Source: Chlorokybus atmophyticus (Eukaryota > Plantae > Mesostigma and Chlorokybus algae). From it: a stretch of 64,000 nt of DNA. The position numbers were made by a program, and so were the translations under genes. The DNA lies in NCBI GenBank assembly GCA_009103225.1, contig RHPI01003422.1, positions 9,379 through 73,378 on the forward strand. Direction: 5' to 3'. Below, piece by piece: positions 1 through 64,000 of this stretch. The notes below the pieces were generated by a model, which made no database searches, had not been told where the DNA came from, and was given only the letters and a program-made list of their open reading frames with translations. Positions within the stretch are counted from its first letter, which is position 1. The number at the start of each line of letters is the position of its first letter.

Positions 1-299
1 AAACTACAACTCAATTGAACCTGCGGCTTGGCTGGAGCTGCAGCTTGAGTAAAAGCTGCATATCGGCTTTCTACCAAGCAGAGCCTCAGCCAAGCCGCAG
101 CTGCAGTTTAGCTGGAGTGGTAGGTTGGGTGAAGCTCTACTTTTTTGTATTTTGTACGCTTCGGTCTGCAGCTTCAGTCAAGCAACAGCGTTAGCCAAGC
201 CGCAACTGCAACATAGCTGAAGCTGCAGCTTGGCTAAAGCTCTGCTTGCTTTGCTCTCTTTTGCAAGTGCCATGCGCTGACTGTTGGCCTTGTGCGCAG

Positions 300-2004
300 G
301 AGCTGTTGATGAAGTTAACTGCGAAGACGAGTCAGAGGCAGTCAAGAAGGCAAAGCTGGAGGAAAAGTGCTTTGCCCCTGTCGCTGACAAGCCTAGGGGA
401 CTAGAGCTAAATGGGCAAGCTTACTTGAAGAAGAAGGACGAGACACAGTGGAGAATACAGGAGGACAACCGCAAGCTTCTAAAGGAGAAGCTGTGGGCCA
501 AGTTCCCAGACCACTGTGTTGGCAGGAGCTTCAATCGGGCCGGCCCAGATTATGACATGAGGGAGGAGGTGGTGGCGGATGTAATGCAGAATCACACTCC
601 GCTGGAGATCAATGGACAGACATTGCGCTGGCCTGCAAGTAAGTAATCTGCGTCTGCCTATGTGCATGTGCGTTTATATGCCACCTGCCAGATGTCTTGT
701 GCTTCCTGCAGAATGACTACTCACTGCCTCTTGTTTGCAGAATGGATTCGTGAGCAAATCCGCCGGTTTGTGGATAATGCAAGACGGGGCCATCCATTAA
801 CGCCAGGCGAAACGGTAGGCTTGACCCGTGAGCAGCGCAAGGAGAAGATGCGCGCTGCACGCGCTGAGAAGCGCGCTGACGCAGAGGAGCCAGCTCCACG
901 CCGCTCGCGCACAGACTACGGGCTTGGCCCACATTTCACCGTTGCAGACTTTCCCTCCAGCCAAAATGCTGTGCTGCTTGCCTTGTTGACTGCTGAGCCG
1001 CCTTCTCAAGCGCAGCTGCGTGAGGACTGGGTGGCTTTCAGGTACGCCATTTATCCTCTTGCACAAGGCTTTGCACCCGCACTCGTAAGGAATTCATATG
1101 CGGCTGGTGCTGCAGACCCGCAGGAGATGCTGCAAGCACCAGCGGCAGCAGCAGCCGCAGGGTTGTGGCTGTTGGGCGCGGTCAAGTACTGGAGGTGCTT
1201 GAGCAAGAGACTCCTTGGCGCAGCTACAAAGTGAAGGTGCTGGAGTGGTACAACGCCAAGGGTATCGGTGATCAACGCGTCTACATGCCAGTACGTGACA
1301 CGGACGGGTATGCTGGCCAGCTGACCGGGGACGAGCACTTGTGCAGCAATATCTTGGTGAGCGTAGTAGAGTGTGTGCTGCGGCACAGCACATTGCAAGC
1401 GTAACTGCAAGGAAGATTGTATGCGTGACATGCAATGCGGCTGCTTGAGTGATGCAGGGACGCAGTTGTGCTTGGCCTGCATCCTTGGTAGCCCCGTCTG
1501 CAGTCTGCCCTTGCTCAGACTGCTCTTCAGGCGACTGCATTGCAGAAGTCACCCCAAGATGCGTGCGCGCGCTCGTGGTTGACAAGCGCGTGCAGCCAGA
1601 AGACCAGCATGACATCAATCAGAGGGTAAGAACGTTGCAGTGGGCTGTAACGTGTGCAGCATGCTTGCATGATGCACACTTGTAACAATTCTTGCTTGCA
1701 GATCAATCGTTGCTCTGACCACCTCATGCACTTGGCTGGCAACTGCTGCAATACCTTGTGCGCCAATGTTCCCAACCGCGAGAGCTTGCTGGAGGTGTAC
1801 ACTTCCTGGAGGGGGACATACGGGACGCAGATTGGGAGGCTGCCGAAGGAGGACCATCTGCTTGCAAAGTTCACTGACTCGCAGATCGGTCTCATGCTTG
1901 TTACATTTGCAGTCAACAAGCGCTGGCTGGTACAGGATGACTCTGGAGAAGCACGCTATGGCTGGCACTGGAATAGCCAAGCCAAGCGCCAACCCGGTCC
2001 ATAA
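300..2004 (+). CDS. Uncharacterised multi-exon protein, 5' end outside window; possibly transposon-associated
   Basis: Open frames 300-~640, ~742-1041, ~1186-1370, ~1580-1625 and ~1702-2004 are bounded by GT/AG sites (e.g. gcgcag|G at 299/300, aa|gtaagt ~638, tttgcag| ~741) and end in TAA at 2002-2004. No family recognised. Flanked by short dispersed repeats. Confidence 0.5.
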
Positions 2005-2409
2005 TTGGGTACCAAGCTGAAGACCTTCGCTCATCTTTCTTGCAGCAACCCGTCTAGCTTCCATGCAGCTTCCTTGCAGCCGCCAGTCAAGCTTCCTGCT
2101 AAAAGTCTGACTTTCTGCTAACAGTTTAGCTTGCTACCAGCAGTTAGCTTCCTGGTAGCAGTTAGCTTCTTGCAAACAATTGGAGCCTATTCTAGTACTA
2201 GTTAAGAGGACATGGTACAATGTAAACTCCATATGAGGTTAAGATTTCTTTACCAGGGAAACTGCCTGCAATTTGCCTGCATATGCCTGCTATATTGTGC
2301 TGCTAATTTTGGAATGAATGGCTGGGCCGTTATCGGCATGACTGCTGGTCCACCGAGGTCGACACACCAGGAGCTGTGCCGTCAACGGCACGACTGCTGC
2401 TGCTGCTCT

Positions 2410-2669
2410 GCCGACGTCGGCAGAAGTGCTACTGTGCCGAAGACGGCAGAAGCGCTGCTGTGCTGAAATCGGCAGAAGTGCTATTGTGCCGAAAACGGCA
2501 GGATCGTTGCTGTGCCGCAGACGGCAGAAGCGCTGTTGTGCCGAAAACGGCATAAGCGCTGATGTGCCGAAGACGGTGGGGTCGCAGCTGTGCCGAAGAC
2601 GGCAGAAGCGCTGCTGTGCCGAAGACGTTAGAAACACTGCTGTGCCGAGGTCGGCCCGACGCAGTTTGC
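2410..2669. repeat. 26-bp tandem minisatellite, about 9-10 units, consensus GCCGAAGACGGCAGAAGCGCTGCTGT
   Basis: Units start exactly every 26 nt from 2410 to 2644. Most carry a GCCG-N4-CGGC mini inverted repeat. Confidence 0.9.
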
Positions 2670-2969
2670 CCCGTCAGCGGCAGTAACCAGCTTGTGCCGG
2701 CTGACAGATGGTGACTTACGATCCTCTGCCGGCACAAAGCGACTTGTGCCGTCTTGGGAGAAGAACTGCTCGCAGAACTCGAAGGCAGGTGCCGCTGACG
2801 GCACAACTGGCTTGTGCCGAGAACGGATTTTGCTGCAGGTGCCGTGTGGGTGCATGAGGCATCATGGATGTACCAACTCTCATCACATGGTTTCATGCTG
2901 TACAGTAGTTTGCGAACATGCGTGAAAAAGGAGGTTTACAATGAGTTCGAGCAACGATGAAGGGAGACA

Positions 2970-3948
2970 CTACAGCCCCTTCCCTTGTTGGACCAAGTTG
3001 TAATGGTTATCCAGCTGCAGATGCTCAACACTGCGCGTTCAACGCGCAATCAACTTGCAGCTGGTGCGAAGCATATGCCCCTGCTTGACCGTGGTGTCTA
3101 CTTCAGTGTTGGGGGTCGTCACAATATGGTGGCACCGTATGCAATTTCGTCATAGCAGCGGCAACGGGCTTTGCACTTTTGCGACTTCAACATAAGAGCA
3201 GTTTGGAGATTGCTTGGACTTAGACGGAAGCCAAACTCCCCGCCAACATGGTCGTGGTGTTCGAGCAAGGGCAGTGTTCCCAACACGCATGCGCACAACA
3301 CAACGCTCACTAACCCACCGGCCAGCGTAAGCATGGAACTGCACCGCGCATGTGCGCGCGTGTGTACATGTGGTCGACTGTTGTGTTTGCGCGCAGGTGG
3401 ATGGTGACAAGCCGTGTGGGCCATGCCATCAGCCGCAAGTGACGCCGTGTCTGATGCAACTGTAAGGGTGTGATGGTGTGCAGCAGCATAGGTGCGGCAG
3501 TTTCAGTCCTTGCAAAGCAGAAGCTTGCCCGCATGGTACACTGTGCCTTTGGTTGCGCGAGAAGCTGTGGAGTGTTTATGGATAAGACGATACAAGCGCA
3601 GCTTCTGGGCATGGGACTCCCAAGATGGGAGAAACTCACTGAACAGACCTAACAACATGCCACCAGGTGATATGATGTAGCGCTAATTGCTTAGCAACAA
3701 GTTGGCGGCCAATCAGCCAACAAGAAACGCAACAACACACTGATAACCTGGTAAGCAGGTGATGACACTGAACATACCCTTTTGTGTTGGACGATAAGTG
3801 CTGCAAGGTGTGCAATTTAGTGGTTTGAGTATGCAAGTGGTTTTGCCCGCATCAAGTTTGCCCACTCGCTGGGGAGGAGCCTAATGCGCTTCAGCAGTCT
3901 CATTTGGCGCTGCTGGAGTTGCTCAGCAACGGCGCTCGCCACTACTAG
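2970..3948 (+). pseudogene. Decayed inverted partial copy of the 3' exons of the gene at 17606-20441
   Basis: Exon-by-exon similarity: EQFGDCLDLDGSQTP..ANMV vs EPFGDCTDLGESQTPGYLPANMV; PNTHAHNTTLTNPPAS|gtaag vs HNAHTHHTILTDRLAS|gtaag; atgccaccag|gt donor shared; last exon VLQGVQFSGL vs VLQGVQSSGL. Contains in-frame TGA/TAG, frameshifts and an internal deletion. Confidence 0.85.
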
Positions 3949-4787
3949 CTTTGCACTACTTGATGATTGCATAGGTTGAGTTGTTGATGGTGTACGTATT
4001 GCCGTACACATTGCTGTAGTTGCAACATGCATTGGTCAAGGTGTGAATCATAGTGTTGACAGATTGTATGGCTAAGTGGTGCGGTGAGTTGTACCCCACT
4101 CCCTGTGTTCAGCACTTGCGCTGCAATCACACTACCGGCAAACCCGGCTGCAGTGAGTGTAGCACCTAAGCTGGGCGTTGCTGTGGCCAACTTGCGTGTG
4201 ACGCCCACACTCAAATCTTTGTTTCAAGGACTTTTGCATTATGAGATCGCTGATGGACAATCTTTGTGCACAGAATTGCAGGTGATTGTGATGGGTGTTG
4301 ATGTGCACGGGATCGGTGTTGGACTGTACTACTGCCATCATGTACTATTGGTATGCACTATCCATACATATAGCAGGTCGTGCTTGTTGCCATTACCCAT
4401 AACCCCTCGCATCAAACGCGCTACGTGTTGAGCTTGTCATCCTTGTGCGTGTGATGCTGTGCGCATGTCCATGCACTCATGCATGCGCAAAAACTGACGT
4501 GAGACTTGTTGACGAACAGTTGACACAACAACAACGAGTGGTTGAAAAGGTTGTATATGCTGGAGAGTCGCTGTTAGTAAGCAGGCTATCACAGTACGTA
4601 TATAGGTGCCATCACAGGGCTAGATGTACACGTTCTAGTGGGCGTGTCATGCGACACGCCCACTGGAACCAGCGACATGCAACAGGCTGCATGCGCACAA
4701 CCACCTGCATGGCAAAAATTCAACGCGCCGTTGATGATGAAGGCGGCAACAATCGATGGAGGCCCTGGCCATGGATTGAAAATGGCT

Positions 4788-7700
4788 TCAATCGGTGGCT
4801 CGGCGTGCGGGATCGCACCTGACCGGGGATTGTGAAGTTGTTGTTGTTGTTGTTGTTGGGGGCTGTACGTGGACCCGTGCGGAGCCGAAGCTAGACCACC
4901 GCTGAGTGACTTCAAGTTGCGACTCGGAACTCGCAGTTGAAAAAGCGGCGAGGAGGGCTTTGCGCACTTCTGTCTTAAGCTCCTCCACATTGATAGGCTT
5001 CGAGAGGAAGCCATTCATTCCCGCCTCGTTACACGCCGCGCGGTCCGCCAACATGGCAGATGCCGTGAGGGCCAATATGGGGAGCGGGTGGCGGCATCGT
5101 GTGTCGGGGGAGACAGTAGTTGGCGGTTGGTGTTTGAGGGTAGACTCCCAGCGGCGAATCTCACGCGTGGCGTCGCAGCCGCTCAGCACGGGCATCTGCA
5201 TGTCCATCAACACGCAATCGAAGTGATGCGGGCTCGCCAGCACCGCGTCCACGGCCTCTCTCCCATCACTCACCAACTTCGCGTCCGCGCCCATCCGCAA
5301 CAACATAGCTCCCAACACACGGCGGTTGACGGCATTGTCCTGCGTGCCATTCAGAGAGTAAGACCACCCGCTAGTCACACACGCACGCACACGCGCACGC
5401 GCATGCACACGCACCTCTGCCACGAGTAGCTTGACTCCTGCGAGGGCGCATCCGTCGCGCAGAGTGCGTGTGGTGGAGTCGACGGGGCTGATGTGGTGGT
5501 CGGCGTCATCCTCGTGCTCGTTGTTTCCGGCGCCGTCCACGTTGAAGATCTTCACGCCCGCCGCGGCCAGCGCACGCCTCAGAAGCCGCGACAGACGCGC
5601 ACCGTGAAGAGGCTTGTCCGTGCATGTCGTACGAGGAATCCCACTCAGCTCCTGCACACAAAATGTTGGTCTCTCTGCACGTGTCAACTCGGGTGGGTGT
5701 TACTCAGCATTGTGTTCGCAATGGTCATACCGTGCGAATGTGCGGGTTGGCATTGTAACTGAGCAACCACGCCAGCGTACAGCTCGCAGGAACCCTCTAT
5801 GTGGCAACAACATGTCAGTCAGACACATATTCAACCATCAACAATATGAGTATGTTGTATCATAATGTGAACCAATGTGAACCAACCTTAACCAGCTGCT
5901 TGACGACGGCATCGCGATCTTCCTTGCTGTCCGGCAGCAGCACGTCATCGACGATAGCCAGCACGTAGTCCCCGCGTTCCTTGTTGTCCATTTCCGCACA
6001 TACTTCATCCCAACTGGCGGCCGCGTGCACTTCAACCCCGTGCGCTCTGAGCCAGTTAGCTGCCGCATCCCTCGCCACCGCGCCCGCTATGCCCAACAGA
6101 CACCTCACACATCTCCCGTCGCTGCTGCGCGGGGTGGTGAACGAGCACGTGTTGAAGCGCGGGGAGGAGGGCTGCGATGTGGGTGAGATGGTGTCCGGGG
6201 CGGGGATCGTGAACGGGATGCGGATGCGGAACAACGACCCACGCTGGGACCCGAGCGGCTTCGCGGCCACGTGCACACTCCCGCCCATCAGATGCACGAG
6301 AGAGCGGACGATGCCCAAACCAAGGCCGCTGCCGCCGTGCGTACGGGCCACACTCGCGTTGACCTGCGTGCGTGCATGGTGTGTATGCGTGCGTGCGTCC
6401 GCGGACGTGCAGAATACAGCTGTGGCTGATCAACCCACAGCACGTGCACAGGTAATGCATCACATTGTGGCCATCTGCAGTACCTGCACGAAGGTTTCAA
6501 ACACGGACTCCCATTTGTCGGGGGGGATGCCCACGCCGGAGTCCTCGATGTCAAACACGCACTGCTGCTTCAAAGGCGAGGTCGCACTGCCTCTGCGGGC
6601 GATGACACCTTCACCCCCGCCGCGGGTGTCAAACTTGACATCAATGACGTGTTGTTCACCACTGTTTTCGCTGCGGTTGCCATCCATGCTTGTACGGTTG
6701 CCATCCATGCTCGTGCGAGTAACAGCTGCGACGGGCTCGCAGCGCCCACGGATAACAACGTATCCCTCACTAGTAAACTTGAGCGCATTGGATAGGAGGT
6801 TGGCAAACACCTGCTTGACGCGTGTGGAGTCGCCAACAACAAGACGCGGGAGTGTGTCGTCGAGATCAACCACGAGTTGGAACTCCTTCTCGGGTCGCTT
6901 CACCGCGCACATGTCGGCCACCTGACAGATGGCGTCGTGCAGGCCGAACGGCGCGTGCTCCAGCTGCATCTTCTCTTGACCCAGTTTGTCCAAATCGAGA
7001 ATATCGTTTAAAAGTTGCAGGAGGGTCGACGTGGACTGCTTGATCTGAACAATGCTCGTGTGCTGGTCCTCGGGCAAGTTCGAATCGGCCAGGAGCAGGT
7101 CCACGAGACCCATCACAGCCGTTACGGGTGTCTGCGAGTTTGTGGAACACTTAGTCGATTGTGTGCATGCTTGCACACTGCACAAGCGCCTACAAAATCA
7201 CAGGCATACACGCGCATGCCAATGCACACATGTACGCACGCGCATGCGGATGCGTACCCGAATGTCGTGTGAGAGGCATGAGAAGAAGACCGTCTTGACC
7301 CGCGTGGCTTCTTCCGCCCGCTTCTTCTCCTCGAGGAAGCGATCGTTGGTGACCTGCAGCGCGCTCTTGAGCTTGATCTCGCTGGAGACGCGCAGCGTGA
7401 TGAGGAACGTGATGGCTGTCCCCGCCACGAAGAACCCCGCCGCGGCGATCGACAACGCCATGATCGTGGTGCGCGTGGCGCTGTCCAGCGTGCCCATGAT
7501 GGACTTGCGCGGGATGACGAGCACGATGGTCAGCTCGAGCTCCTGCACGGTGACGTTGGCCACGCTCACGCTGAACGTGCCCTCCCCAACCAGCGAGACG
7601 TCCTCCATGTCCAGCACCGTCGCGTTCAGCAGCGCACCGCCCAACCCGCTGTCGCCGTTGGTGGCGATGCGCGACGCGTTCACAACCGTCCAGTGATGGC

Positions 7701-9564
7701 TCGAGGGAGACAACGTGGCCAACTTGCGAGCTGTCGCGCGCACGAGCGGGTCGTCCGCGTCGCACGCGTTCACCGGCATGTACGCACTCCTGTCTCACGC
7801 GTCGTCAGTTTTGCACTTGAGGGGAGAGGTGGTGAACACATGCATGCAACGCAAACACGCGCACACGCACGCACCCCGTGCGGTTGCTGGTGACGTTGGT
7901 ACTCGTGGATGCGAAGAGGGTGCCGTTGGGTCCGATAGTGACGTACATAAAACCTTGCCTCAAGTCCAGCTGCTTCATGAAATTGGAGATGGTGACCAGC
8001 AGTGCCGAGTTTGTCACCACGCCCTGTCAGTCGTTACAAGACTCATGTAAACAAGGAAAACAATCTGGACAGCATGATGAACAGCATGATGAACAGATGA
8101 TGTGCACACTACACTTCACATTCACACGCACATGCTTATACCAACAAGGTGTCGTCCTCGTGTTGGCGGACGGGAACGCTGGCGACGGCCATGGGCCATC
8201 CCGCTATGGCGACGTACAGGGACCATGTGACCGTGTTGCGCATGTTGGGGATTGCCACCTGGTACGTCGTGCGGTTCGTCATTGCGAGAGGGGCTGCAGC
8301 AAGTAGATCAGTTCTGAGTGAGTCGCTTGCAACCTGGGCGGATGCATGCGTGTGTGTGTGTGTGTACGTGCGTTGACAAGCTCACCCAATCTGGTATTAA
8401 TGTACGTGCTGGATGGGTCGGGGTATCCATACACGGGGTCGAAAGTGTCCGCCGTATAAGGTAGATCACTGCGGGCACGCACACAACAGCTATGTACTCT
8501 TGCACTCGTACGTGTGCGTGCGTATGTATGTGTGCTTGCCATACTGCCCAGCCACGTTAACATAACCATCAACACACCTTCATCATGTCATGTGTTTGGC
8601 ACGCACCTGCCGTTCTTGAAGTTGAAGTGCGGCTGTGTGGACTCGAACAACTGGTTGGTGTAGGACCAGTAGTGGCTGCGTGCGGGTCCACACATCAGCC
8701 CCGTCGCTTGTTGTTGTAAGATTCACGTCGCGTGTGAATGACCATGCACGTGATTGGAAACTTACCGGTTGTCGCTCGACATGTAGCTGAGGGAGTCGAT
8801 GTGCGCATTGGTGGCGTTGGCGTTGCTGAAGTACGACCATAGCACGCTGCGCACAAACTCCATCCCTTCCGGACTGCTCGCGTTGGGTAGAAGCACGGGG
8901 TTGGCGAAGAGCGCTGCCTGCGCGGCGGCGGACCAGCCAAGCTTCTGCATGAAACTGCGCAGCCGCTCCGTTGTTTCAGAGAGGAGAGACGTGCGCACAG
9001 AGAGGGCGAAGGTGCGCACGGTGCCGCCCGTGTTGTTGGCGTACACGCGCCACGTCGTCACGCTCACGGCAAGGATCATCACAGCCAGCATCACGATCAT
9101 CACGAAACGCACCACCAACACCGCACGCACGTGACCCTTCTGGGCACGAGCAAACTCTGCACACCACACACACACACACACGTGAGGTGAGTGACTCTGT
9201 GGATGACATAAATGTCTACACATTGACGTACAACAGGCAATCTGCGATTGTTGAGAGCGCTGTGGTCTTGCCATTGCACGCATCAAGTTGCAAGTGCTGT
9301 TCGAAAGTCCCCACAGAGAGCCAATGTCACCCCCGAGCACTTTGCGGAGCGACTGCATATATGCTTGCACGTACACCATGCCTTGTTGATGTAACGCTGC
9401 TGGTTGGGGGAACAACAACAGGAGTGCGTACCTCGTGGCGTGTAGGGAAGATGCCGCACGGACAAGTCCGAACCCGGTCTCGGCACGGCCACGGGCGGGG
9501 GGCTGCCCACGCCATTGCTGCTGCGTGCCTCCTCCGCAGCACGGAGAATGTGAGAGTATGGCAT
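4788..9564 (-). CDS. Membrane-bound hybrid histidine kinase (TM - Cache-like sensor - TM - HisKA - HATPase_c - degenerate receiver - receiver), AHK1/CKI1-like
   Basis: H-box FFSCLSHDIR|TPVTAVMG; N-box QVFANLLSNALKFT; G1 EDSGVGIP; G2 THGGSGLGLGIV; receiver VAE|DNAVN..LMDMQMP..ALTASA..SKP; two hydrophobic helices (~9050-9120 and ~7400-7480). About 11 exons joined in consistent phase by eye. Confidence 0.9.
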
Positions 9565-9756
9565 TGTGTCTCCCCTCCCAAGTCCCAAAGCAACCCTACT
9601 CGCTGCTATGTGGGTTAACGTTGACTCCTCCTACAACTCGCTCCGCAACCCTCCTTCCCCTGCGCTTCACCATCAGCCGCCTCTTCGTGCGGTTCCCCCT
9701 CATCTCCTCGCTGCCTGCGTCTGACCAGGCACTTCGCCTCCCTACCCACCACCATC

Positions 9757-9788
<32 letters not shown>

Positions 9789-12700
9789 CGGACAGCCAAC
9801 CCCCCACACTTGGGCGGAGAATGGGAGGGTCAATGCCAAAAACATACGGCACGGAATTTCACGGAATAAACTGACCATCCATGGACTAGGTGAGTGTAAC
9901 GCTCCCACACTGATTGGGCACAGCCAGCCCACTCCAACTGACCAGCACTGTCGCTTCCTCAAATGTCCGCTCTATAAACGTACCGTAGGGTAAGTGTACC
10001 ATTCTTCGGACACTTTTGCCGATAAGCTTCGACTGAACGGTATACGCCACCATTTAGGGTGCCGTCACATTGGAAAATCATCTACATGAAACGGCGCAAC
10101 TTTCTGTCCAATTTTGTGGTTCATCTGGAGCAGTGCAGCGCCGGCTATGGCCTGGCACAGAACGGCGGCAGCACAGCCGGGCATCAGCCGTACTGAATTA
10201 AAATTTCGGACGACCGATGCCCACTTGCAAGAATAGCTGCCGGTTGCAACGCGCGATACCAACAGTGCTCTTCCCAAGTTAGGTACGGCGGCGTCACTTG
10301 CAGGTCACAAAAACAGTGTCGCGCACTGCTAACGGGCATGGCCGAGCCCGGTCGGGCAGCATCGTCCGAAATAACGAAATAACCGAAGTTAGGTACACTT
10401 ACCCTAGTATTGGAAAGTCTCACGTGATGCTGGCCTGTTGAGCCGTGGGGCGTCGACGGTTCATTTATTAGGCTGACCACGGACCCGTTTTCGTGCGTTT
10501 GGTACCTAAAAACAGGGAAGACCACATCATGGCTAGAGGTGTCACCCTCGAGCAAATTAGGGACAAGGGCACGGAGGGCTGCCCCGTTTCGCGCGAAACC
10601 GACTGCCGGCTTTGCTCATTGAGTGGTTTACATAACTCACTGACGCGGCTGACGCTGTGCTTTCTTTGCATTCTTGAGTGGCAGGGGGTCAGCGGCCATC
10701 GGGCAGCCCCGACGCTTCGCCGCCGTTGCTCGCCGGTTTGCTGACCGCTACAGAGCATCAACGCAGTGCGCACAACGGCGCCAGTCAAGAGCTGACACAC
10801 AGGGTCAAGCTCGGAGCCCTTGTGCAAACGGCGAAAGGCTGGCAGAATTGTCAAGAATCCTGGCGGTTTGGTGTATGAAGCTTGAGCCCACAGCTCTTCT
10901 GCTTCTCACAGCTACTACCGCATCAGCCTGAATACGGTCGTTATGCGCATACAACCCCACCCCCCAAATCAATGGAGGGTGTTGTAGGGCGGGGAGCATC
11001 CGCACAAATACGGAAAGCTACCTACTGACCTCAGGTAAGTTGCCTGCATGTGTTGTTGAGAACAATCCAAGATCTCCAAGGTGCATGCATAACCAATTAT
11101 GGAGTTGCTTAGCTAGCAACCTTAAGCAAAAGCTCACAATGCGGGCAATGTGCCAGCTTACTGCATAGGCACATCAAGCGATTACATGGATGGTATCATA
11201 GACACAACACATTCGCCCGCTAATCTTCAAGAGATATAAAAGAAGACAGCAGGCATACAGCTTAGCGTGCAGCAAGGTCAACCTGCAAAGCACATTAATG
11301 TAAATATATATAAGCATTCTCACATGCATCATATATTGTACTAGTTAACTGTTTTTGAAAGAGACCTTATTTGCGTTTTGTTTGATGTGCAATATTGTTT
11401 TCCGCTAGCTATCGTATGTGATAACCATCACAAACTGCTATTTGCATCAATTATCCACCTCATTTTTATGTTGTCGTAAGGGAAGCTAAAAACAAACAGG
11501 CAGACATTGGCAAGTATCGTGCAAGCTTGAGGTTAAGATTGGATCACGAGCAACATACAACATTGCTGTATCACTTTGTCACATGAAACATACAACCAGC
11601 ATTGAATGATTCCGCTTTATTTGCTATATACTTGAGGAGTTTAAAGCTTAGCTATGGTCAACTATATGTGTGCGTCGCTGAAAGAAGTTGGAGGAGATTG
11701 CGAAGGGTAGAAATCACGAGATTATACTTTTTGGGAGGCAGGTGTAATATCGTTGTGCATGGTGCCACGCACTCCAATCCATGACCACATGCGTGCACAT
11801 CAATCCACCACATACCCGTGTTATGAACATGACAATGTTTATGATGGCGCACTGGCAAACGACCGGTTGCACCATTCAATAAGCACTTAAATAAATGCGC
11901 ATGGATTGTGGCAACATTGAGCAACTTTGCAGTTGATCACATTGTATGCCGCCACACCCTATTCTTAAGGCAAGGAAAACAGGGGCCAAGCGAACCGCAA
12001 ACCCCCCCATCATAGCATGGACAAGCAAATTACGCAGTCAATCAACATAGCAGCACAGCAATATTCTAACACTAGACCAAGCTATATTGCTACTTGCTCC
12101 ACGCTGCTTTGCTACTTGCTGCTGATTGTCGCTCGATGATTAAGTCATGCGCCAAAGCTTGCACATAACTGCATAGGGCACGCGCAACATTACACACGCG
12201 CATATTCCAAACTTCGCGACTTCAGACTCTGGAGGCCAGTCAACCTTGCCTACTTGCGGTTCTAACACATCATCAATGTCTAAATATGCTATCTACTACT
12301 ACTACTACTATCTGTGGCGCTGCTGTTTCAGGTGGGGCACTTGTCATGCTCTGCCACTTTGCTGGGCGTGCTGCTGTTGGGCCCCAACACCACGCCATTA
12401 TTACTGTCGCTGCTACTATGCTTGCTGCCACTAACAGCTAATTGTCATTGTCCGTTTGGCAGAGATGCAAACCCTACAACTGCTTGCTATTGCTGTTGTA
12501 TGCAGTGATATGATGTGCTGACATCTAGCTTACGTCCCATCAGTGTCGTTGCATATGCTATAGGGGGCTGTCTCTGTGTACAGGATACATGACGTGCTAT
12601 GTATGCAAGGTAGCAAGCAGACAGCACCGGCCAATTACCTGCAGTGGCAGCGCTAATCATGCGGCAGGCAATGCATCTCAGCCTACCACCCCTTAAGAGA

Positions 12701-13193
12701 GATGCATCACAGTTACGACAAAATCAACACAGACATGAGCTCAGAACATGAGCATCCTCTCGGCAGTCGACACCTAGAACAGGACAACTACTACTACTTC
12801 CAAGATGGCAACAGATTTGGGTTAGTCTAGAGTGCTGTTTCACATGCCTGGTGTTGCAGACGCAAAACAGTACACCAGTACGAGACTACTAAGTATGGCG
12901 GCGGTCAAAATCTGAACACCCCCCACGCAAGGGCTCATGCTTCAAACAGCAGAAAGTTCCTTCGCCTGGGCAACAGTGGAGCTGCATGACACAGTCAGCG
13001 TGAGATGCAGAAGCGTAGCTGGACAACACTTGTACGCACAGATGCGCGCGCAGATTGAGAAGAGGAACGAGTTTGTCAGAGCAGGACAATACAAACAAAA
13101 CAAACAAAATTTGGCAAACAAATTGTTCAAGTGGTATATAGCATAGCCAACAAAATCATTGAAAGACAAAACCACACTGATGCAGTAAAGAAC

Positions 13194-15257
<2,064 letters not shown>

Positions 15258-16783
15258 GGTGGCAGCTGCTGACCTGCTCCCGCCGCCTGCGTCGCACCGT
15301 GACACACCACCACACCAAAGACCACACCGCGCCCCTCACCCAACATTATCATGTGGGCACTTACACGTGGCGCAATCGGAGCCACGCTTCTCATCAAATT
15401 GTGTGCACATTGACATGTGACATCTGGAAAAACATCAAGTTTCACCATGCCTAGAGGCTGCAGCCGCAATCGATGATGATTAACCTACAATCTACGACAA
15501 GCATATATTACCAATAACCAAGCTGTAGATCATGCAACAGAAATATTGGATCTCATATATCATTAAGGTCAAACCGTACCAAAAATTTTATTCAACATCT
15601 CGTAATTGCGCCGGACGCTTATATGATGTATAAAATGAGTTGCAATGATTGATTTCAAAGTCAGTATTCATATAAGATGTGGATGCTTGTTAATAAACGA
15701 AATATGCATTTATGGGCATGAAGCTATGTGATCCGACGTACCAACGCCGTTGTGGCTGTTGCGGATTTGCTTGAGTTAATTCTTGAGGTAGTTGAACAAC
15801 CAAAGACATATGTACTTGTAAGCAATTAGCCATATAAGCTGTTTACTTAATGATGCTGCAGTGACTGCCATGGAGCTTATGGTTGAATAGGTTTACACGG
15901 AAGTGTAATTTAAGGCGACGTTAGTCTGTACCTTAATTGCATGCAAATTAGCAAACTGAATTGCAAGCAATCACCATTGTGGGAAGGTTCGTGGCGGAGT
16001 GTTGGTCTATAGTGTGCGCGGTGCACATGTTCTTGCATGCAATGTGTGCGTGCATGTGCGTAGCTGCGCATAGCTTTTTATTCTTATTGCAGTATAATGC
16101 GGGGTTAAGGCACGGTGTGTCATTATTACAATATAGGCTATTGAAACATGTACACTGCAACTAATTTCAGCAAGCACTGTCACTTCAAGGTAACCACGCA
16201 ATTTGCATTCCCGCTGCAAAGTATTTAGTTAGCAAATTACATCACCCTCGATGTATAAAAAGTCGAGCACAAGCAGTGGGCAAGTATTTATTATAGAATC
16301 ATTATGGAAAATAAAAGCCGATCGCAAGTCACATCGTGGCCATCTTGGTTGCATTTCACAAAGGCGACACGCATATTTCACTTGTGTGTTTGCTTGGCAT
16401 GATGAGAGCACTGCCTTCAATAGTACATTAAAATGCGTGATGATCGGCATACCAATGAACAACAATCGTTATGTCTACCTCGCCAATCATCTCCTCAACT
16501 TGTACAAACCATGATAGGACCAAACACACGCACATGTGGATAAACCTTAAAGCTCTTTGAAATTTGTCAAGGAGTGTTACGGTTTGTGGACAACGTGTTG
16601 GTGGTGGATGTGCCGAGGGTGCACACATTCATGTACATAGAATTACAAAGTAATACAAGCATGCTGATGCATTGGCAGGTGGGGTGTACCCGCAGGATAC
16701 CACCTTGTCTTTAGCTACATGTACGTCAGGAGGTACCGACCCCGTACATCCGACTACAGCAAACATCAGAGTAGGGTTCCGCC

Positions 16784-16939
16784 NNNNNNNNNNNNNNNNN
16801 NNNNNNNNNNNNNNNNNNNNNNNNNNNNNNNNNNNNNNNNNNNNNNNNNNNNNNNNNNNNNNNNNNNNNNNNNNNNNNNNNNNNNNNNNNNNNNNNNNNN
16901 NNNNNNNNNNNNNNNNNNNNNNNNNNNNNNNNNNNNNNN
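16784..16939. other. Assembly gap (156 N)
   Basis: Run of n characters. Confidence 1.
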
Positions 16940-17605
16940 CCCCGTCAATGAGAAGTTCTGTAGTTGGCCTTATCAAATCTCACTACAATTAGCAGTGTAC
17001 AACCCATGACGCTAACCATAGCAGCCACAAGCACATGCATGTGCGCAACAGCGCTTTCGATTCTAATACACACGAGCTGAACAAACAGTAAGATCACGTC
17101 AACACCAGCCACTTCTTGCCATCACGAATTCTGCATGCCAGCATGCAGGCCTCACACCAGGCGCATAGCTACATTCATTACAACAAATCACGGGGCAAGT
17201 CGTGGTGCTCACCAGCCTGGCCTAACAGGCAACTAGTCACCCACTTAAACACCGCCAACTCCTCCGAGCACGCTTCAGCTCGCAGCTTCTCAGCCCGCAC
17301 ATCTACGCAAAGCTCAACATGCGACTGGCAATCTCAGCAAATGGAAGGAGACACTGAGTGTGCCAAAGGTCTCGGCCGGTAGGGGATGTACCTGCCTCTC
17401 GGTGTGTGGTCGCTGTTCTACTTATTGCTTGCGCAATTGCAATGCATCCGCTGAACAAGGTGGGGTGCAGCTCACAGCAGCACGATCTGTCAACATCTTC
17501 TAAGCCAGCTGCTGCTTACTGCGATCATAGCATTACCCACCCGCACATTCTAATAATATGTACACCACTCACAATGAGACCTATGCAACACTAGGGTAGC
17601 GTACA

Positions 17606-20441
17606 CTACAGTTGGCGGTGCGCACTGCTGCTGAGTATGTCCAGCAGCGCCGACTGCGACTGCTTAAGCACATCAGGCTCCAGCCGTTGAGCAAAACTCG
17701 ATGCGGGCAAAAACGCCTGTACACCCAACCCACTGGACTGCACCCCTTGCAACACCTATTGTCCAAAAACAAAGAGGACGGTCAGCAGCAACGACAACAC
17801 CACAATGATAGCCTGGTAAGTAGTTGCTGATATTGACTGAGTTGCAGCAATCAGCTCTGCATCACAATACCTGGTGGCATGTCGCAAGGTCTGTCCAGCC
17901 ACTTTCTCCAACGCTGAGGAGCTGCGCTTTCATCGTCTTATCGACAAATACGGCCGCCTCAACAGCTTTGCGCGCAGCTGCAGGTGCAGTGTACCCTTCG
18001 GGCAAACTGCTGCTCCGCGAGGTGTGCAACCGCAACACCTGGGCTGCTGCACACCATCGCACATTCGCAATTGCATCAGACATAGTGTCACCGGATGCAG
18101 CTGGCGTGGCATAAATGACACCAACCACCTGCACACAAGGATGAAAAACTTGTCTGCATGCAAGCACAAGTGCATGCACACGCTTACGCATAAGCAGCGG
18201 ATGGTATGCTGACTTACACTGGCGAGTCGGTCGGTGAGGATGGTGTGGTGCGTATGTGCGTTGTGAATGTCGTTGTCACACTGCAGCATGCGAACAAAGT
18301 TGCAAACCATTAAGCGGCCTGCGGCATCAGCCTCGATGCAGTAAGTTGGATCATTCGGATCAACCAAACCGTCCACCAGCAGCACATGTTCCAGCCCCAT
18401 GTACATATCAAACACCTAAAATGTCTACATTAGTTGCAAGCGCATACAAGCGATGACAGGCTACTCTTTAACACTGGCTCACCTTGTACATCCCAACATT
18501 TATCGCTACAGGCAGCGACTTGGCCCGAAAGGTGGGGTAATTGTTGTCGAAGTTGTCTTTGGGATACATGCGGAACGCCTGGTCTCTGATCTCGTATGCC
18601 GCCACCATGTTGGCCGGGAGGTAGCCAGGAGTCTGGCTCTCGCCCAGGTCCGTGCAGTCTCCGAACGGCTCTGGTGCAGCCGTGTGGTTGCGAAACTCCA
18701 AAGCCCACTGCCTCTGCCATGCACAAGCTGCATATGGTGAGACAAAATGCACACTTGCGGACTTGCACTTGCAGAGTACAACCTGAGGCATATGTTTCGC
18801 ACCAGGTTGATGGCGCGGTGCTCAGTATCTGGATAAAAGGTTACTGAGCTTGGTCCATAAGGGAAGGGACTGATGGTTGCTTGCTGCCAGACTGTGGTAT
18901 ACAACTGCAGGCATCCACAACAGAGAGAGCTCGCATGTGTTAAAGGTGTTTATGTACACCCATCCGATTGAACACGCACACACGCACTTATGTCGATTCG
19001 CAAGTGCAAATGTGCTGTACATGACAAGGATATAGCACCGACATGTACACACGCACCGTGTCATGCCCTTCCTCATACCCAGGTATCCACAAGGATGCCT
19101 GCACATAACCTTCATCTCCACGCGTCATTTCCAAAAAGCTACGATCGGTGAACACGCGTGCACGACATACTGCCGCAGCATCGCTCAGCCCAGGAACAGG
19201 CTCAACCTGCAGTCATGTGCATGTCGCAATCAGTTGTTGTGTATTGTTGCTGTTGCTGTTGCTATTGTTGTTGCCCTTCTATTGGTACACAAGCGACGCA
19301 CCAACACAAAGGCAAGCTATTGACCGCTGTGAGCTGAAAAGCCCGCACCCGAACCTGCTGCAGCAGGTGAGGCAGTCGCCACTCAAAGAACCGCGCGTAG
19401 TTCTCACCCGCCAGCGGGGTCCACTTGTCATCATCTCCAGGGTACAGGTATTTGTGTATGTGGTCTGTTCTGTTCTGCACAGACACGAGCACCGACCCAT
19501 CCTCAGTTGTGACGTGCGTCCTGTGCTAGCATACACACTGCAAGCCATGTGCTACTGACCAGGAGTATAAGTCTGACAGCCGTCATGATGGGTGTTTCGT
19601 ACATCGCCAGGGAATCGCCCAGCATCGCACGTATGAAGCCTGCAGACATGAACTCAACATTGATGGACACAGATTGTGCATGCATGATCAGGGGCACGAT
19701 CATTAGCCAAGTGATTGGTATGTTGAACTAGTACATGTTGCATGCTAGGACACACCTGGAGTGTCCAATCCGCGAGCGTTCCAGAAGCCAGTGCCCGCAT
19801 ACCTCTTTCTCCTCCACTGCTCAGGCTGCGCCTCTAAGTACTGATCATGCGGCAGCCGCCTGATTGAACACATGGTCACGCAGGGGATTGCTCGCAACAC
19901 TGTCCGCAATGCACCAGCAGAGATAACGAGGCATGGTGTGTTGCACGCATCTCGCAAAAATCATTGCATAGCTTATGGCTGAGACACCGGCTGCTAACAA
20001 CTAATGAGACACTTCCCATCAATGCTACAATCACACTCACCTTGTCCAGTAGCCGTAGCTTGGGGCCTCCCAGACGGAGTAATCACCGTCAGGATCGAGG
20101 CGCTTGCAGGCTGCAGCTTCAACATGCTCAGCCTGTAATTGCTGTTGCTGTTGTTGTTGCTGTCCTCCTCCTTCTTGCTGCTGCTGCTGCTGTAGGAGAA
20201 GTCGCCGCCCTGCAGAGGACGCATGCCTCCGCACTCCAGCTGGGACAGCAGCGGCGGCGGCGGCGAGAGGTGCGCTGCAAGGGCCAAGCAGGAGAAGCGC
20301 GAGAAGCACAGCCGCAGCAGTCCGCAGGCTCACAAGCTGCTGCTGCTGCTGCTGCTGCTGATTCTGCTGCCCCCTTGCAGCAACCACAACACCAACCCCA
20401 CCTCTGCGGCGGATGACGATAGAGGCGCAAGGCATTGTCAT
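17606..20441 (-). CDS. Uncharacterised predicted secretory/type-II membrane protein, about 10 exons
   Basis: N-terminal poly-Q plus hydrophobic stretch AAAVLLALLLLGPCSAPLAAAA. Exons splice in consistent phase: ..GYWTR|RLPHDQY..LDTP|GFIRAM..LILL|NRTDH..LLQQ|ASLWIP..HDT|LYTTVW..INL|WALEFR..GMYK|VFDMYM..LAS|VVGVIY..CHQ|VLQGVQ..HRQL*. No family recognised. Confidence 0.75.
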
Positions 20442-22294
20442 AAGCAGCAAGCCAGAGACTAGCTGAGTGCTGCGGCGCTAATTAGGCCTAGGCACGACCC
20501 TCAAGCAAAGCTGTGCAGCAGTTTCAGCTTCCATGCAGAACGCACAGCGCAGCTAACGTCAAGGTCAAAGGCCTAAGCGTTGCCGTTGCTGCTACTTTGC
20601 CAGCTGTCAGACGCACGGCATTGAGACACAACAAACGCGCACAAGTGCCCTTGCTCATAGAAATACACACTCCAAAGCAGGCAATATCACGGTAACAAAG
20701 AGAGTACTCGTTGTCCAACTGCTTGTACAGCCGTTTGCCTCACCTGAAGCACGCCCATGTGCCATGCGTGAAATGATGTGACGTGAGATGTGACAGCTGC
20801 TGCCTCTCCAGTCTCCCATGTCCAGCTCTGCTTGAGCGTGGCCGTCCATCTCGTCGTGGTCGCTGTCGTCGTCGTCATGATGGCTTGTGAAAGGATGCGT
20901 GGCAGTAAGCCGCGCACATCGCCGCCTCCGCCGCCGCAATGGGCGGCGGAGGTGCCACCGTCCGTGCTGTCCAACACGTGCAGCAGTGCATTCCTCGCTA
21001 AGGGAATCGTATCAACATCATTTGCCCCGCCAGTTGCCAAGTCGAGCAGAACATGCGCGGGGCCCCCCCGTACCTTTTTTACCCTTGGTGATGTAAGTGA
21101 CTTAATCATTTTGTACTGTATACTTTGCTTCCCACACCTTCCGATATATATGCACAGTCTGACTCAGAAAACCATTGATGGTGGCACCATCAATGGTGTA
21201 TAAGAATTTATTTGAACAGAAATTCTGCTGATGGTTTTGTTCTGCAATTGCACACTCTTCAGCATTGTGTACATTTGATTGGATTTATGTAACTCGTAGC
21301 GGTGTGCGCATTGTTAGGGTGGGTGTTTAGTGGTGGGGAAGCGCAAATGCAACATGACACAACATGTGGTAGTTGTCATGTGGTAGCGAAAGGTTTGGGC
21401 AGGCCCTTTTCAGCTGTGTTGGTTGGCTTGTCCGTTTAGCAATGATGCTTGCCCTAATGCCACACTGATCATTTAGCAGTTGATATCATCATAAGCAATA
21501 CGTGTGCAATGATCCAATTTCATAATCGATCAACTCATGATCTCACGAATTATAACTTGGAAGGCAATAGTTACGCATGTGCCACCTTGAATTGTTTGCA
21601 TGACCTACAAACATATCATCAAATTTAATTGCACAAACCGCTGTATATATTTTTCAACATGTTGATGTACAGTTTATCATATTGCATATTAGCAATCATG
21701 CATCAAGCAATGATTGCATAGTGCATGCTTAACACATGCATATACGTGATTAGTGCACTTGATTTTGTACATTATTATAAATAAATGCAGTTTATATGAC
21801 ACTTTTGCTTAAATGCGACCCTACTCTTATGCAGTAGAATTGCGGTTTGCAAACAAGTTAGGTTTTGTTTGTGTTGATTGCATACCAGGCTAAAATCACG
21901 GTAATTAAGTATATGATATATACATCATATGCGCATCGGTTATGCTGTACGCAGATGCGTAATAAGCATATGTACATGTGCATGGATTATGCACTTACAA
22001 AAGGTGCAAAAACTATATACTATATTGTATGCAGTTTTAGGTGTATAGTGCACTTGAGAATTCTTCATGTGTTGAGTAACTTAGCATTTGCATCAGGAGG
22101 TCATGCTTTTTGCAACTCTACCATTCGGTATGCATGCATGGACTCCCAAGATCATGCCGCATAAAATATAATGCTGCATGTCAACTTCAAGTTCCGGTCT
22201 ACGTGCTGTGCACTTATTTGTCGGTATCACTTATATGGTGCACATGCACCCTTAGTGTATGTACACATAAGGTGTAATTCGGGCACACATGTTA

Positions 22295-22965
22295 TGTAAC
22301 AGTCAAGGCCAAATTTTGTGATTTTCATGGCCGTTTTAGGCCTTATTTGTAAGGTACATGTTTTTTATGACTTGTGGCGGATATCGGCGAGTTATGAGTC
22401 TGCCGCGGATATCGACCGGGGCCCAAGACCAGTCCGGAAGGTGCCAGAAAACGGAGGGCCAGTCGAGAAGGGCTCGACCAGATTTCTGGAAGGGCCTGGC
22501 GCCAAGTAGTATAACTTGACCATATGAGCAGCAAATTAGGAGATCTTTAGTGCGTTGGAAAGGTCTAGAAGTGTACTACAAGATTCTGCAATTATATCTT
22601 AGCTTCTAGTTCCGTCTAGCGCTAGAATCGTCTAGACAGTAGCATGTGCAGACTGGTAGGTATAAAAGTGACATTGTACAATTTGCAATACAACCTTTAG
22701 CTCCCTAGTTTCTTGTGTGCAAGCTTGGTGGTGGCTAGAAGGGGTTGCTAGCGTGTGTCCACTGGTGTGTGCTTGCTTGTGTGACGATCCAAGGCGCTAC
22801 ACAAGTCGGTGTGTAGCTTCGAGCGCATGCGCGTGCGCACGCGAGTGGCGGGGCGCGCGTGTGTGCTTGGCAGAGGGGGCAAGGTTCCGGTGTGAATACC
22901 GTGTCTTGGTGAGAGGGTTGTGGATTGGACCAACTCACAGGTGACAAGGCACGAGCACCGTCACA
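22295..22965 (+). repeat. 5' LTR (671 bp)
   Basis: Starts TGTAAC, ends GTCACA, immediately followed by the PBS. Confidence 0.95.
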
Positions 22966-22967
22966 AC

Positions 22968-22979
22968 TGGTATCGGAGC
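22968..22979 (+). promoter_or_regulatory. Primer-binding site, tRNA-iMet type (TGGTATCGGAGC)
   Basis: Lies 2 nt after the 5' LTR; one mismatch to the canonical TGGTATCAGAGC. Confidence 0.85.
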
Positions 22980-23059
22980 ACGGTTTACGAAGGTGAGAGA
23001 GGAAGTGTGTGGGCGTTTACACTTTTCATTCGGAAGCGGAGTGTAGTATGTTAGTGGAG

Positions 23060-24088
23060 ATGGAGGATGCTCGCATGGAAAAGCTTCAAGCTGCCATCTT
23101 AGCATTAAGAGAAGAGCTTCATCACACGCAAGCGGCGGCACAAGCACAACGCGAGGCGTATGAGCATGCGATGGCGCGTGTACAAATTCCCATGGCATAA
23201 AGCTCGCGCGTGCATGTGAAGGTGCCAAAGCCCAAGCCATTCAGGGGTTAACGTGATGGAGATGCAGTGGATGAATGGATTTTTCAAGTATCGTCTTGGT
23301 TGAAGCTCACGGAGGTGCCCACGCATCTGCACGTGGAGGTTGCAGCGACATTGCTTGAAGGTGCAGCACTTGTGTGGTGGAGGCATCGATGTACGCGTGT
23401 TGCAAACGGGTTGGCGCTACCATTGACCACCATGGAAGAGTTGGCACTGGAGGTCAGGCATCAATTTGTTCCCGTTGAGAGCGTGAAGGCCGCACGCGAC
23501 AAACTTGCAGCCCTTGTGCAAATGGGGTCGGTGATGGCGTACACGGCCGCGTTTCAGCGATTGGTGATGTCCATACCCAATATGACCGAGGAGGAGCAGC
23601 TGGACAGGTATACACGTGGGTTAAAACCTTTGGGGCGTAAAAAAGTGGAGCTACGGGACCCGAAGACACTCGCGGAGGCTATACGCATCGCGGAGCGTCT
23701 CGACGCGTTGTACTTCAAGTCCACCACAAGAAACACTGACTGGAGGCAAATGCATGGTGATCAGCCCCGGGGAGGCTTTCAACAAGCATGGAGACGAGGT
23801 GGACCAAGTTTAGCACTTGCCAATGGAGGTGGAGCTGACTCTGGGCCTGCACCAATGGAGGTGGGTGCCATACACACGCATGGAAGTGAGGCGAAGCACG
23901 GCGGACGTGGTGAAAGAGGTAAAGGTGTGCGCAAGTGTTATGCATGTGGGTCGACGGAGCATTTGGCGTACGGATGCCCCAAACGAAGCACGCAAAGGCC
24001 AACACCGGATGGCAACCCTCGCCGTGATCGTCGCGTCAACACCATGGAGCAAAATGGCGTGGAGCAGGAAAACGACTTCCCCCAGTAG
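23060..24088 (+). pseudogene. gag: Retrotransposon gag with two premature TAA stops
   Basis: Single frame from ATG 23060 with TAA at 23198 and 23249; retrotransposon gag segment (W..VPVESVKAARDKLAALVQ); CYACGSTEHLAYGC = CX2CX4HX4C. Confidence 0.9.
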
Positions 24089-24202
24089 GTGAGGAGGCTA
24101 CTGCTGGGGATAGGAAGGAGCCTTATGCACGGACGGATGCTGTGACATTTCCATTAAAGAAGCAAGAGGAGATGGCTTTAAACGCGCCAATGGTGGTGAG
24201 TT

Positions 24203-26089
24203 ATGCAAACGAGGAGACAACAAAACTTACTATACTTTGGGCTTCGAGCACACATTTGCGATGATCAAAGACGATGGAGAGAGTGTAAGCTCATGATTGA
24301 TAGCGGTGCCAACAGCAACTTCATGAGTATTGATATCGCGCGGCGTTACGGTTGGCTTTCGTTATTACCAAGAGGTGAAGTGAAGCTCGCTGATGGAGAG
24401 CCACCCTCTGGAGGTGATGGCGCTGCGTTTATGACCAAAGAGTTGTGCGTTCGCATTGGAAAGATGAAGGAGAACATGCGATTTTGCTGCATCACCCTAC
24501 GGAACGGGTTTGACGGGATATTGGGACTACCGTGGCTATGGCAACATAATCCATCCATCAATTGGAGGAAGCGCGCGCTCACCATCGAACGAAATGGTGG
24601 AGAATCCATTCAAGCTGCGTCGGACGTCATCGAGGCGCGGCACGCACAATTTGGTGGTACGATAATTGCCCAGATCTGTTATATGCAATTGAGGAAGTTA
24701 TTGTCTTTACGAAGGCAAAGGCTGCATGGTTGTGCGTGGTGCGCGAAAACACTGCAAAGTCAGCACCAGAGCTGAGTGACGATGTTAAGACGGCTACGAT
24801 GGACCCCGAGGTGTGTAAACTTGTTAAAGAATACCAAGATATCATGGTGGACGGACTTCCATCTGGTCTTCCACCTCCACGGAGCGTAGACCACCATGTG
24901 GAGCTGATTGAGGGCGTGCACAAGCCACCGTATCGACCCGTATACAAGTTGTCACCTTTGGAGCTGGAAGAGGCCGAGAGGTAGGTAGCGGACTTGCTGA
25001 AAAGAGGCTACATCAGGCCTAGTAAGTCCCCCTATGGTGCACCTATTTTGTTTGTACGAAAGAAGAACGGAAGCTTGCGCATGTGCGTCGACTACCGAGC
25101 TCTCAACAACATCACAAAGAGGAATTGCTTTCCACTCCCACATATCGACGAGTTGCTGGAGCAATTGCAAGGTGCGCAGTACTTCACAACACTTGATCTT
25201 GCTGGAGGTTATCACCAAATCCGCATCGCCCCCGAGGATGTGGCGAAAACAGCTTTTAATACACGTTATGGGCACTACGAGTGGTTGGTCATGTCCTTCG
25301 GACTTACGAACGCACCGACAACATTTCAAATGCTTATGAACAGCGTTTTTGCTGACTTGATTGGTAAGGGAATCCTCGTGTACCTCGACGACATTTTTGT
25401 GTACGCGAAAACGAAGGAGCACGTGGAACTCCTATGGCGCGTGTTGCAGCGTTTGCGCGAACACAAGTTGTACGCCCAGCTACAAAAGTGCAAATTCTTG
25501 CTTCGAGAGGTGGAGTACCTAGGCCACATCGTGTCGCATGAAGGCATCAAGCCGGACCCCAACAAAGTGCAGGTGGTGCGCGAGTGGACTTCCTCAACCA
25601 ACGTAAATGAGGTGATGTTCTTTTTAGGCCTTGCGGGGTATTATCGCAAGTTTATCATGGGGTTTTCGCGCATAGCTGCTCCCTTGACTGCCCTACTCAA
25701 GAAGGGAAAGCCTCGGAGCTGGTCAGCAACAGAGGAACATGCATTTGCTACGTTAAAGAAGGCGCTGACGGAGGCACTAGTCCTGGCTCACCCCGACATG
25801 GAAAAGACATCTATTCTGGCTTGCCACACGTCCGACACAGCCGTAGGAGCTGTTTTGCAGCAAGACCATGGCAACGGCCTTCAACCAGTAGCATTCTTCA
25901 GCAAGAAGAAAGATGAGTGGTGCGGAGCTGAATTACCCCGTGCACGAGAAGGAACTCTTAGCGCAAGTCATGGCGCTACGACAATGGCGTTGTTTTTTGG
26001 AAGGCAAAAAGTTCGTGCTTGAGACAGATTACTCTCCACTGAGGTACTTACAAACACAACCTCATCTAAGTCGCAGACAAGCTCGATGG
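24203..26089 (+). pseudogene. pol: Retrotransposon pol (protease, RT, partial RNase H), disrupted
   Basis: LMIDSGANSNF protease; GYIRPSKSPYGAPILFVRKKNGSLRMCVDYRALN and VYLDDIFV RT; ELNYPVHEKELLA..LETDYSPLRYL..RQARW RNase H. TAG at 24982 and at least two frameshifts. Confidence 0.93.
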
Positions 26090-26725
26090 CCGTTTTAGGC
26101 CTTATTTGTAAGGTACATGTTTTTTATGACTTGTGGCGGATATCGGCGAGTTATGAGTCTGCCGCGGATATCGACCGGGGCCCCAAGACCAGTCCGGAAG
26201 CTGCCAGAAAACGGAGGGCCAGTCGAGAAGGGCTCGACCAGATTTCTGGAAGGGCCTGGCGCCAAATAGTATAACTTGACCATATGAGCAGCAAATTAGG
26301 AGATCTTTAGTGCGTTGGAAAGGTCTAGAAGTGTACTACAAGATTCTGCAATTATATCTTAGCTTCTAGTTCCGTCTAGCGCTAGAATCGTCTAGACAGT
26401 AGCATGTGCAGACTGGTAGGTATAAAAGTGACATTGTACAATTTGCAATACAACCTTTAGCTCCCTAGTTTCTTGTGTGCAAGCTTGGTGGTGGCTAGAA
26501 GGGGTTGCTTGCGTGTGTCCACTGGTGTGTGCTTGCTTGTGTGACGATCCAAGGCGCTACACAAGTCGGTGTGTAGCTTCGAGCGCATGCGCGTGCGCAC
26601 GCGAGTGGCGGGGCGCGCGTGTGTGCTTGGCAGAGGGGGCAAGGTTCCGGTGTGAATACCGTGTCTTGGTGAGAGGGTTGTGGATTGGACCAACTCACAG
26701 GTGACAAGGCACGAGCACCGTCACA
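26086..26725 (+). repeat. 3' LTR lacking its first 32 bp
   Basis: Matches the 5' LTR from 22327 onward with about 4 differences seen by eye. Confidence 0.95.
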
Positions 26726-28006
26726 TGTTATGTAAACAATATATGTGTGTATATACACGTGTCAAGTTGTAGCATGCTAGTTTGCGTGTGTAAAGTAAAT
26801 GGCACATAAACATCATGACAACAGAGGTAATTGGGACAAATTTTGGGCGCTCAGAGCAATACTGGTTATAATTTAATTTATTAAACTACTTACGCATGTA
26901 TTTTTTGTGCACATCGTGATCAAGCTTTTATAATACCGCTCAAAAGCTGACCATGCTACATGTACATTTGAAAACCGATATTGGTGTATCAAATTCAACC
27001 AATGCTTATGACAACGTGCATCTGTCATGTAAAATTGTGGACAACATATTGTAATTAGTCGAATGCCGTCACAAGGTCTTGTGATGAATTATAAAATGAC
27101 CTGGTCAATCCGCATTCTCGCACATCATCCGCTTACGTATGCATGTTAATAAAAGTTGTGAGAGTAACCATCTCATGCACATGAATAGGGATTATGCGCG
27201 TATCCATTGCAAATTTCAAAGACTGAATGTAATGGCTACATTGCGATTAATATGCAGTATGCAATCAAATTTTGCAGCCTAGAAGTGATGTCATAACGAT
27301 TTCACGTACACATGATGTATATGTGTCAACGTGTATCACTTTGTATTAGCTTGTGTACAATGATTAATATGACATACACCGGCGAAACGAGATGGAAAAC
27401 CCAACGAGTCGCATGTGCAGAGCTGAAAATATATATCACCGCATACAAAAATACACAGTTTACGTAATATACATGTCGCATCACATACAGATAATGCCAT
27501 TGTCTCGTAAAATTCATGAAACATTTACAACATGCACAAACCATATCACGTCATGCATTGACACGTGTTAATAGTGGTATTTAATAGCAAGATATTTAAT
27601 ATACATGTTACGATGTTCAATTTAAGCTGACACATACATGGTTCACGGTATATGCGTAATCATACATTCAACTCATGTGTAAAAGCTACAAGACGTTCAT
27701 ATATGTATGATATATAATATGATGTGCGTTACAAGCAATCTGCGACAACAAACCATGTCATTCAGCCAAAGCAAGTAAACATGATATAAATATGACAAAC
27801 ATCATCTGCACGATGACAGGGATATTAGACCTTCGCTCACACAAGCATCACTCGGTGAACGGCCCTTTCAACCACCAATAGTCTATTGTTGATGCAGCAC
27901 AGAGCTCATAGCCAAACCTTGTACATTTGTCGAAATAGGGTGTTGTGCATTGGGGAATAGAGGTCACCCGCTGTACACTCCCATCGACCGTCCGTGACCG
28001 CTCTTT

Positions 28007-28014
28007 TAGGGTTT
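28007..28014. promoter_or_regulatory. Telo-box (TAGGGTTT) upstream of NOP58
   Basis: Exact AAACCCTA reverse complement about 120 nt before the ATG. Confidence 0.55.
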
Positions 28015-28134
28015 GCTGACTGCGGCGGCGGGGGCGGCGGCGGCGGCGGCCGTGGTGGTGGCGGCCGAGGAGGACAGAAGCGACGAGGAACAGGAAGACG
28101 TGGCGAGCTGCTTGGGCGAGGGCCTGTATGCGTC

Positions 28135-30266
28135 ATGCTGCTGCTGTTTGAAACCCCTGCGGGGTTCGCCTTGTTCAAGGTCCTCAATGAGGGCAAGGTG
28201 TCGGCGTCGGCCGACCTGGCGGCGGACTTTGAGGACCCGGACAAGGCGGCGAAGCTGGTGAAGCTGAAGGCCATGGAGGTGTTCAAGGACACAGCCGAAG
28301 CCCTCACCGCCGCTGCCGCGCTCGTTGAATCCAAGCTGCCCAAGAACCTCCGCAAGTTCCTCAAGAAGCACGCCTCCGACGACACCCTGGCCCTCGCCGA
28401 CCCCAAACTGGGCAACCTGGTAAGGCCCAACCAATATAACACATGCAATGCGCTCACTATCACCATAAGTAACCAATCTGTTCAATTGCCATCCTTCTCA
28501 TCTTGCATCGCGGCTCTGGTCATGCTATTGGTGCCAATGTCCCTGTCTGTGTTGTCTTTTCTGGCAGTTGGGTTGCTGTCCACTGCGGTATTGGTGGACG
28601 CCTCTAATGCACATATGCGTGCTTGCACAATCGGTCGCTCTCTGTTCATGTGCGTGTGCACGCGTGTATCTGCGTCTCATGGCTTCTTACACACTGGGGT
28701 CACTTTCGGTCGTGGGGAGTAGGCATCATCTACGGTGGGTCATTCATAATACCATCACCACTTGATGAATTAAGGCTTACACACAATGCTCGTCAATGCT
28801 GCAGGTGAAGGAGAAGTTGGGCATCCAATGCGTGCACAGCGCGGGGGTGATGGAGCTGATGCGAGGGGTGCGGTCTCAGCTGGAATCGCTGCTGTCGGGC
28901 TTGTTGGGTGGGGGTACGGCCAACATGGCGCTGGGTCTCTCGCACTCTCTGTCTCGCTACAAGCTTAAGTTCTCTTCGGACAAGGTGGACACGATGGTGG
29001 TGCAGGCCATCGGCCTCCTGGACGACCTGGACAAGGAGCTCAACACGTACGCCATGCGCACGCGCGAATGGTATGGGTGGCATTTCCCCGAGCTTGGCAA
29101 GATTGTGGCAGACAACATTCAGTACGCGAAGGCTGTACGCCTCATGCGCACGCGCGACCGTGCCGCAGATGTGGACTTTTCTGAGTCCGGCCTCGCCGAG
29201 GAGGTGGAGGCTCAACTCAAGGAGGCCGCGCAGGTGTCGATGGGGACGGAAGTCAGCGAGGAGGACATGTTGTCCATCCTCGCCTTGTGTGAGCAAGTAA
29301 TCTCTCTATCAGAGTACCGCACGCAGCTGTACGACTACCTCAAATCCCGCATGGCGGCGATAGCACCCAACTTGACTGTGTTGGTGGGTGAGCTCGTAGG
29401 CGCGCGCTTGATCGCACACGCGGGCTCGCTGTTGTCGTTGGCGAAGCAACCCGCCTCGACGGTGCAGATCCTCGGGGCGGAGAAGGCGTTGTTTCGCGCG
29501 CTGAAGACGAAGCACGAGACGCCCAAGTACGGGCTGATCTACCACGCGAGTCTCATCGGTCAGTCGGCACCAAAGCTCAAGGGCAAGATCTCGCGTGTAC
29601 TCGCGGCCAAGTGCGCCCTCTCCATACGCGTGGACGCCCTCGGGGACGCCCCCGACGCCTCTGTCGGCATTGAGAACCGCGCCAAGGTGGAGGCACGCCT
29701 TCGACAACTTGAGGGACGTGCACTCCCCAAACCTGCCGCAGGCAACATTGTTGTTACAAAGCCAACAACACCTCAGGTCAAGCTCGAGGCCGCGCCCAAG
29801 GCGTATAACCCCGCCACGGACGCCACCGTCGGCACTGACCCGGCCGCCGATAAGGTCAAGAAGGAGAAGAAGGACAAGAAGAAGAAGGCCAAGCAGGTGG
29901 AGGAGCCTGCTGAGGTCAAGGAGGAGGAGGAGGAGGAGGAGGAGGCTGCAGAGGAGCCACTGAAGAAAAAGAAGAAGAAGAAGCAAGCAGAGGAGGAGCC
30001 CGCTGCAGTTTCTGAGGTGTGTTGTGTGTTGCATTGCTCCATTTGGGTCTATTTGTGCCATTATACATAACCAGACAGGGTTTGACTCGCTTGTGGTTGT
30101 GTAGGAGGAGCCTGCGAAAAAAAAGAAGAAGGCCCGGTACTTTGAAGAGGATGGGGTGGCTGCGGAGGAGAATGGTGCCGCTGTGAAGAGCAAGAAGCAG
30201 AAAGTTGCCAACAACGGGGCCGAGGCAGCGCCCGAGAAGAAAAGGAAGAAAAAGGACAAGCAGTAG
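28135..30266 (+). CDS. NOP58: Nucleolar protein 58 (box C/D snoRNP)
   Basis: Exons 28135-28419, 28805-30016, 30105-30266. [16 protein letters not shown]; [27 protein letters not shown] (NOP58- rather than NOP56-type); Nop domain [12 protein letters not shown]; KKE-rich tail. Confidence 0.95.
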
Positions 30267-31248
30267 TAGAAGTTGTAGTGCAGTGTGTAGAGTAGGCGAG
30301 GGAGGGTTTTTCCCTGTTGCTAGCTTGGTTGGTTGGTTGGTTGGTGTCACACAGCAGGTTGGGTTTGGGTGTCTTGCTGTGATGGAGAACAAGAGGCAAC
30401 TTCGTTGTTGCAGCGCCCATGCCGGCAGTTTCATTCCGTTGTTGGCCACGCGCACATTGCTTCTGTGTATGCATCGCATGCAGCACACAAGACAACGCGG
30501 ACATGCGATCATCAGCTTGTGCAGCAGTTTAGTTGTGTAACTTGCTGCCCACTACACCTGCTTATGAAAGCAGCGCACGAGGCATTTTCTGCATGTACAT
30601 CTGTACAATCGCAGGCTTTCCATGAAAACAGCACCTGCATGGGTTGCTTTGCAGCACTGTGCTCGCCTCTGCCATGGCTGGCTGCATGTTTTGGTAGATC
30701 CTTTCTCATAATACAATATTGGTTGTGATGACAATATCAGCGCCCCGCGAACAGCTTATTAATACACTTGCTAACTCCATGCACAAATTGTACAGTCACT
30801 GTTCGGAGTGATGTCGACGCCACTTTGCTTTCATAAACCGACATAAACCGACATCTTACACATTTGCATACTGTTCAGTTCATTTGGGGCTCATCACCGC
30901 GTAAACAGCCACAGTACGAACAGTGATGGAGACAGCTGCGGTGCATTGCTTCCCACACGCTGCATCCATCTGTCGGCTGCTGTGCAGAGTGATTGCAAGC
31001 AGATTGGTAGTCTGACCTACAATTAGACTCTTGGAAAGCACCAGCAGGCAACCTTTCACACCATTGACTTGATTGCTACCACGACAGGCCACTGCCAATG
31101 CACAATCTGATCAGAACAAACCATGAAGCAATGAACTGCAAGCATGTCAGTTAAAACAAACAGCAGCTTACTTGCAACGGACTGAACGTGTGCAGGTGGG
31201 TGTTGAAGCGGAGAAACGTGAAGTTTCAGTTGTGGATTGATGTGTCCT

Positions 31249-33202
31249 TCAGCAGGCCATTGTCACAGCCGCGAGAAGAGCGATTGCAGCCGTTTCAACC
31301 CGCAGCCTAAGCGGCCCCAACCCAGCCGCCAGCGCACCCGCCTCGTCCAAAGCCTCCTTTTCGGCTCTCGTAAAATCTACACAGCAACATAGCAAACATG
31401 AACAGTTCATGAACGACCCATGTCATACAGCAAAACACCACTTGCGACTTGAACAATAACCTACCACCTTCGGGACCAACTATGAGCAGGCCGCCCTCTT
31501 TCACAAACAGGCTGGACTCCCGCGTCACACGCCACTCGTCCATTATCTGCGCGAGAGGGCGGCCGCCGGCTACGGCTGCAATAGAAGGCGTCGTCTCAAC
31601 CTGCAACAATAATAAAAAGGAAAGAAATAAGGGATCAACATAATCAATTGCTCTCCACAGTGTGTGCGAATGCATGGATGTGTATGGGTCAATGTGCGCA
31701 CATGAGTGACTCCGCACGCGTGTATGTGCATACGCGGCTGTGTGCGCGCTCGCTTATGCATGAGTGCGTGCGTGTGGGTGCAAGCATGCGCACATGTGCA
31801 TAAAGAGAGCATAACTCTGGGGATTGATCACCTGTAGAAGCAAGCTTTGCAACGGCACGGGTTCGGTAATGTTCAACCCGTGCACCCGCAAACCTGTCCA
31901 CACAGACGTCCGTTACACCACATTTGAACTAGGTCACCGTCCCACTGACCCCCAGTTCAAGTGCGCACGAGTAACTAGGATGAGACCTACACAGCCACGC
32001 ACATTGTTTCGTGGCGGCGGAGGCGAGGCGCTCCCATCTGTCGAGGCGGCTGCCGATGTCCGGCGATCGCTCCGTCAGCAGCGGCGTAAGCGAGTACGCT
32101 CCCAGCTCCTGTGTTATAGTGCTGTTGAATTGTGTAACTTCCAGCACTTCCAGTACTCAACCAGACAGTAACGTGCGTAATGATGTGATGTTGGTTTCCG
32201 ACCGTAAAAATCAAATTTGACAATAACTTTTGGCGGGAGTTGTATGCTGGGGCTGTTCATGTACGTAGACAAAGACTGTGGCTCGACAACAATGTGCGTG
32301 CATGCGCACACACGCGTGTGTGTGCGTGTACGGGTGTAGGGAGGTGCCTGTGCCTGTGCTTGCGTGCAGAGGGTACAAATCAACCACACCTCGTATATGT
32401 GCATGCGTATGGCGCAGGTACCCTACCCTTGACAAATTAATGGTGCATGTGCATCACGCGTGAATGCAAGTGTACAACACTTCATGCATGCATGTGAGCG
32501 TACTTGTTCCAATCAGTACACACATAGTGCAACAACGCTTCTCCTCTCGTTTTGAAAACAGAATTGCGTTCAACTGTGAACATTACCCAAATGAAAGAGT
32601 CTTAACAACACTGACAAACAACAGCTTTGGGGAAAAAACGAATGGGTACTGAACTGTTGCTTTTTCAACCAGCCAGTCTGCTCGTCCGCCTTTGAGTGTG
32701 GCGCAAGCGACTGCCAGGCGCCAGCGTGGTCCCTGCCAGGGGGCGGCGACGGCGGCAACGGCGTCGTCCAGCACCACGTCCGCGCTGTCCTTACCGAGGC
32801 GGCCCAGTATGCCGGCGGCCAGCCCGCCCCGCCCGTCGCACAGCGCAACCCTCGCCCCGAACCCAAGCCTCAACGCCCGGGCGTGCCTCGCCTCCCCGGC
32901 CTCCAGCTCCACCACACTCTGCGTTAAGCAGCCACCACATTGATTACAACATTGACCGCAAGGACAAGGACAAGGCCATGGGTGGTGATCTGAACACCCA
33001 CCCCAGGGGCGGCGTTGGGCGGTAGGCTGGCGACGTGGAAGCGGGGCAGGGCGGCGGTGTCGTCGTCGCCGTCATGCGCGGCTGTTGCAAGAGGTCTGAT
33101 GCGGCGGCGGGGATGTGCTCTATTAGGCCATGGCCTAGAGGCGGTCCTCACCTCAGCCGCCGCCCAGCCGCCGCCGCGCAAGGTCGCCGCCGCCGCCTGC
33201 AT
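31249..33202 (-). CDS. rsmE: RsmE-family 16S rRNA (uracil-N3) SPOUT methyltransferase, organelle-targeted
   Basis: Six exons in phase: LPRFHV..|SVVELEAGEARHARALRL..GGRADWLVEKAT|ELG..KQ|CLR..|..LIVGPEG|DFT..LGPLRLRVETAAIALLA. Ala/Arg-rich N-terminal transit-like peptide. Confidence 0.9.
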
Positions 33203-34079
33203 GCATGCACAGTGACCCGTATATCCAGGGAATGCATCCTTGTTGTTCCTGCCAACTCGCAGCACCCCGGATGTAGGAACCGCAACGTTAATGACTGCAT
33301 GCAAGATGGGCTGGGGGCTGCAGCTGAGGAGGGCTTTCAGTCAGACTCGACTCGAGAGCATGATGACTCTTGAAGAACGTTGCAAACATGGCTGGATCTA
33401 CTGCACCACGTGAGCACGTTGTTTGGTCGCGACGACGGGGCGGGAGGGAGTGCGTCTGCTCCTCAAGGCAAGGCAGGTAGCTGGTGTGCTGCTGCCTCTC
33501 TCCGTTGGCACAGCAAGTTTCAGTATTGCTGTTGCTGGGCTGATGGGCGACGAGCAGCCTGAAGCTCGCTCATGTCTCATGAAGACAACTCATGCACCTA
33601 GCTAGCTTGTGTCTTGATGAGACCAACGCATGGTTGCCTGCCTGGCTGCATACGTTGGTGCATGGCAGACATGCAGGCAGGCGTCAGAGACATTGCCACC
33701 CCCCTCCTTGCCAGGTAATTGTGGCAAAGCTCACCTGGCCTTGCTGCCTTTCTCTTCCTGTCCTAGCGCACTAGTTGGCTTAGTCTCTTTGTTGTGAGGC
33801 AGGTTGCATTTTGGTTGGTTGTGCTGGGCTGTCCCGTCAGTGAAAGTCCCTTGCTATGTGCATGCAGTGGCTGCATGGTTATTTAAGGTGTATGGGCTCT
33901 TGGTGCAACCGTAGAACATTCAATGTTTCGCATGATCCGGAGGCTGCTTCCTCCATGCTGCCAACATCTGTGTCCTGATGTGCTTCCTAGCTGACATTAC
34001 GCTTTGCTCAAGCACAGGTGCCCCTCCACACGGCTGGCAGCTCAAGGATTCAAACTGTGCAGCTGTAGCCTAGCAGCAA

Positions 34080-35116
34080 TGGCTGCTTCCTTATCCCCCA
34101 ACAAGGTTGTGACTGTGTACTTCAGGTGCGCAGTCACGAAGGTGACCTTCAGCTTGGATGGCGGCAAAGTGTGGGGGGCGGAAACCCAGACATTGCCAAT
34201 CACCCTTAGAGCCAACTGCCTTGACTCTGTTGATGAGCTTGAGTCGAGTGGTGGCCAAAGTCAAGGGAGTTCTGCGCTCGTCTAGTGGCAACGGTGCAGT
34301 GGTGGAAGAGTTGCGCCCCATCAAACGCTTCTGGCGTTAAAAAGGAATGCAAGGAATATCTCCTGAAACGGGAGATCAACTACTTTATGCCCGAAGCGCA
34401 GGCGGTTGTGGTCGTCGCACGTATCTTTGTGAGCGTGCGTGTCCGCGCACACCCAACACCAAAGAGATACAATCTGAGCTGCCTGCGACAGCAATCATTC
34501 GCACGCTATAGACTGCCCTTTTTGTGACAGAAGGTGACCATGCACACGAACTGTTTGCAAGCAGGTATGTTACGAGCAGCCATCATGGTCACTGACCTTG
34601 CTCCAACCTGTATAGGTGTACCTTATGACGAGCAGCGCCTGGTGTTTTGTGGACAGCGACTCGAGGCAATCAGGCAAATAGAGCCACCATGGCGGTGCGA
34701 AGAGGTGGTTATACACCTTGTCTGACGCCAGATAGGTGGTGGAAGCGGTTTTCCCCCTGTCCCTTTCTAAGACGTGTCCAACACGGTCGCGTTGACTTGC
34801 ATCAAATGGGCGCAAACGGCTCCCCGCTGGCATACAGCTAAGCCATGGGCTGTGCATCGAAGGCTACTGTCGAAATCACAACTGCGAAGCACGCAACACG
34901 GTTGTCATCGTGAACATAGGATTCACCACAGTGGACATCATCATCGACACGGCTCGCAGAAGCTTCAGGTGCCCGATGTGCGATAGCAGAGTGCAGACTC
35001 GAACATGTGCATTGAATCACTGCGAATGGCGTTACACTGGAATGAAACTTGGTGGGAGTGACCAGCAGCCCATAGCTGTCAGCTGCATTGAATGGGTCTG
35101 CAGGACACCGCTATGA
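34080..35116 (+). pseudogene. Ubiquitin-like domain plus Cys-rich C-terminal domain pseudogene
   Basis: GVPYDEQRLVFCGQRLE..IHLV*RQIGGG (cf. ubiquitin GIPPDQQRLIFAGKQLE..LHLVLRLRGG), then PF*DVSN..APRWHTAKP / +1 shift / GLCIEGYCRNHNCEA..VIVNIGF..CPMCDSRVQTRTCALNHCEWRYTG. Confidence 0.75.
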
Positions 35117-35805
35117 GCTTCAGTGACTCCAACCAGATTCAGGTCAAGTGGGTCAGGCTCTTGATTGAAGCGCGTGTTGCAGCTTACGTACTTACGCGGT
35201 ACTTTCATAACCAGCCTTAGGAGTGTCCCATCTGCACTGATGTGTTGGTTGATGACTGTGTCACGGATCCGACCTTTGGGACGCCATGCGGCCATCAGTT
35301 CCATGCTGCCTGCCTGGACATGTGGAGGAAAACAGGGAACATCAATGTGAACAACAACTCGTGCCCGTGCTGCCGCCAGCACTTGTGAGTAGTAGCGAGG
35401 CAGGGGAGTTGTAATCATCAATCCCTCAACACAGTGCTCTGCAACGACCTTAGGCGCAATGAGCACGGCAACCTTCTCGTCCACTGCAGGCTTGAGCATT
35501 GCACATATAGTGAATCGTGTCAACTGTTGAGGCGTTGTTGTGGGTGTGTGCGTGTAAGCATAAGGGGTGCACAAAGGCGAGGACCAAACTTTGAAGCATG
35601 GTGCATGAGGCGGCGTGGACACCACTGCTCTGCACTTGGTCAGCACCCCTCTTGGCCCAAATGAGTTGTACATGCTTGAATTGATGACAGTGGTAGTTAG
35701 TGTCGTGCTTAGTGAGTAGATAGGCTCAAATAGCCCGGTGATGTGATATGTAATGCATGCAGTATGCTGAGTTGGAGTGTGCTTTGCATGCGGTGTGCTT
35801 TGCAT
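35032..35805 (-). CDS. Unassigned long ORF (257 codons), possibly two exons
   Basis: Long open frame with a plausible internal GT/AG pair; no motif recognised; its 3' end overlaps the ubiquitin-like pseudogene on the opposite strand. Confidence 0.25.
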   Translation of the reverse strand: MQSTPHAKHTPTQHTACITYHITGLFEPIYSLSTTLTTTVINSSMYNSFGPRGVLTKCRAVVSTPPHAPCFKVWSSPLCTPYAYTHTPTTTPQQLTRFTICAMLKPAVDEKVAVLIAPKVVAEHCVEGLMITTPLPRYYSQVLAAARARVVVHIDVPCFPPHVQAGSMELMAAWRPKGRIRDTVINQHISADGTLLRLVMKVPRKYVSCNTRFNQEPDPLDLNLVGVTEAHSGVLQTHSMQLTAMGCWSLPPSFIPV

Positions 35806-36144
35806 GCGTGCGATGCAGCTTGCATCTTTTGCACAGTGATCCCTTTATTTTGTTCGCTGCGACTTAATGTATGGCTAGTATACAGTTTGAGGGTTGTACA
35901 CTTCAACTTGATATGTACACAAGATGCATGCGCGCAACTGCGCTCATGCAACAGTGTGCGCACATATGGAAAAGTCAGACACCGCACGCAACACTCCTTG
36001 TACTACACTCATAAAGTAAAGCTGATACCTTACCATAATATCATACCATCACTACTACTCAGCTGCTTATATACACTTGTGACTTATTCACGCATAGGTG
36101 ATGAAAGCAAAACTGGTATGCAACAACCCAACATGATGCCTCTC

Positions 36145-39100
36145 TCACTCTACCACAAGTCCATCAAACACCCCGAGCGCAACAGTTCTCGCGGCCCCCG
36201 CGCTCACTAAAACCCCCGCGTACACAACACCCCCGAATGGTGGCAACGCGATGTTGTTGTACGTTGTGTATGTGGCCCCACCATCAGTTGAATAGGAGGC
36301 AGTAAAGGCTCCAACCCCATCATAGCGCAGGCGGAGAAGTACGTTGATGGGGCTGAGGGCCACTTTGGGGGTGGTCGGGTGCGTGACAGCGATGGCACCG
36401 GTAGCTTCCCGAGCCACCAGCGCCATCGCACCCGCTGTAGTGAGGGAGAAGTACACATTTCTTGCGGCGGGGTCTGTTGGGCCTGAAGGGGAGGAGCGTA
36501 TGGCCACACCAAAGGTGGATGTGGAAATTGCGCTTGTCACGCTTTTCACCCTCATCGTAACGGTGAGACCGCCGATGCCGCTGACCTCACGCTGCGTGTA
36601 CATGAAGTGGCCCTCGTCGTTGTTGCCCTTCACGCCGAGACCGCTGCCGGCAACGCGGTACACGCCACTGTCAAGGCGCGCACCACCTGCAGACAACACG
36701 TGAGTCAACCATTGAATGAGGGAGAGCACGTACGTGTGCGCATACTTGTGTTTGTGTTGATGCAAGTGCAAGTGTGTGTCTGTGTGCGTGCAACATTACA
36801 CAAAAGTGCGCCACCATGATGCTTGCATGCTAGCACTTGCCTGGGAAGAATGCAGTGTTGGGCGGGGAGGCGATAAGATCCGCGGATGCAAAGCCCGATG
36901 GGAGGGCGCCGGGACCAGACACGGGAGTTTGCAGAGTCATGAAGGCCATATACGCGTAAGGAGGCGTAGACGGCTGCGTCACAGAGTGCTGTGTGCTGCC
37001 TCCGTCGGACCACCCTGCGTGAACGTGCATGCGCATCATATACACATGTGTACATGCGTGGATGCTTGTGTGTATAGAGACATGCACTTACCGGCATACA
37101 CGTATGTGATGCCAGAGATAATGACCGAGTCCGGTGCTCCAATCTGTCAAGATGGCAGTTAAGTCTTGCACGCACGCACATTGGACTCTCCGAATTGATG
37201 CGACATATGATTAGTGGTCTACCTGATTGACAGAGCCTACTGCTGCGCTCTGATAGATCTTTCCTGTGGAGCTTGCTGACCCTCCATTGAAGCTCACCCT
37301 ACGAGCAAGTACCAGCATTACACCCACACATTCACACACACGCACACACGCACACGCGTTACCTGAATGCCACCGGCGAGCTGAACACGCGTAAAGGCAG
37401 CGTCGGCGGTGGCGGCGAGGGCGGTGGCGTCACGGCATCGCTGGTGAGTACCGGTGGAGCAAACTTCAACAGGAAGTTGCGACCCAACACGCCCGCCACC
37501 GCCGCCACACCTGCGAGCTAAGATCGGTACACATGCACACGAACACGCACGTTGAGCAACTTATCCTCTTTACACTCCTCTTACCAGCCAAGCATGGGCC
37601 TGGAGAGCAGGTGAAAGGCACTGTCATGGTCGTAAGTGTGATGAAAGTGGTGCCTTGACGGGAGTAGGACGCCGTCACGCGGCCACCACTAATGCTCACG
37701 CGCACCGATACAGGAAACTGCGTGCCCAAAAATTAGTGTCAACATCAACACTACCGTCTGTGTGGCATGTTGTCTGCGCGTGCGCGTGTGTATGCACAGC
37801 TCCTCGCCTACCTGTGTGTTGGCGATTGACCCCGTCACCGTGGTGGTCCCGCCGTTGCTCGATCGGTACGACATGGCCACATTCTTGCGCGTGGCGTACA
37901 CGAACACGTTGGCCACATTGCTGACACTTCCGCCACCCGCGCGTATCATCACGCCGGCAGTGGACTGGACAGCCACGGACGCTGATGTGGCTGCGCTGAA
38001 TGATGTTAAGCGGACAGTCAACTCGATTGTTGAAGCACTCAACGCCGTACGCATGAAGTAGAACTGGTCCGCGGTGCTGCACACAACACAGTAAGTTGTG
38101 TGTGTGTATGCTGACGCTGTTATGCACCTGCACGAGCGCTCGTCCACACGAACAAGTCCACATGTATAGTCACATGCGCACATGCACACAGAGACACGAA
38201 CCCGTACACACATTCACCTGCTTATGTCGTATCCTCCCGCTGTCATCGCACACTCGGCTGCCCCACACGCCACCCCCCCGAGCAGATAATTCTTATGCGC
38301 CGCGACCCCAACATCTTCCGCCACATACCCACCACCCGCCGGCACACTCCCACCCACAATACTATAACTCGCATAGATAGTACTTCCCGCCCGCACAACC
38401 ACATCGTGAGCCCGCAACCCCGCATCACTCCACGCGGCAAATGAGTACACAACACCCGCATATGACACAGTTGAGGGTGCGGACACTCTCAATAGCGAAC
38501 CCGCCGTAGCCGACACAACGACAACACCCGTGGATGCGTCGGCGAGTGATGTACCGGCAACCACAGGCGCGGGCACGGGCCAACTGCGTATGGTCATTGT
38601 TGATGTTGTTGTTGGTGGCGCGGGTGGGGGAGGAGAAGGTGGTGAAGGTGGGGGTGGAGAAGGTGGTGAGGGTGGAGGAGGTGAGGGTGGAGGTGTGGGT
38701 GAAGGTGGCGAGGGTGGAGGAGGTGAGGGTGGAGGTGTGGGTGAAGGTGGTGAGGGTGGTGGAGGTGAAGGTGGTGAAGGTGGTGGTGGGGAGGAAGTGA
38801 CTGCTGCCGTGTTGTATGTGGCTTTGACTGACAGTATGCGCGGCGTGCGTGACGGGTCTGTGGTGCTGAGACGGATGCGGTATTGGAGGGTGCGGGATGT
38901 GATGTCGATCGCCGCTGCGTGCGGTGAGAGAGCGTGAGCGTGTTGTTCTTATCATACCCATACCTCAACATCACAACGTGTCGTTTGCCTCTCGCGTACC
39001 AGTGAAACTTGTTGATGAAGGGGTGAATGTGCCGGCTGTCACGAAGGCCGCGCCCGCGTCATCACCGCTTCTGCAGGTACAAGATTTTACGTGATTGGGA

Positions 39101-40832
39101 ACACAGATGCACACTACGCACGCCACACCCACACTCACCTAACATCGAGTGCCGCCGCCGTATTGGCCGGCATCCTCACTGCCACCTCCATCCCCACCCA
39201 CCTCACCACCCCATTCGCCTCCCACCCCCTCGCCACATACCCACACTCCATCTTCGTCACAGGCATCACCCACACCCACTCCACGCTCAACGTGGCCGCA
39301 GGATTACTTGTATACGAACTCATCGCGCCGTACGTGGCGGGTGGGCTCCACGCCGCGACGTGTGTGTCCACATCGTCGAGGGAGTAGGTGACAACATTAC
39401 TATTCTCTATGCGGTAGGAGTGGTAGGTGGTGAGGTAGGGTGTGCATGACGTGTCGGAACAGGCGGGGAAGTTGTTCTCGCTGGAGGGGGCGCCGGCACC
39501 AAGAGTGCGGTAAAACAAAGCTGCGCACGGGAGGGTGCGTGTAAGTGTACGTGTGTGTGTGTGTGCGCGCGCGGGAGCGTGCGCTGAATGAGTGTGCAAG
39601 TGCGCGTGTATTTGTGTTTGTGCCTGCGTGTGTGTGTGTGCATGGGCGTGATGGAAGCACCTTGTTAGATGTGTTGAATGCGTGTGTTCACCAGTAGTTG
39701 TGTATGGGACGTACTGTTTGTGGTGGAGCCAGTGGAGAAGATGGCCCAATAATTGTTGAATGGGCTTTGGTTGACCACATCCGTGAGGCCAACATGTTGG
39801 TACGCGCCAGGTGAGAACCTCGCAGAGACCTCCACCGCAGACCCAACACTCTCCAACGGGTCCCGCGTATACAACGCCGAGTTGTAAAGCTCCACAGCAC
39901 CTCCACTCACATGCGCGGTTGAAATGCCATCCCAACTCTTCACCGATAGAAATGTTGGCACGACGCCGTCGACATCAAACTCCGCCGCGTACGTGAGAGG
40001 TAACCCAACGTATCCGCCACCCGCCGCACCGTGGTCGAACACGTAACAATCACCACTACCTGATAGAAAGCTCGCAAACGACGAGTCCAACATGTTGCCT
40101 GTGACAACTTGTTCAAGTGGAGGTGGAGGAGGTGGTGGAGACATGTTGGCACCCCCCGGTGAGTGTGTCACGAAGGACCATGTGTACACGCCGTCCAACG
40201 TGCCGCCACCGTTGGCTCCCGTAAGACCTCCGCCCACACTAACAGTGTAGTGTGTGCCTTCATCCAACACATTGTTGGGTTGTATGGTCACAGCTTGCTT
40301 CACGCTGTCGAGTGTGGTGACAATTGGTATGTCGGCATCCGTGTCGCGGTTCTTCAGCGACACAACGAGGGTGAGAGGGTTGACGGGTTCGGAAAATAGT
40401 GCAATAATGTTGGGTGAAGAGGGTGAGACGTCTGTCTCATCCGCTGCGGGTAGCGTTATCACAACTGATAGTGGTATTGTTGTGTCCGATGACGCTATGA
40501 GTACGTCCACTTGCTCGACGACGGGTGTGGACACGCCATCTTGTGAGGGTGTCAACACCACTTGGAAGTAGATGTTGTCTCCCGTGTGGTTGATCGAGCC
40601 GTCCTCGGGTACAGCCTCCCACGCCATGTTGGGATCGTAACGCACGTTGAGTGTGACCGTGCCGGAGGACGTGGCGAGAGTGCGAGCGTGTATGCCCGTG
40701 AATGTGACGGGTGTGCGGAAAGACAATGACGAGGAGGTGTAAGAGCATGAGGACGGGTAAGGACCCGAGCGGAGAAAGGAGAGAGAGAGAGTAGAGGAGG
40801 TGTCCCGGTCCAAGGCGGACAAACCCTGCACA

Positions 40833-40868
<36 letters not shown>

Positions 40869-43800
40869 TAAACAAATGACTGTCAACTCACTATTGCCCA
40901 CGCGCTCGAGGAGTCGCCAACAGCGCCCGTTGTGACATTCTGCACGCCATCGGCGGCGTACTTTGAGCTTGACGCGTCCCACAGGATCTGATACCGATGG
41001 TAGCTGATGGCACAGACAATGCATCAGACACACACATAGACACACAGACACACAACTCGCTCTCCTCTCACCTGCCAAATGCGTCGCTGCCAGCGAGTCG
41101 TACATTGTTGGCATTTGCACGCGCATAGAGTACATCTCCTCCTCCTCCAAACGGAGTACCAATCAGACTCCATAGCGCCACATTGAATGGGTCTCCATTG
41201 CCATCCAGCGAAGTTAACCCAACATACTGCCCTTGCGTGGTAGACACACCACTATACGTGGCGCCGAAGTCCACTACGCGTGGCCGCGTGTACACGCCTT
41301 TTGTCGACACGGCCGAGAGCGCGAGGGAGAGCTTCCCACCCTCTATTGCACACTTTGCTCCCGAGCTTTCCCAGATTCTATACTTCAACACAACAGGTCC
41401 ACTTCCTTCCCACCCGAGAGACGTGTCGAGAGTGAAGTCTCCCTCAGTTGTGATGGTGGACTTCATGTTGGGTTGTTGGTTGAATGATAGAGAGAGGTAA
41501 GGTCTCAGCATGAACTCGCCGTCACCCTCGAGAGACACATACCCACATGTTGGGGTGGAGAAGCTACCCGCTGCGATGAAAGCCTCGGGTGTGGTGAGTG
41601 TGAGTGTGTAGGGTGGCCTCACGCTTGTCATGAAGGATACGGGTGGACCCGAGGGTAACGAGGCCGTGTTGGAGTGTGTGTCGGCCACGGTGACTCTAAG
41701 GTAGTATGTTGTAAAGGGTAAAAGAGACGTGAGAGGGAATGTGTGTGTGGTAGAGAAAGTGGTGTCAGTAGCAGCTGGCGTGAGAGCGTCAGAAGATGTC
41801 CCCAACAGTAGTGTGGCATTAGAAGCTTCATCGGTTGAGAAAGTCACCGAAGCACTGTAAGCTTGCACATCGGTCACGGTGATATCTGCATAATGGGAGT
41901 GTGAGACAGAGAGTATGTAACATACACATTCACACGCACACGTACCGTCCGTGATGACAGGTGCTGCGGTGTCGACACCATAAGTGGCCACGTAGCTCCC
42001 GGCCAACGCGGGGAACATGATGTAGTCCACGCCGCTCACCGTCTTACGCGTGCGCCCGCCAACAACTGACCCACCATTCCTGGTCAAACCAATCAAGTCC
42101 CCTGTCGGCACACCTAAGGCACGAGAACAACATGTCAACAAACCCAACATGTCGACACAACATAGCACACAACCACTCACTTGCGGGGAGAAGCGCACGC
42201 AGCAATGTTGGGCTTATCAGGCTCAGGTCCGCCACATCACCAGGTTGTACATCAAACTCCAAGGTACTCACACCCGCATCCCAACGCAAGTTGGCGAATG
42301 TGGACCCGCCGCGCATATCAACCCACATCAACACTTGTCTCGCTGACATCACCGGCGCATTATATCTCTTTGCCGACGCTAATATCGGGTCCACTTCCCC
42401 TCCTTTCCCCGCATCCGAGTGTATATTCGCAACAAACACCCCAACAAACCCGCGCGTGACAGCGTTATCAAGCAACGCATCAACAAACGACGGGTACACT
42501 TGGTTGGATTCATCCGTCATTTGCGTCACGGCTTGGTAGATATCCAGCATGGTCCCGTCGATATCGGCGAAGCGCATAGGGAGAGCTGAACCGGTGAATA
42601 AACCAGGGATGGAGGAGTCCCATGCGGTGGAAGAGTAGAGAGAACGAGGAGGCCAGTAGTAGTAGTTGGTGTCAAGACGGACGCCGTTCTCGAGCTCGAC
42701 CAAAGCCTGGAGTGGGTGGGTGGGTGGGTGGGTGGGTGTGCATGTGCGTGTGCGCGTGCGCGTGTGCGCGCGTGCGCATGTTGTTGTTAACAATACTTGC
42801 TAAGATGCTATCTGTGCGTGTTTCGTGTGTGATGTGGGATGCAAGCCTAAACAACACCTCCTCCTCTCTCTGACTTACTGCTGAGTCCCAGTCGCTCCAC
42901 GCGATGCAGTGCGTGCGTTCGGTCTGCGGGCCCGGCAGCGTCGGGTACTTGGCCGCGAAAGCACCGAACTGGTCTTGGAAGAAGGCTCGCAGACCTGAGA
43001 ATGCAATGCGAGTCAGAGTGTGGTTGAGTTGTGTACTGGGATGGCAAGCAAGCGTGCGTACTGTTGGGTGTCCAGTTGGCGCAGTTGGTGTTGATGTGCA
43101 TGGCCACTTCGAACCCTTGCGCGTGGTACTGCTGCGCCTGCGAGTCTGCCCAGTGTGGTAATGAGTGACGTGCGCATGTGCATGTACATGCGAAACAATG
43201 CGATGGTATGCACGTGTACGCATCCGTGTATGCGTGTGCGCATTGGTGTCCACGTCCGTGTGCGCGCATGTACGGGTGTGTACGGGTTGTGCGCGCGCAC
43301 ACACCACAAAGTGTCCTCACTCGTAAGTGCCGAGTCTGGATACAGGTACGCGGTCGCCCTCGCGCACTCCAGCATCTCCACCCTACACCCGCTATCCCTC
43401 GCCCCCTTGAGCTGCTCAAACCGGCTCGCATCCAACCCCCCTTCCCCCCCGTGGTTGTCGGCCGTCATCACCACCACCGCGTCCGCGCCGCCGGGGAGGT
43501 ACCAAAAACGAGGGAGAGATGGGAGGGGTGAGGTAGGGGAGGAACGGAGAAGGAAGGAGAGGAGGGAGGTTAACAGACGAAGCTGCTCGTCGGCCTGAGA
43601 GAGAGAGAGAGAGAGAGAGATGTATCAGGTTTTGAGTGAGTTGGAGTTGGTTTACAACACACTCAGATGCGTCGTGCGCGCATACGCATGCGCATGCAAA
43701 AACGAGTGCTCGCGCGCGCGGGTGTGTTGCCACAAAACAACAGAACAGCCCTACTTGGGGTACAGCGATGTTGTCCTGGTCCACCCACTGCGTCTGCGCG

Positions 43801-46800
43801 TCTCTGTTGATGAAGAGGTCGTCGGCGCGAATAGGGTCGATGCCGTCGTTCTCGGTGCCGGCGGCCGCGGGGTTGCCTTGACGCGTGTACACGACGCTCT
43901 GGGCCAGGTCGTAGGCCCACACAGCCACGCTGCCCTGGTAGTACACCGCCGGCCTGGAGAGAAAAGGACACACATGTCAAAAGAGAATCACGAGTTACGC
44001 GCATACGCACCTGTGCATTGACACCCGCACGCATGTGCACAAACGCATCAGCAGACTGTCTAATGTGTGTGTGCGTGTGCGCGTGGCATGCACACACGCA
44101 CACATACGTGCGACTCACCCTAAGTTGGCGCCTGCTGCAGTGGCCCTCAACGCCGCCACCTCGGTCGCTCCCGTGGGGTTGCTCAACACCAACCTATCAG
44201 CACTCCCATGAAACTGCATCCCGCGGTCACCAAACACACCAAATCCCGGCTGCGTTGGATCTATACACAACAAGAGTCAGATACACATACGCATGTTATC
44301 AAACATCACACACACCCAACACTTGCCTTGGTTGTGAACGAGCATGTACCCCTCCGACACTTGCATTGCGCGCGGGTTGAGCCCGAGCAGGGAGTTCATG
44401 TTGGGCGTGTCTTGTGGGCGCATTGCCACGAGAGGGTGGCCGTCCGACACCCACTGTGCCAGAATGCCGACCTGAGAGAGAGAGAGAGGGGGAGAGGGGG
44501 AGCATGTTGGGTTGTCGTGCCCGTGTGAACATGAGTGTGGTGTGGGAGGAGATTAGGTAGTCACTTACCTGAGGGGTGGGCACTGCAATGGCGCCGAGGA
44601 GGATTAGCCAGTAGCTGCTGAGTGCAGAGTAGGTAGTAATCTGGACACATAGTATGCATCAATCCCATGCACGGTGCTTGTGCAACGTGTTATGTTTGTA
44701 ATCAGTGCATGCGTGCGCGTGCTCAAGTTTGTGTTTGTGTATTTTTGTGCGTGTGCGGCATGCAGGTATGTCTCACCGTGCTGATATCTTTGACATCGAA
44801 GTAATTCAACCCTTCTGCTCGTAATATCTCCGCATAGTAGTACGAAAACCTGGCAAAGTTGGCCACTTCAGCACACATGCGCATACAGGTCAATTCGCAC
44901 ATGCCATATGCACACTGATGTGTGCAGAGCACAAATGCTCACACGGGCACGCACGCATTGACCCAACATACTTGTTGCTGGCGCTGGCAAGAACGAGCAC
45001 GGGTCCCCCAGGACCCTCATTGGGATTGAACTGGGCAGCAGCCGGGCCCACATCAATCGTCACCAAGCTGGGTGTGTCCTCAACATTGAGTGAGTCATCA
45101 ACCGCCCTCGCCATGATCGTGTACGAGCCCGCGGGGAGTGACACGGGACCAAAGGCCCACTTTGTCAAGGTATTGTCTGAAGGTATGGTTGGACGCCAAC
45201 TATTGCCGTTGTCTAAGGACACTTCGACCATGCCGACAACGCCCGCGCCCGCATCATTTCCAGTGATGGTGATAGTGAAAGGAGTGTTGGCATGCAGTGG
45301 GTCCGTGCTCGCGGGGGCTGTAATGGTAGATGTTGGCAATGTTGTGTCGGTGGTAGCGAGGGCCCGTACAAGACCTGAGGGTAGGGTTGCAGGCTGCACG
45401 GACATGTCGGCGAGGAGGTTGATTGTAAACTGTTGGATGGAAGGGTCTGTATCTGAAGACCCTCTGTCATGATTGGAGTCCAAGCCCCAGCTCCATTGCA
45501 CGGTCCCGGCCCCGAACACGATGGCGGGTCCCTTCTTGTACACAACAAGGCGATGCGTGGCGGATCCACCCTCAGCATACGTGGACCCGAAGTCCGTTAA
45601 GACCTGCACTCCCGTCACGCTCGTGCCCGACAGCCTAACAGACCCTGAGGGCCTGGTGGCGTCGTCAGGGTCTGAGTCCCACTCGTAACCAATCAGATCA
45701 TCTGTGACAATGGTGATGTCGCCGGTGTCTCCCGCAGCTACTGCACCCACGGGGGTGTCACGCCAGAAGCGCAAGCGGCGGAGGGACTCGGGAACCGTCA
45801 TGCGCGTGGACCCGCTGTTGACTCTGAAGAATTGACCAGTTAAGGTGCTCTCGGGTCGGCCACCGCCACGCGCCAACGCGTCAGCACGAGGGTCACGCCA
45901 CGTACCCGTCCAGGGACCAGTCCTGCCCTCAATGGGCAGACTCGGGTCCTCGGGTTCAGGACCTGACCATTAATCATTGTGAGAGTGTGGGTGAATTGTG
46001 TGACAACAGCATGACGACTATTACTTACTCTCCAGAGTGCCGCTGATGGCGTGTGTCTCTTTGAAGCAAATGAGGGTCTGGTGGTCAGGGGACCAGTACG
46101 TCTTCCAAAAGACCTCGTTACCACTGCATCAGAGACCCAAGGAACGTGAGTAACAGGTTGAACAACAACAACAACAACAACAACAACTACACGACGATGC
46201 GTGTTGACTTCACAGCAATAGAGACCGCAAGTGAGTCGCGTATGCACATGCATGCACGAGAGAAAAGTGCACACACACGCACTCGCACAAGCACGCACGC
46301 ACCAAAACACGACACAACACACCACTCTCCTCCTCACCTAAAGAACGCGATATGCACTCCTTCATCCCTCGCCGCCTCCACATTCGCTCTCTGGTCCCCC
46401 GACCAATACTCGTCATGTCCCACAGAGAAGTACGCCTTATGCTGCTTCATCACCGATACTGCAATAGAGCGGTCCGCGTCGCCACCGGACCAGTAGCTGA
46501 CGCTGTAACCGGCACCCTCCAGGAAACGAACCATCGGGTACTCGGAGTTGAAGACGAAGTCCTCGTTAGAAGTGTAGCGGGTCGTGAACGGACGCGCGTA
46601 AGAGACCTGTGGGCATAGTGAAATGTTGTTATTGGTCTAATACCACGGTTGTGTTAGATATAGTATTCTGTGCGACATGGTTAGATCGTACTCGTATATA
46701 TTGATTGCGCACCCCCACACATGCTCACGCATGCTAGCGCATGCACATGTGCATGCGCATGCAATGTGCACATGATGCAGTGCCCTCACCTTGTATGCGC

Positions 46801-48360
46801 GAGGCGAGGTGTATAGGCTGTACCCGCCGTAACTGTTGTACGCCTGCCAGGTGCTGTCCCAACACAACAGCACCACGCATCAAACCCCACTCCCACACCC
46901 CACCCCACCCCACCCACCCCCACCCACATCTCCACTTACGTGTCAGAGGTCTGGAACAGTATGTCGGCCGTGCTCGCGTCATCCCGCACGACAAAGAAGG
47001 CGTGGCTGGCTGCGTTGGCTCCCGTTTTCAGAAGAGCGAAGTAGATGCCTGAGAGTTGAGTGGAAGGGACCGACCACGTGGCGGCAACGGACCAAGAGGA
47101 GCAGTCCACAGAGAGGTACACAGGGTCCACGAGGCAGGCGGCCTAAGACAATGACAAGTGGGTGGGTGGATGGCTGGGTGGATGGGTGCGTGCATGCGTG
47201 TGTGAACATGAACGTGTGCGTGCGTTCCAGTGTGTTCACGTTTGCATACACGTGTGCGTGCGCGTGTGTCTCGCTATGTGCATGCGTGCATGCGCACGTA
47301 TGCATTTCCATGCTTGCAAGGAGAGGTTGCACTCGTGTGTGAGCGTGTGTGCGTGTTACTTGTCACTCCGTCAGATATGTCACCTGCGGGTTGACCACGC
47401 GGGAGCCCAACGACGCGACGCGGCGTGCCCCATTGCCGCCGTAATACCCCATTCGATACACGTCGATCGCAACAGGCGTGTTGGGAGCCGACGTGCTGAC
47501 CTGGAACCACATACACAAGCAAGTTGATGAGTAAACTGTATCTGATACAGCTTGTGAGATTTCTGCATTGACAAGGTGGGTTGCTCACCCGAAACTCGAC
47601 GAGTGAGCCGGGCGCCACGCTGAACGGCGTTGCAAAGGCTTCGGGTGTGGTGCCGCTGCTCTCCCACTCAGACGAACTGGCCACACATGGGAAAGAGGTG
47701 ATAAGCGAGGTAAGTGCGTGCACATATGTGGGTCCGCATACGTCTTAGTGTTGGTGCGCGCAAGTGCGAGTGCACCTGCGTGTGCATGCGTGTGTGCGTG
47801 TGTGCATGTGTGGGTGGGTGATTGAATAGGTGGGTGGGTGGGCGTGCATACGTGTCTGCGTGTGCGTGTGTGCGTGGCACATGCAGTAATGTGAGTTCAC
47901 TCACGGTTGGCCCTGCAGGCAGTTCTCGCGCACGATGTCATTGGCGTCAGGGGGAAGCGGAGAGCAGTAAGCTGCCGCAGCGACAGAGTGTGAGCCACCA
48001 GAGAAACAAACTGAACAGGATGATGAGTCTCGCAAGCATGGACTGGATACTAGCGCTGACTCAGTCTAGTACAACCCCCCGCTGTACGCACAGGGTTATA
48101 CAGGTATGTCGACTTGTGCTGTTGAAGTGTTCCACGTCCCACATATGACACATGAGCTCATGTGAACCCGCACCTGGAATTGGCGCTGCGACTGCTTCAG
48201 CCTTAGGAAGGGCGAGGCAAGCAGCGGTCAGCAACACCGCCAGTGCCAGCATGCGTAGCAATCTCCAAAAAGGGGAGGAGGAGGAAGAGGAGGAGGAGGA
48301 GGACATGTTGCAAGGCCTCGCCGCCGCCGCCGCCGCCGCCGCCATCATCCCATGGCGCAT
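36145..48360 (-). CDS. Very large secreted multidomain protein: DMFase large-subunit-like domain + Ig-like + deacetylase-like + FN3/Ig-like + SbsA-type Ig + SP-rich linkers + two ConA-like domains
   Basis: About 30 exons splice in phase. Signal peptide MLALAVLLTAACLALPKAEA; DIVRENCLQGQPSSEW; IDVYRMGYYGGNGARRV; FVVRDD..DILFQTSDTTWQAYNSYGGYSLY; VGHDEYWSGDQR; IGYEWD; VFGAGTVQWSWGLD; YYAEILRAEGLNYF; VVVMTADNH; RTHCIAWSDW; RLDTNYYYWP; ALFSEPVNP..WSFVT; ADQFYFM; TGA at 36145. Confidence 0.85.
38620..38800 (-). repeat. Extensin/HRGP-like (SPP)n coding tract with an internal 39-bp duplication
   Basis: Translates as SSPPPPSPPSPPPPSPPSPTPPPSPPPPSPPSPTPPPSPPPPSPPSP...; GGT/GGA-rich on the + strand. Confidence 0.85.
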
Positions 48361-49194
48361 CGTGACTGCAACTCAGCAGTGCTTGCGTCAGAACCTGCGC
48401 ATATTGGTAAATTGTACATAATATGGTAGCGAGAATGTCAGAATGTTGACATGGTCAGCAGAGTCATCACCACCCTGTCAGCAGCGACATTGCAACCGGT
48501 TCTTTTGCTTTGTTCACCATGTTGTTGGTTCCTCGTGACAGGTCAAGTTCTGGTCAGTCATGCATGACCACCACACAAACCAAGCCTCTCACCTGAGCGT
48601 CAGCGCCGCTGCAGCATCCGCCTCGTCCTCATGCTTCTCTCTCTTACACCAAGCCCGCACTGAACTAACACACAAGCCAGCCCGCCGCAGGCACGGACAA
48701 CGCCGCTGATGCCCCCGCCGACATGCACGGCACGGAACAACGCGCCCCCCGCTGACCTTGGCATAAGACCGATAAAGCACCGGCTAAACAAGCAGCAGCG
48801 GACCGAATTTGTGAGCTAAACAAGGGCAGGCTGTCTGGTCGTGGCCGGACAGTCAGAGGGCCATGACATGCGAGTTGTTGTCGTCTTCTTGAGAGCCAAG
48901 TCGCGTGTCGGCACGTCGCGTGGCCTGATGCATGCAAGTGCCGTATGCCGCGGCTTGAAACCATATGTACCGGTCATATGTATTCTAACCGGTAATAGTC
49001 AGCAAAGTTGGCCTCATCAGCGGGAATATTGTATGGGAGGCAAGGAAACAGACAAATTGTTTGGTAGGCTTGTCCGGTGTTACAACCCACAAGAAGCGTC
49101 GTGCTTTTGCGAGGTACAGTACTGCAGTGGCCGGCGTGCGCTCGATCCAACGGCTTCCGCAAGCTGAGTCGGGCTCCGGTAGCTTCACGCACCG

Positions 49195-49383
49195 TTGAGA
49201 TACAGCGATTGGCATAATGGCCATGCGGAGCAGACGACGCACGGCGACGCGACACTGCACCTGGCGGCGGGCCGCGGTCGTGTCGTCTTTTGCGATGACG
49301 TCTTGCAACAAGGGGAAGCACCCCAGGCTACAACATCGGCATGCATGAGTCATGTATGCATTCGACGTTCCCACTATCTATGA
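49195..49383 (+). pseudogene. Possible ankyrin-repeat gene relic
   Basis: GDATLHLAAGRGRVVFCDDVLQQGEAP resembles one ankyrin repeat; neighbouring frames contain stops. Confidence 0.3.
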
Positions 49384-50039
49384 TAAAATGGTGGACACAT
49401 CGCAAAGGGGTCAAACACGTGAACAAGGGGTGCGGCTGATTGGGCGATTGGGTGGCCGGCCTGCCGCGCATCCCACTCAGGGCCATCGCATACGCGACTG
49501 CCGGGCTGCCGCAGTGGGAACAATGACGACTTGATAGAAAAATGCGCGGGACTAACTCGCTGCGTAATGAAGGTACCCATGCCGCCCTCACAGATCTGAT
49601 GCCTTATGTAGCTCCACGTAGTCTATTGCTAAACATGGCGGCCGATGATTATAGTGTTCAAACGTTAAAATTCACGTTTAAACACTATGATCAGATGAGA
49701 GTAGCCTTAACCGTCATTGGGGCTAAAAGTTGTTGCATTATTAAGGTACCTTCCCACAGATCCGATAGTTTTATGGTGGCTCCACGACCTATCATGTTGC
49801 ATCGCAGCCGCAGAGTGTGATCAGAAATACAAAACAACCTGCATGTATAGAATGCGCGGGAGTATGAGAATTACGAGAGAGTTTCTGCTTAGTGAAGGTT
49901 GTTTCCCATGCCGCCCCAATAGATCGGACGTTTACATGTGGCCACGCGGCCTGCATAAGTGCATGTAGGTTGTTGAGTGTGATTACGGCATTAATTAACC
50001 TTAAAAAATGATAGGATTGCGTAAAACAAAGAGTTGTTA

Positions 50040-50450
50040 CATATATATACACACACACACACATATATATATATATATGTGTGTGTGTGTGTATGTGTGT
50101 GTGTATACATATATTTATACATATATATGTCTATACATATGCAGATATATATATGCAGATATATATATCTATATATATACACATATATATGTATATATAT
50201 ACATGCATGTGTGTGTGTTTATACATGGGAGTACATATACACAAGTATATATATATATACTTGTGTATATGTATATATATATATGTAATGTCACGTATAC
50301 ACGCATATATCTTCGCAATGCATTACATGTATGTGTGTACATATATATACACATATATATGCATGCACATCCTAATGTATGTGTGTACATACGTATGTGT
50401 ATAACATTTTCACACATATATACACATATATGCATGTATACGTTTGTATA
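50040..50450. repeat. Compound (AT)n/(AC)n/(GT)n low-complexity microsatellite
   Basis: About 400 nt of near-continuous purine-pyrimidine alternation. Confidence 0.95.
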
Positions 50451-52760
50451 GTTTTAGTTTGCACGACATGCACGAGTTGTACTATTATATTGTTAAATCA
50501 ATGCAATGTACAATATATTTACCTTAACGTCGCAAAACTTAAGGTCATCAACTCTGTTAAGTAAATTCATATCATATATATGATTCGTGCATGTCTAATG
50601 AATTGAAGCACAGCTAAAAATAAACGCAACTAAATCAAATAATAATAATTCGCACAAAATGCACGGTGCACATATGGGAGCATATTATTTCATTCAAACT
50701 CGCAACCCGATGATAGTTGATGTTCACAATAAGCTTATTCAGCTTGAGACGTTTGCTTGCTCGAGCAAATCAAATTTTGGTAGTGAGGCTCAGCCGTGGA
50801 TGAGAGTCCTCGTCAAGGCTGTGCATACTAGCATAGCCTTACGAAACGGTGCGAAATGCACATCTGACGACCGAGAGTGCGCACAAGACTACGTGAGCAA
50901 TAGCTGCCACGTGTTGGACGTCGCTGCCCATACTATCGTTGTCAGTTACACCACGATCATTTGCTGAAGCTGGTGGCGACGGCGGCGGTGGCAGCGCGGG
51001 TGGGTGGGTTGGGTGCGCACTTCAGCAAGCACGACGTTGATGGCGCCTACAGGGCCAACAAGAGCAAAATCAACTGCTGCGGCTTCAGCCATAGCAGTTT
51101 TTCACTTGCCACACTTGGCAAGGCTGCCAGCTGCCCGGCTTCAAGGCACCGCCCATCATGCCGGCATCGCTGGCTACGGCGGCGGCATGTCCGAGGGGCA
51201 AGATGACGCGACCGCGCACAGGTGCATACAAGCATACTGTTTCTTGTGCGTCCTCTGACGCAGCAAGGGCGTGCTTACAAAAAGACACTCGCTAGCCTAT
51301 AGGCTAGCGAGTATTTATGCGTGAACATGTGGTCATGTAATTAAATTTTATATAACACGATTAAGTTGATTAAATATGATAACATGCTAATTAACGTTTA
51401 CACCACGTTACATGCAAAGGTTACATTATGATAACACTATAACTATCATTAGCAAAACAATGCTGACCAAAAACACCGTAACGTTAAGATTCAACTAAAA
51501 AGGAAGGAACAAGAGCCGTTAGGCCATCATTCGGTTTGATAAACTATACAGTAGATGGTGTTGAAACGTTCACAAACGCCGCTACCATAAAAGGGAGCGA
51601 AAATGCCAATCATTGTCAAGATGCTCAGAAATTTTCTCAGAGGCATCTCGGCAGCAACGACTCGTCGGACATCCCAATGGTGAGTCGTAACTCCAGGTTG
51701 CGGCGCCAACTTGGAAACATTTAGCGGTTAAACCGCGCGCGTTTTTGCGGTACGAGGTCGGGGCGAGCCGCATGCCCCAAACACATGCCGCCATCAGTAA
51801 CCAGCACTTTAACAAATTCACTTATTGCTATTTGATTGTGTCTGTCTCTGATATGCCGTCAAACATGGTCTTCAGCCAAACAAAACTTAAGCCCCTGCTC
51901 TTCAACCACTTTATGACGTACAAGCCAAAATGGAACTTTCTCCAAAAGCAAAGCATTTTGTTTTGCAGCTGTGCCACGATAAGGGGTGGGTCTGAATACT
52001 TGTATACATCATGAATAATAGCGATATGTATGATAATAAACATTCATTCATTCAACAATGTTTGAGTATAATGAACGAACGAAAACCATTTTGCATCATA
52101 TTTGCAGCAATAAACACATAATAAACTACGTTGTTGGTTGCGGACCATTTCTCGGGCTGATTCAAGTTCGAGATAAGATTATGATAAGTCATTGTTACTT
52201 AACTCGGACCTTACACTTGCACGCAAACGTAACACCTGAATATGCAAGTGGTAACATTGGTGCAAGTGCATGAGCGTATCTGTGTGTCCTTACGCTATAC
52301 CGGTGTATGGTAGTCATATCACACCGAATGTGTACTTCTTACATGTGTGTACTTTGTGCCAACACACATACACACGCATGTGGTTGTCGGGTGCGTGGCT
52401 GTGGAGCTCCCAGACCTCTTCAATTTGTTCTTCAATCTCTTCCCGCTGTTCTTAAAAGAGGTGTGTGGCCCATACACCTCACATATGAGTACAGTGCGGG
52501 GCACCGCACTCAGCACTTGTTTAGATATGTGCACGTCATAAGGTGGTGTTGATCTGACTGCACCCTGAGCAAGGATCTGTGCCCCGCCCTCGCGCAAGCC
52601 GCACAACTCGGATACGCCGACAACACAGCCAATAACGCACTGTTACAGGCGTTGCCATGATGTTGGGTGCGTATTTGTACAATCATGTGCATGTGTGTAT
52701 GCATGCACGTGAGCACGCGCGCCCCTCCTCAATAGAGCTCCTCATCGACAAGCTTTATAG

Positions 52761-53740
52761 GTACGCATGTCAACCGACACATATTGCTTGCTTTGAGAAT
52801 GATAAGAGCAACAGACTCGCACTCACGCTCTCACCACATGTAGCAGCGATCGACATCACGTCGCGCACCCTCCAACACTCCATCCGTCTCAGCATTACAG
52901 ACCCGACACTGTCCATCAAAGCCACACACAACACGGCACCAATCTCCCTTGCCCCACCACCGTGGTGACCACCATTACCCTCACCACTACCTCCTTCTCC
53001 ACCACCCACTCCTGCCCCGCCTGCGCCAACAACAACAGCAACAACGACCATCCGTAGTTGGCATGTGCCCGCGCCCGTTGTGGCCGGCACGTCCATCACC
53101 GACGCATCCACGGGTGTTATTGTTGTGTCGGCCGCCGCGGGTTCACTAATGAGAGTGTCCGCAAGCTCATCTGTGTCATATGCGGGTGTTGTGTACTCCT
53201 TTGCCGGGTGGTGTGATGTGGGGTTGCGGACTCACAATGTGGTTATGCGTGCGGGGAGTACGAACACGCTGTATGCGAGTTATAGTGTGGGTGGGAGTGT
53301 GTCGGCGGGTGGTTATGTGGCGGGAGATGTTGGGGTCGCGACGCATAAGAACTATCTGCTCAGGGGGGTGGCGTTCGGGGTGACGGAGTGTGCAATGACG
53401 GCAGTAAGCGTGTGCTTGTGCGTGTGCGTATACGTGCAGGTGCGCACCCGTGCGCGCACCCACGTGTCTTTGCACGGGTGTACGTGCGCATGCGCATGCG
53501 CGTGCGCACGTATGACCACACGTGTGGCGTGTCGTTGTGATGCAGGAGATCATGATGGTGGGGCCGCGTACATAGCGTATAACAGCCTCGCTTTGCCGCC
53601 ATTTGGGGGTGTTGTGTATGTGGGAATTTCGATTAGCGCGGGGGCAACGAAGACTGTTGCACTCGGGGTGTTTGATGGACTTGTGGTAGCGTTAAAGAGG
53701 GAGGATGTTGGGCTGTATACTACTTTTGCTTTATAATCTA
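52761..53740 (+). pseudogene. Decayed inverted partial paralog of the C-terminal part of the 36145-48360 gene
   Basis: 52761-53545 matches reverse complement of ~38990-38077 (IDITSRTLQ.., PAPVVAGTS.DASTGV.VVSA.AGSL.RVSA); 53555-53700 matches ~36290-36145 (DGGA.Y..YN..ALPPFGGVVY.G..SAGA..TVALGVFDGLVV). TGA plus frameshift near 52965. Confidence 0.9.
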
Positions 53741-53865
53741 TGTGTGAATAGGTCACATGTGTATATAAGCAACTGAGTAGCAGTGATGGTAAACATCATA
53801 ATAAGGTTTTACCGTTATAAATGTGGTACAAAGCGTGTTGCGTGCATTTATTGTCTTGTCCGTAT

Positions 53866-54690
53866 TTGCGCATGAGCGTATGTGCGCATGCAGTTTGAGT
53901 ACATATCGCATTTGAAGTGTACAACCCTCAAAAACCATATACTAACCGTGCATAACATCGTGCAATAATTGCATTGCATTGCAACGATTATGGACTATAT
54001 TATATCGCCATGTGATCCGTGCAATTAGCGTGCCTAAATTGTACAATAGCTATGTACGCTTGCTGTGTTAGCACTAGGGTTAATCGTCAGGCATTCTTGT
54101 TCGGTCATCCACTATTTTGTAGGCATGGCATATTGCTGAGTTATGAGGGGTTGAAGATGTCTTTGCGTGTTGTAGATCATCCGTTTAATACTTTATGAAA
54201 TGCCACGCGTACGTGTTCCCAAACCATTGTCCGTGAAACTATTCATATGTTTGGTGGATCAGATAATGATAAACACACTCTCTTGCATGAGCGTAGTCGT
54301 GCGCATGCATCTTGCATACATATTACATTGAAGTGCACAACCTCCATAGACCAAACACTATCCATGCATAGCACTGCATTGCAACGATCATATCCATTAT
54401 GGACTATATTACACAGTCAGGTGATTAGTGCAATGAGCAAGTCTCAAATGTACAACGTCTGTCGGATAGCTGTGTACGCTTGCTGTGCTAGCACTACTTT
54501 TGGTCATCATGCATTGTTGTTTGGCCATCCACTACATCGTAGATATGGCATTTTATGTGGGGTTGAAAACGTCTTTGCTGGTTGAGCACCAACTACTAAA
54601 ACAATTTGTGAGATGCCACACGTACGTGTTCAAAAACTATCCATGAAACCATCTATATGTTTGGTAGATGAGACATGAATAATTGCGGAC
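53866..54690 (+). repeat. Two diverged ~400-bp tandem units; 5' part homologous to the 3' flank of the giant gene
   Basis: Shared blocks gcatgagcgta..gtgcgcatgca..ttgaagtg.acaacc..ttatggactatatta..tgtacgcttgctgtg.tagcacta..atgccac.cgtacgtgttc..tatgtttggt.gat at ~53870 and ~54285. The first block also matches reverse complement of ~35880-35960. Confidence 0.8.
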
Positions 54691-57600
54691 TTCATTGTCA
54701 AATCCGCCCTAAGCATGACTTAGAGATACAAAACCTTCCAACATTAATAAATAGCTGTTTTATGTAAATCATATTGATCCAATTATGTTAAGTGGTATGC
54801 GACAATCAACTTACAATTGTAGTTAGCATTTATCCAACACCCATGTCAACGACAATAGTCCGATTGTCGAGCATGTTAAAGTTCAGCGTAAGCATCTGAA
54901 GAAAAAGTTGTAAACCTGGTAGTGAGCGCGCACAATTACATAATGACTCGTGCTGAAGAGCTGTGCCATCTATCTCTTTATCATGTTATATATTCAAACA
55001 CACACCTCAGCTGTAAATAGCTTTAATTGTGAAGTAATGGAAAACCATATGCGAACATGCGCGTAAGGGCGAGATGTCAGCTCCAACGATACCATGGAGT
55101 GAGAGTTGATGAAATGTTGAGATTGAGATAAATGTGGTTGTACGCCCTATATGATGGCGTTGAAGGCGGTGGTAATGATGGTGGTTGTGGACATGCTTAG
55201 CTATTCACTGACATCAAACTCAATTGCTGACATTCCCACCACTTATGCACCAAAAGTATCAGCACAAGTAAAGAACAAATGGGTGGCAATTGTCGCAATG
55301 CCAAACCGGCTTTTGAGACCATCAAGCCTGACATAGTTTATGTCCACAACAATTATCTACAAATATAGCGAACAGGAATTGCCACGGCGCCTTGCGACTC
55401 AAACCCTAACTCAGCTAGATATGAAAGCCTCACTTATGCTGCATCGCTACCATACTGTATAGTTTGTACATTCTCAGCAGGATCGCTCAGTTGCACATGT
55501 GCGCCTCCGCTTATGCTTGACGAGGTCGGCCTCGTTTTTTAGCGGCGGTAGCGAGCGACAAGCAGGCAAGTGTGGCTATGGGTTGGCTTGGTGAGCTCTA
55601 GCACCATCAGCACCTTTCGATTGGACTTCACTTCACACTACACCAATTGTTAATGGTAATGAGCTTGAAGATTGCCTCCCTCGCATGCTTAGAATAACAT
55701 GGAGAGTGACAAGCAATCTGCGGACTTGCTAGGAGCCTCCGCTCACTATTGGCGAGGGCAACTACCCTACCTACAAGCGGCGGTGGAGAGCGACAAACAA
55801 GCAGGCAGGTACACCTACACCCGCGCGGGTTGCTTTGCTGACGTGCGCTTTCATCCTGCCTTTCGTTAGAGCCCTGCAACCTACTAATTTGTGGTGGTTA
55901 TACTATTAGCACCGATTTGCCTGTTGCCCATGCTCACATGCAACTTTCAATGTCGTTGTGGATGCCGTGCTGATACCTAGGCCTTTATAGTACTTTTCAA
56001 CTGCATTTGCGTCTTCTTATACCCGTGCACGCAGTGTGAGCACTGCATGGCCTGTTCCTCACATGATTTGAGTTTACACAATGTAAACCCACCCTTCAGC
56101 CAAACCGTGTTCAACAGCGCACAGTGGCTCAGCTCTAATTGCTTGGCGTGGGCAGCTCGCCTCAGACAAGCGACGGTGGGGAGCAACAAGTTGGCACGTG
56201 TGCCGGTTGGGTTATATTCGCTCTACATCAGTGCATTGCAATGCTTAACTAACAATGACTTTTGATGTTGCATACGCGTGACGCATTCGCGCTGTTCATC
56301 ATTAATTGCCTCGCGCATACGCATACGCACATGCTGTAGTTCAAGGCTTTGCTAAAAGAACAGGGCCGCAAGTAATCGATCATAGCTTGCACTTTGTATC
56401 TTGGAGCTTGGAATTATTCCAACCCCGCGCTTTCAAAGCAAGCTTGAGGCAATATATATCTACGGTTGCCACGTTTAACGTGCAAACTTTACATTAAAGT
56501 AATTTTGGTGTAACAGGTCACATAAGCACATGTGTTCTTATGTGTGAATGTTGTTTGCAAACAAACGCGCACACATCATAAAACAACGATTCAATCTATG
56601 TAAAATGAAACAAAAGTCAACATCATGCTATAACTTTATTATTACTATTATTATAACTATATTTTTACATGGTAATCATATTTGCTTTCAGTGCCTACCT
56701 TATGGTAATACCATCTACACAAACAAAAGCTGTGCTGATACCCCGAAGCGTTAGGCCATTATTGCTGCATTAAAGTTAAAATGTAAATACTTTGCCGCTT
56801 ATATATACTATACATAGTTAGTAACCAATTGCAACGTTTTTTAATATGGTCATTGAATATTTTCGCATTGCAGCTTTAATCTTCTCTTTCAATACAATTA
56901 TATTGGATTGAAAATGTAAACACATGTGTCTCGAATTTCAATACCCGATTTGTGAAGGTTGTGTCATAGCGTGTTCCGCATCATGACCTTCTCTTGCCAT
57001 GTCGCGACATGGCTAATGACGCCGACAAAATGGTTACATACAGTATAAGCTGATTATCAACTTGGCGCTTGCTTAGAACCGTATTATGCGTATGGAATCA
57101 TGCCATTACATACTATAAGTAAATATTGCTCTCACTTAAGCGGAAAGAGGCGTCTCTTAAAGTTTAATCAGCATATAACATGTAAGGTTGCCATTTTTTC
57201 AATGTGTATTTTGGACCATAATGGTGTTAATAAGATCGTAATGTTGCATCATTTTGTTGGACTCCACACTGGGTAAAACACTGCTTATCGTTGCAATGCT
57301 GAAACGCTGCACGTGAGCAATCTAAGGTCAACACACGAACTATAGTTATATGCCAAGTAGATTTGAAGTGTTTGTCAAAGTTTGGAGACGGAGCAAAACA
57401 AGTTGCGCCGCGCTTCAATGGCATTAACATTGCAGATGACGGTGACATTACCATGAACGATAAGTGCGAACTGATGGCGGCAACGCGCATGCAAATGATC
57501 ATATTGTCAAGTCAGCAAAGTTAACATGAGTTTGCATGTTGTTGCTTATTTTTGGAATGGTGGAACAACATGCACACTCATAAGTAAAGTGTACAAGGCT

Positions 57601-60600
57601 TGCAAATCTATTTACGTTTATACTACAAACAGCTAGTAGCGGCGCACAAAGACCTATTGGGATTGAAAATTAAGACAGGAAGCACCATGTGGCAGGAGGA
57701 TGCTTCTTCATTGATAAACAACAGTCTTCATAACTGCACACCACGGTGTCACTTGCGCCATCATACATACAACTAGCCAGTCACATGTATGCGTAGTGTA
57801 ACACTTATCCACTACATTTTAAGTGCTAAAACGATGCAATACCGCCACATCTGCAAGTTCTACCCTTTGTCTGAAGCTATAGTACACCACAAGTACCATA
57901 CACATACTATGTGTAGTACAACAAGTATTGTACAAAGACATTAGACAACGTTATAGGCATAACTGAATGACCAACATTGCAAGTTACATGTACACCTTCA
58001 CATACCCAAGCACCTCTTTATAGCTGCAAAACCTTCCATAATTAAGTTCTCGTTGGCATATATCGCTCGCAAGTATGGCACATTACATAAAAACTTACAG
58101 GTGGCTTCAATCTCCTTACCAGTTGTTTCGGTAACGAAGGGACCAGAGTGTTCCGCATATTAAATGATTGCATCAGCCATGGACACAAATTGTTCAGGTG
58201 GCATGGAGAAGAGCAATGCTATAGTTTTGATGCGTGAAGGTGCAGTGTCTAGATGTGTTAGAATTGGCCGCGCCGAGGCACGGTGGTGGGGTCCTCCTGT
58301 GCTAGCCGTCGCTGCCAAAGACGCTACAACCAAGTTGAGGACTTAATTGCGGTGCCACTAGGCCAAGGCCCTTTGATGTTGCCAAATCGGACAACGCTCG
58401 GGGGCCTAATGACATCGCCATGCTGGCCTTTACGCCTTTTGTAACACTAGCCGTAAGACTGACCTTCAACTTCTTCTCAAGCTTTGCCATTACCTCGTTC
58501 AACCGTTCCTCAAGCCTCTTCTCCATCTCGTTGTTCGCCATGTCTGAGCGTGACCGTTAATCAATGGCAATGTGCCGCTTTTGAGCTTAATGATCAGGAG
58601 GCTTTCTGCCTCGACAATCTGCATAGCTGACTTGTTTGGCGGTAGATTGCTTGGGTCTATCTGTTCAAGCTCTAAGTAGCGGATCGCCTCAATATCAAAG
58701 GCATGTTTTAGAGTTTGTGCAACTGATCAATGCTTGTTGGGTTAAGGCTTTGCCACGCTTCCGCTTCCGCTTCCTAATCCTAATGTCAAATGGCACCAAG
58801 TTGTGCAGGCAAACCTCCTGTATACTCCCTGCATCCATCTGCAATTTGTCAACGCAAAAGTATTGGGCTAGTAGACAACCATCTATCCTTTTTAGAAAAG
58901 CGACCTTGGAATGCAATGTGCAGCTCATGCACTACGTGTCCATATGCCCGTGCCTTTAAACGTGAGGAATTGTGCACAGAAGGTGACAATGCAACCGCAA
59001 AAGTGATTGTTATGCAGGGCGCTGGCAATGATAGCAAGCAATACTTCAACCCACATACCTGCATCCGTGTCGCCTCGCCGCCGCTGGTAGAAGAGCGTGC
59101 ATAGCTGCGGAAGAAGAGCGGACACTGCGTGCACAGATGAATAACTCGTTGACAAACAAAGTGTTGTGTTCAAACCATAATTCAGCATGGGGGCATGAGT
59201 TGCCGCGGACTATTGACTTCCCGAGGCCCAAACTTCAATTGAGCAATGAATTGGTGCACATGGTTAAAGTATAGCAGGCTATGATAACACCATAAGCTCA
59301 AAGCTTACGATAAGATGTTTAAAACAAATCTGTACTTACGTAGACACATCACCACCACCTTTCAATTGGGATCAAATTGATTGCAAGTACAAGTGCATGG
59401 GTATGTGTAATCAGTTTTGCGCTAATGTTTCAACGGGTGCGCAACATGATGTGGTGAGGATATCAGCATATTACATTGAGCCCTTGAGTAGACCGATGTT
59501 GTATAGACATCATAATAAAGCAATAATCATACACATGATATGTATAAATTAATCATATATGCCTTCAATCATGTATAAACATTGTGGACATGATGTGGAT
59601 ACCCCTTCATTTTGATATATTTAAGAAAAATAATATGTAGAAACATACATAAATTGTAATTATGATTGTAATTATAATTATATACTTATCCATGTACCAC
59701 TCTACACTGTTGATACCACCACCACTTTTAGCATTATATTGAACATTAAATGTGCTTATTACAACCCGCTGAGTTCAAGTTTCACAAGGATTATTGAGCT
59801 TGCTAATTTCGCTACTTTACACGCTCGTGAAAAGAGCTCTAGCAACATTGTACAAAATTAGAGGTAAACGAATAGTTAAGCCATGGCCAAAGCTTATGTG
59901 ATTATTGGCAAATTATCAAGGCTTGTGCGTTTGTTACTGTAATTTATCTTACGTGTGTAGTTTGTGCTTGAAGGGTGCATGCATAGCATGACAATTGTTT
60001 AAGCACATCCGGCACGTTGAGACAATGATCATTTCAAGCATAACATAAGCACACACAGAATCTGTACCGCATCTCATTGAAGCATCTGGGCATGTTCATA
60101 AACACCAAGTCAACATGTGTGCACAGCAACATGACATATCATGGGACTTTTACGCACATACATTCATGTGCAATATACGCAAACATGCGTACATAATCAT
60201 CGGGTGTAGCAACCAATGCCACAAGATGAGCTTTGAATTTGGTGATATACTCATTCACTCACGTGCATCATACCATTGCCTATGCACATAGTATTGGAAT
60301 CTAGGATGAAACACTCTATGCCAAGCGCGAAAACAAAACACCCACAGCTTGCACGCTTACACTTAGTTTGAGCCAATCACTCATTGACGTTGATGTTAGT
60401 AGCCGTTGTACATACACCTTTGTAAGGTATTCTGTTTGTATTGTTTTATCCATTAACAAGTCTGGAACGTGAATGTGCTTGCCTTTAACAAGGTTTGCAC
60501 ACAAGTTGTGTCGCTAGGTTGATACAAGTAGCTATATACAATATCTTAAACTTGAAGTTGTACAATTAATGTTGTATCCTGCACTTGAAGTCAACAACCT

Positions 60601-61224
60601 TATATATCTGCCATTGTTTTTGTGTAATTGTTGCCATCATTCAACCAATTGTAGCCATGCCACAATTCACGACTGTTTGCAACAATTAACAAAATCCACA
60701 ACCTTTATGTAAAGGCTTGGCTACGACCAACGCAAGGCATAAGAAGTCTTCAGCCGTGCATGTCAACGGCAACTCACCAGCTATGGCTGAATGCTGAGCA
60801 AATTTGCTGCGTGTAGCAGTCTTGCGAAATCGGTTATGCAAGGAAATGCAAAAAAAGGCAGCGATCTCATACCGTGATCACTGTAACAGAACCCCTTATA
60901 GACTCCTAGGCTAAGCTTGCATACACGCTGACTTGCACTCCGCAACACTCAGCAGCAGTCAACAAGGGACTTCAAAATGCTGTCGTAGCTGAGTGCAACA
61001 TCCTGCAATAAGGCACACCTGCAGCTCCAAATGACTACAGTGATCAACATGCGATCTTGTGCTGTGCTTGAGAGAGTTATTGTCAAGCCATCACCATGTT
61101 ACTGACACAGCGCAGACGCAACATTCAAACAGCATGCGAAGCACACACAATATTAGCGACAATCGCTATCCATTACTGGCGTGCAAATACAACCGGTCAT
61201 GTTGTCCAAAGAAAAAGGTTTCCC

Positions 61225-62475
61225 TTATATCTGCGCTGACTCGGTGACGGGGAACTCGAAGACAACATCCTTGCCTGTGAGGCGCTTGTATACGCCTCCG
61301 AATGTCTCGAGCTTGTTCTCTGCGGAGGTGCGGTCCTTGGGGTCAAGGTAGACCTTCATGAGCTTTGAGCCGTCGAGCTTGTAGCGCCAGCGCCGGCCGA
61401 CAATCTCTGTTGGGTACACCAGGTCCTCCATCAGCGAATCATGCACGGCCGTCAGCGTACGCGAGCGCGGCCGCTGCGTGCGGGAGTTCTTGCGCGGAGG
61501 CTTCATAATGCGCCTGCTCGCAACCACAACAACATCCTGCGCAGCATGGGATGGCTGAGTTACACAATGCAAAACCAGATGTACACGAGACTACACAGTT
61601 GTAGAGCTATACAGGGAAAGCATTGGACTATGACACGTCAACTTGATGGCACAGTAAATCGCAAACATTAATGCACTGTTGCACACGTCAACGATGCATA
61701 GAGTCAACGCTGCATTGTTGGTCAAGCGTTTATGGCTGACGTGCTTGTGCGACAACCCTGCTCGCACACAGCATGAAGCCAGTAACAAAAACGATGCTGA
61801 CAGTGTCTGCATGAGCTATTCAAGTAGATGAGCTGCATACATGCTAACGCAAAGCACACAAGTCTGTTTGGAAGCACTTAGGGGACAGCATCACACTATG
61901 TTGCTGCTGACTGTCAGATGCATTCGACTGCAACTACAATGCCAATGCGACACATTTCGCACCTTGCCGGCAAACTTCTTCTCGAGCTCACGGACGAGCC
62001 TGGTCTGGAACTTCTTGAACTGCTTGTGAAGGCGGAAGGGCACCCAGACAACCACGCAGGTGCGGCTGCCGACTTGCACCTCCTTCGCAGCATTGATGAA
62101 CAGGTCCTTCAGGTCCGCCTTCAGCTCTGCATTTGTCTGCTCCAAATCGAAAAGTGCCTGCACACACAACGCAAATTCGCACACGACAGAGACACACATT
62201 CGGCAGAGTGGCATACATCAATGCGGCGCTATGGTAGCAGCTGGTGGAAGCAAGCACTGCTTCGCGGCTACAGCAGCAGGAAATGTCACAGGTGACTGTC
62301 GGTGATCATGAACGTATGATCGCGGGACGAAGATGAATGCGTCTGTGGCGACAATAATTATCATGACACCAAGCACATGGCCAAGCAGCAGCCTGACCTG
62401 CCCGACGGACTCCTCAAACTCGTCTGGCTCGGCTCCCTTCTCCTTGATGATCTTCTTCCGCCCCGTCAGCGACAT
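61225..62475 (-). CDS. RPS7: 40S ribosomal protein S7 (eS7)
   Basis: Exons 62475-62398, 62157-61963, 61536-61225. [81 protein letters not shown]. Confidence 0.97.
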
Positions 62476-62969
62476 GTTTGTGAATCAGGCGACGCCAAGG
62501 GACAATCGACCAGCCTCTCTCCTTGCCCTCCTCCTGGCCGTCCTCCTTTCCCCGCACCGCCGCCGCCGCCGCCCCTCACCGAGCGCGCGGCCAAAGAGAC
62601 CCAAACCCTAGCGGCGGCGCCAGTTTCACCCGAGACAGAAACATCGTGTACGCCGCTGCGCCATGAATTAGGGTTTGTTTCTGCGAGCAAGACCGCACGC
62701 TGTACGCCGCTGCCGTGAACAGAGCGAATGAGCAAGCAAGCGAATAAACGGCAATAAAATAAGTGTAACATTTTGGGCACGTCAACACAGCGGCGGCGAC
62801 CGGGGTGGCATTGCCGGGGTGGGAGGTTGAGGCCTGTGACTCTGGCCTGTGCGTCGTGGGTGCTTCGCCGATTGGTGCTTGTCGCCATCGTCGCCGCCGC
62901 TCTCGGAGGGGTGTTTGAGGGAGGGTTGAACCTTTTTGCTGCTCCCGCCGCCAACCGGCCACCTGCGCG

Positions 62970-63000
<31 letters not shown>

Positions 63001-63004
63001 CAGA
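62476..63004. promoter_or_regulatory. Short GC-rich bidirectional promoter region with two telo-boxes
   Basis: 530 nt between divergent ATGs. AAACCCTA at 62603-62610, TAGGGTTT at 62669-62676, repeated TGTACGCCGCTGC (~62647 and ~62701), (GGC)n tracts at both ends. Confidence 0.6.
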
Positions 63005-64000
63005 ATGTCTAACGACTTGCTGGTAAGTGACAGTCATGTCGCTCTGTTGTGTGCCCTGTCCATGCTTGTGTCTGCTTCTTGCCAGTTCTTTTACCTCGCC
63101 TGCTGCCCCCTTGCATTGCATTGTCAAGCAGCTGAGCTGCAGGCTTTTAGCGCCATTGGCCTGACCAGCACAGACCAATAGCAATGTACATGCATTGCAT
63201 GGCATGCATGCATTGACATGATTGACATAAGCAGCTAATGCACGCGAGCACGTTCTGTTACAGGTGTTTCACTTTTAGTCTCTACTACAAGTGCTCTTGT
63301 TTGCTTGCAACGCCCATGCCAACTGGAACGCACGTCATCTATTTACCCCTGCATTGCACATACAGATTTTGCATCAATCTGAAGTGCAACTGCTGTAGTT
63401 TCTTGGCTTGGCAACTTGACACACATGCAAGCAAGCTTACACCCTGTCATCCAGCACCATCGTTCACCACAACCACACATTAAGCTACTCACAAGTTACC
63501 TATGCTATCGCCCTCAGAACACGCTACCACATCACGCTACCCTCTTTGATCCTCATCATCTTTGTGTGTGTGACCATCAACAATGCAGGGCGGTGGCAGC
63601 GGTTATCAGGATGGCATTGGTCGTTTCAAGACGGTTGGCGAAGACGTTGAGGCCGGTCCGGGTGCTGAAGCTGTATCTGGTGTTGGCGCGAGCGGTGACG
63701 CGGCCATGCAGGGTTTCTTCGACGAGGTGTCGGCCATCAAGAACGAGATGGCGAGCATAAGACGACACCTGCACAAGCTGCAGGACGCAAACGAGGAGTC
63801 CAAAGCCGTCACGTCCGCGGCACGAATGAAAGGTGGGGAGTGTTGTGAGGTTAGTTTGTTGGTCTGGGTATGGTTAAAAGTTACAGGTTGGTTGTGTACT
63901 GTTTGACATGCGGGTGTGCTTTCTGTCTGTGTTCTTGTGCATGTGCATGTGCGTACTGATAACAACAACGACAACAACAGAGATAAGGGAGCGTATGGAG
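63005..64000 (+). CDS. Plasma-membrane Qa-SNARE syntaxin (SYP13-like), 3' end outside window
   Basis: Exons 63005-63022 (MSNDLL|gtaagt), 63589-63832 (..DVEAG..MQGFFDEVSAIKNEMASIRRHLHKLQDANEESKAVTSAARMK), 63981- (EIRERME). Confidence 0.88.

Follow-up and report, generated by a model that had tools for sequence, protein, structure and literature searches.

The closest known relatives of the gene described here are giant secreted bacterial proteins annotated as 'N,N-dimethylformamidase beta subunit family domain-containing' or 'DUF4082 domain-containing', examples being P0011 (from a metagenome, 1,689 aa) and proteins from Myxococcaceae (CAG0993471.1), Pirellulales (MFO0911984.1), Actinoplanes, Arthrobacter and Solirubrobacterales; no member with a tested function was found in the literature. 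The first catalytic module can be compared with the large subunit of N,N-dimethylformamidase (DMFase; PDB 6LVB) and with the Burkholderia-type N-acetyl-(R)-beta-phenylalanine acylase (PDB 8HUY / 8I5A). In DMFase, Y399, Y440 and E521 are Fe ligands, H519 and N547 are essential, and the enzyme is inactive without its small subunit (PMC7686228). The second module resembles YdaL, the N-deacetylase half of NDST and PelA (PDB 9CGY), in all of which a GATase1-like domain precedes a CE4-like deacetylase domain. YdaL, NDST (heparan sulfate) and PelA (Pel-modifying) all act on N-acetylated amino-sugar polymers or belong to their pathways, and YdaL is part of the ydaJKLMN exopolysaccharide operon of Bacillus subtilis (PMC5422440). 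A further point of comparison is the hydroxyproline-rich glycoproteins (HRGPs) of the green lineage (extensins, Chlamydomonas/Volvox-type SPn modules), which have a signal peptide and Ser-Pro3-4 arrays between globular domains, as the algal protein does.

Within the window, the whole 64,000-nucleotide stretch of the Chlorokybus atmophyticus assembly that was analyzed, a multi-exon gene on the minus strand occupies positions 36145-48360, running from an ATG at 48360 to a stop at 36145. The curated model comprises the following exons:

48360-48174, 47971-47905, 47676-47589, 47500-47384, minus strand: exons 1-4
47142-46940, 46853-46790, 46606-46338, 46123-46025, minus strand: exons 5-8
45922-44972, 44849-44777, 44640-44569, 44471-44316, minus strand: exons 9-12
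44249-44119, 43953-43755, 43594-43321, 43145-43062, minus strand: exons 13-16
42994-42879, 42706-42181, 42113-41946, 41885-41072, minus strand: exons 17-20
41003-40892, 40825-39715, 39520-39139, 39070-39000, minus strand: exons 21-24
38914-38218, 38076-37812, 37717-37585, 37510-37363, minus strand: exons 25-28
37298-37223, 37143-37092, 37014-36841, 36686-36145, minus strand: exons 29-32
36147-36145, minus strand: stop codon TGA, in exon 32

Together these give a coding sequence of 8,421 nt and a protein of 2,806 aa with no internal stops. All splice junctions are in phase and form one continuous open frame, as the original prediction had it, whereas its count of about 30 exons is corrected to 32. 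The 31 introns measure 60-241 nt, 30 being GT-AG and one GC-AG. In spliced alignment, as many as six independent bacterial guide proteins agreed on the boundaries of exons 3-19 and on where exon 20 begins, while exons 1-2 and 21-32 were set by hand reading of the sequence; the donor of intron 31 is uncertain, with GC at 36840 competing with a weaker GT 4 nt downstream that would use another acceptor. A degenerate partial copy, already carrying a stop and deletions, lies 4.5 kb from the gene. The same window holds a Ty3 element, NOP58, GAPDH and a response regulator, all eukaryotic neighbors, and NOP58 is 100% identical to EukProt jgi/Chlat1 Chrsp208S00235 from C. atmophyticus.

The encoded protein was divided as follows:

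47949..48360, minus strand: N-terminus (aa 1-70; exon 1 and start of exon 2)
45346..47948, minus strand: DMFase-like module 1 (Pfam DMFA2_C; aa 71-557; exons 2-9)
45028..45345, minus strand: Big_7 bacterial Ig-like domain (aa 558-663; exon 9)
42112..45027, minus strand: module 2 (aa 664-1226, 563 aa; exons 9-19)
41620..42111, minus strand: small beta region (aa 1227-1281) and fn3 / purple-acid-phosphatase-N-like domain (aa 1282-1370)
40481..41619, minus strand: putative ConA-like domain 1 (aa 1371-1611) and beta-sandwich X1 (aa 1612-1705)
40166..40480, minus strand: Big_5 (SbsA-type) Ig-like domain (aa 1706-1810; E 2.2e-14, 54.5 bits, cut-off 23.6)
38799..40165, minus strand: Pro7 tract, ConA-like domain 2 (aa 1811-2047) and beta-sandwich X2 (aa 2048-2150)
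38613..38798, minus strand: SP-rich linker 1 (aa 2151-2212), SPPPP/SPP repeats
37446..38612, minus strand: C-terminal cassette 1, small beta domain (aa 2213-2298) and DUF1349-like ConA domain 3 (aa 2299-2498)
37365..37445, minus strand: SP-rich linker 2 (aa 2499-2525), TPPPSPPPPTLP
36148..37364, minus strand: C-terminal cassette 2, small beta domain (aa 2526-2604) and DUF1349-like ConA domain 4 (aa 2605-2806)

Several parts of this layout had been anticipated. The signal peptide is borne out by an Ala/Ser-rich n-region, the hydrophobic core LLRMLALAVLLTAACLALP and an AEA|VA cleavage-like site; the hydropathy maximum of the whole protein falls at residues 37-51 (2.65 over 15 aa), and a hydropathy scan revealed no further TM-like segment in the 2,806 residues; the protein is probably secreted. 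The Ig-like and SbsA-type Ig domains correspond to Big_7 (E 1.4e-5, 26.0 bits, cut-off 24.1; same position in the bacterial homologs) and Big_5, both above the Pfam cut-off, and the SP-rich linkers are real, with seven SPPPP and one SP7 tract in frame and good protein on either side. Two ConA-like domains had been called, but four were found, two mid-protein and two DUF1349-like at the C-terminus.

Relatives were sought in four collections: one of 1.84 billion representative proteins, one of 5.8 billion clusters, the genomes of 185,579 prokaryotic species and a metagenome set of 241 million records. This returned 2,304 representative matches, of which every named one was bacterial and the best were 50-56% identical. 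A minimum of 576 loci came from prokaryotic species genomes and 507 from metagenomes, with identities of 52% at most. The nearest relatives of exon 9 across four collections were only 41-56% identical, and those of the whole DMFase-like module reached 54.6%; no closer and no eukaryotic relative was found among the matches, and EukProt and MMETSP sources were absent from those listed. The bacterial giants share with the alga the mature N-terminus (..C..P.N.I..EN.LPG..SEWD), which in them follows a signal peptide of their own, and the order DMFA2_C, Big_7, module 2, beta region and fn3, which is collinear with P0011 and P0087, at 49-55% identity over each catalytic module; accessory types are also shared (Big_5, ConA-like, X beta-sandwich), with relatives of the ConA, X2 and Big_5 domains found in other family members. 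The algal gene differs from them in its 31 introns, eukaryotic signal peptide, repeat-encoded SP4 linkers, long branch, lack of DUF4082 and two extra C-terminal cassettes, for which the bacterial family members examined had no counterpart. A tree with 73 bacterial sequences places the alga within the family, at the end of a long branch (0.81 versus a median of 0.17); this is the nesting within bacteria that the original prediction had proposed as a test. Because all named relatives are bacterial and the neighboring genes eukaryotic, with NOP58 identifying C. atmophyticus, horizontal transfer from a bacterium to the alga is well supported, and the bacterial origin first suggested for this intron-rich gene is upheld. 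Gene transfer from bacteria to streptophyte algae is a known phenomenon. The label of an undescribed system was, on the other hand, an overstatement, as this is one gene of a recognized Pfam family.

Module 1 gave DMFA2_C matches on single exons of 51.5, 68.6 and 53.1 bits (cut-off 27) and is 54.6% identical to P0008 over 500 aa (E 1e-173). Five residues mapped from the Paracoccus N,N-dimethylformamidase large subunit are identical in the algal protein, while the essential DMFase E657 lies outside the mapped set:

46840-46838, minus strand: Y226, matching DMFase Y399
46813-46811, minus strand: Y235, matching DMFase Y440
46417-46415, minus strand: H306, matching DMFase H519
46411-46409, minus strand: E308, matching DMFase E521
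46119-46117, minus strand: N334, matching DMFase N547

Judged from its sequence, module 1 is a member of the DMFase / N-acetyl-beta-phenylalanine acylase superfamily with the two-tyrosine one-glutamate metal site kept, in agreement with the DMFase-like domain first proposed. The folds of both modules were modeled on a bacterial homolog about 50% identical to the algal protein; for module 1 the only specific matches were the acylase (E 5e-19) and DMFase (E 2e-18), with Foldseek E-values to the solved structures of 1e-17 to 5e-19 and TM-scores of 0.50-0.55. The sequence relation is remote (profile E 3e-12 and 3.5e-8; 12-18% identity in the fold alignment), and outside its catalytic domain the DMFase large subunit is largely missing from the algal protein. 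Furthermore, DMFase is a soluble alpha2beta2 enzyme, whereas the algal protein is multidomain and predicted to be secreted; no counterpart of the small subunit came to notice.

Module 2 (E 2.7e-160 to P0011) has a GATase1-like subdomain first and a CE4-like de-N-acetylase subdomain after it, and keeps five family motifs:

43468-43451, minus strand: MTADNH
43104-43090, minus strand: AMHIN
42920-42888, minus strand: ERTHCIAWSDW
42676-42650, minus strand: LDTNYYYWP
42436-42413, minus strand: FVANIHSD

No Pfam family matched module 2, CE4 models included. A model of P0011 residues 905-1445 (pLDDT 89.5) matched YdaL, NDST1-4, PelA and insect chitin deacetylases (CE4), and Foldseek scored the homolog against YdaL at E 5.5e-11 (residues 7-525), NDST at about 1e-9 and PelA at TM 0.42, although sequence identity to these proteins is only 10-12% and TM-scores against solved deacetylases are only 0.3-0.45. 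The modeled structure indicates that module 2 is of the YdaL / NDST / PelA-type polysaccharide de-N-acetylase fold, and the domain once described as deacetylase-like is therefore supported by predicted fold without a Pfam family; unlike YdaL, NDST and PelA, it is fused to a second amidase. The forecast two-enzyme scaffold agrees with the retained catalytic residues of module 1 and the predicted fold and motifs of module 2, and the whole motif series noted earlier is present (ENCLQG..W, YRMGYYGGNGAR, FVVRDD, FQTSDTTWQAYN, GHDEYW, FGAGTVQWSWGLD, YYAEILRAEGLN, LDTNYYYWP).

The Pur_ac_phosph_N match of the fn3-like domain (E 6e-6, 27.1 bits) is under the cut-off of 30; the beta region and fn3 follow module 2 in the same order in P0011 and P0087. 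Two ConA-like plus beta-sandwich units flank Big_5. The first shows weak homology (30-39% identity) to segments of P0030, P0041 and P0122, its X1 domain had no match among the bacterial family members compared, and the ConA-like assignment of domain 1 is suggested by motifs (HRYQILW, ..LSLSFLR) and similarity to domain 2. ConA-like domain 2 is 33% identical to P0026:2234-2453 (E 1.6e-15), with a second, weaker match to P0026:1754-1928, where P0026 has a sub-threshold Glyco_hydro_16 signal, and X2 is similar to P0057, P0030 and P0122. Linker 1 derives from tandemly repeated DNA with a period of 42 nt (3.4 copies, 38637-38774, 89% matches), and SP4 arrays were found in none of 150 bacterial representatives, in line with the proposal of green-lineage-type linkers as a host-side addition. 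Compared with HRGPs, the algal arrays are short, at about 60 and 27 residues, Tyr cross-linking motifs are absent, and most of the protein is enzymatic and bacterial-type. None of the bacterial family members examined contained a relative of the C-terminal 650 aa. Reading the two cassettes side by side (..YSFAAWSDAG.. and ..YVYAGWSDGG.. in their small beta domains), we consider them probably paralogous; self-blastp of the protein (SEG filter on, E <= 1e-3) returned no internal repeat. Cassette 2 had no Pfam match and none among proteins of 98-313 aa, and exon 32 lies near DUF1349 / GH43_C2 clusters in a protein atlas (score 0.95-0.96), which is a lead only.

Our preferred reading, to which we assign a probability of roughly 60%, is that this nuclear gene of C. 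atmophyticus descends from a bacterial gene for a giant multidomain secreted enzyme, has been adapted to its host and encodes an extracellular de-N-acylase of amino-sugar polymers. Long ago, the alga would have taken up the bacterial gene, which then gained 31 spliceosomal introns, a eukaryotic signal-peptide exon in place of the bacterial one and serine-proline linkers of HRGP type, while the C-terminal lectin-like cassette was duplicated. As to substrate class and biological role, we infer that the two amide-hydrolyzing modules in one chain would strip N-acetyl groups, and possibly N-formyl or other N-acyl groups, off amino-sugar polymers. The Ig-like, fn3 and ConA-like beta-sandwich domains are of types by which enzymes are placed on glycans, and the secreted protein would be kept in wall or mucilage via proline-rich linkers that are presumably O-glycosylated. 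The polymer attacked may belong to the alga's own matrix or to neighboring soil microbes, as their exopolysaccharide, chitin or peptidoglycan. On this reading, Chlorokybus, a soil-dwelling early-branching green alga, holds a full copy of a widespread, unstudied bacterial surface enzyme, a clear case of old bacterium-to-alga transfer in which the gene later acquired introns along with a signal peptide of eukaryotic type and proline-rich linkers like those of plants.

It is unlikely, though worth weighing, that module 1, and perhaps module 2, instead cleaves soluble N-substituted amides outside the cell (formamides, N-acetyl amino acids or amines) for nitrogen or carbon, the beta-sandwich domains serving only as anchors. 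The sole solved relatives do use small molecules, DMF and N-acetyl-beta-phenylalanine, and five of five mapped catalytic residues are kept, but the similarity to these enzymes is remote, DMFase requires its small subunit, and in this family the module shares its chain with a polysaccharide-deacetylase-like one and many glycan-type accessory domains. DMF is a synthetic compound and an unlikely natural substrate. The bacterial family also often adjoins genes for amino-sugar polysaccharide synthesis: 34 of 80 loci from seven phyla, which are not phylogenetically independent, have at least one sugar-pathway gene within 9 kb (DegT aminotransferase, priming sugar transferase, epimerase/dehydratase, GFO/IDH/MocA oxidoreductase or GT2). 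A purely structural or adhesive wall glycoprotein, in which inactive enzyme modules form part of a large HRGP-like scaffold or lectin, would suit the SP4 linkers, the four ConA-like domains, the long branch and the changed columns (24/154 in the DMFase-like plus Big_7 region, 18/149 in module 2); we regard it as improbable, as none of the mapped catalytic residues and none of the five module-2 motifs has been lost, and the retention of 84-88% of near-invariant columns over 1,150 aa (130/154 and 131/149) is difficult to account for unless the enzymes are under selection.

The same retention of conserved columns in both modules speaks against an unexpressed or decaying relic of an old transfer, a reading to which we give equally little credence. 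It would account for the finding that exon 9 occurs in no predicted protein of two protein collections, although NOP58 of the same genome is present there, and for the degenerate copy nearby; that fragment, however, has visibly decayed, in contrast to the 8.4-kb frame, which is intact over 31 introns with canonical splice sites and neither stops nor frameshifts. Highly improbable is the absence of any transfer into the alga, through either assembly contamination or an ancient vertical eukaryotic gene lost elsewhere. The protein-atlas cluster closest to the C-terminal domain is mostly eukaryotic (diatoms), as vertical descent might suggest, but such descent requires loss in essentially all sampled eukaryotes, while the family is present in at least 576 bacterial species from many phyla, with the alga nested inside; bacterial contamination is ruled out by the spliceosomal introns and the flanking eukaryotic genes. 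The GC3 of the gene, 65.6%, lies between those of host neighbors at 60% and 78%.

The minus strand between 36145 and 48360 was found to be coding, with three-frame translation giving a chain of stop-free, protein-like stretches separated by CA-rich sequence that starts with GT and ends with AG. A protein-to-genome spliced aligner was written for this gene and run with six bacterial guide proteins drawn from the relatives of exon 9. The boundaries of exons 3–19 were identical from every guide reaching the respective junction, and two of the six guides also gave the start of exon 20 (41885). The manual placement of exons 1–2 and 21–32 relied on reading frames, on the splice consensus and on the paralogy between the C-terminal cassettes, each comprising a small beta domain and a DUF1349-like ConA-like domain. 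The predicted gene has 32 exons totalling 8,421 nt, from an ATG at 48360 to a TGA at 36147–36145, and encodes 2,806 aa. Its 31 predicted introns measure 60–241 nt (mean 122) and fall into the three phases as 11, 10 and 10; 30 are GT-AG, mostly with GTGAG or GTAAG donors, and one is GC-AG with a classic CAG/GCAAGT donor, where use of a weaker GT alternative would change 4–5 residues. As no gap is big enough for an intergenic region, the exons are most simply read as belonging to one gene. The multi-exon gene of the original prediction thus holds with small corrections, as an in-phase model free of internal stops; the many exons stand, numbering 32 rather than about 30, and all motifs quoted there are present in the gene. 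A first automatic gene model, which retained intron sequence, ran in the wrong frame through the Ser-Pro-rich (SP) tract and skipped one exon, was discarded. Many of the introns (e.g. 46161–46191 and 40835–40865) are rich in CA/GT and CACGCA-type microsatellites and stay stop-free over long stretches in several frames, which misled that model.

Pfam searches were run on single exons or stretches of the gene, and structure predictions on bacterial homologues, not on the spliced algal protein.

Domain architecture of the predicted protein
aa 1–70, signal-peptide region
aa 71–557, DMFA2_C (module 1)
aa 558–663, Big_7
aa 664–1226, module 2
aa 1227–1281, small beta region
aa 1282–1370, fn3-like
aa 1371–1705, ConA-like 1 and beta-sandwich X1
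aa 1706–1810, Big_5
aa 1811–2150, Pro7 tract, ConA-like 2 and beta-sandwich X2
aa 2151–2212, SP linker 1
aa 2213–2498, small beta domain and ConA-like 3
aa 2499–2525, SP linker 2
aa 2526–2806, small beta domain and ConA-like 4

Outside module 1, single stretches of the gene matched Big_7, Pur_ac_phosph_N / fn3 and Big_5. ConA-like domains had been foreseen and are present, with four in the model instead of the two claimed; in a protein atlas the last of them adjoins DUF1349 and GH43_C2 clusters, which serves as a lead only, and exon 32, searched against proteins of 98–313 aa, gave no match. Residues 34–52 form the sole strongly hydrophobic segment of the protein and are followed by AEA/VA. The bacterial homologues carry their own signal peptide and then the mature start ..C..P.N.I..EN.LPG..SEWD, the same as that found after the algal signal peptide; this shared start behind differing signal peptides indicates that the secretion signal was swapped at its original position.

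Module 1 matched PF20254 (DMFA2_C) on five stretches of the gene, three of which exceed the curated gathering score of 27 bits on their own (51.5, 68.6 and 53.1 bits) and cover profile positions 40–96, 149–211 and 262–372. It aligns collinearly and at full length with the bacterial family protein P0008 (54.6% identity over 500 aa, E 1e-173), and the alga is identical in 130 of the 154 near-invariant columns, i.e. those at least 95% conserved, when compared to 73 bacterial sequences. A single exon gave no match among solved structures and a profile of bacterial homologues was needed; the profile of seven bacterial DMFA2_C regions retrieved N-acetyl-(R)-beta-phenylalanine acylase (E 3e-12) and the large subunit of dimethylformamidase (DMFase; E 3.5e-8). 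When the bacterial domain was modelled with AlphaFold (pLDDT 91.2), the same two enzymes were its only specific structural relatives, with E values of 5e-19 for the acylase and 2e-18 for DMFase and TM scores of 0.50–0.55; the next fold matches were much poorer (E 6e-8 or weaker) and mostly covered small parts.

DMFase residues and their counterparts in the window protein, from a HMMER alignment via the bacterial profile
Y399, Tyr of TWQAYN, window Y226
Y440, last Tyr of GG.SLY, window Y235
H519, in GHDEYW, window H306
E521, in GHDEYW, window E308
N547, in SGNEVFW, window N334

In DMFase, Y399, Y440 and E521 are the Fe(III) ligands of a 2-Tyr-1-carboxylate site, and H519, N547 and E657 are essential (PMC7686228). 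The profile alignment to the DMFase structure 6LVB stops at residue 555, leaving E657 outside the aligned part. With Pfam scores above the cut-off and the iron-site residues Y226, Y235 and E308 in place, the assignment of a DMFase-like domain was confirmed. True DMFase (EC 3.5.1.56), by contrast, is a heteromer in which a large subunit of 85 kDa and three domains joins a small one of 15 kDa; as only about 70 residues precede the domain in the window protein, the large-subunit architecture is not reproduced.

Module 2 (563 aa) matched no Pfam family, including Polysacc_deac_1 (PF01522), either with the window exons or with residues 905–1445 of the bacterial protein P0011. The module is nonetheless highly conserved, the window protein matching P0011 here at E 2.7e-160, and the P0011 segment, being 49% identical to the window module, was used for the fold work. 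Its model (pLDDT 89.5, pTM 0.92) begins with a GATase1-like domain resembling those of GH42 beta-galactosidases and continues with an alpha/beta domain. Taken as a whole, the model matched Bacillus subtilis YdaL (E 5.5e-11, residues 7–525), the N-deacetylase half of NDST1–4 (E about 1e-9), insect chitin deacetylases (E 5e-7) and PelA (TM 0.42). YdaL is part of the ydaJKLMN exopolysaccharide operon (PMC5422440). The window retains all five of the most conserved motifs of the module-2 family and is identical in 131 of 149 conserved columns. The invariant or near-invariant Asp and His residues of the family (D265, H267, H325, H365 and H465 in the numbering of the P0011 segment) are absent from the 18 differing columns, which speaks to conservation within the family; the window motifs bearing these family-conserved residues are MTADNH, AMHIN, ERTHC and IHSD. 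An Asp-to-Asn change in MTGDDH was considered as inactivating and rejected, the same position also varying among bacteria. At the level of the predicted fold, the YdaL, NDST and PelA matches of the bacterial homologue support the earlier "deacetylase-like" call. Module 2 was found in about 25 of 150 representative bacterial proteins, before or after the DMFase-like module, so that the pairing of the two modules is conserved in bacteria and their arrangement is not. Both orders occur when P0072, P0012 and P0007 are compared to P0011 and P0087, and P0002 has two DMFase-like modules. Judged from sequence and models, the reading as a two-enzyme protein is supported, with two modules akin to amide hydrolases that keep catalytic or family-defining residues.

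The gene is physically integrated in a eukaryotic genome, as seen from its 31 introns and from the flanking retrotransposon, NOP58 and GAPDH.

Other features in the window
23267–26019, plus strand, Ty3/gypsy-type retrotransposon, separate ORFs encoding gag, aspartic protease, reverse transcriptase and RNase H
27994–30067, plus strand, NOP58 (NOP5NT and Nop domains)
13855–14583, GAPDH exon
same window, response-regulator gene

A stretch of NOP58 is 100% identical to the EukProt entry jgi/Chlat1/3041/Chrsp208S00235 from Chlorokybus atmophyticus, which establishes both organism and scaffold. The GC3 of the gene is 65.6%, compared to 60% and 78% for two host neighbours and 71–96% for most bacterial homologues. 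Bacterial contamination is excluded by the introns and by the eukaryotic neighbours, NOP58 among them. A eukaryotic source was found for none of the listed matches, and none of them came from EukProt or MMETSP. A predicted protein containing exon 9 was likewise found in neither of the two protein collections, one of which has the alga's own NOP58; this suggests that the public gene set lacks the gene or holds it in broken form. Among 241 million metagenome records, scanned with patterns that included window-specific peptides, there were 507 relatives, none above 52% identity.

We constructed a maximum-likelihood tree of the DMFA2_C and Big_7 regions by a quick search, using 74 rows (73 bacterial sequences and the alga). 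Nesting within bacteria had been proposed as a check, and the alga fell inside the bacterial family, in a set of 15 rows (SH-aLRT 98) comprising Pseudomonadota, Chloroflexota and one cyanobacterium. With a terminal branch of 0.81 for the alga, compared to a median of 0.17, the tree points to no particular donor. The alga is 44–54% identical to the bacteria, which share a median of 61% among themselves. The introns, the eukaryotic flanks, the exclusively bacterial named relatives and the tree all favour the proposed horizontal transfer, and the bacterial relatives, introns, ameliorated composition and long branch together point to an old transfer from bacterium to alga. [quoted passage not shown] A literature search returned no paper linking dimethylformamidase to algae or gene transfer, and the literature mentioning DUF4082 does not address function.

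All domain types up to residue ~2150 are known from bacterial members, and the transferred unit was thus probably the enzyme pair with most of the beta-sandwich train. The SP tracts comprise seven SPPPP and one SP7, in a protein with a signal-peptide-like N-terminus. None of the 150 bacterial representatives carries SP4 arrays; one has a PT linker. A 42-nt tandem repeat (3.4 copies, 89% matches) underlies SP linker 1, and a YXY-type motif is visible in neither SP linker sequence. The SP linkers arose in the alga. The two C-terminal cassettes look paralogous when read side by side, and a filtered self-comparison of the protein printed no internal repeat; no relative of the cassettes was found among the bacterial family members examined, and it is possible that the last 650 residues also arose in the alga.

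A search with exon 9 among 1.84 billion representatives gave 2,304 clusters at E <1e-3, the best being 50–56% identical, with named members from Myxococcaceae, Pirellulales, Anaerolineae, Chloroflexota and others. In prokaryotic genomes (one per species), at least 576 loci carry a relative; the best 80 of these (L001–L080) are 41–52% identical and include Solirubrobacterales, Actinoplanes, Arthrobacter, Acidobacteriota, Burkholderiales, Chloroflexota, Planctomycetota and one Nostocaceae cyanobacterium. The giant DMFA2_C proteins of these loci have an unusually high median identity of 61% across Actinomycetota, Acidobacteriota, Pseudomonadota, Chloroflexota and others, and the phyla are interleaved in their tree, which together suggests frequent transfer among soil bacteria too. 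The ORFs flanking the 80 loci were clustered, and the apparent top neighbour clusters, which proved to be shadow ORFs lying within the family gene, were removed before counting.

Recurrent neighbours of the family gene at the best 80 loci
DegT/DnrJ aminotransferase, 20 loci
priming sugar transferase, 15 loci
NAD epimerase/dehydratase, 13 loci
GFO/IDH/MocA oxidoreductase, 13 loci
GT2, 12 loci
ABC exporter, 10 loci

At least one of the first five, the sugar-pathway genes, occurs at 34 of the 80 loci, in seven phyla, the loci not being independent and more than half of them having no such neighbour. These neighbours are the toolkit for N-acylated amino-sugar surface polysaccharides, which is supporting evidence and not proof. 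A tested function was found for no member of the family. The wide distribution of the family, the paired amidase and deacetylase and the frequent amino-sugar polysaccharide gene neighbours together provide a testable function for the whole family.

As judged from sequence and models, the protein combines a signal peptide, two amide-hydrolase-related modules and many glycan-type accessory domains. It is probably secreted and then retained in the wall or mucilage via O-glycosylated, Hyp-rich linkers, where it would strip N-acyl groups from amino-sugar polymers, either of the alga's own matrix or of surrounding microbes, altering their charge, solubility and susceptibility to lysis. The main rival is a role as small-molecule amidase, which we regard as improbable. 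A bolder form of the polymer reading, which we consider doubtful, is that the bacterial family constitutes an unrecognised class of extracellular dual de-N-acylases, captured whole by Chlorokybus for use against the matrices of soil bacteria and fungi. A DMFase-type tyrosinate-iron amidase would then work beside a PelA/NDST-type deacetylase, with members editing the N-acyl pattern, and hence the charge, of amino-sugar exopolysaccharides. Chlorokybus would tether the machine in its own wall via the HRGP linkers and remodel or dismantle the matrices of soil bacteria and fungi growing on its mucilage. If true, the protein would serve a eukaryote as an anti-biofilm or phycosphere-control enzyme acquired from bacteria.

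The gene had been put forward as a candidate for an undescribed system; it belongs instead to a recognised bacterial family and exemplifies a known phenomenon, and is not a new kind of system. It adds a new member, eukaryotic and intron-bearing, to a family that is recognised and functionally unstudied, and is a good, unusually large example of that phenomenon, in which a complete 8-kb bacterial surface enzyme was captured and rebuilt as a predicted eukaryotic secreted glycoprotein. Chlorokybus is soil-dwelling and among the earliest-branching streptophytes, and the gene adds a large, concrete case to the argument that the lineage which later moved onto land drew extracellular biochemistry from soil bacteria. 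It also highlights a bacterial family whose distribution is very wide (at least 576 species and 2,304 sequence clusters) and which joins the rare tyrosinate-iron amidase chemistry of DMFase to a PelA/NDST-like deacetylase.

A degenerate, inverted partial copy of the 3' part of the gene lies on the plus strand at 52843–53733, about 4.5 kb upstream of the ATG. Its start shares the acceptor context of exon 25, and it aligns with aa 2112–2337 at 60% identity over the whole alignment and 78% over aa 2220–2337. It has lost 5 aa and bears an in-frame stop in an SP linker that has become much shorter. Intron-like, CA-rich sequence follows, and then, at 76% identity, the 45 residues that end the final exon. 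The copy looks like a pseudogene left behind by a duplication that was genomic and not retroposed, with what looks like an internal deletion between ConA-like domains 3 and 4.
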